Positions 1 through 47,159 of a stretch of 47,159 nucleotides of DNA are shown in pieces. Made by a program: the position numbers and the translations under genes. Positions within the stretch are counted from its first letter, which is position 1. Every line of letters starts with the position of its first letter. The DNA comes from a virus, in the IMG/VR virus record IMGVR_UViG_3300005298_000040, positions 1 to 47,159 of that record; one strand, given 5' to 3'. Under the pieces are notes generated by a model that did no database searches, was not told the DNA's origin, and saw nothing but the letters and a program-made list of their open reading frames with translations.

Positions 1-69
1 AAGAGCTTTTAGCTTTCCGCTATTTGCTTCATCTACGATTTTAGCTTTAATAACCTTTCTGACCAGCAT
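1..69 (-). CDS. tnpB: Probable TnpB (RNA-guided nuclease), first 23 codons only: MLVRKVIKAKIVDEANSGKLKAL
   Basis: ATG at 67-69 overlaps the tnpA stop (TGATG) and the frame is open to the window edge. Position downstream of tnpA is typical of IS605 elements. The RuvC domain is not visible. Confidence 0.65.
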   Translation of the reverse strand, partial: MLVRKVIKAKIVDEANSGKLKAL

Positions 70-461
70 CATCTCCCCTTCTGAGCTTCGATATACTTCT
101 CAATCGTTTCCTTTGAAACATTACCAATGGTTGCAACGAAGTATGAATGAGTCCACAATGATGGGAGTTTTAGCAGTTCAGGGAACTCCTGTCTTAAAAT
201 ACGGGAACTCCTGCCCTTAATCTTCTTCACAATCTTGTGAACTGGAATTGTCGGGTAGGCTGAAATGAACAGGTGCAGGTGGTCTGGTTTTACTGCAAGT
301 TCGAGAACCTTAATCCCCAGCTCTTCTGCAACCTCATAAATAATCTGTTCCAGTCTCTCCTTGATTTTCCCCACTAAAACCGGTTTTCTACGCTTAGGGC
401 ACCAGACCAAGTGATACTGAATTAGATACACCTTGTTTCTTGAATGTTGATAGCCGCTCAT
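69..461 (-). CDS. tnpA: IS200/IS605 Y1 (HUH) transposase
   Basis: YHLVWCPKRR, HUH motif DHLHLF, KIKGRSS, and LWTHSYFVATIG...IEKYIEAQ with catalytic Tyr. Confidence 0.97.
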   Translation of the reverse strand: MSGYQHSRNKVYLIQYHLVWCPKRRKPVLVGKIKERLEQIIYEVAEELGIKVLELAVKPDHLHLFISAYPTIPVHKIVKKIKGRSSRILRQEFPELLKLPSLWTHSYFVATIGNVSKETIEKYIEAQKGR

Positions 462-525
462 CTATAAACAATTAGTGTCGTTGTATTTAAACTTATCGAC
501 AGCCCGCCCACCTCCCCTAATTCAT

Positions 526-545
526 CTCACGGTTTTAACCGTGAG
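526..545 (-). repeat. IS left-end subterminal hairpin CTCACGGTT-TT-AACCGTGAG
   Basis: Perfect 9-bp inverted repeat read directly from the sequence, in a GAAAG-hairpin-ATGAATT context. Confidence 0.9.
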
Positions 546-564
546 CTTTCTTAGCGACTTTACT

Positions 565-612
565 GTAACTCTCAGCCTCATGCAATACAGTATACCAGCC
601 CCACGGCCTCAT
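565..612 (-). pseudogene. 5' fragment (MRPWGWYTVLHEAESY) of a mannose-6-phosphate-isomerase-type cupin gene interrupted by the IS
   Basis: ATG overlaps the upstream stop (ATGA). RPWG-x-Y-x-VL is the hallmark start of PMI type II C-terminal cupins. The fragment ends exactly at the TTAC target. Confidence 0.7.
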
Positions 613-824
613 GCCCTTAGTAGCTCCATTATCGGTGTGTTAAAATCGATCCTGATTTCTGCTCTGCAGTATGGACAGTATGCTCTCTCATCGAAACTCT
701 CGATGTAAGTTTTTTCAGCTTCCTCATGCACAAAGTCTTGATATACTAAATCTATTACCTCATAGACAACGTAATATTTGACCTCGATGTAGTCAAGCTC
801 TTTTCCACAAAACTCACATTTCAT
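609..824 (-). CDS. Small Zn-finger/ribbon protein
   Basis: CEFCG...CPYC. Likely start is ATG at 824 after GGAGGTGA (track starts at 833). Confidence 0.7.
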   Translation of the reverse strand: MKCEFCGKELDYIEVKYYVVYEVIDLVYQDFVHEEAEKTYIESFDERAYCPYCRAEIRIDFNTPIMELLRA

Positions 825-954
825 TATAATCACCTCCCCAGCATAGGTCTGTTATCAGATACTTCACAAAGTCAAAAATTACGCCGACCTCTGTCCCCGC
901 CTCAAACTTTACGCCTCTATGTGTCACTTTTTCAAAACATATTTTCCCCGCCAT
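814..954 (-). CDS. Hypothetical 46-aa protein MAGKICFEKVTHRGVKFEAGTEVGVIFDFVKYLITDLCWGGDYNEM (not in ORF track)
   Basis: Translated by hand. GGAGGTGG RBS upstream; first ORF after the promoter at 961-1022. Confidence 0.65.
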   Translation of the reverse strand: MAGKICFEKVTHRGVKFEAGTEVGVIFDFVKYLITDLCWGGDYNEM

Positions 955-960
955 CTTTAC

Positions 961-1022
961 CACCTCCCCTTTTTGTTTTTGTTATTGAATAGTATGCAAT
1001 AAGTCTTATATAAGCTTTTCGA
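961..1022 (-). promoter_or_regulatory. Early-type promoter copy 1 (BRE CGAAAAG, TATA TTATATAA, TTATTGCATA box, A-rich leader, RBS)
   Basis: 31 bp (973-1003) are identical to 1784-1814; canonical archaeal BRE-TATA arrangement. Confidence 0.8.
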
Positions 1023-1025
1023 ATT

Positions 1026-1370
1026 TTAGTCATCATCATTGCACCTGCAAGTCTCACTCTCACCAATCTTCATTATGTCCAGAATTGCTTCGTATCTGCT
1101 TTTCATGTCATCATAAATTCGTTTAGCCTCTTCAATTTTGCCCTCCTTTATTTTTGCCGCTATGAGCCAACAATCGTATTCAAACCGAATAAACTTAAGC
1201 GGAAATACTATTACATACGCTCCATCTCTCTCATCATATTCAAAATAGAACTCGTCAAACAGACTTTTCAAAAAATTAACTTGCTCAGCAGTATAGCCTC
1301 TAAGTTTGCCGTAATCAGCTTTTCTCATTAAATCATATATTAATCTCATATCAGGCCTGGCTCTCCTCAT
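1026..1370 (-). CDS. Hypothetical early protein
   Basis: ORF track gives 1026-1418. Start at ATG 1370 (MRRARPD), just after the upstream stop, is more likely. No family recognised. Confidence 0.7.
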   Translation of the reverse strand: MRRARPDMRLIYDLMRKADYGKLRGYTAEQVNFLKSLFDEFYFEYDERDGAYVIVFPLKFIRFEYDCWLIAAKIKEGKIEEAKRIYDDMKSRYEAILDIMKIGESETCRCNDDD

Positions 1371-1372
1371 AT

Positions 1373-1759
1373 TTATCGCCCCTTGTAAATCTCGACCTCG
1401 TGTTTTCTCGGTATGCATCTATAAAACCAGACATCAGCTCTTCCATCTTTATACAGTCTTATTGACCCATTCAAACGTTCTGTTACTGCCTCACGCTCTC
1501 CCTCATCAATGTCGGTATATTCGTACTGTTCCATTATCTCCATTATTTTCTTATTAAAGACATTTCTCGTAATTTTTCGGTCTATATGCGTCAGCAAATC
1601 AACAAGCGTTTCTAAAAGGTCGCTGTTTATTTCATCATTCTCTACTAAATATTCAATCACTTTTTCCAGTGCTTCGCTTATTTCTTTCAGTTTAAATATC
1701 CTCTCTTCCCTCTCTCTTCTTACCTTCTCAACTAATTCTTCCCAAAAAATATTTTTCAT
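1373..1759 (-). CDS. Hypothetical early protein (helical, charged)
   Basis: 128-aa ORF with GGAGGTGAGG RBS directly after promoter copy 2. Confidence 0.8.
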   Translation of the reverse strand: MKNIFWEELVEKVRREREERIFKLKEISEALEKVIEYLVENDEINSDLLETLVDLLTHIDRKITRNVFNKKIMEIMEQYEYTDIDEGEREAVTERLNGSIRLYKDGRADVWFYRCIPRKHEVEIYKGR

Positions 1760-1766
1760 CCTTCCT

Positions 1767-1836
1767 CACCTCCCTCTTTTTTGTTGTTTTTGTTATTGAA
1801 TAGTATGCAATAAGAGGTATATATAGTTTTCGAAAT
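1767..1836 (-). promoter_or_regulatory. Early-type promoter copy 2 (CGAAAACTATATATAC + TTATTGCATA box)
   Basis: Shares 31 bp with copy 1 and 20 bp (1817-1836) with 14684-14703. Confidence 0.82.
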
Positions 1837-2085
1837 TTGCCAGCTAACACATACTCCAGACTCCGTTAGTATTACTGCCCATCATCATCATACAGTTGCT
1901 CTGCTGAATATCACTAACTGCTACTACTACTCTTTACTCTTCAATCTCATCATCATCAATATTTTCCCTTTCTATCCCTACCTGTATATCACACTATATG
2001 CTGCATGTGACTGTTTATTATTTTGCCCCGGGTTTTTGTTTTCTGCCCGCTCGTTGCTTTTCTTGATTTTGTTATTTCTGCCGCA

Positions 2086-2153
2086 TGCACACAAAACTGC
2101 AATTTATGCACACAAAAAACACATTATTGCACATACCAATATAAAAATGCACA
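2086..2153. repeat. Four phased TGCACA hexamers (2086, 2107, 2128, 2148; spacing 21, 21, 20 bp)
   Basis: Read directly; lies in the longest non-coding stretch (about 1840-2154). Confidence 0.8.
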
Positions 2154-2154
2154 T

Positions 2155-2430
2155 CTACATTATAACTTCTTCCCAGCCCCTATCACTAAACAAAATTTTT
2201 CTAAAATACTTATCTGCATCGACTTCTTCAATCTTTTCCATCTTCATTTTCTCTTCCTTGCTCTTTCGCCCTCTTTTATCTTTATGTTTCTCCTCAAACT
2301 CATTAATTCCAAGCATAAAGCAATCTTCAATCACTCTGCTCTTCGGCATCTTATATTTCTCTGACAGCCTCTCAAGTTCCTTCATCGCCACAGGTGATAG
2401 CGTTATTGTCAAACTTATTCTGCTCGTCAT
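2155..2430 (-). CDS. Ribbon-helix-helix (CopG-like) DNA-binding protein
   Basis: ISLTITLS beta strand followed by helices (ELERLSEKYKMPKSRVIE). Confidence 0.7.
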   Translation of the reverse strand: MTSRISLTITLSPVAMKELERLSEKYKMPKSRVIEDCFMLGINEFEEKHKDKRGRKSKEEKMKMEKIEEVDADKYFRKILFSDRGWEEVIM

Positions 2431-3821
2431 CCTAACAGCCCTCTCGATATCAGATTTTCATACTCACTGAACCTATCAAACACGTGCACATCTTCACGTC
2501 TGAATTTGCTCAATACATAACATGCAATCGCAAGAGCATCAACTAAATCATCATGCATTCTTGCATCTTTCAGTATTCTCACTCTGCCATCTGAAGTATA
2601 TGTTATCTTAAATGACTTGAACTGATACTTCAACTTTTCATCTTTAATCAGCCTAATCTTTTTATTCTCAATCAAGCTCTTAAGCAAAAAGTAAATCTCA
2701 TTTCTTTCCCTCCCTGCCGCAGTTACTTCATACACGTTTGGCAATTTCTCCTTCAAAACATCAAATACCCCGGCTCCCATTCCAATACTATCAACTCCAA
2801 GTGCTTTAACATTCCACCTCAATGTCATTTCCCTTGCCCATCCTATTATGTCGCTCAGCGGCCTCTTGCCCCTCGTATACATTGCAACCATCTCTATCGT
2901 AGCATCATCAAAACTCACTCCCTTAGGTATTCTCACAACAACATAAGCACTTTCATCACTTCCAAACCTTGCAATATCGAGCCCTGCATAATACTCATAG
3001 CCCTCTTCAGCTTCTTTCATTCTACTCAGCACCATAACATCCTCGATATCTTTGTCATCAACAAGAACGTCCTCACTGCCCATAAACTCGGCCTCATACC
3101 AAATTCTGAACTCTTTTTCTGGTATTCTACTCCTTATGAACTCAATTTCTTCTTCCCTTATTCTGCCCTCCTTAACAGCTTCCCTCCATGTTACTTTAAC
3201 TTTCTCAAACTCCGGGTCAACCCATGCATTCTTAAAATAGTTATCTGTATGCGGTGTTCCCAGCAATATAACCACTGGCTCGTGTTTATGCTTTGATGCA
3301 ATCATTCTCAATATTCTTGTTCTAAACACCTCGTCAGGTATGCTGCCGGCCTCATCAACTATTAACACCGTTGCTCCAAATCCTAACAGCCCCTCTGGAT
3401 TACCTGCACTCAAACAAATTACTTTACTGCCATTCACAAAATTTATCTCGTCTCTTCTGAACCCCCTTTTCTTATCAATTAAGCTATACAAAATGTCATT
3501 CGACACTATATGATTTCTTATTCTGCTAAACAAAATCTGCGATTGTCTAAATGTCGGAGCTATAACTACAATCTCCTCACCATCATACATTATTGCAAGC
3601 AAAATTGCCAGTATTGCTGTTGCTTCGCTTTTTCCAGCTCTCGTGCATGCTAAAAATATGTATTTCTTTTTCTCTCTTTTCAACACCTTCTTTATGAATT
3701 CCTCCTGATAGCTTGTCAATTTTATCGGCTCTCCTGTCTGTGCTATAAACATCCTCTTTACAAACTCGCCGAGATTCTCAATTATACGTTTATTTATACT
3801 ATCACTCGCCATCGATTTCAT
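2427..3821 (-). CDS. terL: Terminase large subunit
   Basis: LTSYQ adenine motif, Walker A TRAGKS, Walker B LIVDEAG, GTP coupling motif, nuclease GLDIA and HDDLVDALA. Confidence 0.95.
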   Translation of the reverse strand: MKSMASDSINKRIIENLGEFVKRMFIAQTGEPIKLTSYQEEFIKKVLKREKKKYIFLACTRAGKSEATAILAILLAIMYDGEEIVVIAPTFRQSQILFSRIRNHIVSNDILYSLIDKKRGFRRDEINFVNGSKVICLSAGNPEGLLGFGATVLIVDEAGSIPDEVFRTRILRMIASKHKHEPVVILLGTPHTDNYFKNAWVDPEFEKVKVTWREAVKEGRIREEEIEFIRSRIPEKEFRIWYEAEFMGSEDVLVDDKDIEDVMVLSRMKEAEEGYEYYAGLDIARFGSDESAYVVVRIPKGVSFDDATIEMVAMYTRGKRPLSDIIGWAREMTLRWNVKALGVDSIGMGAGVFDVLKEKLPNVYEVTAAGRERNEIYFLLKSLIENKKIRLIKDEKLKYQFKSFKITYTSDGRVRILKDARMHDDLVDALAIACYVLSKFRREDVHVFDRFSEYENLISRGLLG

Positions 3822-4266
3822 CTAAAATCTCCCCAAGCAATATCTCTTTTCTTGCACTAATATCATACTCAAGCTTTTTCTCTTTTTCTTCTCTAATTTT
3901 CTCAAGTATTAGCAAAGCAGTTTCTATATTTTTTCTCGTCTCAGGTATTGCCATTCCTATCTGCTTCTCTAATTTCCTCAATAGCTTCAGTCTCTCTATC
4001 TGCTCCTTATATAATCTGAGCTTCTCATGATAAGTATCGACCTCTATTATTTTCTCGTCATCCTCGTCTGTCATAATTATAGTTCCGACCTCTTTTTCAA
4101 ACCAGTATTTAACTGCTTTGTCAGTAACTTCAATACCATATTTATCTTTAAGTTCTTCAGCTATTTCATTCCACATCTTTCCTTCACTCAACCTCGTCGC
4201 TATCAGCACCTTTATTTCCTCTTTCCGTTCATCTGATATTTCATCCAATTCAGTTCTCGTTGTCAT
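3802..4266 (-). CDS. Probable terminase small subunit (N-terminal HTH, coiled coil)
   Basis: Directly upstream of terL; HTH-like WNEIAEELKDKYGIEVTDKAVKYW. Likely start ATG 4266 (track 4305). Confidence 0.6.
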   Translation of the reverse strand: MTTRTELDEISDERKEEIKVLIATRLSEGKMWNEIAEELKDKYGIEVTDKAVKYWFEKEVGTIIMTDEDDEKIIEVDTYHEKLRLYKEQIERLKLLRKLEKQIGMAIPETRKNIETALLILEKIREEKEKKLEYDISARKEILLGEILDEIDGE

Positions 4267-4308
4267 TTTACAACACCTCATCACATCAGTTTGACTTTGA
4301 TACAATCC

Positions 4309-5286
4309 TCATACTCCAACCTCCTTGAATCTGTGCCTCTGCTCATAAACCTCAACCGCCAACATAAAATCTTCGCTATTGTATGTTTCAAGATATTTTT
4401 CTACAACATAATCAAGCATCTCTTTAACACCTCTAAGCTTCCTTTCTCCCAATATATTCATCCAATCGTTAGTCGCAATCCTATATGGGTCTGAGCTTTG
4501 TTTTCTCACATCTTCAGTTATAACATACATCGGCTCTCTGCCTACCTCATTGTATACCATTTTAACCAAATCCTCAAGTCTAATCCCATATCCAACACCG
4601 ATATCATACACGTGTCTATCCACTCTCTCTACTTCTTCATGTCTAAGTAAATCTATAACAACTTCAGCAAAATCCCTCGCATATAACAAATCCATTTTCT
4701 TATCAGGACTACCAAATATTCTAAATGTCCTTCCTGCAACTGCATAACTTATCAATGTTGGTATTATTTTTCTTGTTGGCAATATCCTCTGTCTCTCGCA
4801 AAATACATGATGCACATAACTGCTCACTATAAACACATTCCACTTCTTTGCATACTCCTTTGCAATTCTCAATGCCATTTCTTTTGTTACGCTATATCCA
4901 TCTGTAAATCCATACCCGGCAAACTCTATGCTTGTATGATATACCCTCGCATCTTTCATCTTAGCCAATTCATACACATTTCTTGCTCCCGTCAAATTAT
5001 ACATCACTGCAGTATCAAATAAAGAGCTCAGTTCCTCGCTTCCAAGCCAACCTCCAAAATCGTAAATTTCAACTACATCATATTCGCTTGCAATCGCATT
5101 TATCTGTCTTATATCTGCACTACTGCCATGCCTATATATCAGTTTATCCCTTTGTATATATCTCGCCCACTCCCTTAGCGGTGGCCTCGGGTCTAACACT
5201 ATAACTCTATTTTTTCTTTCTAACAGCACATCCACAACATGACTTCCTATCTGCCCACATCCTCCTACAACTAATATGTCGCCCAT
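4309..5286 (-). CDS. NAD-dependent epimerase/dehydratase (extended SDR)
   Basis: Rossmann GGCGQIGSH, catalytic YSVTK (YxxxK), DLLYARDFA, YDIGVG. Confidence 0.9.
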   Translation of the reverse strand: MGDILVVGGCGQIGSHVVDVLLERKNRVIVLDPRPPLREWARYIQRDKLIYRHGSSADIRQINAIASEYDVVEIYDFGGWLGSEELSSLFDTAVMYNLTGARNVYELAKMKDARVYHTSIEFAGYGFTDGYSVTKEMALRIAKEYAKKWNVFIVSSYVHHVFCERQRILPTRKIIPTLISYAVAGRTFRIFGSPDKKMDLLYARDFAEVVIDLLRHEEVERVDRHVYDIGVGYGIRLEDLVKMVYNEVGREPMYVITEDVRKQSSDPYRIATNDWMNILGERKLRGVKEMLDYVVEKYLETYNSEDFMLAVEVYEQRHRFKEVGV

Positions 5287-5287
5287 A

Positions 5288-6430
5288 CTACCACCACTTC
5301 TTATATATCTTCAACACAGCATCGGCCACTCTTTTCGCATCCTTTATGTCCATCCCAACATGCATAGGCAAACATACAACGTGTTTTGTAATCCAGTTTG
5401 CATTATCAATATTTCGTTCCACCTTATTTTTCAATCTCTCCCATACCTCTTCTTCATTTACTGCATATCTAACACTCGAATACCAAGCCTCTATATTATG
5501 CCCGCACATCAGCTCTTCTTCAAATATGTGTCTAAGAATTTTTCTGCTAATCACTGGACATTCATAATAATTGTAAGTCCAATTCGAATTCTCTCTGCTT
5601 GGGTCATACACATACAAATCCTCTTCATTAATCAATTTCTTATATGTATCAAACACTCTTTTTCTCTTTACAGTATCAGAATTGTAATATCTCAACTGAC
5701 TCAATGCAAAACCTGCATTAAATTCACTAAGCTTCCAGTTGTTTCCCACAACATGACACATTTTTCCAATCCTTCCTATATCAATAGCTATTCTGCACCA
5801 TTCATCAATTTCTTCGTCATCGGTCATTATTGCCCCTCCCTCTCCTGCTGCAACAATTTTAGTTGATGCAAAACTAAGTATGCCATCGCCACATAACTTC
5901 TGAGCACTTCCAAAACAATGTGCTACATCATTCAATATTCTAAACTCAATCCCCTTATCTGTCAGCTCATCTATAATCATCTTCTCATACTCTCTACTAT
6001 ACCACCCAAATAACCAAACTGGCATAACAACTGTCTTCTTAACTTCATTTTCTTTTATTGCTTTAATCAAATCGTCTACATCCATAATTATCAAATCCTT
6101 CCTGATATCTACTGGAATTATTCTCATTCCAAGTCTCTCTGGTATTATCCAATCGCTTATGAATCCAACTCCTTGAACACATACAGTATCAAACCCCAAA
6201 ATATCTCTATAATACTGCAATAAACATTCTATTGCACTTGTTCCACTACTCGTGGCTATACAGTATTTCTTCTCATGTATTGTTTTCACTACATCTTCTA
6301 ATTTTCTGCATAACTTCCCATTACTTATTACTCCCTCTTCAAATATTTCATCCAAATACTCATTGAATACTATTCTCATATCGTTATGCATGCTCACACG
6401 CCAAGCTTTTATTACCTTCACATACACCAC
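5288..6430 (-). CDS. DegT/DnrJ/EryC1/StrS PLP-dependent sugar aminotransferase
   Basis: ATSSGTSA, NDVAH, SFASTKIVAAGEGGAIMTDD (PLP lysine), GNNWKLSEFNA, CLPMH. Confidence 0.92.
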   Translation of the reverse strand: MVYVKVIKAWRVSMHNDMRIVFNEYLDEIFEEGVISNGKLCRKLEDVVKTIHEKKYCIATSSGTSAIECLLQYYRDILGFDTVCVQGVGFISDWIIPERLGMRIIPVDIRKDLIIMDVDDLIKAIKENEVKKTVVMPVWLFGWYSREYEKMIIDELTDKGIEFRILNDVAHCFGSAQKLCGDGILSFASTKIVAAGEGGAIMTDDEEIDEWCRIAIDIGRIGKMCHVVGNNWKLSEFNAGFALSQLRYYNSDTVKRKRVFDTYKKLINEEDLYVYDPSRENSNWTYNYYECPVISRKILRHIFEEELMCGHNIEAWYSSVRYAVNEEEVWERLKNKVERNIDNANWITKHVVCLPMHVGMDIKDAKRVADAVLKIYKKWW

Positions 6431-7100
6431 CTCCTCTTGCCTTCTTTATTTTATATACAATCTCATAACAATATTCGGTTAACCTGTCATCGAAAATTCT
6501 ATTTACTATATCGCATACAAAATTTGGAATTATTACATACCTCCAATCATTTCTCAAACTTACTGGCATAAGAACTCCCACGCCAAACTTATCAACAATT
6601 TTATATCCAATTCTCATTATGTCCTCTTCAAAATCCTTGCCTGCATCATACCTTTTTCTTATTCCCAAAGCCTTTGCAAACTTAACGCTTACATTTCTCG
6701 AATTCGTTATGCAAACATACGCTATCCCATCATCCTTTAACCAATCGTATATTTTTTTCAGCATCTCAATTCTTTTTTCCCTATCAAACAAACACATAAA
6801 AAACATACACACAATGACATCAAATTTTCTATCGATATCAACCTTAAACGCATCATCGCAAATCACTACATCTGCAATTTTTCTGAGTTCACTGCAAAGT
6901 TCTGAATCTATCTCAATTGCATATATTTCATCGAATTTTTCTCTTACTGCTTTCAGAATTTCTCCTTCTCCTGCCCCAATATCCAAAATCGAGCCTCCAT
7001 ACTCGCTTCTTATAATATCCTCAATAACTTTGTGATGAAGTCTTTCAAAATATTTCCTCCTGTATTTATCGCTCCACCTCACTTTCATCACCTCCATCAA
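6384..7100 (-). CDS. Class I SAM-dependent methyltransferase
   Basis: Motif I ILDIGAGEG, AIEID, KFDVIVC, LKDDGIAYV. Confidence 0.9.
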   Translation of the reverse strand: MMEVMKVRWSDKYRRKYFERLHHKVIEDIIRSEYGGSILDIGAGEGEILKAVREKFDEIYAIEIDSELCSELRKIADVVICDDAFKVDIDRKFDVIVCMFFMCLFDREKRIEMLKKIYDWLKDDGIAYVCITNSRNVSVKFAKALGIRKRYDAGKDFEEDIMRIGYKIVDKFGVGVLMPVSLRNDWRYVIIPNFVCDIVNRIFDDRLTEYCYEIVYKIKKARGGGVCEGNKSLACEHA

Positions 7101-7743
7101 ATCTCATTATATCATCATATCTGTATTGCACAACTTCTATAAAATGTTTTGCTAACCTCTCCCCTATAACGTGCTTCAACTCTTCATATTCTGCATTCAC
7201 AACTCCTTTCACACTACCAAACACCTTAAGCATGTCTTTGCCAGTTTTTCTTCCTATTCCATTAACTGCACAAATCATATCTTCAGCTTCTTCTCTAATG
7301 TCTCTATTACTTTTCTTACAAATGTGCGGTCTACTCCATTCTTTTTGTTCACCTACTTTCTTATCTATTGTCTTAATCAGAGCCTCAAAAGCATCCTCAC
7401 TCGGCAGGTATATTACTCCTACACCTTTTCTGAGTATTGCAAGCTGAGTTCCAATCCACCAACTCAATGACATTTTCAAAAATCTTGCTCTCATTCTTTT
7501 GTAAATATTCCCATGTATTACAAGCACTGGCTCATATCCATAGTTTTCCTCAAGCTCGATTAGTCTGTCTAATTGTTTCCATAATCTACCACTTCTTACT
7601 GAAGCAATTAAATCTTCAAGCGTTTTTCTCTCAATTGCATACTTTCCATATTCACCTTCCACTATATAATCTACCTGTATATCTTCAACTCTGTCTCCAA
7701 TCTTTCTAAATTTTTCGGGCTCTCTCGAATCTACTATAATCAT
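7066..7743 (-). CDS. ERCC4/XPF-family structure-specific nuclease with C-terminal HhH
   Basis: IVDSREP, DYIV, IERKTLEDLIAS, HhH VNGIGRKTG...FGSVKGVVNA. Confidence 0.92.
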   Translation of the reverse strand: MIIVDSREPEKFRKIGDRVEDIQVDYIVEGEYGKYAIERKTLEDLIASVRSGRLWKQLDRLIELEENYGYEPVLVIHGNIYKRMRARFLKMSLSWWIGTQLAILRKGVGVIYLPSEDAFEALIKTIDKKVGEQKEWSRPHICKKSNRDIREEAEDMICAVNGIGRKTGKDMLKVFGSVKGVVNAEYEELKHVIGERLAKHFIEVVQYRYDDIMRFDGGDESEVER

Positions 7744-7749
7744 GTCACC

Positions 7750-8421
7750 TCACCGTCCGCTATATCCATCAATTATGCACCTCTCGAAATGTCCGCAATA
7801 ATCGCATAACCAACTAACCTTTGCCTCTGGCACTTTATTGTTCTTTATTGCATCCTCAAGCTTTTCTTTCTTCTCAATCATCTCTTTCAAAATCTGCTCT
7901 TTATCACCAGATAACGTAAACACATGCACTACACTTTTCTTATTCGCCACGTCAATATATAAAACTGCCCCATACCTCACATCAATTCCATAAATAGCAT
8001 AATACATTGCAGCATAATACTCTATCTGCCTTATATGATGCTCGTAAGGTGAGCTCGGTATTTTTCTCGTTGTTTTCTTATCCAAAATTATTAGCTCATC
8101 GCCTATATGCAAAATTTCGTCAATCGACCCTTTGATTCCTTCAAACTCTATCTCAAACTCATGTTTATCGCTTAGCTTTATCTCATGCAATTTCTTTCCT
8201 ATCCAAAGTGTAAGCATTGATTGCTCATCAAACCCTGAAATGTCTTCATCCGATGTAAACCCATATTTTTTGCTGTAATATGCTCTTCTAATGCAGTTAT
8301 ATACCAAATCTGTTACATGAATTTCATTCCTCCTATCATCCTTCAGCTCTTCAAGCACTTTCCTCAAAAAACTAAATTTAATTTCGTTCTCCAAATCCTT
8401 CATTCTCTCAGCCTCACCCAT
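7750..8421 (-). CDS. cas4: Cas4-like PD-(D/E)XK exonuclease with 4-Cys Fe-S site
   Basis: VTDLVYNCIRRAYY, GKKLH, GSIDE, LDKKT, QIEYY, CDYCGHFERC. Confidence 0.88.
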   Translation of the reverse strand: MGEAERMKDLENEIKFSFLRKVLEELKDDRRNEIHVTDLVYNCIRRAYYSKKYGFTSDEDISGFDEQSMLTLWIGKKLHEIKLSDKHEFEIEFEGIKGSIDEILHIGDELIILDKKTTRKIPSSPYEHHIRQIEYYAAMYYAIYGIDVRYGAVLYIDVANKKSVVHVFTLSGDKEQILKEMIEKKEKLEDAIKNNKVPEAKVSWLCDYCGHFERCIIDGYSGR

Positions 8422-9059
8422 TCCTTGCCATCATCGGTTTTAATTATCTCTATTTTATCTCTGACTTCATCAAGTTTAATGCCTCTTGACATTATCAGCT
8501 CTATAAATGATTTCATTCTCATTTCACCAAGCGTCTTCAGTTTATCAATCACATAATCAATCTCTGTCTTTGCTGTAATCTGTCCCTTCTTAAGTATTTT
8601 ATATTCAAACACATTCAGTTCATAATCATCCTTCCACTTTTTGACTCTGCCTCTTGCCCTTATTACATCTCCTACATCGAAATCAATCTTATTATTCGTG
8701 CTCGGCCTTAACATGATATACGCAAAACCTGTCTCATCCCCTACCTCTGCACTATGCAAATATAGCTCAGTCTTATCAACATCGCAATCACAATTTTTTC
8801 TGTTGCATTTCGGACAGCCCATGTATTTTATCACATCATAAATTCTCGTTACTATTCCCTCAATTTCAACAACTTTATTGACATACGCAGGCAACTCTTT
8901 AATTTTCACTTCTTCAGCACTCACTCCAGAAACTCTCTTTCCTCTTCCGTGTTCTTTTTCATACAATCTCCTTACCAACTCTATGTTCTCTGCCATATGT
9001 GCATAATCCGGATATTTCTTCTTGAACCACTCCTTCATTTTCTCTATGTCATCGCTCAT
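8400..9059 (-). CDS. RPA-like OB-fold ssDNA-binding protein with Zn finger
   Basis: YMGCPKCNRK resembles the RPA DBD-C Zn ribbon; VGDETG and VGDVIRARGRV OB-fold pattern. Confidence 0.7.
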   Translation of the reverse strand: MSDDIEKMKEWFKKKYPDYAHMAENIELVRRLYEKEHGRGKRVSGVSAEEVKIKELPAYVNKVVEIEGIVTRIYDVIKYMGCPKCNRKNCDCDVDKTELYLHSAEVGDETGFAYIMLRPSTNNKIDFDVGDVIRARGRVKKWKDDYELNVFEYKILKKGQITAKTEIDYVIDKLKTLGEMRMKSFIELIMSRGIKLDEVRDKIEIIKTDDGKEWVRLRE

Positions 9060-9072
9060 GCTTATACCTCCA

Positions 9073-9273
9073 TTAGAGCATTTTCCCCGTCTTCACATGT
9101 ATTAATGCAAGCTCTGCCTCCTCAAGCTTAATTACTATCCTCGTCTTTGCATTTCCTCCCTTCGTGCCTTCTGACATTGATAAAAACACTCCGTCCTTTG
9201 TCTTCTCTATTCTGAAATTCTTCCACCTTCCCGTCTTCTCATCATACCTATACAAACTTACCTCCTCATTCAT
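9073..9273 (-). CDS. Small protein, possibly a PC4/PUR-like ssDNA binder
   Basis: Beta-beta-beta-alpha pattern (FRIEK...VFLSMSEG...IVIKLEEAELALI); located in the replication operon. Confidence 0.4.
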   Translation of the reverse strand: MNEEVSLYRYDEKTGRWKNFRIEKTKDGVFLSMSEGTKGGNAKTRIVIKLEEAELALIHVKTGKML

Positions 9274-9473
9274 GTTATCACCTCCTCAACTTTTTTATAT
9301 TCATCCAAACACACAATACTACAATTTTTAACATTCTCCAATATTTTACACACATCTGTCTCATTCAATCCATACTTCTCAAGTATTGCATCTATCCTTG
9401 CTATGTATCTCTCATTGTAAACAAAATATCTCATTAACAAAACTATGTCAGCCAATGATATTCTAATTATCAT
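9270..9473 (-). CDS. Hypothetical protein
   Basis: 67-aa ORF overlapping both neighbours in operon fashion. Confidence 0.6.
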   Translation of the reverse strand: MIIRISLADIVLLMRYFVYNERYIARIDAILEKYGLNETDVCKILENVKNCSIVCLDEYKKVEEVIT

Positions 9474-11499
9474 AAACGAGCACCTCCTGTTTATTTGTAT
9501 CTATGCTATCGAGTATTCTTTTTACTGCAGCATAAATCTGATTTTCCCAGTAATACCTGTAGTTCAGTTTTCCTCTAAACTCTTCAACACCCTTCCATGT
9601 CACTGGCTCAACATCCTTTCCTGTATACACATACTTTACTTTTCCATCCACAAACTTATATCCCTTCTCTTCTGCCTTCCTTAATGCTCTAACATGCGGA
9701 GCGTTTACTAAATACTCACCCAATTCTCTGTAGCCCTTAGCTATAACAAGCATCTCATCAAATTCCCCTTTATACAATCTATTCTTTATGTCGGCTAAAT
9801 ACTTTAATATCTCCTCCTTAGTTCTACCCTCAAACACCATCTTAATCACCTCCTTCTGAACAATTTTTGCCAATCTACACCAATCCGACCTTCTCACTTC
9901 AAGTCCCCTAACTATCTCATTCCCATCAATAGTTATGCCCCAGTATCTCTTTTTCGCCCCTTTCTGTCCACTTTTGATAAACAATATATACCTAAACACA
10001 GCCTCAAGCTTAACCTCATAAGGCCTGATATATCTGTTAATCTCCTCTTCAACCAGTTTCGCCACATCAACTATTTTGTTGCTGTCTCTAACAACTTCTG
10101 ATATACTTATGAATATACTGTCTGTATCTCCATATACAACCTTTCCAAAATATTCGTTAGCAAAACTCTTTATTTTCTCAATTATTTCCCTTCCCTTCTT
10201 AGTTACTAATTCTGCCTTCTTCTCGTTGAAATACCTCGAATACTCATTGCCAAACATCCCATACAAGCTATTTGCAAACACTTTCTTAACGTTCTGCATT
10301 ACATCATATTTTACATTTCCAGTTTCTTTGTATAATCTCTTGAGCTCACGCCTCTCCTCAAGCAATCTCTTGATTATTGCAGGTAAAATCTCTCCATTCG
10401 CTCCGTCAATATCAATGTTCTCGTTCACTATTATGCTCGGATACATCGACGCAACATCATAATACGCTATCCACTCATGCAATCCATACTCAGGCTCAAT
10501 TATGTATGCACCAACATATCCTTTCTTTACTCCTCTCTTAACATTCTCCAGCACAAATCCAAGTTCTCTTGCTCTTTTCAGTATCAAACTGTCTGCAATC
10601 TGAACCGGCGTGAGCATGTCAATTGTCAAATTAACTGACTTTGCCATTTCGCACTCCAAATCTGTAAACCCATACTTCCTATCAATTTCTCTGCATAGCT
10701 CTGCATCATACAAATTATACTCCTCAAGCTCTTCTCTTGTCATCTCACATACTCTTTTCTGTCTTTCTTTTACTTTTTCAAACTTCTCATACTTACTAAT
10801 TTCTGCAAGTGAATAGCTCTCAAGCCCTTTTATAACCGACTTATACCTGCTCAATAAATCAATGCTCTGAACATATTCAAGCCACTTACTCTTTATTCCA
10901 AGTTTTTTAGTTCTCTCTAACAAATGTCTACAATCAAATTCAACATTCCATCCTGCAAATACTGTCTTCACATCTGCCTCTAAATCTGAGATAAATGCTT
11001 CTAACATCTGCCTTTCGCTATCATAATCATTAACGTAATACCAATTTCCTCTGCCTTTCTCGTCATACACCGCAATGCTAACTATTTTATCATGCCCATA
11101 ATTGACTGGCATTCCATTACTATCATCCATCTCAATATCAACATAAACTATGCAACCATCAAAATTCACTTTATACTCTCCATCCACAAGCAACCTCCTC
11201 ACATATGGTATGTCAGCCTCATACGTTTTTATTCCTATCCTATCCATCTCGTCTCTAATTTTTGCAACCTGTGCTGGCTCTTTACACTCAAATTTCCACA
11301 CTCTATTGTTTGATAAATCTTTTAAATTTGTCTTCTGAACATCGTAAACATTGTCTTTTATTTTATCAACTCCTCTTTCTTCGATAAACGCATAAGGCAA
11401 TACATCTGTTTTTAGTGCCCTTAACTTACCCTCAAAAACTCCACTCAGCATTATGACATCATTCACAAAATACTTTATTGCACTATTGAACATTTCCAC
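9463..11499 (-). CDS. polB: Family B DNA polymerase with 3'-5' exonuclease
   Basis: Exo motifs YVDIE, GWNVEFD, YNLYDA; polymerase motifs DVASMYPS, KVFANSLYG, YGDTDS, KKRY. Confidence 0.97.
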   Translation of the reverse strand: MEMFNSAIKYFVNDVIMLSGVFEGKLRALKTDVLPYAFIEERGVDKIKDNVYDVQKTNLKDLSNNRVWKFECKEPAQVAKIRDEMDRIGIKTYEADIPYVRRLLVDGEYKVNFDGCIVYVDIEMDDSNGMPVNYGHDKIVSIAVYDEKGRGNWYYVNDYDSERQMLEAFISDLEADVKTVFAGWNVEFDCRHLLERTKKLGIKSKWLEYVQSIDLLSRYKSVIKGLESYSLAEISKYEKFEKVKERQKRVCEMTREELEEYNLYDAELCREIDRKYGFTDLECEMAKSVNLTIDMLTPVQIADSLILKRARELGFVLENVKRGVKKGYVGAYIIEPEYGLHEWIAYYDVASMYPSIIVNENIDIDGANGEILPAIIKRLLEERRELKRLYKETGNVKYDVMQNVKKVFANSLYGMFGNEYSRYFNEKKAELVTKKGREIIEKIKSFANEYFGKVVYGDTDSIFISISEVVRDSNKIVDVAKLVEEEINRYIRPYEVKLEAVFRYILFIKSGQKGAKKRYWGITIDGNEIVRGLEVRRSDWCRLAKIVQKEVIKMVFEGRTKEEILKYLADIKNRLYKGEFDEMLVIAKGYRELGEYLVNAPHVRALRKAEEKGYKFVDGKVKYVYTGKDVEPVTWKGVEEFRGKLNYRYYWENQIYAAVKRILDSIDTNKQEVLVYDN

Positions 11500-12448
11500 T
11501 CACCTCATCAAACAAATTCTCCAACCATCCGTCAGTCATAACATAATACATGCACTTTCTCATGTCATCATATCTGCATATCCCGAGCTCTTTCAATCTT
11601 CTACACGAATAGCAATAATATCCCTTTCTCTCCAAAAAACTCAATTGATACTCTGTCTTGCTTTCGTTATAATCGCTTGCCAGTTCAAAAACCTTCTTAG
11701 TTTTTTCAACTCCCCACGCCTTTAACAAAAATATTGCAATAGCCACTCTGTAAATGTGTTCAAGTTCTCCTGTCTCAATCATCGTCTCTATCCCCTCTCT
11801 CACACACAACGGTAACTCTGAAAGTTTCAAATCAATCTGAATCCTAACAACACAGTTCCTTCTCTCCCTGCCGTCCTTCTCTCTGAACACCTCATCCATC
11901 TCTGTGAGCTCATGTGCCAGCCAATCATTGTAACCGTTACAGTCACTAATTCTCCTCATTACTGTTCCTGTCTTCGAGTTTATTGTCGCAGGTATTCTTG
12001 CCATCCTTCTGATATCTCCAACAACACTCTTATCAACATAGTCCATTATGCCAATATCAGAAACCCATTTTCTCACTACGCTCCCATAATGCTCCAATCT
12101 CACAACATCAAAATCTATGTATACATGATAACCCCTGCCACTATCATACAACCTATACTTAATTCCTTTCCCATCTAACACATCAATAACTCTGAAAATA
12201 TTTTCTTCTGCACCATTTTCGTTCTCATGCCCATCCACATCTAAAAATATAGTGTCAAACTGTCTCCTTCTTATCTGCCAATTTGCAAAAATTGCTGAAT
12301 AGCAATCTACGCCTCGATTTTCATCAATATAAGAAATCAAATCGACTTCATCCATCGCATTTCTTCTGTATAATCCTACTTCTCTTGCAAATATTTTTCC
12401 TACTCTGTTTTTCCTTGCCCAAATTTCAAACTCTCTAATCATACTCAT
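11483..12448 (-). CDS. Archaeo-eukaryotic primase, fused PriS catalytic + PriL-like Fe-S domain
   Basis: FLDVD, SGRGYHVY, RMARIPATIN; C-terminal LPLCV, HIYR, YSCRRL..LGIC....C. Confidence 0.85.
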   Translation of the reverse strand: MSMIREFEIWARKNRVGKIFAREVGLYRRNAMDEVDLISYIDENRGVDCYSAIFANWQIRRRQFDTIFLDVDGHENENGAEENIFRVIDVLDGKGIKYRLYDSGRGYHVYIDFDVVRLEHYGSVVRKWVSDIGIMDYVDKSVVGDIRRMARIPATINSKTGTVMRRISDCNGYNDWLAHELTEMDEVFREKDGRERRNCVVRIQIDLKLSELPLCVREGIETMIETGELEHIYRVAIAIFLLKAWGVEKTKKVFELASDYNESKTEYQLSFLERKGYYCYSCRRLKELGICRYDDMRKCMYYVMTDGWLENLFDEVSGNVQ

Positions 12449-13580
12449 TCATCCTATCAATCTCTGCCTTTGTAAATACTTCGCTATACTCTCTATCATC
12501 TATGTCTATGTAGCCTAAATCTGTTATTTTCGCAGCAGTCGCTTTAGACCATTTCTCCACGTCTTCTGCCCTAACAAGCCAAAACCTCCTGTAGTTCTCA
12601 AGTCCCTTCTTTTCTCTTGCGTCCATGTATACTATCCTCTTTCCAATATGCTTCAATGCTCTTCCACCTCTTACCTCAGCTCCCCGCTCATATGGATTCG
12701 CTGGATTGTCACTCGCATGTGCTGTTGTAATAACAATCACATTATTTTCTTCCATGATTCTTGCCAGCTTCAGCATCATTATGCTCAATGCAGAGTCCTT
12801 GGCCGGATGCGACTGTTGCTCTAACGTAAACTCTCTAATCGGCATTGTAACACTGTCGATTATAACAACATCTATATTCTTCTCTTTTATCACGTCGTCA
12901 ATTGTCTTTATTTTTTCTTTTCTCTTTATGTCTTCATCTATTGTCTCAACTATTCTGAACTCAAGCTTGCCTTTTTCCTTCTTGCTATCTGCACTCCTGA
13001 ACACAATCCCAGCTCTGTAACCTAAAAACTCAAATAGACTCTCGATTCCCTTCCTTGACTCTATATACATTTTGCCCTTTTTCTCAAATCTTGCACTGAA
13101 CACCTGAGCCCACTTTTTCACAAACTGATATATTCCACCTTCAGTATCTACATACAGCACATTCAATCCATTATGCATGAACCAAAATGACTCCTGCACC
13201 ATTAGCAACGTCTTACCCACATTCGGTTTGCTGTAAATCACAAAAATCTCATCGCTATTATACGGACACACTCCAAACAATTCGTTCATTGCATTTAGAC
13301 TGCTCCTCACTTCTTTTATTTTGCATCCGCTCAAAATATCATCAAGTTCAAACATTTTCATCAGCCTCTCTGCATGTTTACATCTTTTCCATACTGAAAA
13401 GCCTCTACAACTACAAAACAATCTCCCTCTATGTATGCTCGTTGCGTATGTGCTTTCTGTTCCATCAATAATAAAATATTTAACAGCTCTGCCATCATAC
13501 GCATCAACTAACTGTGATTTCGCCGTTTCCCTCATCATAGTCAATAACCGCATATCTTCCGATTTTCTTCTCAAACACAA
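12435..13580 (-). CDS. RecA-fold ATPase (RadA/RadB-like or SF4 helicase) with N-terminal SWIM Zn finger
   Basis: SWIM CSCRGF...RCKH, Walker A SKPNVGKT, YVDTEGG, Walker B VVIIDS, GGRALKH. Confidence 0.8.
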   Translation of the reverse strand: MCLRRKSEDMRLLTMMRETAKSQLVDAYDGRAVKYFIIDGTESTYATSIHRGRLFCSCRGFSVWKRCKHAERLMKMFELDDILSGCKIKEVRSSLNAMNELFGVCPYNSDEIFVIYSKPNVGKTLLMVQESFWFMHNGLNVLYVDTEGGIYQFVKKWAQVFSARFEKKGKMYIESRKGIESLFEFLGYRAGIVFRSADSKKEKGKLEFRIVETIDEDIKRKEKIKTIDDVIKEKNIDVVIIDSVTMPIREFTLEQQSHPAKDSALSIMMLKLARIMEENNVIVITTAHASDNPANPYERGAEVRGGRALKHIGKRIVYMDAREKKGLENYRRFWLVRAEDVEKWSKATAAKITDLGYIDIDDREYSEVFTKAEIDRMNEYD

Positions 13581-13878
13581 GCATCTTGTATTTTATGCCA
13601 TGCCTGTCGAGCACGCTCTTTGCAAAAACACATTGCAGTATGCCTCCTCCAAGCAACAAATATACTTCGTCTTCCTCGTCATACTCGCTGATAAACTCTT
13701 TTACATTATTCTCAATCTCTGCATAAGTCAATCTTACCTGTCTCTCGTTAGCATAATTCGTTATCAATGATTCGCTGAGCCTCTTTATCTTTGTAATCAT
13801 GTCATCCCCAAATGTCTTGATTATCTCAGCCGGTATGTTTTTATTTATCACGCACGGAACTAAAACCCACCTCCTCAT
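13504..13878 (-). CDS. Small Rossmann-like protein, possibly CARF/Csx-like
   Basis: DEVYLLLGGGILQCVFA...GIKYKMLVFEKK..RY strand-loop-helix-strand pattern; family uncertain. Confidence 0.35.
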   Translation of the reverse strand: MRRWVLVPCVINKNIPAEIIKTFGDDMITKIKRLSESLITNYANERQVRLTYAEIENNVKEFISEYDEEDEVYLLLGGGILQCVFAKSVLDRHGIKYKMLVFEKKIGRYAVIDYDEGNGEITVS

Positions 13879-13887
13879 TATACCACC

Positions 13888-14649
13888 TCATACACCTGAA
13901 GCAACAATCACAAACATTAATTCGTTCAACTTCTCATACAACGTCAGTTTTGTAAGCATGTTAGCATTCGATGCCCATATTCTTTTACTGATGTCGCTAT
14001 ATACGTCTCTCAATGTCAATCCATCACCATCAAATCCATACTCAGCTCTTCTCAGCACATCAATATAATACTTCTTTGGCAATATCTCAAGTCCTTCTTT
14101 TAGTGCCTGCAAATAATGTCTTGCTCTGTATTTATCAAGCTCATTAAGCCAGTCTCTGTATTCTTCTGCCTTGCTTAGAACTGCATCCATTATAGCATTT
14201 AGATGTGCAACAAGACTGCCACTGTGCTTAGTATGTCTTCTGTATACATCTCTTACTCTAAAAACTGCATATGATTCTTCGCCAACATCTACTATAACAT
14301 CTATTCTCAAAGCAATTGTTGCATCCACAGAATTGTGCACAACAATTCCAACATCGTTCTTCACTACAAATCCATGATACCTTGTTCTGCTCTTTATGTC
14401 CTCATACTTGTAACCTTTCTTCTCGCAATATTCTTTGACTATCTTTTCAATCTGCTCATTCGGAATCAATTTGTAATTCCTTCCTACAATAGCCAAAAAC
14501 TCACCATCTTTAACAATCGCCTTATACGGTATTGTGTCGCCTTTATACTTCAAAAACTTCTCTGCATAATTATACTCACGCTCAACTTCTCTTTCCACCT
14601 CAAACTCTACTACTAATTTCCCGACCTCCTCGCCCGCCATCCTTTTCAC
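13888..14649 (-). CDS. DUF932-family protein
   Basis: LAIVGRNYKLIPNEQI and VVHNSVDAT patterns typical of DUF932 phage proteins. Confidence 0.65.
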   Translation of the reverse strand: MKRMAGEEVGKLVVEFEVEREVEREYNYAEKFLKYKGDTIPYKAIVKDGEFLAIVGRNYKLIPNEQIEKIVKEYCEKKGYKYEDIKSRTRYHGFVVKNDVGIVVHNSVDATIALRIDVIVDVGEESYAVFRVRDVYRRHTKHSGSLVAHLNAIMDAVLSKAEEYRDWLNELDKYRARHYLQALKEGLEILPKKYYIDVLRRAEYGFDGDGLTLRDVYSDISKRIWASNANMLTKLTLYEKLNELMFVIVASGV

Positions 14650-14703
14650 CTCCCTTTGTTTTAGTTATAATAAAGCTTAAGGTGTATATATAGTTTTCGA
14701 AAT
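14647..14703 (-). promoter_or_regulatory. Early-type promoter copy 3, driving the replication operon
   Basis: GTATATATAGTTTTCGAAAT (14684-14703) is identical to 1817-1836; GGAGGTGA RBS; lacks the TTATTGCATA box. Confidence 0.8.
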
Positions 14704-14712
14704 CTGGCCGCT

Positions 14713-15339
14713 CTAATATGTCCTGACTTTTGGCATTTTTATAGCTCTAACCATTTCCTCAAGCTCAAGTATTCTTTTTTCAATCCAATTCAGCTGCTCT
14801 CCTATCCTCAATGACATCTCACTCTCAGGCACTGCAAATAATCTTCTTTCATTAATCAACAAATCTCTAACTACAAGCAATCTGCACAGCTCCTTAACAA
14901 AAGCCGGTAAATCATCCCTTCCATACGTATATGTAACTTTCACCTCTTTGCCTGCCTGCAAAAACAAAAATCTGTTTATGAACAATATGCCCTCATGATA
15001 ATCAACCCAGTAATCTCCTTGCAATCTTTTCTCTACTCTATTTCCTACCCACTCCTCCCACTCCAAGCCGTTAAACAATAACAAACTGTCTATTCTCTTC
15101 ACATAGCACTTAGATAAAAACACAGGTATTCCAACTCCAAACCATATGCCTCCTTTAAACTTTGTCAAATCGTGATACTCAGTCACAGTCTTCTCCTCGC
15201 CATTATAGCACGTATCTGATATGTAATCAATGTAATCCATCTTCTCACGTATCAAGTTAATCAAAAATTCGTCGCTATACTTATTGACTCCCAACCACGC
15301 TCTTATCTCAGCAGGCTCAACATACAATGCCATAATCAT
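14713..15339 (-). CDS. Head-tail adaptor/connector
   Basis: Follows MCP; YVEPAEIRAWL N-terminus; VKVTYTYG..DLPAFVKELC motif typical of adaptors. Confidence 0.75.
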   Translation of the reverse strand: MIMALYVEPAEIRAWLGVNKYSDEFLINLIREKMDYIDYISDTCYNGEEKTVTEYHDLTKFKGGIWFGVGIPVFLSKCYVKRIDSLLLFNGLEWEEWVGNRVEKRLQGDYWVDYHEGILFINRFLFLQAGKEVKVTYTYGRDDLPAFVKELCRLLVVRDLLINERRLFAVPESEMSLRIGEQLNWIEKRILELEEMVRAIKMPKVRTY

Positions 15340-15371
15340 TACTCGTCTCGAAATACTTAAAGTTTGCCGTT

Positions 15372-15401
15372 AAACAAACAAAAAATAAAAAATAAAAATA
15401 A
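15372..15401 (-). terminator. Oligo-T terminator after MCP
   Basis: Several T5-6 runs on the minus strand immediately after the MCP stop. Confidence 0.6.
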
Positions 15402-15412
15402 CACTTAATTCT

Positions 15413-16567
15413 TTACTGTAAATCTCTCAACTTTCCTTGATACGGCAACGTTCTGCAAACCAGCTCTCCAACTATTCTGTAAGCACCTTTAATCACAAAC
15501 TTATTCAGTAGTAGAAAGTCCCTCGTCTCAAAATATTCCACTGGCCTCAACACCGATATAGCCATCCTCGGCAATCCATATCCTTCTGGGTCTGAAGTAT
15601 CAAGTGCATATATTCTGTGTATTCCATCTCCATCCTTAGGTACATCAACGCTCCTAATCAGTGGCAATCCATACAGTGCGGCAACCCTTATTCCTGCATC
15701 AAGTCCCTCCGCACTCTGTATACCGTTAATACCAAACTGCACTTTTGTCTCACTCATCGGCAGGTATCTTATAAAGTTCATGTATATGCCCTGAATCTTC
15801 GCATATGTATCAGGCCCAGTTAATATCACATTCGTATTTGCACCAGCTTTCTTACATTCATTCAACAGCTCTCTAATCAGCTCATCTGTCAAATCTCTCA
15901 GAGTTCCTGAATTATGCAAAACCTGTGCATTTGCCCATGTATTAGTCTGTCTGTTTATTCCGTAAATATTTGCAAGTGCTGGGTCTTTACCCTGACTATC
16001 AAGTTCATCTGCTGAACCGCAAACTCTATCCACAGACTCAAACATATATCCTGCCGGTGTCTCAATATCCTTAAGTAATTGTTTATTAAGCAGCTTCGCA
16101 AATTCTACTCCCATTTCAGCTCTTACCTGATTTACACTGCCCCACACATCATCAAGTCCTACCTCAACCAGTGCTTCAACCACATCGCTAACCTCAAAAG
16201 TAATAACCTGCACCTTCGGATTTGCCTTAACTGTCGCTATCTCAGGCCTAACAGCACTTGGTAATGCTGAAGTCTCACTTATTCCAAGCGTGTTTTCAGT
16301 CGTGCTCAATCCAGTCTTAACTCTCCATCCTGACCTCGGCCATGTAGTTTTCGGTAGCATTCCAAACACATTTGCTTCCTGATTTATCTGTGCCCAAACA
16401 TATGCTCCATAAACCTGATTGTAAATTGCAGTTCCAAGTCCTGTGCTTATTTCTCCTGCAGCCTTCATTATTTCAACTACGTCAGCAAAATCGACAAACG
16501 GATGCCCTGACAGTCCCATGTAAAACATCTCTAAATCTCTAATCGTTAACGGTCTAACCCCGGTCAT
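15413..16567 (-). CDS. Major capsid protein (HK97 fold)
   Basis: 384 aa, after protease and scaffold, followed by a terminator. YGAYVWAQINQEANVFGMLPK..W.RSGWRV recalls archaeal tailed-virus MCPs of the HVTV-1/magrovirus type (from memory, needs a search). Confidence 0.85.
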   Translation of the reverse strand: MTGVRPLTIRDLEMFYMGLSGHPFVDFADVVEIMKAAGEISTGLGTAIYNQVYGAYVWAQINQEANVFGMLPKTTWPRSGWRVKTGLSTTENTLGISETSALPSAVRPEIATVKANPKVQVITFEVSDVVEALVEVGLDDVWGSVNQVRAEMGVEFAKLLNKQLLKDIETPAGYMFESVDRVCGSADELDSQGKDPALANIYGINRQTNTWANAQVLHNSGTLRDLTDELIRELLNECKKAGANTNVILTGPDTYAKIQGIYMNFIRYLPMSETKVQFGINGIQSAEGLDAGIRVAALYGLPLIRSVDVPKDGDGIHRIYALDTSDPEGYGLPRMAISVLRPVEYFETRDFLLLNKFVIKGAYRIVGELVCRTLPYQGKLRDLQ

Positions 16568-17136
16568 ATCCCCTCACCTCTCAACACTTTCTTTAATTTC
16601 TCCTCAATCTCACCAACAGTCGCCTTTCCCTTCAACACGTCAGCTATGAAACTGCTCATTCCGCTGTTATCATTCTTAAATACTTCAGTATCTTTGTCAA
16701 GCTCTGGTCTCGGTGTAACAACGGTCTTCACTGCTCTCTTCTTAAATTCATACTCTGGCTCTCTCTGCACATCTGCAGGCTCGACATCAACTTTCTGCCC
16801 TGTCACAGTAGCACTTGGCTCTCTTGGCTTATTTGCCCTATCCTCTTCAACTTTCTTATTTTCCTCTTCTGGCCTCGGCAGTCTTTTTTCTATTTCTTCA
16901 AGTGCTTTCATTACAGTCTCCTGAATTCCTCTATTAACATCAACGACTGATTTAACTGCACTTGCAAGCTCTGAAACGATTTCAGTAATCTCAGATAGTT
17001 TCATCATAAGCTCGTCAACTTTACTTTCCAAATCATCACTATTAACTACTTGTTCCTCTTCAACGTTAGTCTCTTCAACATTTTCTTCAATCATTTCATC
17101 CGCTTCTCTTTCATCAATCTGTTTTCTCACTTTCAT
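16564..17136 (-). CDS. Capsid scaffolding protein
   Basis: Acidic coiled coil plus low-complexity linker, between protease and MCP. Confidence 0.7.
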   Translation of the reverse strand: MKVRKQIDEREADEMIEENVEETNVEEEQVVNSDDLESKVDELMMKLSEITEIVSELASAVKSVVDVNRGIQETVMKALEEIEKRLPRPEEENKKVEEDRANKPREPSATVTGQKVDVEPADVQREPEYEFKKRAVKTVVTPRPELDKDTEVFKNDNSGMSSFIADVLKGKATVGEIEEKLKKVLRGEGI

Positions 17137-17157
17137 ATTATTAATCCTCTGTTAACT

Positions 17158-17175
17158 GATATATATACTTTTTCC
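17158..17175 (-). promoter_or_regulatory. Internal promoter (BRE GGAAAAAG + TATATATA) for scaffold-MCP
   Basis: Canonical BRE-TATA about 25 nt upstream of the scaffold ATG. Confidence 0.65.
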
Positions 17176-18156
17176 TCATACTCCGTATTTTTTCTTCATT
17201 TCACTTACTGATTTCTTTATCAACTTCACTGTCTTCATTATGTCCCTCATGCTTTTCTCATATTCTGCCTTAAGTTTTCCACATACTTTCTTTGCTGTTT
17301 CCTCATCATACCTTCTTCTCATTTCTCTCATGCACTCATCCCAGTTTTTGAATCCTGCAAAAGGCTTTCTTACATCAATCTCGCTCTCTTCATCGCCTCT
17401 CCTGTCTTCCTCTACATTATCAAATATCACACCCAAAACTGCAAACATCTCGTCAAACTTATCAAGCACATTCTTAACTTTCTTCTTCTCATCGTCGCTG
17501 AGCTCTCCATATCTCTTTCCGTATATCGATATTGCCACGCTGTCTCTAAATTTGTCTTTAACTGACTTGCAAATGTTGCATAATATAATGCTCTCCTTCT
17601 TCTCATAGAATTTATTTATATCTTCACCTGCTATATTGAACTCTTTTAGAATGTCAATTACATTAATTTCAGACTCTCCCTTAGCAAAGTAATTTATTTC
17701 CTCTATTATTGCATACTGATTTGCAGGTTTCTCAACTACACTAATCTCAGTAAGCTCAATGTCTTTCAAAATTGATATTTCCTTTTCAACTCCATTCTCT
17801 TTTTTCTTTAATATCTTTTGTTCTCCTGTGCCACCGATAGAAAATCCCTTTATTTTTCCGTTCTTTATCATCTCCCACACTGCATCGTCTATTTTGTATC
17901 CTCTATTTATCTTCGCCAAAATCTTTACTCCATACCTGCCTGTCTCTGGATGTTTATCAATCCACCAGTTAAGAACCTTTCCTACTTTCTTATTCGAATG
18001 TCCATACACCAAATCTCCGCCTCTGTCCATGAACTTTATCATCGCTTTCCTGAGCTCATCTACTGGCACTATGTCTCCTTGAGAGTCCTGTATCTCTACA
18101 CTACACCATCCTATTACAAGTCTTTCGTCCAAATCAGTAATTTCTATGTCATTCAT
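17176..18156 (-). CDS. Prohead maturation protease (HK97/XkdF-like)
   Basis: DSQGD, GHSNKKVG (His), IKGFSIGG (Ser), LTEISVVEKPAN. Confidence 0.88.
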   Translation of the reverse strand: MNDIEITDLDERLVIGWCSVEIQDSQGDIVPVDELRKAMIKFMDRGGDLVYGHSNKKVGKVLNWWIDKHPETGRYGVKILAKINRGYKIDDAVWEMIKNGKIKGFSIGGTGEQKILKKKENGVEKEISILKDIELTEISVVEKPANQYAIIEEINYFAKGESEINVIDILKEFNIAGEDINKFYEKKESIILCNICKSVKDKFRDSVAISIYGKRYGELSDDEKKKVKNVLDKFDEMFAVLGVIFDNVEEDRRGDEESEIDVRKPFAGFKNWDECMREMRRRYDEETAKKVCGKLKAEYEKSMRDIMKTVKLIKKSVSEMKKKYGV

Positions 18157-18194
18157 ATTATTATCTCCGCACCAACTTATATTTAAAGATTATC

Positions 18195-19427
18195 TCAACA
18201 ATCGTATCCATACTCTTTAAGCTTTTCTCTCCTCTCATTAAAATACTGAATGAACTCATAAGCTCTATGATATGTTTCAACTATATTGACTCCCTCGACT
18301 GCATCCACAGCATCCCTAATAGCATCATCTGCACTATCGCCAAGCCCTATTGCAGTAACTACAACATTATCCTCAACTGGCACCCACCAAATCCTGTCCT
18401 TCGCTTTAATTGCTCTTCTAACAGCTATCTTATCAAAGTTTTCTGCTTTTATTTCTTTCCATTTGATTTCATCAGTATAAACTGGCAATTGAACACTATA
18501 TCTGCATCTGAGCCTTATGTCCACATCATCACCCATTGCAACTCCAGTAACCACATCTGCATAATTATCAATCATCCTCGGATATGCATAGCTACAAACA
18601 TAAGGATATCTCGGTGTCGGGTCTGTAACATATACTTTATTTCCATCCCAGAATCCCTCAAATGCAATCATTCCTCTATATCCATTCTCTCTAAGCCAAT
18701 CTTCAATTTTCATAAGCACATCAAACCACGGACTTTCCCCTATTTTGTTAGCAACAGTATAATTTCCGCACCACTTCATTTCAACAGTATCGAAAACTAT
18801 GTCCAAAAACTCCTCTCCATTAAAAAATACATCTACTCCAATTTCCACAAATCTATCATGCTCCAATGGCTCTTCAAGTATAAATGTCATTGCATCTCCA
18901 AACATATACATCCCACTCATCATCAGCTTAATTTCTGCTTCATCTGGGCTATCTGTAGCAAACGTTTCGCAACTTCCTCTGAATCTATTTATCTTCACAT
19001 ACCTCTTTCCCAATCTCTTTATTCCATCAACAACTCCTGAAATTCCTTTTACAACCTCATATGCAGGTGTATCTATTCCCAATCTCTCCATCACTTTCTT
19101 GAAATATACTCTATCAAACTCAATTTTCTCAGTAAGCTCATCGCTACCAAACACATAATATCCATTCTCCCTTAACCAATCTGCCAGTGCTCCGAATCCA
19201 CTATCAGTAAACACTATATAATCACAGCCTTCTTCAAGTGCTTCACCAAAATCCCACACCTTCTTTATGTTTTCAAATCCGTATCCATCAATTTCACTCT
19301 CCAAGTCTGGAAATGCTCTTGCATGCACTACCGAATAATATGTCTCATACTTTTTTGCTATTCCAAATGCATGGTCTAACCCAATATTTGTGCTTATTAC
19401 CAACACCTCATCACTCATTCCCACCAC
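18195..19427 (-). CDS. ATP-grasp ligase, PurD-like architecture
   Basis: LADWLRENGYYVFGS...EFDRVYFKKVMERLGIDTP, YVKIN, ILEEP, TDPTPR. PurD substrate motifs (GSGGREHA, TGGMG) are absent. Confidence 0.8.
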   Translation of the reverse strand: MVGMSDEVLVISTNIGLDHAFGIAKKYETYYSVVHARAFPDLESEIDGYGFENIKKVWDFGEALEEGCDYIVFTDSGFGALADWLRENGYYVFGSDELTEKIEFDRVYFKKVMERLGIDTPAYEVVKGISGVVDGIKRLGKRYVKINRFRGSCETFATDSPDEAEIKLMMSGMYMFGDAMTFILEEPLEHDRFVEIGVDVFFNGEEFLDIVFDTVEMKWCGNYTVANKIGESPWFDVLMKIEDWLRENGYRGMIAFEGFWDGNKVYVTDPTPRYPYVCSYAYPRMIDNYADVVTGVAMGDDVDIRLRCRYSVQLPVYTDEIKWKEIKAENFDKIAVRRAIKAKDRIWWVPVEDNVVVTAIGLGDSADDAIRDAVDAVEGVNIVETYHRAYEFIQYFNERREKLKEYGYDC

Positions 19428-20011
19428 CTCAAATCTTTCTCATACGCTCTTATAATTATACACCTACAACCCGGATGCACGTTATATCTGTCATACCCTC
19501 CATTATATTGCTTCAGTATTTGCCTCAACTCGTCTATCGTTACTCCTCCGGCTGTCAAATTTTCTACCTCTTTACACTTCTTACAAACATTACTATCTCC
19601 CTCACTTTTCCATTTGAATTTTCTGACTCTCGTTTTTTCTAAATATGCAATTTCTCTTGCCTTATTTGCAATATTTGCAAGTTCTGTCATTCCTATCAGC
19701 TCAGCCTTACTCCTGTCCAATCCTGCCTCCCTAACAAGTCTTCCTACAACATGCTCTTTGTTTATCCACCTCTGTTGCAACACAGTCTCCAGCAGTATCT
19801 CATTAACTCTTTTCGACTGCTCATCAGTCAAGCCACTATATTTCTTCCAAAAACTCATGTCTATCAGGGCTTTTATCCTCTCTTTTCCATAATTCTTTAT
19901 TGCTTTGTGCAATCCCCACTTTAATATTTCTAAATCATCGTTGTCAGCAATTATTGTAAACCACTCATACGGAATTTTCTTCAACTCAAAAATTTTCTCT
20001 TTCATACTCAC
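19415..20011 (-). CDS. Minor head protein (Mu gpF / SPP1 gp7-like)
   Basis: Follows portal; AELIGMTELA, VCKKC, C-terminal HPGCRCII. Confidence 0.82.
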   Translation of the reverse strand: MSMKEKIFELKKIPYEWFTIIADNDDLEILKWGLHKAIKNYGKERIKALIDMSFWKKYSGLTDEQSKRVNEILLETVLQQRWINKEHVVGRLVREAGLDRSKAELIGMTELANIANKAREIAYLEKTRVRKFKWKSEGDSNVCKKCKEVENLTAGGVTIDELRQILKQYNGGYDRYNVHPGCRCIIIRAYEKDLRWWE

Positions 20012-21786
20012 CTCCTCGGCATTTCTGGCTCTCCTTCAAATCTTTGCATTCTTCTGCTCGGCCTCGACCTGCTCGGCTCTCCCTCTAACTTTTGTTCAGG
20101 CTCCGGTATCAATTTGCCTCCCTCGCCTACCACTCCTACAACCTCATCCATTCCTTCTGCATGCTCCTCACTACTTTCCAATTCTCCAACTCTTTCAGTA
20201 TTGTCTCCTTCGGTCTTCTTTTCCAATAATGATATAAATTCTTTCAACAGTGTATCTGGCTCAATAGTTAGACCATATTTATCTGCAATCTCTTTCAAAA
20301 ACTTCTTCAGCTTTTCTTCTGGCTCTAACTCTGCATACTTGAAATCAATTCCATCCTCTCCTTCAACCATTATTGGCTCATAACCAAGTCCTTTCATTCC
20401 GCTTGCAATCTGTATCCTCATTAATATTCTCTGCAACTGTGATGCCAAATCCTTTTCCTCATGTGGCTTAAGCTGTATAACCCAATCATTTATTCCAAGC
20501 TGTCTACACAACCAAGGCAGCACCTTATTATTGTATATATTCTGCTCAACTTCAATTGCTCTATTTGTTACCGTTATTTGCAAGCCCTCATTTGCCAATC
20601 CTGTTCCTGTGCTAACGTCAGCATGAAACAGTGGCATTACTCCCCAAACTGCACCTATACTTCTTCTCAACTCATTTCTATACTCTATGAAATTAATATC
20701 ATCGCTCTTAAATGTAAAATCTATCCACTCAACAACTCTTTTGCTTGAATCAGTCCCTTCAACTATCAGCGGATATATTGCATGCGGATTTATCCTCGCT
20801 TTCTCCATTAACCACTCCCATGCTTTTGCAACTGAATTCATGTTCCCTCTAACAACCAAAAGCCCTTTTGGCGGCCTCTGCAAATGATAGCTCATCATTA
20901 TAAACCAATCCTGCTTCATCAATATCATCGCCTTCATCCATACAGTTATTACAGGTGGAAATCCGTATCCTATTCCCTGTGTAAACTTCTTGAAATGCAA
21001 CACCTCGCCATTTGTATAGTATAACGTCCTCCCTCCTTTGAACATCTTGAAATATGCTGGATACATTATCTTTCCGCACTTAGGACATCTAACTCCTCTT
21101 TCAACTTCTTCTTGAGTATATTCATAATGCACATCCCTATGCTCCAAACAAAATACTACTACCCTGCCATCATCTGTTACTCCCATTCTGCCATCCCTGC
21201 TCATTACAAAATACAACGTTAACGGGCTTCCTCTAATAACTTCAATCGGCTCAGCACCAATAACTCTTCCGTCCTCATCAAAATAATATTTCTTAGTTAC
21301 AACAAGAAATGCATTATCAACGATATTCAAATCATAATCACATGACATCAACACATCAATTAAACTCTCATCATTCAAATTCGCATCCTTGACAAATTTT
21401 TCAAGTTTCAATTTCTCTCTATTGTCAGGTCTTCTGAAGCTCTTTGAGCCACAAACTTCACACTCTTTTACCTCCTCATTCTCATACTCTGCACCGCATG
21501 CATTACATTTAACTGCAAATTTTCTTTTTATGATTATTCCGTTCCTAAACGTTTCCCAAACTATTGACCTGACAATCGTTCTTATTACATCACTGTAGAA
21601 AAACATGTCATAAGCAAACCTGAAATGCAACGGCAGCATCGGCACTTTTGCCACATCATGCACTCCTACCTGCACGAAACTGTCTACTGGCCTCGTTAAT
21701 AGTGGACTAACACCACTTCTATCCTCAGATTTCTTTGCCAATCCTATAGTATTACGTATCGCATCTACAAACTTCATTGTTATCAC
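20008..21786 (-). CDS. Portal protein with Zn-ribbon insertions
   Basis: VLHFKKF...YGFPP, PPKGLLVV, IGAVWGVMP, VEQNIYNNKVLPWL portal-like segments; position before MuF and protease. Confidence 0.85.
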   Translation of the reverse strand: MITMKFVDAIRNTIGLAKKSEDRSGVSPLLTRPVDSFVQVGVHDVAKVPMLPLHFRFAYDMFFYSDVIRTIVRSIVWETFRNGIIIKRKFAVKCNACGAEYENEEVKECEVCGSKSFRRPDNREKLKLEKFVKDANLNDESLIDVLMSCDYDLNIVDNAFLVVTKKYYFDEDGRVIGAEPIEVIRGSPLTLYFVMSRDGRMGVTDDGRVVVFCLEHRDVHYEYTQEEVERGVRCPKCGKIMYPAYFKMFKGGRTLYYTNGEVLHFKKFTQGIGYGFPPVITVWMKAMILMKQDWFIMMSYHLQRPPKGLLVVRGNMNSVAKAWEWLMEKARINPHAIYPLIVEGTDSSKRVVEWIDFTFKSDDINFIEYRNELRRSIGAVWGVMPLFHADVSTGTGLANEGLQITVTNRAIEVEQNIYNNKVLPWLCRQLGINDWVIQLKPHEEKDLASQLQRILMRIQIASGMKGLGYEPIMVEGEDGIDFKYAELEPEEKLKKFLKEIADKYGLTIEPDTLLKEFISLLEKKTEGDNTERVGELESSEEHAEGMDEVVGVVGEGGKLIPEPEQKLEGEPSRSRPSRRMQRFEGEPEMPRR

Positions 21787-21796
21787 CTACACACAC

Positions 21797-22129
21797 TTAA
21801 CTATATGCTTTATTGTTACTGCATTTTTCATTTTCGTCTGGCATCATACTTAGAAATGCAACTATATTCCTCATATCATTCAAGCACTCAATTGCTATGC
21901 TACTCAAAATGCTTCCAATAAGTGCACTTGCCTCAATATCAAGCAAACACTCTGCAATTAACTCGTATTCTTCTTCATCATCATTCAGTTTTTTCACCTT
22001 TAGAACCTCAAATTTCACTCCTCCATAGCTAAATTTTTTGTTTTTTATGCTCGGACTAATCTTTACTAATCTCAATAAAACGTCTCCTGCTTCTGTTACA
22101 TAAATAATTTCGTCTCCCAAACTTATCAC
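21797..22129 (-). CDS. Hypothetical protein
   Basis: 110-aa ORF in an operon chain, with RBS. Confidence 0.65.
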   Translation of the reverse strand: MISLGDEIIYVTEAGDVLLRLVKISPSIKNKKFSYGGVKFEVLKVKKLNDDEEEYELIAECLLDIEASALIGSILSSIAIECLNDMRNIVAFLSMMPDENEKCSNNKAYS

Positions 22130-22929
22130 CTCTTCTCAATCAAATCAATCATATATATCCACGTCACTGGTCTATCATCATCAGCTCCAAAGAATATAAA
22201 CTTATTCACCGGCTGCAACCCAAGCCTCTCTGAATATGAGTCCCCGCTAAGCATCGTTCCATTGCACATAAGCATTATATCATTATGCTGCAACATCAAA
22301 ACAGTATGAAAATGCCCTATACACATTACATCAAAATCCTCAAATATGCCACCGCTCTTCCACCTCATCGCCTTGTGTATCATTCCATAAACAGGTATAT
22401 TGCTATATGCCCTTATAGCATCTCCATGCGTCAATAAATATGCCCAATCCTTTACATATGCCATGCAATACCAGTCATTTTTTGCTTTATGCATGTTCAC
22501 CTCAACATTATTTGTATCTGCAAATCTATCCTCAAGCCTCTTATATACAATCTTGTCCCAATTGCTCCTCTCACTACCTGCAGTTCTTCCATGATTGCCT
22601 CGAACACACCAAACTTTTATCTGTCTAAAATTCCGCTCAAGAGATTTTATAAAATTATACAGACTACTGACAGCAATATCCACTGATTCATCTACATCCT
22701 TCTCAACATTATATCCATGTCCTCTGTATATTTCCTCGCCGTCGACAATATCCCCAAGCATAAAAATATTTAGTTCCCTCAGCTTGTGGCTTCTGTTTAC
22801 TATTCTCTTCACTTTCAGTAAATTATGTCTGCATACTTCTATTCTCCTCAGATACTCATTTGTATCATAACTGTTTGTCTTTCTTCCAATATGCAAATCA
22901 CTCATCAATAATATACAACTCTCAGTCAT
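22126..22929 (-). CDS. Calcineurin-like metallophosphoesterase
   Basis: SDLHIG, LGDIVDG, RGNHG, THGD, GHFH. Confidence 0.92.
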   Translation of the reverse strand: MTESCILLMSDLHIGRKTNSYDTNEYLRRIEVCRHNLLKVKRIVNRSHKLRELNIFMLGDIVDGEEIYRGHGYNVEKDVDESVDIAVSSLYNFIKSLERNFRQIKVWCVRGNHGRTAGSERSNWDKIVYKRLEDRFADTNNVEVNMHKAKNDWYCMAYVKDWAYLLTHGDAIRAYSNIPVYGMIHKAMRWKSGGIFEDFDVMCIGHFHTVLMLQHNDIMLMCNGTMLSGDSYSERLGLQPVNKFIFFGADDDRPVTWIYMIDLIEKR

Positions 22930-23210
22930 GCAAACCTAATTATTAAATTTGCCACTATCGCAAACAACAACATCAACGCCGTGCCAAGAATCTTAAAGTA
23001 TGTATTATGCCTCTCTATGACTATTTTAATACAATCAAGCTCATTATTCATCTCACTAATAATCTCACATAAAGAAGTTATTTTTTGTGCCATATCATCT
23101 ATTTTCTGCTCAAGTTTACTCGTTTGCACTATCAATTTCTTTATGTCATCATGATTCGCCTCAAGCATTTTAACTCTCTCATCCAGCCTCGCAATACTAT
23201 CATCGACCAA
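22926..23210 (-). CDS. Coiled-coil protein with C-terminal TM helix (XhlA/holin-like)
   Basis: IARLDERVKMLE coiled coil, then ILGTALMLLFAIVANLII. Confidence 0.6.
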   Translation of the reverse strand: MVDDSIARLDERVKMLEANHDDIKKLIVQTSKLEQKIDDMAQKITSLCEIISEMNNELDCIKIVIERHNTYFKILGTALMLLFAIVANLIIRFA

Positions 23211-25662
23211 ATCGTGTCACCCCCTCTGACTTCATCTTAGCAAACCATACCACTCTATCAATAATATTCTTAACTTCATTGCATGCTCCAGCCTTCTTTT
23301 CTTTCTTCTTTACTTTATATCGTCCACTTTCTACTGCCTCACGTATTTTATCCGCCTTTCTTATTTCCTCCCCGATTTGCCTCAGCTCATTTATTTCATC
23401 ATCACTTAACACATCTTTCAATTCGATTAATTCTCCTCTCTTTGCACTCTCTATGAACTTATTATAGTCTCTCGATGCTATGTCAATTAAGTTGCAAAAT
23501 GCTTTTGCTACTAAAGCCTCTCTTCTTCCATTAATGAACATTCCATCAAGTATTCTGAACTCAACTCTTCCTTGGTCTATAATTCTGCTAACATTTACTG
23601 CCCTATACTTCTCGTATAAATAATCATCGTCCACTGCATCCCAATTAAGCTCATCCAGCATCATTGCATAATAACTATCTTCTCTCGATTTCGATATTGC
23701 TCCAATGTCAAACAAATCTCTTATTACACTCTCACCATGCAGCATTAATGCTTTTCTGAAATTAGTTTTTTCATCATCTGTCTTTAAGACTCGAACAATA
23801 TCTCTAACGTCAACACTAATATGTGCACCAGTCTCATGAGTATTAATCATGTCCCCGTCTCTCTTACACATCTCAAGAAACTCTTGAAACCACTTATATC
23901 CCTTCTTGCCTCTCATAAAACATAAAACCAACTCACCGGAAGTTAAATTTGTCAAACTCCCATCACACACAAACTTATTGCTCTCAATTATCTTATAAAT
24001 TCTGTCTTCGCCATATTTTTCAATAAGTTTTTCCCAATCTATAATATTATACTCCAGCTCAAAACTAAAATATCTACCTTCCTCACTCCTTGCCTCTTCA
24101 AGTCCCTCACCTCTACGATTCATTGACCTAAAATTTATTAGTATCTCTTGTATTTTCATTAACTTATCATCATCAAGCAACATTTTCTCAAGTTCATCTC
24201 CTGATGTTGTCTGTTTAGCTTCTCTAATTTGATATATAATTCGATTTAATCTTGTTAACGAATTTCTATTGTGCAAAATTTTTTCATGCTCTCTACTGAT
24301 ATTTTTAATCTCTTTAATAATAGTATCTTTGCCAAATTGATTCTTTATTGCAAAACCGTATTTCTTCGCAAATTCTTTTAAATTATCCGCCTCTATGACA
24401 CTATCTTCAATTTCAAGCTCAATTGGGCTATTTGCATCTATAATAATATCTTCCTTCGGCACTTTTCTCGCCATCCAAGATATTTCCCCCATTATTCTAT
24501 ACAAATCTTCAAAGAACCAAATCACTTCATAAAAATCTGTCATCGAATATCTGACACTCTTATTGGCAAATTTCTTAAGATTTTCAATCAACTCATTAAC
24601 AGATTTATTAATTTCATCCGCAAAATCTTTATCATCCCTTGCTATAGCTTCAATTGCCGGCTCAAATATTCTTTTTAAATGCTTGCAAAATCTATCTTCA
24701 AACATAGTATTTGCCAATTCCTTCGTCACGCCATAATAAAATCTTTCACGCAATCTTTCGTCAATTCTGTATGAGTCAAAAACAATATCTATTGCCAACT
24801 TAATATCATCCAATAACGCTCTCACATACTCAAAGTTTGCATATGGTGTAATATTCTTGAGTCTAAACAAAGAATCTTCCAAAAGACTCTCAAACGCATG
24901 TCTTCTTGATAAATCCAGCCTTACATATACTTCTTTAAACGTTTCAGCATACTCTCTTGTATATCCACGCTCCTCCCATCTTCTTTCCAACCTTTCGAGT
25001 TCACGCCTCACCTCATCATCTTCTTCTTGTATTCTTTCCTGCATCCTTTCTTCTTCTCGTCTTCTTCTGTATTCTTCTGCTCTTTCTCTCAGTTCCTCAG
25101 CTCTTGCTCTCAATCTCTGCTCTCTATCTTCATCAGTATCACGACCCAGCTCTCTAACGTCAATGTATAGTCCACCTCTTGGACCTCTATACACTCTAAC
25201 TCCCTGTGGCAGTCTTCCTATATCCTCCTCTCTAATGTATCTTCTAAATCTTGCAGGAACTTGCTTCCTTATGCCTCTGAATATCTTTTTTACTACTGCC
25301 TCAACCTCTTCCTTGAGTATAAACCCCGTAGTCAGCCCATCATCACACAAAACTCTTCTACTCAGCTCAATCGGTATTTCTTTATCGTTTGCCACAACAT
25401 ACAAAACATACTCTTTTCCACCGCATATCACTTTCCTCAATTTCGTAATGTGTCTTATTCTGTCTTCATATTTTTTCTCAAACTCATCATCAGCCAATAT
25501 GTAAACTTCTTCGCTCCAATCTGGTTTCGTTCCACGTATTCTGTTCACGTAATTCAGTATGCCTTCAGTGTTTTTCACGTGCTCTATAAACTCGTCTAAT
25601 TTTGTAAAATAATACTGCTCAGTAAACAAATCCACAATCTCACACGGCGGATATATTCTCAT
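23200..25662 (-). CDS. Large multidomain protein with C-terminal amidoligase (COOH-NH2 ligase, glutamine-synthetase/GCS fold) domain
   Basis: Ordered motifs FSFELE, CDGSL, GELV, HETGAHISVD, KYRAVN, RVEFRILDG. N-terminal part has GPRGG and an Arg/Glu-rich coiled coil. Likely start ATG 25662 (track 25680). Confidence 0.75.
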   Translation of the reverse strand: MRIYPPCEIVDLFTEQYYFTKLDEFIEHVKNTEGILNYVNRIRGTKPDWSEEVYILADDEFEKKYEDRIRHITKLRKVICGGKEYVLYVVANDKEIPIELSRRVLCDDGLTTGFILKEEVEAVVKKIFRGIRKQVPARFRRYIREEDIGRLPQGVRVYRGPRGGLYIDVRELGRDTDEDREQRLRARAEELRERAEEYRRRREEERMQERIQEEDDEVRRELERLERRWEERGYTREYAETFKEVYVRLDLSRRHAFESLLEDSLFRLKNITPYANFEYVRALLDDIKLAIDIVFDSYRIDERLRERFYYGVTKELANTMFEDRFCKHLKRIFEPAIEAIARDDKDFADEINKSVNELIENLKKFANKSVRYSMTDFYEVIWFFEDLYRIMGEISWMARKVPKEDIIIDANSPIELEIEDSVIEADNLKEFAKKYGFAIKNQFGKDTIIKEIKNISREHEKILHNRNSLTRLNRIIYQIREAKQTTSGDELEKMLLDDDKLMKIQEILINFRSMNRRGEGLEEARSEEGRYFSFELEYNIIDWEKLIEKYGEDRIYKIIESNKFVCDGSLTNLTSGELVLCFMRGKKGYKWFQEFLEMCKRDGDMINTHETGAHISVDVRDIVRVLKTDDEKTNFRKALMLHGESVIRDLFDIGAISKSREDSYYAMMLDELNWDAVDDDYLYEKYRAVNVSRIIDQGRVEFRILDGMFINGRREALVAKAFCNLIDIASRDYNKFIESAKRGELIELKDVLSDDEINELRQIGEEIRKADKIREAVESGRYKVKKKEKKAGACNEVKNIIDRVVWFAKMKSEGVTRFGR

Positions 25663-25778
25663 ATTCTCCACCATACCCAATACACCATCACCATAATTCT
25701 ATAAATATCTACTACCGTCTCACAAAACATGTTCCACGCCATATACTGAATTCCAAACGGTATTGCAATCCCTATCAT
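25659..25778 (-). CDS. 39-aa hydrophobic peptide MIGIAIPFGIQYMAWNMFCETVVDIYRIMVMVYWVWWRI (not in ORF track)
   Basis: Translated by hand; ATGA overlaps with both neighbours fill the gap exactly. Confidence 0.65.
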   Translation of the reverse strand: MIGIAIPFGIQYMAWNMFCETVVDIYRIMVMVYWVWWRI

Positions 25779-26053
25779 CTTCTTATCACTCTAATTATTG
25801 TCTTCACAATATTCTCCGTTATTGCAATTATGCCAGCATATGCTACAAATTGCTCTTCAACCGCTTGCTCAGTAACTGGAACTCCAAATGCCTGCAACAA
25901 TATTCCAATTATTACACCCCAAATCAGTGTCGTTATGAACTTCGCAACATCAAAACTCTGCGGGCTGTTTGGATTCAGGTGCTTTTTGACATACATCGAT
26001 AAGCTATATACTACAGCACTCAATACTGCAATACCCAAACTACCCAATTCCAT
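25775..26053 (-). CDS. Holin-like membrane protein
   Basis: 92 aa, 2-3 hydrophobic segments, basic C-terminus; own TATA (TTTATATT) upstream. Confidence 0.65.
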   Translation of the reverse strand: MELGSLGIAVLSAVVYSLSMYVKKHLNPNSPQSFDVAKFITTLIWGVIIGILLQAFGVPVTEQAVEEQFVAYAGIIAITENIVKTIIRVIRR

Positions 26054-26082
26054 TCACATCACCTCAATTATTTTTTGATTTT

Positions 26083-26571
26083 CTAAATATAAAGATTACT
26101 CCTCAATTCATTGAGTACCGATTTAACGTATGTTTGCTTCACAAGCTTTCTGTTGCTAATCATATTAACCAAAACATCTTCTCTATTGCCATTAAGTAAT
26201 CCTTTTTTCATCAAGTCCTCCACAACTTTTTCTGTCTCAATTATCTCTACAGCAATCTCGAGCCATCTGCCACTCTTTCCTTTAACAAATTTCACTAACT
26301 TCATGAATCTTTCGTCATTTAAGAACCTCTCAATATCCTCGTTGCTGACTTCGACACTATCTATCTTAAAATAATCCTCTGCAAGTTCTTCTGAGTATGC
26401 ACCACGCAAGTATCTGTTAAACTCATACTCTATATTTGAAACGCCAAAAAATTGAGCTAAATAAACAAGCTTTTGAATCTTAAGCCTGCTGTCAAGTCTT
26501 TTAGTATTATATTCTATCCCATTGGCTTTTAGTGCTTCAAGAAATGCCTTTAACGTCTTTACTTTATCCAT
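26083..26571 (-). CDS. YwgA/SocA(Panacea)-like antitoxin-fold protein
   Basis: RLKIQKLVYLAQ and YEFNRYLRGAYSEEL match the K-x-QK-L-x-Y...F-x-x-Y-x-x-G-P-Y-S pattern. Confidence 0.6.
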   Translation of the reverse strand: MDKVKTLKAFLEALKANGIEYNTKRLDSRLKIQKLVYLAQFFGVSNIEYEFNRYLRGAYSEELAEDYFKIDSVEVSNEDIERFLNDERFMKLVKFVKGKSGRWLEIAVEIIETEKVVEDLMKKGLLNGNREDVLVNMISNRKLVKQTYVKSVLNELRSNLYI

Positions 26572-26575
26572 CTCA

Positions 26576-27292
26576 TCACCTTTCTCCGAATATTATAGGC
26601 AATCCGCCTCCATTCATGTAACACGTTCTACCTACAAACCTATCGCTAATAACATCGCTCTGCGGTTCATAGTTGTAAACTGTAAAATCCTGTCTTATTA
26701 TTTCAGTGCTTCCGGTTTTCTGGAACTCTATCGGCTCAGTTGTAACTATTCTGTTCCATCCATGCCCACCTAAAAGATATTCAAGTTTGCACAAACATGT
26801 TTTCTGTCCATATTGCTCAACAGGCATGAATACCAGTCCTGTGGTATATATAACAACTGGTTTTCCTGCTATATAATCTACAAATGCTTTAAAGAACGTT
26901 GCAAAGTTATCACAATCAGTGTATTCGCTGACGTATTTTATAGTGTCTTGTTGCAGTGCCGATATCAACCATTCCCAGTCATCTTTTCTCATTGCATATA
27001 TGCCATCACCAAATGAAAAACTCAAGCCACATCCAAACACTCTGTGCATGGTTTGCTCTATTATCTTATCTTTGTCAATCCATTTAGTCTCAAAAGTCCT
27101 CTGTTCCTTCAACTTATTTAGAGCATCTTTCAGAATCCTTGCCCTCCATACCGGGTCGTTGCTCAGCTCTTTAACTGCCTCAATGAACTGCTCTCTCGTG
27201 TACTGCTCAGCTGGTTCAGGTTCCTCTTGCTTTCTCCTGAACAGCTCAATCAGCTTTTTAATCAAAGACCACAAAGCCGATAACCACGTCAT
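26576..27292 (-). CDS. Papain/transglutaminase-like cysteine hydrolase (DCDxFA family), candidate endolysin or virion protease
   Basis: YTDCDNFA (Cys), GHGWN (His), YEPQ; amphipathic N-terminus. Confidence 0.7.
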   Translation of the reverse strand: MTWLSALWSLIKKLIELFRRKQEEPEPAEQYTREQFIEAVKELSNDPVWRARILKDALNKLKEQRTFETKWIDKDKIIEQTMHRVFGCGLSFSFGDGIYAMRKDDWEWLISALQQDTIKYVSEYTDCDNFATFFKAFVDYIAGKPVVIYTTGLVFMPVEQYGQKTCLCKLEYLLGGHGWNRIVTTEPIEFQKTGSTEIIRQDFTVYNYEPQSDVISDRFVGRTCYMNGGGLPIIFGER

Positions 27293-27755
27293 TTTCAGTC
27301 ACCTCTCTACCGTTGCTGTCAAACACCATCAGCTTAACTTCTCCGCTTTCATTGACAACGAAGCCATAGACATCCACTTCTTCATCTGTGATTATACCAT
27401 TGACAATCTTTCTTCCCTTCCCAACAAACCCACAGTTCAACCCAGTAACCGCCTGAGCAATTGCCACTACAGTCCAGACATTGTTTATATCCTTGATTTC
27501 GTTCAGTATTCTCTCAATCAGCTCTCTGTCAGCAACTGCATACTGCTCATCGAATATCCACCACCACCGCAGAGCTAACCTTCCGTTGAACCGCTTGTCT
27601 CTGTTAAGAATATTAGAAAGTTCTTGCCAGCTTATTGTTCTTACTGGTGTTACCGGCTTGTTGAAGCACTCTCTTTGCATCAAGCTGAGCAGTTCTGAAT
27701 CAAACTCTCCGTTGCTGATATACCACTCATATATTTCTGAATTCATCGTTCTCAC
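27258..27755 (-). CDS. Probable catalytically dead paralogue of the adjacent cysteine hydrolase
   Basis: FDEQYAV..RELIERIL, TGLNCGFV, IVNGII and MVFDS echo the family layout, but no DCD or H-x-W-N motif. Confidence 0.4.
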   Translation of the reverse strand: MRTMNSEIYEWYISNGEFDSELLSLMQRECFNKPVTPVRTISWQELSNILNRDKRFNGRLALRWWWIFDEQYAVADRELIERILNEIKDINNVWTVVAIAQAVTGLNCGFVGKGRKIVNGIITDEEVDVYGFVVNESGEVKLMVFDSNGREVTENDVVIGFVVFD

Positions 27756-30075
27756 TCACTATCTCCGTTGTTTTAATCTCGTCAGCTTTAATTTCAACCT
27801 TCTTTTTCATGCCAATCAGCCTTTCCTTGAGTATCTGTATCTTTTCAGCTCCCTTCCTCTTCCTCTCCTCATCTTCGATTATCCTTCTCTTCTCGTTCAC
27901 GTATGCTTCTTTCAGCTTCTCTGTTATCTCATCCTCACTCGCTTCGATATCGGCAGTTACCCACACTATAATTCCATCCTCGAATTTCGCCTGTACATAC
28001 ATCCGCTTTTCATCCATTGGTTCAACAGCAGTTATTTCAAAGCTTGGCTCTGGAATTATCTCTAATAGCTTATCCTCCTCTTTTTCTGACTCTGCAATCT
28101 CCTCTGGCGGTAGCTCATGTGGATTGCATGTCGTGTGAACCGGCACACACATTATCTTATCATTGTCAACTTTTCTAACTTTTAGCACTACTGAATCGTT
28201 CACCTTGAACTCTTTACCGCAAACAGCACAGCTCAACTCCTCAAACCCGATATCGCCAGTAACAATGTTGACAAAGTAGCCGTTAGCCCATCTCAGAGTT
28301 GAAGAGCCGATATTGTAAGTGTTGTCTGCGTCTGGGTAGATGTTTCGTCCTTTGATATTACCAATAACATGCAGTTTCTCAGCCGGACTCGTTGTCCCGA
28401 TTCCAACGTTACCAGTTACTCTGAAATTGCCAAGAACACTCAATCGACCATCTGCATCGTTTATCAATCTTACATTGTAGTCTTGACTACTTCCAACTCC
28501 ATAGTGAAAGTCTATGTATGGTGTTGTTCCACTTTGTGAACTGTCACCAAGTTCAATGCAACCTCCTTGGTTAAGAGACAATAGATTTGCACCCCATTTT
28601 ATATTTCCTTCAACATGAAGCGCTTCTGTTGGACTCGTCCCTATTCCAACCTTACCCCCAATATACGCATCTCTACCAACCCATAAATCTCTCCATCTCC
28701 TTGTTGATGAACCCAAGTCCTTGCTGTTGTCCGATACCGGATATATGTTTCTGTTATAGTCCCAGTCAAGTGGTATGTAATAGTCAAGCTGTCTGGTTTC
28801 AACCGTATGCAATCCTAATATTTGTGTTAATCTCATTGTTCCATCTGAATTACGCTTAATAGTAAATGTTACTCTAACGTATCTTCTCCAGAGTGCGGGA
28901 TTTAGATAGAAATACAATATTTTATTTGTTGATATATTAATATTACCAGTCCAATTTACATTAAAAACAACGTCTGTAGAGAAATCTGAGTATGATGATG
29001 ACTCAACAATGAATTCAGATATTGAATCGATATATCCAGCATAAAATACAACCGCTAAAACAATTGGATTTCCTCCTGTATCTATATAAACTCTGAATCT
29101 CCTATTCACACCGCCAGTAGTTGATATTGCAACATTTGTGCTTCCTTTGTTATCTGTTAGAACGTTCCAGTCGTAATTTGCTGTTACATCTATCCATGTT
29201 TCCGTTGCAAAGTCGTATTCTTCAGCTTTGTAGACTGGACGGAATCCGAATGCGTTAAAAGACGGTGGTGGAACTCCCAAAACCCCATAGTCTCTTGTGT
29301 TGAACGGAACAACTGGCTCAAACCTCTCAATATTCCTCAGCACTCTGTCACTCGATATGACCTCAGTTCCACCAACCCTCAAAGACTTCACATCAAAATT
29401 ATCATCGGTCTTCAAAACATCAGCTTCTGCTCTATATACATTCACATCTGTGGCTCCCAAATATAACCTATCTTTTACGTAAGCATTTTTCCAGAATCTG
29501 CTCGATGACCCTAAATCATAAGCATTGTCTACAGATGGAATTATGTTCTGGCCAGCCTCAACGTTCTTCAATACTCTATCATTCGATATTACCTCAGTCC
29601 CGCTTATTTTCAGCGAATCGACATTCACGTCCCTCCTCAGTCCCAATCTAACATCATACACATCAGTAACATACACTTTATTTTCGCCAGCCCTCACCTT
29701 TACAATCGCTAATGGTATGTGCTGCGGGCTTATTCTCTCCGTTACTGGCTTCAGCACTCCGTTATCATTATACCACCGTGAGCCCTTCAAAACAGTTATT
29801 TTCGGACTGCCATTATTGTAATCCCACACAATCACATCAATTCTGTCTCTATCTGCCTCTCCTGCATCTAAAACAACACTGCCTCCTCCATAGCTGTAAT
29901 CAGTATCAAGATATCTAACTGAACCAGAACTTATGCTTATTGTCAGATTTGTGTTATTTGCACTGCACTCAAGTCCCTCCTTTACATACTTACCATCCAT
30001 CGCCTGCACTTCAGATTCAAAAACTGTAGTATACAAAGTCTTACCATCATCCAGTCCCTTAAGCCAATCCAGCAT
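27727..30075 (-). CDS. Tail fibre / receptor-binding protein
   Basis: Three (Y/K)(D/N)(L/I)GSS..RW repeats, two VGIGT...LHV.GNIK repeats, Gly/Thr/Asn-rich; follows baseplate genes. Confidence 0.85.
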   Translation of the reverse strand: MLDWLKGLDDGKTLYTTVFESEVQAMDGKYVKEGLECSANNTNLTISISSGSVRYLDTDYSYGGGSVVLDAGEADRDRIDVIVWDYNNGSPKITVLKGSRWYNDNGVLKPVTERISPQHIPLAIVKVRAGENKVYVTDVYDVRLGLRRDVNVDSLKISGTEVISNDRVLKNVEAGQNIIPSVDNAYDLGSSSRFWKNAYVKDRLYLGATDVNVYRAEADVLKTDDNFDVKSLRVGGTEVISSDRVLRNIERFEPVVPFNTRDYGVLGVPPPSFNAFGFRPVYKAEEYDFATETWIDVTANYDWNVLTDNKGSTNVAISTTGGVNRRFRVYIDTGGNPIVLAVVFYAGYIDSISEFIVESSSYSDFSTDVVFNVNWTGNINISTNKILYFYLNPALWRRYVRVTFTIKRNSDGTMRLTQILGLHTVETRQLDYYIPLDWDYNRNIYPVSDNSKDLGSSTRRWRDLWVGRDAYIGGKVGIGTSPTEALHVEGNIKWGANLLSLNQGGCIELGDSSQSGTTPYIDFHYGVGSSQDYNVRLINDADGRLSVLGNFRVTGNVGIGTTSPAEKLHVIGNIKGRNIYPDADNTYNIGSSTLRWANGYFVNIVTGDIGFEELSCAVCGKEFKVNDSVVLKVRKVDNDKIMCVPVHTTCNPHELPPEEIAESEKEEDKLLEIIPEPSFEITAVEPMDEKRMYVQAKFEDGIIVWVTADIEASEDEITEKLKEAYVNEKRRIIEDEERKRKGAEKIQILKERLIGMKKKVEIKADEIKTTEIVSENDEFRNI

Positions 30076-30087
30076 TACTTACTCACC

Positions 30088-30762
30088 TCACATATATTTC
30101 CTGACTAATACAACTTTGTTTTTTGATTTATAAACATTTTCCATGTCCCTGCCCATCACCCATACTCCATTCGTTATTGTGCCAGCATATCCGCTACTCA
30201 CAACATCGTATGTTATGTTTCCACTGCCTTCCTCAATGCTGAAAAATGCAGTCATATCATACGGTATAAACTCGTCATTCAGAATATCCGCTATTCTGCT
30301 CTCATCAAAAACTCTTGAATACATCATGAATCTATCAATAGCTCCTACAAATCCTTCCCCAATTATCAGGCTATTTGCTGTCTCTGAAATTATTCCATTC
30401 TGACTAAACTCCACATACTTGTTTTCAGTGCTATTAACATACATCGTTTTCTGTATATAATCTCCTACTACCTCAACACACACAATCACTTTATACCAGC
30501 TATCAACCTCAATCTCTCCTCCAATCACCATAGGCTCATAATCAGTTCCATCATATACTCCAAATGCTAATCTTCCACTCGAATCTATCTTCATTATATA
30601 CTCTCCGTCCTTTTTCAGTATTGTCTGCTCACTCACCGACTTAGGCTTAAACTGAACAACTATCATAAAAGTATTGCCTACTCTTATGTTTGCCCGGTCT
30701 GGTATTGTAATACTTCCACTCCCATTAAACTCAACAGCATACCTACTAAACAGTTTAATCAC
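30088..30762 (-). CDS. LamG/concanavalin-A-like tail protein
   Basis: AVEFNG, WYKVI, FVGAIDRFMMYSRVF, FSIEEGSGNITYD..GTITNGVW. Confidence 0.8.
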   Translation of the reverse strand: MIKLFSRYAVEFNGSGSITIPDRANIRVGNTFMIVVQFKPKSVSEQTILKKDGEYIMKIDSSGRLAFGVYDGTDYEPMVIGGEIEVDSWYKVIVCVEVVGDYIQKTMYVNSTENKYVEFSQNGIISETANSLIIGEGFVGAIDRFMMYSRVFDESRIADILNDEFIPYDMTAFFSIEEGSGNITYDVVSSGYAGTITNGVWVMGRDMENVYKSKNKVVLVRKYM

Positions 30763-30931
30763 TTACTATCACCTCAACATTTCTGTCAAGCAATACAATC
30801 TCAATTCTGTTTTTGTCTTCTCCTCTCGTTATGATTATATTTGCTATCTCGTTTCCATTCAGGTCTCTAACTACTTCTTTCGTCTTCAGCCTGAATATTC
30901 TCCTTACTTCACACTTTACATCCTCCTGCAC
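30755..30931 (-). CDS. 58-aa tail-region protein (GTG start, VQEDVKCEVRRIFRLKTKEVVRD...) (not in ORF track)
   Basis: Translated by hand; abuts the upstream stop and overlaps the downstream start. Confidence 0.6.
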   Translation of the reverse strand: MQEDVKCEVRRIFRLKTKEVVRDLNGNEIANIIITRGEDKNRIEIVLLDRNVEVIVSD

Positions 30932-31291
30932 TTATACCACCGTAACGTATTCCTCAACCTCAAACCAAATATCGATATCTGCAGTTTTCCCAATCGGTGC
31001 AAACGTCTTTCTGAACAGCATTGTTCCGCCACTCGATGAGTCAAACAATCCAAACTCTGATATATTATATCCATTCGCATCTGCAGTTGATAAATAGCAT
31101 CTGAATAACACTCTATTAACCGATACCAAAACCTCGTCAACTGCGTCTCTAAAAACTTCATTCTCCAACTGAGTATCCTGTTTCGTCTCCGGTGTTGTTC
31201 CTGTGCCAACTGCCCAATACATGTATCTCGTCCTCAAATACTCTATTATTTCATCTCTTATTTCATCTAACGCAACTTGCGTATTCACCAC
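30932..31291 (-). CDS. Tail/baseplate fibre-attachment protein
   Basis: WAVGTGTTPETKQDTQLENEVFR...ISEFGLFD...MLFRKTF, a common tail-fibre N-terminal module. Confidence 0.75.
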   Translation of the reverse strand: MVNTQVALDEIRDEIIEYLRTRYMYWAVGTGTTPETKQDTQLENEVFRDAVDEVLVSVNRVLFRCYLSTADANGYNISEFGLFDSSSGGTMLFRKTFAPIGKTADIDIWFEVEEYVTVV

Positions 31292-31297
31292 TACACA

Positions 31298-32896
31298 TCA
31301 CCTCCCTAATACATATATTCCAAGCACTATATCAATCATTCCGCTTATTGAATAATCAAACCTATCAAGCACAGACACATCAATACTGTATTCACCCAAA
31401 TTTGCCTCTGCTCTCATTCTAAACCTTTCTCTTACTCTCGCTAACATCGACTCTGTATATAACATATACTCAGTCAAAACTACCTTCGCCTCAATCAACT
31501 TCTCAAGCTGAGCAATCCTTTCCTCTACCTTCTTATTCCAGTCTATTATGTCAAAGCTTCTTTCTCCTATTTCTATACTAACAACACCATTATCTGATAT
31601 TTCAAACCCCGTAACTACATACTCCTCATCTATCGCATTCAAATCATCTTTAACCCTATACTCCTTTCCTACTTCAATGCCAAACCCAAGCATTTTATTT
31701 ATCGTTGTCGTAACTTTGATTGTCTCCGTCGGGTCAGCAAACTCTCTCAAATATGCATATGCATAGTCTCTTGCCTTCTCAAAGCTATCAATAAATTTAC
31801 TGGTAATTTTTCTTCCTCTCTTCCCATACTTAGCTATACTGCTCTCATCTTTCATGTGCACAACAATAGGCACAGTATACTCATACCACACAGTAATAAT
31901 ATCTCCTTCATTCGGTATAAACTTCAGCTCAATAATACCTTCTTCCTTTTTAACGCTATATTGCTTTGAATCTGTCTCATTGCCGTTTATCAACACTTTA
32001 ACACTTCCTGAAATAGGTCTCGATACTGTAAATATGCTATTGCTTCCGTCTCCTATAAACTCCTCGCTCGTCAAATATATTATATTGTCTCCATAAAGCC
32101 ACAGCTCATTAACCAACTTGCTCAAATCTCTCTTAATCGAATCATATGCACCTAAATCTCTCAGTTCTAACTGTCCTCCTTTAATGTATCCAAATGGCTC
32201 AAAATATACTGTATCTCCAACTATTCTTATCTGATACTTATATCCCTCTGCCAAAAACGTAATTGCATTGTAAATATAGTCATCAACAACAAATCTTCTC
32301 AACGTATCTCCTGTTTGCACATATACAACTTTCATGCCAGTATTGCTCTCTACCAAATCCCTCACTATTTCCTCTGGTGCAGTATCATAATATACTTTCC
32401 TTACATAAATTCTCATCAGCTCATATCCGCTTCCATACGCTGTAAACTCCACAGTCCCATCCTTCTTTATTGTCTGACTACCTATTCTGCATGCAACATA
32501 CTCTTTATCGACTCCTGAAATATAGACATTAAACACGTCTCCAAGTTCAAAAATCGTGCTCAGCCCTAATGGCATCTTAAATGATACTTCATCTACAGAT
32601 GTTAGCGATTTCTTAATCTTAAGACCACTAACATTTATGTTCAAATACACATTTTTGTCTTTCAGATATTCGAGCTCGTATGTTGTTCCTGACACAATAA
32701 TTTTCGACCCATCAAAACTCATGCTCTTAATCAGAACTTCAACAATCAACCCATTTCCTCCATCGTAATCATATACTATAATCCAATCGCCTATCTCAAC
32801 CACATCTGAATATTCAAAAGCCACGCTCGCATAAAACCAATATCTTGACCTCAATAAATATGAATCTGATATCTTCAAATAGTAAGCTCCCCTCAC
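31298..32896 (-). CDS. Baseplate hub / tail-tip protein
   Basis: After Dit-like gene; LVNELWLYG, DESSIAKYGKRGRKI..KFIDS..KA. Confidence 0.75.
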   Translation of the reverse strand: MRGAYYLKISDSYLLRSRYWFYASVAFEYSDVVEIGDWIIVYDYDGGNGLIVEVLIKSMSFDGSKIIVSGTTYELEYLKDKNVYLNINVSGLKIKKSLTSVDEVSFKMPLGLSTIFELGDVFNVYISGVDKEYVACRIGSQTIKKDGTVEFTAYGSGYELMRIYVRKVYYDTAPEEIVRDLVESNTGMKVVYVQTGDTLRRFVVDDYIYNAITFLAEGYKYQIRIVGDTVYFEPFGYIKGGQLELRDLGAYDSIKRDLSKLVNELWLYGDNIIYLTSEEFIGDGSNSIFTVSRPISGSVKVLINGNETDSKQYSVKKEEGIIELKFIPNEGDIITVWYEYTVPIVVHMKDESSIAKYGKRGRKITSKFIDSFEKARDYAYAYLREFADPTETIKVTTTINKMLGFGIEVGKEYRVKDDLNAIDEEYVVTGFEISDNGVVSIEIGERSFDIIDWNKKVEERIAQLEKLIEAKVVLTEYMLYTESMLARVRERFRMRAEANLGEYSIDVSVLDRFDYSISGMIDIVLGIYVLGR

Positions 32897-33270
32897 AGCA
32901 CATCACCTATTGCCAATGATATTCTGCACCTGAACATATTCGTTTGTCCTGCTTCCTGAACAATCGCCAAATCAAAAATCACACAATTCTTTGTAATGCC
33001 CCACTCCTCTATGTGCACGTCATAGATTGGCAACAATTCTCCAGTCATCAAATCATTCGCAATCCTCGATATTGAACTCGGTATATTGCTTGTTACTTCC
33101 TTCCACTCAACATCAATCCTTCTGCTAACACCTCCTAACTGCATTATCATCGGATTAGGTTCTCCCGGCACAGGTATCTCTATAGCATTTGTAAGCATTT
33201 TATACTCAATTCTTTCAATATTCTCTATTCTCAATATCTCCTGTCCGCTCTTTCTTATTATTACTGCCAT
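32893..33270 (-). CDS. Distal tail (Dit-like) protein
   Basis: Beta-rich 125 aa directly after the tape measure; PVPGE...QLGGVSRRI. Confidence 0.65.
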   Translation of the reverse strand: MAVIIRKSGQEILRIENIERIEYKMLTNAIEIPVPGEPNPMIMQLGGVSRRIDVEWKEVTSNIPSSISRIANDLMTGELLPIYDVHIEEWGITKNCVIFDLAIVQEAGQTNMFRCRISLAIGDVL

Positions 33271-35411
33271 TATATCACTCCTCTCGTTATCATTTCTCTT
33301 ATCAACTCACTCCTTATTCTATCAACCAAACTTTTCTCATCTACAGTTGCACCATAATTGTTCACTTCAATGCTTATGTTCACTGTCTTATTCTCCAGTC
33401 CTTCATGCACTTTCCATGATGGTATAACCATTTCGCCTGCGTGCAACATATATACTCCAGTCTTGCTCACATATCCGCCTGTCTGGTATCCTCCATAACT
33501 TGAACTGCCAGTAATAAATCTCCAGATATTGTCTGCAAGCCACCTACCAAAATCAAAAAATCCTCCTATGTAATTACTAATATTATACCACAACCAACTC
33601 CCTATATCAAACACTCCTGAGATATAATAATCTATGTTATAATATAACCATGCACCAAAATTAAAAGCTCCTGTAACATAATCACGAATATATGAATTTA
33701 ACCACGAACCAAAATTAAAAGTCCCTGTAATAAAATCATCTATGTAATTGTATAGCCATGAACCAAAATTAAAAACGCCTGTAACAAAATCATCTATATT
33801 GCTATATAGCCAGTTACCAAAGTTAAACGCTCCTGTCACAAAGTTTCTGATATTACTCTGTAACCAGTTACCAAAATCAAATACGCCGCTAACAAAACTT
33901 CTTATATTTTCAAGTAACCAACTACCAAAATTAAATGTCCCTGTTACAAAACTTCTTATATTTTCAAGTAACCAACTACCAAAATTAAATGTCCCTGTTA
34001 CAAAACTTCTTATATTTTCAAGTAACCATCCGCCAAAATTAAATACACCTGTCATCGCCTCAGTAACTCTTTGCCTTAACCAGCCTGCAAATCCTCCAGC
34101 CCCAAACATTCCCACTATATCACCCATCGCAGTCAATATTGCATTTTTGAACCACTCAGCAAATGTTACTGATGTATTTCCAACTTTAAAAAGTCCAGCT
34201 CCAAGTGCTCCTATAGTAGCATATATTTTATTAACAAACCACTCTGCAAACGTTTTTCCTTCAAACAGCCCTGTAAAATTTCCAATCGCATTAGTTATAT
34301 TAGTTCTGAGCCATGAACCCAAATCTCCAAGCCCGCCGATTACCCAATTTGCTGATGCTGTTAAGTTGTTCCATATCCACGCACCTAAATTCTGCAAACC
34401 GTTCAATACCCAGTCCGTCGACTTTGTCAAATTATTCCAAACCCAAGCACCCAAAACACCTAATCCGCCAACAACCCAGTCTGCAGTTCTTGTTAGATTT
34501 TCCCAAATCCATGTTCCAAGATTGCCCAAACCTCCTATAACCCAATCTACAGAAGCCGTTAGATTATTCCAAATCCACTCTCCCAAATATCTTAATCCAC
34601 CCACAACCCAATCAACTGATGCTGTCAGAACACTCCAAATCCATTCACCTAAATTTCTTAGCCCACTAATTACCCAATCTACAGAACTTGTCAAAACACT
34701 CCATATCCATGCACCTAAATTCTGCAAACCTCCAATTACCCACTCAGCCGATGCAGTCAACTGCTCCCATATCCACTCTCCCAGATTTCCAATTGTTATT
34801 GCTATCTGCTCAACAGCATTTCTTAACCATTCCCCAAAATCGCCAATTTTCTCCATCAGTATTTCTACAATCGTTGCAAAATATGATGCAACTGCTTGTG
34901 ATGCCGCCTCAAAAATATTCCCATACTGTCTGATTGCCTCATTCCAAGCTCTTATGAACGGCAACAAAACTAATAACAATATTCTGCCAAGTGGCAATAA
35001 TATCATTCCAACTACATCTGCAATTGGCTTCAATGCAAGCTTAAATATCAAATCCCACAGCTTTAGTGCCGCATTTAAAAATCCGCTAACCTCAGCTCCT
35101 CTTCTTGCTATCTCCATCAACGTTGACAAAATCGTCTTCAATATCTCAATAATTGCAAAAACTGCAAGTAATGCAGGTGCTCTTGCACCAACACGAGCTA
35201 TAATCCCTCCACCCTCTCCCATTGCCTCTGCTCTTTTTTCTATCAGTGAACTTATCATTCCAAATATGCCTCTTCTTTCTCTGTCGACTCTTTTTTCTTC
35301 AACTTCAGTCTCAACCTTTATTTTTTGTTTTTCTTTCGCTAAACTCGCCAACTGTTTTCTAATTTCGCTCAAATCAAGTGTTAGCCTTGCTTTAATCGGA
35401 AATTCAGCCAT
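33270..35411 (-). CDS. Tape measure protein
   Basis: Trp-periodic 22-aa and 18-aa repeats; C-terminal YQTGGYV...LHAGEMVIP; follows tail chaperones. Confidence 0.93.
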   Translation of the reverse strand: MAEFPIKARLTLDLSEIRKQLASLAKEKQKIKVETEVEEKRVDRERRGIFGMISSLIEKRAEAMGEGGGIIARVGARAPALLAVFAIIEILKTILSTLMEIARRGAEVSGFLNAALKLWDLIFKLALKPIADVVGMILLPLGRILLLVLLPFIRAWNEAIRQYGNIFEAASQAVASYFATIVEILMEKIGDFGEWLRNAVEQIAITIGNLGEWIWEQLTASAEWVIGGLQNLGAWIWSVLTSSVDWVISGLRNLGEWIWSVLTASVDWVVGGLRYLGEWIWNNLTASVDWVIGGLGNLGTWIWENLTRTADWVVGGLGVLGAWVWNNLTKSTDWVLNGLQNLGAWIWNNLTASANWVIGGLGDLGSWLRTNITNAIGNFTGLFEGKTFAEWFVNKIYATIGALGAGLFKVGNTSVTFAEWFKNAILTAMGDIVGMFGAGGFAGWLRQRVTEAMTGVFNFGGWLLENIRSFVTGTFNFGSWLLENIRSFVTGTFNFGSWLLENIRSFVSGVFDFGNWLQSNIRNFVTGAFNFGNWLYSNIDDFVTGVFNFGSWLYNYIDDFITGTFNFGSWLNSYIRDYVTGAFNFGAWLYYNIDYYISGVFDIGSWLWYNISNYIGGFFDFGRWLADNIWRFITGSSSYGGYQTGGYVSKTGVYMLHAGEMVIPSWKVHEGLENKTVNISIEVNNYGATVDEKSLVDRIRSELIREMITRGVI
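33892..34028. repeat. Exact 54-bp tandem repeat, about 2.5 copies, in the tape measure gene
   Basis: Units at 33892-33945 and 33946-33999 are identical; partial unit at 34000-34028. Confidence 0.92.
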
Positions 35412-35661
35412 ATCTCATCATCTCATCCAACTTCTTTCTTTCTCTCCTCGACATTTTCTCACGCTCCTTCATAGTTTCTTCAAGCAACGCCCTTAGCCTA
35501 TACACTTCAGTTACCTCTATTTCATCAACATCGCCCGGTGTCCATCCCCAGCACTCTGCAAATATAAAATATGTCAACGTCCTGAGCATCTCAATATCAC
35601 TCGTCCCAAATAACAATGCCTGCCTCAGTCTAAATTTCTCCTCTGGCTCTATGTCAATAAA
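35404..35661 (-). CDS. Tail assembly chaperone -1 frameshift extension (gpT-like)
   Basis: The -1 frame is open from the slippery site (FIDIEPEEKFRLRQALLFG...WGWTPGDVDEI) and is in frame with track ORF 35404-35616. Confidence 0.8.
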   Translation of the reverse strand, partial: FIDIEPEEKFRLRQALLFGTSDIEMLRTLTYFIFAECWGWTPGDVDEIEVTEVYRLRALLEETMKEREKMSRRERKKLDEMMRYG

Positions 35662-35957
35662 GGGTTCAGCTCTATTGCCACGTTTATCAATTTCTGTGCC
35701 TCTGTTATGTCAAGCTCATCTACAAATCTCTCAATATCATCTATTGCAGGCTCAACCTCTTTCACTGACGCAATCACAATTTCTCTTTCCAGTGATGCAT
35801 AATCAAGGTCAGCCCTTAACTGTCCTCCCTCAACTGCCGCTTTCAAATATTTTTGCAATATCTTGTTCATCTGTCCATATTTCAATGAGCCAACTGTAAC
35901 TCTATATTTCTTACCGTTATGCATTATCTCTACTGCCTTGACTGGCATACTCATCAC
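35649..35957 (-). CDS. Tail assembly chaperone (gpG-like)
   Basis: Between tail tube and tape measure; ends NPLLT* just past the slippery heptamer. Confidence 0.82.
   Translation of the reverse strand: MMSMPVKAVEIMHNGKKYRVTVGSLKYGQMNKILQKYLKAAVEGGQLRADLDYASLEREIVIASVKEVEPAIDDIERFVDELDITEAQKLINVAIELNPLLT
35658..35664 (-). other. -1 ribosomal frameshift slippery site C CCT TTA
   Basis: X XXY YYZ heptamer in correct codon phase, two sense codons before the stop. Confidence 0.8.
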
Positions 35958-35958
35958 T

Positions 35959-36819
35959 TCAGCTTATTGTCACTGTCCTCGCTATGAATGATACATCAAA
36001 CAGAATCAGCTCATTTGCCTCGATAGCACTTCCTAACTCATCTATCACTACACCACCAAGCGTAATCGTTGTCGTATCTGTGCCATTTGAAAATGTTGCC
36101 ACCATACTAAGCTCCTGAACTGCAGTAGACTCAACAGGCTCAGTCGGCTTTGTTCCAAGTCCATACAAATATTTCACAAAATCCTCTGTCAGTGCCACAG
36201 CACTAAATCTTCCTCCTATCTCATACATCCTGCCATACAGGTCTCTTGCAGTCCTTGCACCTAATGCAAACACATACTCAAATCCTGTATCAATATCAAC
36301 ATCAAACGCCATTACATTTGCAACTGGCTGATTGTCAAATGTTAATGTAGCACCTGCAAACGTATACGGCTGTGTATCATCAACAACTGGAGTTATACTT
36401 GCCGGATTGCTCACACTCTCTGTAGCATACAGCCCATCGATTCTCAGTCTAACTGGCTCATTCGTCCTCGTCGATATAGACACTCTCCTTACCACTGCAC
36501 CCTTCAGTGTCCTGAGCACTTTATTAGTTCCTTCAAATCCAACCTCAACAACCAAACTCACTGGATTTGTCGATGATATTGTCTGAAATACATCCTTGTT
36601 ACCCAGTATTGCCTCAACTCCCCATGCACCATCAAATCTTCCTGCAATTAACTTATTTGCCACTCTACTGCCTATCTCATATATCCTCTCAATTGTATTT
36701 CTTCCTCTTATTCCAGTCAGCCTCTGTCCAACACCAAATGCTTTATCTGCTGTTCCTCCTCCTTTGAAAGTGCTTTCCAATCCATAAGCCAGTCTGGCTT
36801 TACTACCTGTCGCAACCAT
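35959..36819 (-). CDS. Major tail tube protein
   Basis: TGSKARLAYGLES; beta-rich 286 aa; position before chaperones and tape measure. Confidence 0.85.
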   Translation of the reverse strand: MVATGSKARLAYGLESTFKGGGTADKAFGVGQRLTGIRGRNTIERIYEIGSRVANKLIAGRFDGAWGVEAILGNKDVFQTISSTNPVSLVVEVGFEGTNKVLRTLKGAVVRRVSISTRTNEPVRLRIDGLYATESVSNPASITPVVDDTQPYTFAGATLTFDNQPVANVMAFDVDIDTGFEYVFALGARTARDLYGRMYEIGGRFSAVALTEDFVKYLYGLGTKPTEPVESTAVQELSMVATFSNGTDTTTITLGGVVIDELGSAIEANELILFDVSFIARTVTIS

Positions 36820-36873
36820 ACTTACTCACCTCACTTACTATTTATCACATAACGATTTCTAACTATTTAAGCA

Positions 36874-37494
36874 TTACTGCTCAAGAATTATTCTTCCCTG
36901 CACCTCAGCTACAAATCTGTATAACATCTTCATCTTGTCACTAAGCTCAATTACTGCATGTGGCCTGACTAAAAAATATGTTCCAGCCCTCGTAAACACA
37001 ACAATCTCATCTCCATAAATATCTACAATCCATCCACTCTCGCTTTCTCCTATAGCATAATCAAGCCTCACATAATCGCCAATGCTGTATATTATCGGGT
37101 CAATTACCTTTGCAACTCTAACCCACATGCTCTTCTTATTTATCGTTATTGCTGACACTCCCTCCTCTATTATTGCATCGTATTCTGCCTTAGGCTTAAA
37201 TGCATATGTGGTTCCGTTAAACAACCTGAACAGCTCATTCTTTATGTTTGCATATGCTATCTTATCATCGGTTCTTACATCTATGCTCACATTCTCTTCT
37301 TTATGCCAGTTTTTAGCTCCTAAATCAAACCATGCAACTCTCTCATTAACCTGATATAGCAATATCCAGTGTGCATCCGCTACATCAACAGCCCTTCTGT
37401 CGTAAATATAATCAATTTCAACGTTCTTCCCATTCAGAACTGCATCTCTAAAATGCCTCAATACCAAACAATACAACAAATCACACAACTCCAT
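36874..37494 (-). CDS. Tail terminator / tail completion protein
   Basis: Position between neck and tube; VSIDVRT...LYRFVAEV. Confidence 0.6.
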   Translation of the reverse strand: MELCDLLYCLVLRHFRDAVLNGKNVEIDYIYDRRAVDVADAHWILLYQVNERVAWFDLGAKNWHKEENVSIDVRTDDKIAYANIKNELFRLFNGTTYAFKPKAEYDAIIEEGVSAITINKKSMWVRVAKVIDPIIYSIGDYVRLDYAIGESESGWIVDIYGDEIVVFTRAGTYFLVRPHAVIELSDKMKMLYRFVAEVQGRIILEQ

Positions 37495-37502
37495 TATCTC
37501 AC

Positions 37503-37943
37503 CTACTCTTTTTCCTCCTCTACTACCTCATACAACGCAGGCCTAAAAAATGGATGTGGCTGTGTTCCATGCTCCTTTATCCACTTTGCTACTGCCCATG
37601 CCACTCTTTCAGCCTCCTTATCATCAAGCCTAAACTTAACCTTAGCCCACATCTTCAGTGGCTCAATCGGTGGTAGTCTTGCCCTTGGGCCAGTTCCAAA
37701 CTCTACAAATCCTGCATATGGAGCCTCGAATCCTACCTCAACTTCATCATCTCCTACTTTTTCAATATATCCGCTCTCAAATAACCTGCCGAATACAACA
37801 CTTCTGTTCTCAATTAACTTCACTTTTGCTCTGAACAAAATCTCATTTGCTATCTCCATTAACTTCTCCATTGCCTCCTTCTTCAATTTCTCTGTAAACT
37901 CATCAAGTCCATCATCAAGTATCTCAATTTCTGCGTCCATCAT
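37503..37943 (-). CDS. HK97 gp10-like neck/tail completion protein
   Basis: APYAGFVEFGT, GTQPHPFFRPA. Confidence 0.88.
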   Translation of the reverse strand: MMDAEIEILDDGLDEFTEKLKKEAMEKLMEIANEILFRAKVKLIENRSVVFGRLFESGYIEKVGDDEVEVGFEAPYAGFVEFGTGPRARLPPIEPLKMWAKVKFRLDDKEAERVAWAVAKWIKEHGTQPHPFFRPALYEVVEEEKE

Positions 37944-37976
37944 AACAATTTCACGCTCAACATTATAAAGTTTTAC

Positions 37977-39671
37977 TCACAAACTGCATTTTCCGCCCTT
38001 GCACCCACCATATGTCATCACTTCATTATTTCTGCTTCCTGTCCTGTATATCGTTATGCCCTTGCATCCGCTCTTCCATGCCATTATAATTGCGTTCCTC
38101 ACATCCTCAAGTCCTGCGTCCGCCCTCATATTTATTGTCTTGCTTATGCTGTTATCTACATACTTCTGAAATGCTGCCTGCATCCTGATATGCCAGTCCC
38201 AGCTGATATCCAATGCATTCACAAACACCTTCTTAGTCTCATTGTCAAACTCATCAATTGTCTGAATTGTGCCCTCATTGTATACTCTCCACAATATCTT
38301 TTCATCATGCAAACCTTTGCTTCTTAACATCTCCTCAAACAGTCCGTGCACTACAAAATATTCCCTGTCCATAACATTCCTCCTGAGATAGACCCAGTTA
38401 AACACAGGCTCAATACTACTGCTGCAGTTCGCTATTATGCTCAATGAACCCGTCGGTGCTATTGCAGTCAATGTTGCATTTCTCATTCTCATTCCTTTCT
38501 TTTCCCACTCACTACCTTTCCATGCCAGAAATGTTCCCTTCTCTTCTGCCAGTATCATACTCGTCCTGTATGCCACATCCCTTATGAACCTCATTACCTG
38601 CTCTGCCTTTTCTATTGCCTCATTGCTGTTATATGCAATTCCAAGCTTTATCAATGCATCATGCCAGCCCATTATGCCAAGTCCTATTTTTCTTGTTCTC
38701 TTTGTTGCTTTCTCAACTTCTTTCAGCTCATAAGGCTGTGCATCTATAACATTATCCAGAAACCTGACTGCAATCTGAACTACTCTTTCAAGCCTGCTCC
38801 AATCAAAATCCTTACCATCTACAAACTTGCTCAAATTTATGCTCCCTAAGTTGCAGCTCTCATAATACATCAAATTCACTTCTGAGCACGGATTTACCAC
38901 ATCAATACTGCCAATATGCTTGCACGGATTTGTCCTGTTTATTGCATCATAGAATAGCACTCCCGGCTCTCCATTCTTCCATGCCCCATACACTATCTCA
39001 TCAAATATCTCCCTTGCCTTAACTACTGCCCACGTGCTGCCGTCTCTTGGATTTATCAATCTCCAGTCGTCGTTATTCAGCACTGCCTGCATAAACTCAT
39101 CAGTAACAAACACGCTGATATTGAAATTGCTGAGTGCTCCCTCTTCATGTTTTGCTCTAATAAACTTCAGTATGTCCGGATGGTCTGCCCTCATTACTGC
39201 AATTGCTGCACCTCTTCTTTTACCTCCCTGCCTTACTTGCTCTATCATCTCGTTATACACTTTCATGAACGATACAGGGCCACTACTCACTCCCATCGTG
39301 CTTCTCACTATATCTCCTTCAGGCCTCAGTGTGCTGAAATTAAATCCCACACCGCCTCCTGACTTTATTATTATTGCAGCCTTCTTCAGAGTCTCAAATA
39401 TTCCATCAATACTGTCCTCAACAGGCAGTCCGTAGCACGCACTGTAACTCAATCCATTACCTGTCCCTGCATTAAACAAACACGGTGAGTTAGGCAAAAA
39501 CTCCAAATTCATCATTATCTCAAAAAACCTCTTAGCCCAGTAGTCGCAATCGTCCTTATTCTCTACTCCTGCTATATCCTCAGCAACTCTTCTGAACATG
39601 TCCTCGGGCTCTTCATCCTTGAGCAAATATCTTCTCCTCAAAATATCAATCGCCATTTCTGTAAACAACAC
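37977..39671 (-). CDS. nrdJ: Class II (adenosylcobalamin) ribonucleotide reductase, no ATP cone
   Basis: FLPNSP, SACY, GGGVG, RRGA, NPCSE, CNLGSINL, TAIAPTGS, SISKTIN, CKGITIYR, C-terminal CKGGKC. No beta subunit in the window. Likely GTG start at 39671 after GGAGGTGA (track 39731). Confidence 0.9.
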   Translation of the reverse strand: MLFTEMAIDILRRRYLLKDEEPEDMFRRVAEDIAGVENKDDCDYWAKRFFEIMMNLEFLPNSPCLFNAGTGNGLSYSACYGLPVEDSIDGIFETLKKAAIIIKSGGGVGFNFSTLRPEGDIVRSTMGVSSGPVSFMKVYNEMIEQVRQGGKRRGAAIAVMRADHPDILKFIRAKHEEGALSNFNISVFVTDEFMQAVLNNDDWRLINPRDGSTWAVVKAREIFDEIVYGAWKNGEPGVLFYDAINRTNPCKHIGSIDVVNPCSEVNLMYYESCNLGSINLSKFVDGKDFDWSRLERVVQIAVRFLDNVIDAQPYELKEVEKATKRTRKIGLGIMGWHDALIKLGIAYNSNEAIEKAEQVMRFIRDVAYRTSMILAEEKGTFLAWKGSEWEKKGMRMRNATLTAIAPTGSLSIIANCSSSIEPVFNWVYLRRNVMDREYFVVHGLFEEMLRSKGLHDEKILWRVYNEGTIQTIDEFDNETKKVFVNALDISWDWHIRMQAAFQKYVDNSISKTINMRADAGLEDVRNAIIMAWKSGCKGITIYRTGSRNNEVMTYGGCKGGKCSL

Positions 39672-39778
39672 CGAATCACCTCCACTATAAAGCAATACAC
39701 AACTGCACCTCTCTTTACTTAAAGCTATCATTCAATGCTCTGTCACATTCAGTTTTTCTTAAAAACTTTGCACACGCA

Positions 39779-40027
39779 TCAATCACCTTCAATCAGCTTC
39801 TCAATCGCAAAAACAATATATGCACATGCATCAATCAAATCATCAAGCAATTTCTCTTTATTGCCCTTACTCAGCATCGTTGTTGCCCTGTATGTTTTTA
39901 TCCTCGCTATCGCAATCAAGTCATCAACAGGTATTTGTTTCCAAGTCTGCTCATATAAGCTGTCCCTTTCATTTATTTTATCAAGCACTGCCTGAACTGC
40001 TCTCTTCATTACCACCACACCAGCCAT
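39779..40027 (-). CDS. DUF1599/Nmad-like all-alpha nucleotide pyrophosphatase-type protein
   Basis: LYEQTW...IKTYR...DDLIDACAY pattern. Confidence 0.6.
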   Translation of the reverse strand: MAGVVVMKRAVQAVLDKINERDSLYEQTWKQIPVDDLIAIARIKTYRATTMLSKGNKEKLLDDLIDACAYIVFAIEKLIEGD

Positions 40028-40641
40028 GCATATGGCCTCTCTAAATCCTCATCATAGATATTTGTGCCTTCAAGAGTCAGTCTGAACAAATCAATGCTCT
40101 TATTAATGCCTGCATTCCTGAATGCCTCAATTGTCTTATTTCTCAGCATCTCCAGATATTCATCATCCGCCATCTGCCTGTATGCATTCGCTCTCCTTAC
40201 ATACACGAGCACTAAACTCAGCTCTCTAAGTTTATCGATATTGTCCCACGCATCAAACTTTCTTAAGTAGTCTGTTACTGCCTTCTTAACTCCTCCATAT
40301 CTCAGCCTGTCCATAATACCCCTCGATATCTTAGCTATAGCCAAAAGTTTTCTCGCATTCTCCACAATATCAGCACTCACCTCAAACAGATTTTTCTTAT
40401 CATAGTTATTCAGCCCCAAATAAGCCTTGCTTGCATCATCAAGATATGCTCTATACATCTTAGCCTCCTGAACAAAAAACTCCTTGGCATAAATCAAATC
40501 CCTTCCTATCGCATCGCTTAAAAAATATGCATTAACGCATCCTCTCGCATACTCTCTTCTTCCTGCCTCAGTATGTGCTCTCGACGCCAAGTATCTCAAC
40601 CCTATAATTACCTTGCCCAAAAAATAGTTCAAGTCAATCAA
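40009..40641 (-). CDS. Hypothetical protein, weak thymidylate-synthase-fold resemblance
   Basis: LVYVRRANAY..MADDEY and GTNIYDED resemble RSND...HIY; no catalytic PC motif seen. Confidence 0.3.
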   Translation of the reverse strand: MIDLNYFLGKVIIGLRYLASRAHTEAGRREYARGCVNAYFLSDAIGRDLIYAKEFFVQEAKMYRAYLDDASKAYLGLNNYDKKNLFEVSADIVENARKLLAIAKISRGIMDRLRYGGVKKAVTDYLRKFDAWDNIDKLRELSLVLVYVRRANAYRQMADDEYLEMLRNKTIEAFRNAGINKSIDLFRLTLEGTNIYDEDLERPYAWLVWW

Positions 40642-41311
40642 CTGCCATCACCCTCGGTGCAACTATATACTCAATTTCGTAACCGTCGCCGGTAATCTGT
40701 ATTATTGCAGGCCTGCCGTCTCCGTATCTTATCAACACTGCATCATCATTACCAAGTGCTGGCTTAATGGCCTCCAGAATCTCAGCACTGTAACAGCTTT
40801 TAGCATCCCCTTTATACTCAGTAAATTCATACCTCACGCTGTCAATGTCTCCCTTTATTATTGCACTGTCTCCACAAAACATTATGTCGCCAAACTTCTT
40901 TGCCAGTTCAATGAGCCTCTTCATGTCAGAGCCAAGCATTTTGATTTCCGTAGTTACCTCAAAATTTGCCTCGCTCGGCACTTTAACATAATCACCTACA
41001 AACTCAGCTATCCTGTATACTATGCTACCACCACTTATTTCTATCTCACCATTCTTCTTCGTTATTGCAACCGGGCTGCTCATAGCCTTAATCGCATTAT
41101 GTATCTTACTCGAATCTACTGCAAGTGTAAAATTCTCATCTGCCTCCAACACATCAATTTTTGCTCTGATAAGTGCTGTCTTTGCATAATTTATTGCCTC
41201 TACTCTCAGCTTGTTGTTTTCTGCATCCACCACAAATACTGTCTCCACTCTAACATTTTTCATTACTTCCAACACCTTATCAAACAACTTCTTATTCACC
41301 ACAACTCTCAT
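40634..41311 (-). CDS. pcn: PCNA-like DNA sliding clamp
   Basis: LRVEAINYAKTALI, AKSCYSAEIL, YGDGRPAII, YIVAPRV C-terminal signature; 225 aa. Confidence 0.85.
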   Translation of the reverse strand: MRVVVNKKLFDKVLEVMKNVRVETVFVVDAENNKLRVEAINYAKTALIRAKIDVLEADENFTLAVDSSKIHNAIKAMSSPVAITKKNGEIEISGGSIVYRIAEFVGDYVKVPSEANFEVTTEIKMLGSDMKRLIELAKKFGDIMFCGDSAIIKGDIDSVRYEFTEYKGDAKSCYSAEILEAIKPALGNDDAVLIRYGDGRPAIIQITGDGYEIEYIVAPRVMAVD

Positions 41312-41880
41312 CTTTTCACCTCCTCAAATCTTGACATTGAATATGCTAACAGAACAGATAACAAATCTTCGAGTTTATCATTCTTTCTCAGATATGCAAC
41401 AATCCATCTCTCATCCTTACGCCTGCATTCATCATTATACCACAGTATCAGCTCCAGCGTTTCGTTATTGCTCACAACTATGGCATTATCAAACCTCCTA
41501 TACATAATAACATACTCATCAACAGTATCAACAAATGAGCTTACTCCAAAATCAAGCAGCACATCGCTATACTCTTTATCGAGCTCTATCTGTTTGTCAA
41601 AGCATCTGAGTACGTCCGCATATATTGTCCTTATGCACTTGCTTCTATCCTTCTCATCACATACAACAATTATATCACGCATGCTCAGATATGCCTCAAT
41701 ATATGCTCTATACAAAGCTCTGAGTCTTGCTGTTATGTTGTCAATCGTGTATCCGTCCTTATGATAGAACCCGAACTCATTTCTCATTTTCTTCCACACA
41801 TACCCGCAGTATATCAAGTAATACCAGTCCTTGCCTCTCATGTTCTTATAGTTTGCCAGATAGTCATCAATTACTTTCAC
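41308..41880 (-). CDS. Hypothetical protein, paralogue A (similar to 42361-42921)
   Basis: YYLIYCG and DIIVVCDEKDRS.C shared with paralogue C. Confidence 0.8.
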   Translation of the reverse strand: MKVIDDYLANYKNMRGKDWYYLIYCGYVWKKMRNEFGFYHKDGYTIDNITARLRALYRAYIEAYLSMRDIIVVCDEKDRSKCIRTIYADVLRCFDKQIELDKEYSDVLLDFGVSSFVDTVDEYVIMYRRFDNAIVVSNNETLELILWYNDECRRKDERWIVAYLRKNDKLEDLLSVLLAYSMSRFEEVKR

Positions 41881-42397
41881 GCACCATCACTCCAGCAACT
41901 ACTTCTGAAATAAAATCTATCACATCAATTCCGTCCCTGTAATATATAACCTTTAATTCGCCTCCGCTCTTCTTCCATAATGCAACAAGTATCTCAAAAT
42001 TGCTGTCCCTAATCTCTATTATCTTGTGTCCACGATGCACATACTGCACCACAACATATCTGCCCGCAAAATATTCAATCAAATATGTCTGCACATCATC
42101 AAAATCAAATATATCCCCGTATGCATCATCAAGCTTAATATCAAAGTTCCTGAGCACCTTCTCATATATGCACGCTATGCACTTTTCTATCCTCTCTACC
42201 TTACTGCACACTATCTCTACTCTATCGTTCATGCTCTTTGCTTCTTCATATAGCCCATACAGTCTTTCGATGCCCTCATATACTCTGAGCCAAAAAGCCA
42301 TGTTATTTCGGTATTGCACACAGTCCTTATCGCCTCTAAGTTCATCATTGCATACTACTTTCATTTTCTCCACCCGCTCCAGTTTGCCATTAAGCAC
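41867..42397 (-). CDS. Hypothetical protein, paralogue B (similar to 42918-43406)
   Basis: VVCN, LY.LY.EAK, LRNF.I..DD.Y.DIFDF shared with paralogue D. Confidence 0.8.
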   Translation of the reverse strand: MLNGKLERVEKMKVVCNDELRGDKDCVQYRNNMAFWLRVYEGIERLYGLYEEAKSMNDRVEIVCSKVERIEKCIACIYEKVLRNFDIKLDDAYGDIFDFDDVQTYLIEYFAGRYVVVQYVHRGHKIIEIRDSNFEILVALWKKSGGELKVIYYRDGIDVIDFISEVVAGVMVRESN

Positions 42398-42921
42398 ACC
42401 ATGAACTCAAGTATACCATCTATGCCATCCTTCAGATATACTGCCCTCCATCTTCCATCATTTCTCCACAGCACAAAGTCCAAATTGTCTCCCTCTTTAA
42501 CTACAAGCACTCCCCAGTCGCCGTGCCACTGTATTGAATAGTTGCATACCTTTCTTGCCTGTATTTTATACTCGTCCCCTCTGATAAACTCATTGAAAAA
42601 CTCATCAATATCATCGTCAAGCATTCTTTCAATATTCGCTATCATCTCTGCAATAATCGGCCTTACACATACGCTTCTGTCCTTCTCGTCACACACAACA
42701 ATTATATCCTTACCTGCTTTCCTTGCCCTCTGATATATTTCATGCATGTCTTCAATTTTTCTTATCAGGTCATACAAAAAATATCCATCCTCCTCGTTGT
42801 GATAGATATTCAGCCTATAGTCCGCACTTATGTAGTCCTTCTTCCCGCAATATACAACATAATATCTTCTCCTGTCCATCGTGAAATAATCCAAGCATAT
42901 ATCAAATACCTGCATAATCAC
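42361..42921 (-). CDS. Hypothetical protein, paralogue C
   Basis: YYVVYCG, DIIVVCDEKDRSVC, VLWRNDG. Confidence 0.8.
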   Translation of the reverse strand: MIMQVFDICLDYFTMDRRRYYVVYCGKKDYISADYRLNIYHNEEDGYFLYDLIRKIEDMHEIYQRARKAGKDIIVVCDEKDRSVCVRPIIAEMIANIERMLDDDIDEFFNEFIRGDEYKIQARKVCNYSIQWHGDWGVLVVKEGDNLDFVLWRNDGRWRAVYLKDGIDGILEFMVCLMANWSGWRK

Positions 42922-43406
42922 TCCCTCGTCATCAGCTCTGTAACTATATCAGTTAAAAACTCGTTCACATCAAGCCCCTCCTTGCACAGCACAACTTTCA
43001 GTTTACCGTCATTGCTCTTCCATAATACAACATCAGTCGTAAATCCCTTTTTTCTGATTTCAATTGTTCTGTAATTCCTATGCCACGTTATTATGTATCC
43101 CTCTTCCAGCCTGACTACAACGTATGTGTAATCATCGTTTTCAAAGTCAAAAATATCTGCATACACATCATCAACTTCAATCTCAAAGTTTCTCAGTATA
43201 ATTTCATATGCTCTCGCCACACAGTCTTTTTCTCTGCCGGCATCGCATACAAACTCTACTTCTTCATTTCTTGCTTTCGCCTCTTTGTATAATTCATACA
43301 GCTTCTCAAGTCTTTCGTATATCGTTGTCCAGTATACTATACCGCTACCTTGACTGCACCCTCCAAACCCTCTCCACTCAGTATTGCAGATTACTTCCAT
43401 ACTCAC
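42918..43406 (-). CDS. Hypothetical protein, paralogue D
   Basis: VICN, LYELYKEAK, LRNFEIEVDDVYADIFDF, VLWKSNDG. Confidence 0.8.
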   Translation of the reverse strand: MSMEVICNTEWRGFGGCSQGSGIVYWTTIYERLEKLYELYKEAKARNEEVEFVCDAGREKDCVARAYEIILRNFEIEVDDVYADIFDFENDDYTYVVVRLEEGYIITWHRNYRTIEIRKKGFTTDVVLWKSNDGKLKVVLCKEGLDVNEFLTDIVTELMTRE

Positions 43407-44635
43407 CTCACCTCGATAACAGCATCAAATCCCTCAACTGCTCTTCCTGTTGTCACAAGTATCTTATTAGCTCTGATTTTCCTCAGCATGTTCACAGCCT
43501 CATCAATATCAAACCACTCTCCGTCCGTTAGCACAACCATCAAACCGTCCGGCCTAATTTTACTCTCATATCTTCTCAACACCGGTGCAAATCGAGTTCC
43601 TCCTCCGCCCCTGAATCTTATAGTCTTTACATTTGCTGCAGTCTTCAATTCATACTCTCCTGTCGCTATTGTATCCCATGTTATGAGCATTATCTTTGAT
43701 GCATGCTGAATCATTGACATAACCTCAGTCATAAACTGTGCAAATTCCTGACTCGTTATTGACCCGCTAACATCCACAAACACCCACACAACTGGCTTTG
43801 TTATAACTTTATAACCGGCCAGCTCAGGCAGTCTTCTATTCATTTTTACCCACGTACACACGTAATTTTTTGCCATGCTGTTATGCATACAGTGCCTCAA
43901 TAACACTCTCCAATCAACCTTTGGCTTCAGTAACTCATCTATTACTATCTCCTCAATACCTGTCAGATTCGCACCTGCATTCTTAGCACTAAGCATGCTG
44001 TCTCTTATTACCTTATCGAGCTCACTCTCTAACTCATCTTCACTCGCATTTATCAGATTGCTGTTGCCCTCGTTAAGAACCTCACCTTCAGTATTATTGC
44101 CACCGCCGCTGCCATCCATCGGTATATCATCTCCTATTCTGCTAATGCCACTCGTGGCCTCTCTGTTAAACTCCTTGTCAAGCAGGTATTCAAACAACTC
44201 TTCAACACTGCACTTCTCAAGCATCTCATCGCTAAAAATCCACAGCCTAAGCAAGATTTTGCTGTCTATTTTCTTCTTCCTTATGAAGTAGTCCACCTTG
44301 CAGTCCATCACTATATTCAACAGCCTCTTAAGATTCTCAATCTCTTTTACTGTCATGCCCGGCCTTATGTATTTTTCAAGTATGCTTGCTCCTCTAACCG
44401 GGTGTTTCATCAGCACATGATATAGCTCATGCAACACAACAACATATCTGTCCCTATCATCCAGCTCTGTCCAGTTTCTGTACAGTATAATCTCTCTACC
44501 GTCAGTCTCTGCTATTTTCTCATTGTTCATCTCATCAACATACACAACTCTCAGATTCTTTGCTAAAAAATAGGCCGGTAAATTCAGCCTCGCCATGGTC
44601 GTCATTATATCATCGTAAAGCTCTTTCACATTCAT
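43403..44635 (-). CDS. DUF2201-type protein: N-terminal HExxH metallopeptidase-like + C-terminal VWA domain
   Basis: AETDGREI, VLHELYHVLMKH, MIDAS DVSGS, GGGGTRF, VLTDG. Confidence 0.88.
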   Translation of the reverse strand: MNVKELYDDIMTTMARLNLPAYFLAKNLRVVYVDEMNNEKIAETDGREIILYRNWTELDDRDRYVVVLHELYHVLMKHPVRGASILEKYIRPGMTVKEIENLKRLLNIVMDCKVDYFIRKKKIDSKILLRLWIFSDEMLEKCSVEELFEYLLDKEFNREATSGISRIGDDIPMDGSGGGNNTEGEVLNEGNSNLINASEDELESELDKVIRDSMLSAKNAGANLTGIEEIVIDELLKPKVDWRVLLRHCMHNSMAKNYVCTWVKMNRRLPELAGYKVITKPVVWVFVDVSGSITSQEFAQFMTEVMSMIQHASKIMLITWDTIATGEYELKTAANVKTIRFRGGGGTRFAPVLRRYESKIRPDGLMVVLTDGEWFDIDEAVNMLRKIRANKILVTTGRAVEGFDAVIEVR

Positions 44636-45780
44636 CCCATCACCCTCTTCAACTTCATGAACTGCCTCTTAAACTCTTCAAACCAGTTTCTGAACTCCTG
44701 ATTCTTTAGCGTCATCATATACAGTTTCTCTTTCTCCTTTGTGCTCATCAATGCAAGCATTATTCCAACTGACTCCCTGTCGTTCTGCATCAGGTAATCA
44801 ATCAACTTTTTCATCTTCCTCATGCCATCAATGTCGTTATTCATTACTGCCTTTCCAAGTTCACTCGCTATCTGTAATGATGCAAAGTATCTTGTATCTA
44901 TGTCCATGCCGCTCCAGTCCTCTGGTCTCTCTATTAACTCACTCAGCTCTGGCAGTTTTATCTTTACAAATGTCTGAAAGTGAGCCCCAGCCTCTGTCCC
45001 TACAGTCGCTATTGCAACATGCTCGAGTTCTCTCTGCTCAAGTTTATGACTCACTAACGCTAATCTTGTCCACGCTCTTGGTGTTGCATACTGATTCAAC
45101 GTCTCAGCATTATCTGGCCTCTGTACAAAGAATTGCCTGTATCTCATTAAGAATGCATACACTCTTCTATCCCAGTCTCCATACTCCTCATCCATATACT
45201 TTGCCCATTGCTCCAGCCTTGGAGCCTTCGTAATAAACACTCTCACTCTGTTTATCACTGGTGCAGGTAAATTCGTTGCTACTACACTGTGCTCTGGTTT
45301 ATTGCCTGCTCCAACTACTAACACATCATCGTTAAGCTTAACAAAACCTACCTTCCTGTCCAGTAGCAATTTATACATCGCAGCCTGCACATCGAGCCTC
45401 TGCACATTAGTTATTTCATCTAAAAACAGAATCCCTGCACATGCACTCATTACTTTTGCCCACAATAGTGGCTTATATCTTACATGTCCATCATCATCCC
45501 TCGGTATGCCAATAAGGTCTGCTGGTTCAACCTCTGTCAGCCTTATGTCGCAAAATATAAAATACCTGTCTGGCTCCTTCATTACTTCATCTGCAATGTC
45601 ATCTGTGTACTCAATGAACTCCTTTCCGCTCTCACTTGCTATTTCTTTAGCCAGCTGTTTTACTATTTCACTCTTCCCTATACCCGGTTCCCCAAGTATT
45701 ATCACACTTGTTCTGTCGCCAACATTATACAGCCTCTTTATCAAATCCTTGAGTTCAACTATTTCGATTTCCATCCTCAC
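44632..45780 (-). CDS. MoxR-type AAA+ ATPase
   Basis: GEPGIGKS, EPADLIGIP, LFLDEI, GAGN, PVINR, ATPRAW. Confidence 0.9.
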   Translation of the reverse strand: MRMEIEIVELKDLIKRLYNVGDRTSVIILGEPGIGKSEIVKQLAKEIASESGKEFIEYTDDIADEVMKEPDRYFIFCDIRLTEVEPADLIGIPRDDDGHVRYKPLLWAKVMSACAGILFLDEITNVQRLDVQAAMYKLLLDRKVGFVKLNDDVLVVGAGNKPEHSVVATNLPAPVINRVRVFITKAPRLEQWAKYMDEEYGDWDRRVYAFLMRYRQFFVQRPDNAETLNQYATPRAWTRLALVSHKLEQRELEHVAIATVGTEAGAHFQTFVKIKLPELSELIERPEDWSGMDIDTRYFASLQIASELGKAVMNNDIDGMRKMKKLIDYLMQNDRESVGIMLALMSTKEKEKLYMMTLKNQEFRNWFEEFKRQFMKLKRVMG

Positions 45781-45786
45781 TCACCT

Positions 45787-45981
45787 CTACCTCAGCCTGT
45801 ATATCGGCTCCCCAAAATAGTATGTCGCCCTCTTGTCACTCAATCTGCACAACCACAGTTCTCCAATTCTGGCCTTGTTCTTGTTCTTAACTATCACATA
45901 CTTGCCGTCCGTTGCTCTCCCTAATACATCCCCTTCCTTGCCAAGCTCGCTGAAATAAATAAACTCATACACTCCCACCAT
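45787..45981 (-). CDS. TRAM-like OB-fold small protein
   Basis: LGKEGDVLGRATDGKYVIV....RIGELW matches the TRAM G..GdgvA+.dG.vvfV...pGe pattern. Confidence 0.55.
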   Translation of the reverse strand: MVGVYEFIYFSELGKEGDVLGRATDGKYVIVKNKNKARIGELWLCRLSDKRATYYFGEPIYRLR

Positions 45982-46007
45982 CCCAACTCACCTCCTAAAA
46001 ATATAAA

Positions 46008-46349
46008 TTACATCACCTCCCCCACAACCGGCTCCACAACTAAGAATCTGTATTTCACTTGCCTTAGCTCTTCCTCACTCAATACTTTGCCCTCTGGGAG
46101 TCGCTGTAATAACTGGAATACTACCAACTTATCACCGTACTCTATCTTCACCTCAATCCTGTTCACTGGAACCTCAATTCCAAGTATCTGGCTTATTATT
46201 TTCGCTGTTGATTCGTGCCCAATAGCACTCACAAACCCTTTGCTCAGCAACTTCTTTATCCACTTAATGTCTTCTGGATATATTAAAATCAATTCTCTCT
46301 CATGCCTCAGCATATTCAAACTGAATGCGTTAGAAATGTACACTGTCAT
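46008..46349 (-). CDS. acrIII-1: DUF1874/YddF-family viral ring nuclease (anti-type III CRISPR)
   Basis: VYISNAFSLNML, SAIGHESTA (catalytic GH), NRIEVK, QRLPEGKVLS align along the full length with SIRV1 gp29-type AcrIII-1. Confidence 0.92.
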   Translation of the reverse strand: MTVYISNAFSLNMLRHERELILIYPEDIKWIKKLLSKGFVSAIGHESTAKIISQILGIEVPVNRIEVKIEYGDKLVVFQLLQRLPEGKVLSEEELRQVKYRFLVVEPVVGEVM

Positions 46350-46795
46350 TCTTCCTCACCCCCTAAAAAAGTTATCCACAGAGTTTTAGTAAACTCAAAC
46401 TCGTTGTCAAAGTTGTTTATGTCCACTTTAATTATCACGCTGTCGCCACTTACTCTGTATTCAAATATTGCACTGTAGTCATCGTCCTCATTGAATCTTA
46501 CGCCCTCGATTATTTTTCTTGTCTCAATCTCGTTTGATATTACGTACGCATACTCAATTTTTCTGAACCTTGAAAGCCATGAACTTCTGTAATACTGAGT
46601 CTCAATTTCATTGCCCACTTTTTCGTTATAATTGAAAACTATCGTGTCTGCAGACTCAAATTCACTCAATAGTTCGTCCAAAACTTCCTCGTCCAGCTCC
46701 TTTACCTCTCCTCCAATCGCAACCCATCTATAATTCCTCAACTCATCAACCAACTCTTCCACACCACCCATATTCTTTTCCACCATCCTTCCCAT
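46346..46795 (-). CDS. Hypothetical acidic early protein
   Basis: First gene after promoter copy 4. Confidence 0.75.
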   Translation of the reverse strand: MGRMVEKNMGGVEELVDELRNYRWVAIGGEVKELDEEVLDELLSEFESADTIVFNYNEKVGNEIETQYYRSSWLSRFRKIEYAYVISNEIETRKIIEGVRFNEDDDYSAIFEYRVSGDSVIIKVDINNFDNEFEFTKTLWITFLGGEEE

Positions 46796-46800
46796 TTTAT

Positions 46801-46857
46801 CACCCCCTCCTTTTTGTTTTTTAGTTATTATGCAATAGGTGGTATATATAGTTTTCG
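46801..46857 (-). promoter_or_regulatory. Early-type promoter copy 4 (CGAAAACTATATATACC + TATTGCATA box)
   Basis: Same BRE-TATA and downstream box as copies 1 and 2. Confidence 0.82.
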
Positions 46858-46870
46858 TTTTTTGCCTGCT

Positions 46871-47053
46871 CTAAAAATTCCCGCTACTCAATGTCTCGTA
46901 TAGCTCATCGTATCCTTCTGCAAGCTCTTCTACTTGTTTTTTCAGTTCTTCAATTGTCTTTTCAAGCTCTTCAACTGTCCTTCTTAGTTTTTCATTCTCT
47001 TCCTTAAGTCTCTCATTCTCTTCCTTAAGTTTTGCTATATCATCCATTCCCAT
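46871..47053 (-). CDS. Short coiled-coil protein
   Basis: Heptads LKEENER/LKEENEK/LRRTVEE; GGGGGTGA RBS. Confidence 0.75.
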   Translation of the reverse strand: MGMDDIAKLKEENERLKEENEKLRRTVEELEKTIEELKKQVEELAEGYDELYETLSSGNF

Positions 47054-47074
47054 CGCACATCACCCCCACACAAT

Positions 47075-47159
47075 TCAAGAATGCAGAATATACTCAAGGT
47101 CTTCTCGTCTTTTTCGCAAAGCATCTAACTCTTGCCTTAACTGAATATACTCCTTTGCA
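47075..47159 (-). CDS. 3' end of a coiled-coil ORF truncated by the window (AKEYIQLRQELDALRKRREDLEYILHS*)
   Basis: Open frame from the window edge to TGA at 47075-47077. Confidence 0.6.
   Translation of the reverse strand, partial: AKEYIQLRQELDALRKRREDLEYILHS

Follow-up and report, generated by a model that had tools for sequence, protein, structure and literature searches.

A GPRGG module and a divergent amidoligase-like domain in a candidate head-cargo protein of an archaeal tailed virus

Background

Effectors delivered with the virion are well studied in bacteriophages, the standard examples being T4 Alt, N4 vRNAP and the MuF toxins, and in T4 a short N-terminal sequence that is cut by the head protease serves for capsid targeting. 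To our knowledge, virion-delivered effectors have hardly been studied in archaeal viruses.

Amidoligases of the family PF12224 (Amidoligase_2; PHROG 2443), exemplified by LUZ24 gp18, are usually stand-alone proteins of 250–400 aa, and the LUZ24 cluster is seen with amidoligase, ATP-grasp enzyme, GAT-II and GGCT neighbours. A different group of proteins, the polyvalent proteins and the effectors fused to MuF or portal domains, consists of enzymes joined to non-enzymatic parts and encoded in a portal/MuF/protease neighbourhood (PMC5512222; PMC5576092). In its main text, the survey of polyvalent proteins by Iyer et al. (2017) has RNA ligases as the only ligases and no amidoligase among the polyvalent domains, and it notes that archaea have few proteins of this kind (PMC5512222). 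Finally, the PBCV-1 kinases A278L and A282L carry the PF08789 domain (PBCV_basic_adap), are associated with DNA and are present in about 400–530 copies per virion (PMC3281028).

In this article, we analyse a gene, P0001, from a 47,159-nucleotide IMG/VR virus record (IMGVR_UViG_3300005298_000040); this whole stretch is referred to below as the window. We read its product, with a probability of about one half, as head cargo of an archaeal tailed virus, a modular protein in which a GPRGG adaptor is combined with a divergent ligase. The new element would be an amidoligase as head cargo, in an archaeal virus.

Results

The gene and its product

A preliminary description of this DNA had proposed an 820-aa reading frame, and both the ORF list and the translation confirm it as genuine (Table 1). 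The open frame could start at a TTG (25680) or at the ATG and runs to the stop codon at 23200–23202; the GGTGGAG element favours the ATG, and the sole homologue, P0002, begins at the same Met. We infer that the TTTATA element in the upstream gap is the promoter.

Table 1. Features of P0001 and its surroundings, in the direction of transcription
Feature	Coordinates	Strand	Basis or remark
TTTATA, archaeal TATA-box-like element	25700..25705	-	in 112-bp gap upstream of P0001; read from sequence
GGTGGAG, Shine-Dalgarno-like	25666..25672	-	3 nt ahead of ATG 25662
Whole gene P0001	23200..25662	-	820 aa plus stop; ORF list, translation
N-terminal region, residues 1-133	25264..25662	-	predicted beta-rich, then helix; low-confidence AF2 secondary structure
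GPRGG module, residues 134-175 (VP..FRRYI..ED....P.GVRVYRGPRGGLYIDVREL)	25138..25263	-	similarity to modules of relatives
Arg/Glu-rich linker or coiled coil, residues 176-235	24958..25137	-	AF2 secondary structure
Helical middle region, residues 236-529	24076..24957	-	no family match
Divergent Amidoligase_2 / GS-fold COOH-NH2 ligase domain (predicted), residues 530-745	23428..24075	-	profiles, BLASTP, hhalign, Atlas, model
C-terminal helical tail with Lys-rich patch, residues 746-820	23203..23427	-	translation
94-aa coiled-coil protein, hydrophobic C-terminus	22926..23210	-	overlaps P0001 end by 11 nt
Rest of overlapping operon	17176..22929	-	Mre11-like exonuclease, 110-aa gene, portal, MuF, 410-aa gene, prohead protease

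Homologues of the whole protein and of the domain were sought among 5.8 billion protein clusters by shared words, among 1.84 billion representatives by full phmmer, and among shorter proteins, and the only other copy in these collections was P0002, which is 97% identical. A sequence search of IMG/VR matched one contig, the GTDB genomes gave nothing in a sequence search, the phage collection likewise gave nothing, and sequence and profile searches of the PDB returned nothing useful. The two copies differ by a 12-aa indel and several substitutions at the start of the Arg/Glu-rich linker; the codon differences over the whole gene number 19 (9 synonymous and 10 non-synonymous), for which dN/dS is uninformative. 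The virus is known from metagenomes only. The IMG/VR record is about 81% complete, so that partner genes of P0001 could be located outside it.

The succession of a VYRGPRGG motif (residues 157–164), an Arg/Glu-rich helix (about 179–232) and a helical region, as described earlier, is present according to the AF2 secondary structure. The long helix at residues 179–232 is the sole stretch of the P0001 model with pLDDT near 70; the whole-protein AF2 prediction from two sequences is otherwise unusable (pLDDT 42.8). The N-terminal region has no match in Pfam, PHROG or the Atlas, the first 175 residues taken together gave no lead there either, and residues 99–133 resemble the segment that precedes the module in the portal fusion of the related virus L126. 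The middle region has no significant Pfam or PHROG match and no Atlas lead; the sequence up to residue 312 aligns weakly (29% identity overall) with the post-module region of an ADP-ribosyltransferase (ART) protein of another relative, L136.

The C-terminal ligase domain

The amidoligase motifs occur in the order given in the preliminary description, namely FELE (E535, E537), CDGS (D567, S569), GELV (E577), GAHIS (H614), KYRAVN (Y686, N690) and VEFR (E701, R703). In a MAFFT alignment of the domain with 42 Amidoligase_2 proteins (44 rows in all) these residues fall into the family's conserved columns, with H614, Y686, E701 and R703 invariant in 44 of 44 rows. Both in their order and in their register, the motifs (ExE, D-S, E, G-H, Y..N, EFR) are those of PF12224 and PHROG 2443 members such as LUZ24 gp18, the exceptions in the order of conserved residues being Ser616, which stands for the second His of the family's HxH, and the R685K replacement. 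Two more near-invariant positions, the equivalents of G533 and P581, also differ, and the C-terminal tail stands where canonical members have conserved AKYDFR...GDEFK helices.

Homology to Amidoligase_2 members at the profile level is found by four kinds of comparison. PHROG 2443, annotated as "amidoligase", matches with 24.7 bits (E 2.5e-5); for comparison, the annotated amidoligase LUZ24 gp18 reaches 27.6 bits on the same segment of the profile. With hhalign the domain matches the family at a probability of 80% (E 1.4e-5, 145 columns), with BLASTP it matches a canonical 240-bit PF12224 protein at 40 bits (E 2e-8, 26% identity over 195 aa), and all of its 30 feature-neighbours in the Atlas, which is searched with a protein language model, carry PF12224 (top score 0.95). 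PF12224 itself gives no match at E <= 10, be it in the whole protein, in the C-terminal fragment alone or in the window translated in six frames; its gathering threshold, of which P0001 falls short, is 22 bits, a value that LUZ24 gp18 itself barely reaches (21.6 to 25.7 bits). HMMs derived from a single Amidoligase_2 subfamily, which are too narrow, score about 11 bits.

Judged by these comparisons, residues ~530–745 are a divergent Amidoligase_2 domain, a putative ligase with a predicted glutamine-synthetase-type fold, and the predicted metal-ligand motifs are retained. The domain had been called intact; the amidoligase assignment holds, as that of a divergent member, with the reservation that Pfam gives no match, that HxH is HxS and that three further near-invariant positions differ. 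Because of Ser616 and the changes at the G533, P581 and R685 equivalents, the catalytic activity of the domain is uncertain.

An alignment-guided model of the domain is of low confidence (pLDDT 56, pTM 0.52), and since the Amidoligase_2 family was part of the underlying alignment, the model is not independent evidence. A fold search with this model yielded GS, GCL, YbdK, PafA or Dop for 17 of the 21 chains at Z >= 5; the GS-type matches lie at Z 5.1–7.0 and the top match is a KH tandem (Z 8.3). A GS/GCL-like fold would agree with this model. A Foldseek search with the domain model, a check proposed earlier, returned no match at E <= 0.001.

One could suppose that the amidoligase likeness is a chance set of short motifs and that the C-terminal third has another fold. 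The Pfam result, the 11-bit subfamily scores, the non-significant Foldseek search and the uninformative whole-protein model would all fit, but four kinds of comparison (PHROG, Atlas, BLASTP and hhalign) agree on the same family in the same register and P0001 matches every family-invariant column, so that we consider such a coincidence very improbable.

More weight, though still as something distinctly unlikely, is given to the possibility that P0001 is a pseudoenzyme, with a structural role as an internal head protein or ejection protein in which the fold serves only for binding. The loss of the second His, the three other near-invariant changes, the replaced C-terminal helices and a score below the Pfam threshold point in this direction, as does the large share of coiled-coil or helical sequence without enzymatic character, which makes up over 500 of the 820 residues. 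Against it, all predicted metal ligands and the arginine of EFR are kept, the accepted member LUZ24 gp18 is about equally far from the profiles, and the ligase domain has no amino-acid change between the two copies, a weak argument given how few codons differ over the gene.

The GPRGG module and its carriers in related viruses

The sequence YRGPRGGLY at residues 158–166 contains the GPRGG-x-Y core and is the only occurrence of GPRGG in the window. The pattern YRGPRGGxY retrieves 33 loci from IMG/VR, which by a rough estimate is about the number expected by chance, and L094, L101, L103, L108, L120 and L123 are out-of-frame or Arg-rich junk; consequently, only in-frame matches with conserved flanks were used. 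The module is ~40 aa long, has the consensus Y-[IV]...[DE][DE]...P-x-G-[VIT]-x-[VI]-[YH]-x-G-P-x-G-G-x-[YF]-[IV]-D-x-R, which P0001 matches, and is present in L095, L126, L130, L136, L122/L107 and L132-L135. The P0001 module is 44–69% identical to those of L126 and L095 (68% over 44 aa with P0125 of L126) and 32–35% identical to those of L130 and L107, and the module region is 48% identical over 91 aa to the portal extension of L126. Module searches of cultured phages gave no usable match. In HVTV-1, gp113, which adjoins the portal, has merely degenerate module-like repeats plus HExxH, and the literature searched contained no virion proteomics for this virus.

The carriers of the module are diverse. 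It is fused to the portal C-terminus in L126, L132-L135 and L122/L107, precedes R-S-ExE ADP-ribosyltransferases in L126, L136 and L130, and precedes RelA/SpoT domains in L130 and L136. L126, whose portal (50%), major capsid protein (MCP, 50%), MuF (39%) and protease (36%) are identical to those of the present virus at the percentages shown, has a portal ORF bearing the module and an HExxH domain, followed by a gene for the module with an R-S-ExE ART. L136 (portal 52%, MuF 50% and nuclease 43% identical) encodes module-ART and module-RelA_SpoT proteins between MuF and protease; L130 encodes a module with a DRAT-type ART (40.5 bits) and a module with RelA_SpoT (43.5 bits), both after portal and MuF; and a single ORF of L122 comprises portal, two modules and a MuF-like domain. 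In these related archaeal viruses the module genes sit among portal, MuF and prohead-protease genes in every case, and a portal/MuF/protease/terminase cluster is the location in the present virus as well as in L126, L130, L136, L095 and L122. The relatives' cargo genes follow portal or MuF, whereas the P0001 gene lies four genes upstream of the portal gene.

Since the module is common to portal fusions and to enzymes in the head clusters of the relatives, the head of the virus probably contains the P0001 ligase; that portal fusions also bear the module implies that it is not needed for targeting alone. The idea of a carrier with exchangeable enzymes, put forward in the preliminary description, gains comparative support from the ARTs and RelA/SpoT domains behind the module, from the portal fusions and from the place of the P0001 gene in the head operon. 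In Pfam and PHROG searches P0001 itself has no MuF or portal domain, and portal and MuF are separate genes.

The comparison with described systems is one of partial likeness. Like the polyvalent and MuF- or portal-fused effectors, P0001 unites an enzyme with non-enzymatic parts in a head-gene neighbourhood; those effectors have a MuF or portal domain where P0001 has the ~40-aa module, and in the relatives of this virus the module is fused directly to portal and MuF-like domains, much as in the polyvalent effectors. The proposed logic is by analogy that of T4 Alt, an enzyme loaded in the head and delivered with the DNA. Alt is an ADP-ribosyltransferase and P0001 would belong to a different enzyme class, but the sister viruses have R-S-ExE ARTs behind the GPRGG module. 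PF08789 and the P0001 module have the Y-R-G-P-R-G-G-x-Y core in common; the second half of PF08789 (G-x-K-x-Y) is absent from P0001, which has an upstream Y-I...E-E...P-x-G-V element instead. The PF08789 HMM does not match P0001 at E <= 10 (threshold 20.4 bits), and the bona fide members recovered with the YRGPRGGxY pattern score 34–52 bits.

Gene neighbourhood

According to the gap table, the P0001 gene is the first of an operon whose genes overlap and which continues through portal, MuF and protease, with downstream gaps of -11, -4, -4, +10, -4, -13 and +38 nt; gene identities were taken from Pfam and PHROG matches. The 94-aa protein that follows has a weak XhlA-like match, below threshold. 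A scaffold or tape-measure role for P0001 was rejected, since the scaffold position is taken by another gene, which encodes a 190-aa coiled coil, and the tail genes are upstream.

The neighbourhood bears on whether P0001 might be a cytoplasmic enzyme of metabolism or host takeover that is never packaged. Its product or substrate would be a small peptide or metabolite, as in LUZ24-type systems, and the module would bind DNA or protein, with no relation to the virion; the known phage amidoligases do sit in non-structural GAT-II, RimK and GGCT clusters (PMC11318856). The ligase domain of P0001 differs from these stand-alone members in being embedded near the C-terminus of an 820-aa protein. Against the cytoplasmic reading, the P0001 gene is coupled to the head operon, the 47-kb record contains no GGACT or GATase_6 match (GAT-II, GGCT partners), and portal proteins, on which the module is also found, are virion components by definition. 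We regard this explanation as quite improbable.

A further alternative keeps the enzyme at the head. P0001 could be a late ligase that acts on the virus's own head components (capsid, scaffold, portal or DNA-associated proteins) and not on the host; amino-acid or amine groups would be added during head assembly, the module would hold the ligase at the assembling head, and the enzyme might work with the ATP-grasp-like 410-aa gene of the same operon. Such a role agrees with the presumed co-transcription of P0001 and the genes for portal, MuF, protease, capsid and the scaffold position, with a weak GARS_A (ATP-grasp) signal at 18798–19112, five genes downstream, and with the LUZ24-type clusters, which likewise pair an amidoligase with an ATP-grasp enzyme. 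ATP is, moreover, present in the cytoplasm during assembly and probably absent inside the filled head. On the other side, we know of no modified head protein, and in the sister viruses the module is joined to ARTs and RelA/SpoT enzymes, effectors of a kind typically aimed at the host. L126 and L133 have kept the 410-aa gene, and the stretch examined yielded no amidoligase in either of them, which indicates that the two genes are not an obligate pair. Taken together, we think that action on the virus's own head is unlikely.

Discussion

If P0001 is a head-cargo protein, the GPRGG module would bring it inside the procapsid or attach it to the packaged DNA, and the protein would exit the head together with the DNA. 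In the ATP-containing cytoplasm of the host, the ligase could then form an amide bond between a carboxylate of a host target and an amine, either an amino acid or a polyamine; that this would be a glutamylation of host proteins is a guess. P0001 would thereby take the place held in the sister viruses by Alt-like ADP-ribosyltransferases and RelA/SpoT enzymes.

A wider and more tentative proposal, which we hold as possible although we would not presume it, is that archaeal tailed viruses have a general head-cargo system in which the module loads ARTs, RelA/SpoT enzymes, a zincin-like peptidase and an amide-bond ligase for delivery with the genome. The amidoligase would then be the first injected viral effector to use ATP-dependent ligation of an amino acid or amine on a host target.

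A short conserved module found with at least four enzyme types in one gene neighbourhood constitutes a testable system, and the choice of head cargo can be tested directly at the P0001 locus and in its relatives. Should the module turn out to act in loading, more cargo proteins could be sought with it in metagenomes. An amide-bond ligase in the cargo slot would, if true, represent a new chemistry for the delivery of effectors from virus to host, and the large and uncharacterised Amidoligase_2 family of phages would gain a context in which to search for its substrates.

The virus and its head operon

The window spans an entire IMG/VR record, linear and 47,159 bp long with ~81% completeness; all its genes are on the minus strand, and the GC skew is strong (about -0.45). 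Among cultured viruses, those closest by portal are viruses of haloarchaea and Methanomassiliicoccales, and the ribonucleotide reductase shares 55-56% identity with the enzyme in Archaeoglobaceae genomes; the virus is therefore an archaeal tailed virus. The ORF list and the translation both bear out the preliminary description in that P0001, the 820-aa protein under study, is a real product. A 112-bp gap lies ahead of its ATG and contains a TTTATA element as well as GGTGGAG, which resembles a ribosome-binding site. The genes downstream overlap or nearly abut (successive gaps of -11, -4, -4, +10, -4 and -13 nt) and the tail genes lie upstream, so that the P0001 gene, given this order, is the first of the head-morphogenesis operon (Table). 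In searches of protein collections and IMG/VR, the payload gene was found in only two near-identical contigs.

Three neighbouring products have features of their own. The 94-aa protein has a weak, sub-threshold Pfam match to XhlA (haemolysin/holin-associated), which makes it an unexpected neighbour where a head operon begins. The 92-aa protein has a 34%-identical counterpart in L128 and L129, contigs that bear the GPRGG module (see below) but are unrelated. The portal contains a zinc-ribbon-like insertion at residues ~85-119 (HypA/Zn_ribbon_15 matches).

Table. Coordinates of genes in the window and in compared contigs
Feature	Location	Strand	Remark
92-aa predicted membrane protein	25775-26053	-	just upstream of P0001
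P0001, 820 aa	23200-25662	-	
94-aa protein, coiled coil, hydrophobic C-terminus	22926-23210	-	first downstream; overlaps P0001 stop by 11 nt
Mre11-like exonuclease		-	second downstream
110-aa gene		-	third downstream
Portal	20008-21786	-	fourth downstream
MuF		-	fifth downstream
410-aa gene	18195-19427	-	between MuF and prohead protease
Prohead protease, scaffold-position gene, capsid protein		-	in this order after 410-aa gene
L126 portal ORF, 1,070 aa	1349-4561	+	
L136 two-module and RelA_SpoT ORFs	6531-7591	+	187 and 182 aa
L130 module protein, 683 aa	5983-8034	+	
L095 module protein, 782 aa	3341-5689	+	between metallophosphoesterase and large terminase
L138, HVTV-1 gene 113, 1,048 aa	64229-67375		after portal

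A divergent amidoligase domain

The C-terminal domain of P0001 is unrecognised by Pfam, and four kinds of comparison agree on amidoligase. Residues 556-717 are picked up by the PHROG 2443 'amidoligase' profile (E 2.5e-5, 24.7 bits); LUZ24 gp18, an annotated amidoligase that barely passes Pfam, scores 27.6 bits on the same segment. In the ESM-Atlas, PF12224 is found on 30/30 nearest clusters, mostly viral (top score 0.95). Plain BLASTP aligns 195 residues with a canonical member (L010, PF12224 240 bits) at E 2e-8, and in hhalign the match to a set of 41 non-redundant viral family members has a probability of 80% (E 1.4e-5).

The domain had been described as intact. Its motifs do sit in the family's conserved columns in a 44-row alignment (E535/E537, D567/S569, E577, G612/H614, Y686/N690 and E701/R703), including what we take, by analogy with glutamine synthetase (GS), to be the metal ligands and the catalytic arginine. 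However, besides lacking a Pfam match, P0001 has Ser616 for the second His of HxH, and the helical module that ends other family members has given way to different sequence; further departures are G533S, P581C and R685K.

A single-sequence AF2 model of P0001 was useless, and one from the family alignment reached pLDDT 56 and pTM 0.52. With the latter, an exhaustive aligner returned 21 chains at Z >= 5, of which 17 are glutamine synthetases, glutamate-cysteine ligases, YbdK, PafA or Dop (GS-type matches Z 5.1-7.0, at most 227 residues aligned), but the best match is a KH tandem (Z 8.3) and Foldseek found nothing significant with this model. Since the model rests on the family alignment, it appears compatible with the anticipated GS-type fold and is not independent proof of it. 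The domain is very probably (roughly 0.9) a divergent Amidoligase_2/GS-fold ligase; judged from sequence, ligase activity is plausible, at somewhat better than even odds.

The GPRGG module in related viruses

GPRGG occurs once in the window, within a ~40-aa module of P0001 that PF08789 does not match. The pattern Y-R-G-P-R-G-G-x-Y was found at 33 IMG/VR loci, some of them junk and several of them bona fide PF08789 domains (34-52 bits). The module of contig L095 is nearly identical to that of P0001, including the same upstream element, and L122 combines portal and a MuF-like domain with two modules in one 1,236-aa ORF. The L095 protein consists of two repeats of the module plus an unknown ~300-aa domain, and both of these domains carry the pattern D-[LS]-H-x-x-N ... 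D-x-D-[FY]-A, which recalls kinase-like folds.

A second search, with the module alignment, led to true relatives of the virus. In L126 (identity to the window: portal and MCP 50%, MuF 39%, protease 36%) the portal ORF runs on into the module, which shares 48% identity over 91 aa with residues 121-210 of P0001, and then into an HExxH domain. The following gene (623 aa) encodes, after an N-terminal region, the module (68% identity to P0001 over 44 aa), then a charged linker and finally an ADP-ribosyltransferase (ART) with R-S-ExE motifs, and is followed by MuF, a 411-aa gene and protease. More portal-module fusions occur in L132-L135. In L126, L132, L133, L134 and L135 these portals are ~1,070-1,090 aa long, and their C-terminal HExxH (zincin-like) domain is unrecognised by Pfam.

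L136 (nuclease 43%, portal 52%, MuF 50% identical) has, between MuF and protease, a 427-aa module-ART protein that is homologous to that of L126 and shares 29% identity with residues 120-312 of P0001, as well as a two-module ORF overlapping a RelA_SpoT ORF. The overlap is ~50 nt, in another frame, and the pair may be a frameshifted or split module-RelA/SpoT gene. In L130, an acidic, haloarchaeal-like contig, portal and MuF are followed by module-DRAT-type ART (40.5 bits) and module-RelA_SpoT (43.5 bits) proteins. Its 683-aa module protein apparently has two tandem ART domains, with R-S-E motif sets repeated at residues ~190-290 and ~560-650.

In all lineages with context, the module is N-terminal to differing enzymes or on the portal, and the gene is in the head cluster. 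The exchange of enzymes suggested in the preliminary description finds comparative support in the ART and RelA/SpoT partners.

Gene 113 of HVTV-1 has three degenerate module-like N-terminal repeats and an HExxH motif, and gene 115, downstream, is annotated as zeta toxin; these two make the head cluster of this cultured halovirus a candidate for also holding large cargo proteins.

A putative head-cargo ligase

ARTs and RelA/SpoT enzymes are typical host-directed effectors. By the portal fusions, the module would be located inside the virions of the viruses that have them. The classic packaged ART is T4 Alt (PMC5512222), and the PBCV-1 kinases with PF08789 are packaged and DNA-associated (PMC3281028); their PF08789 domain is related to the P0001 module. 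These fusions, enzyme partners and packaged precedents point to head cargo as the most likely role of P0001, with an amide-bond ligase as its predicted payload.

Alternatively, the ligase may modify head components; the 410-aa gene, which matches GARS_A (PurD ATP-grasp) weakly at 14.5 bits, leaves room for this reading. L126 and L133 have this gene in the equivalent place (28-31% identity), so that it is possibly a conserved gene of the head cluster with an ATP-grasp-like product. GAT-II and GGCT, the classical partners of phage amidoligases, are absent from the 47-kb record. For P0001 as head cargo, possible roles of the module are procapsid targeting, DNA tethering and protease handling, and its presence on portals argues that it does more than targeting.

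Our literature search found no paper describing the GPRGG module in tailed viruses. The polyvalent-protein survey does not mention amidoligase in its main text and remarks that polyvalent proteins are scarce in archaea (PMC5512222). P0001 would belong to a known kind, the virion-associated effectors, of which the amidoligase payload would be a variant.
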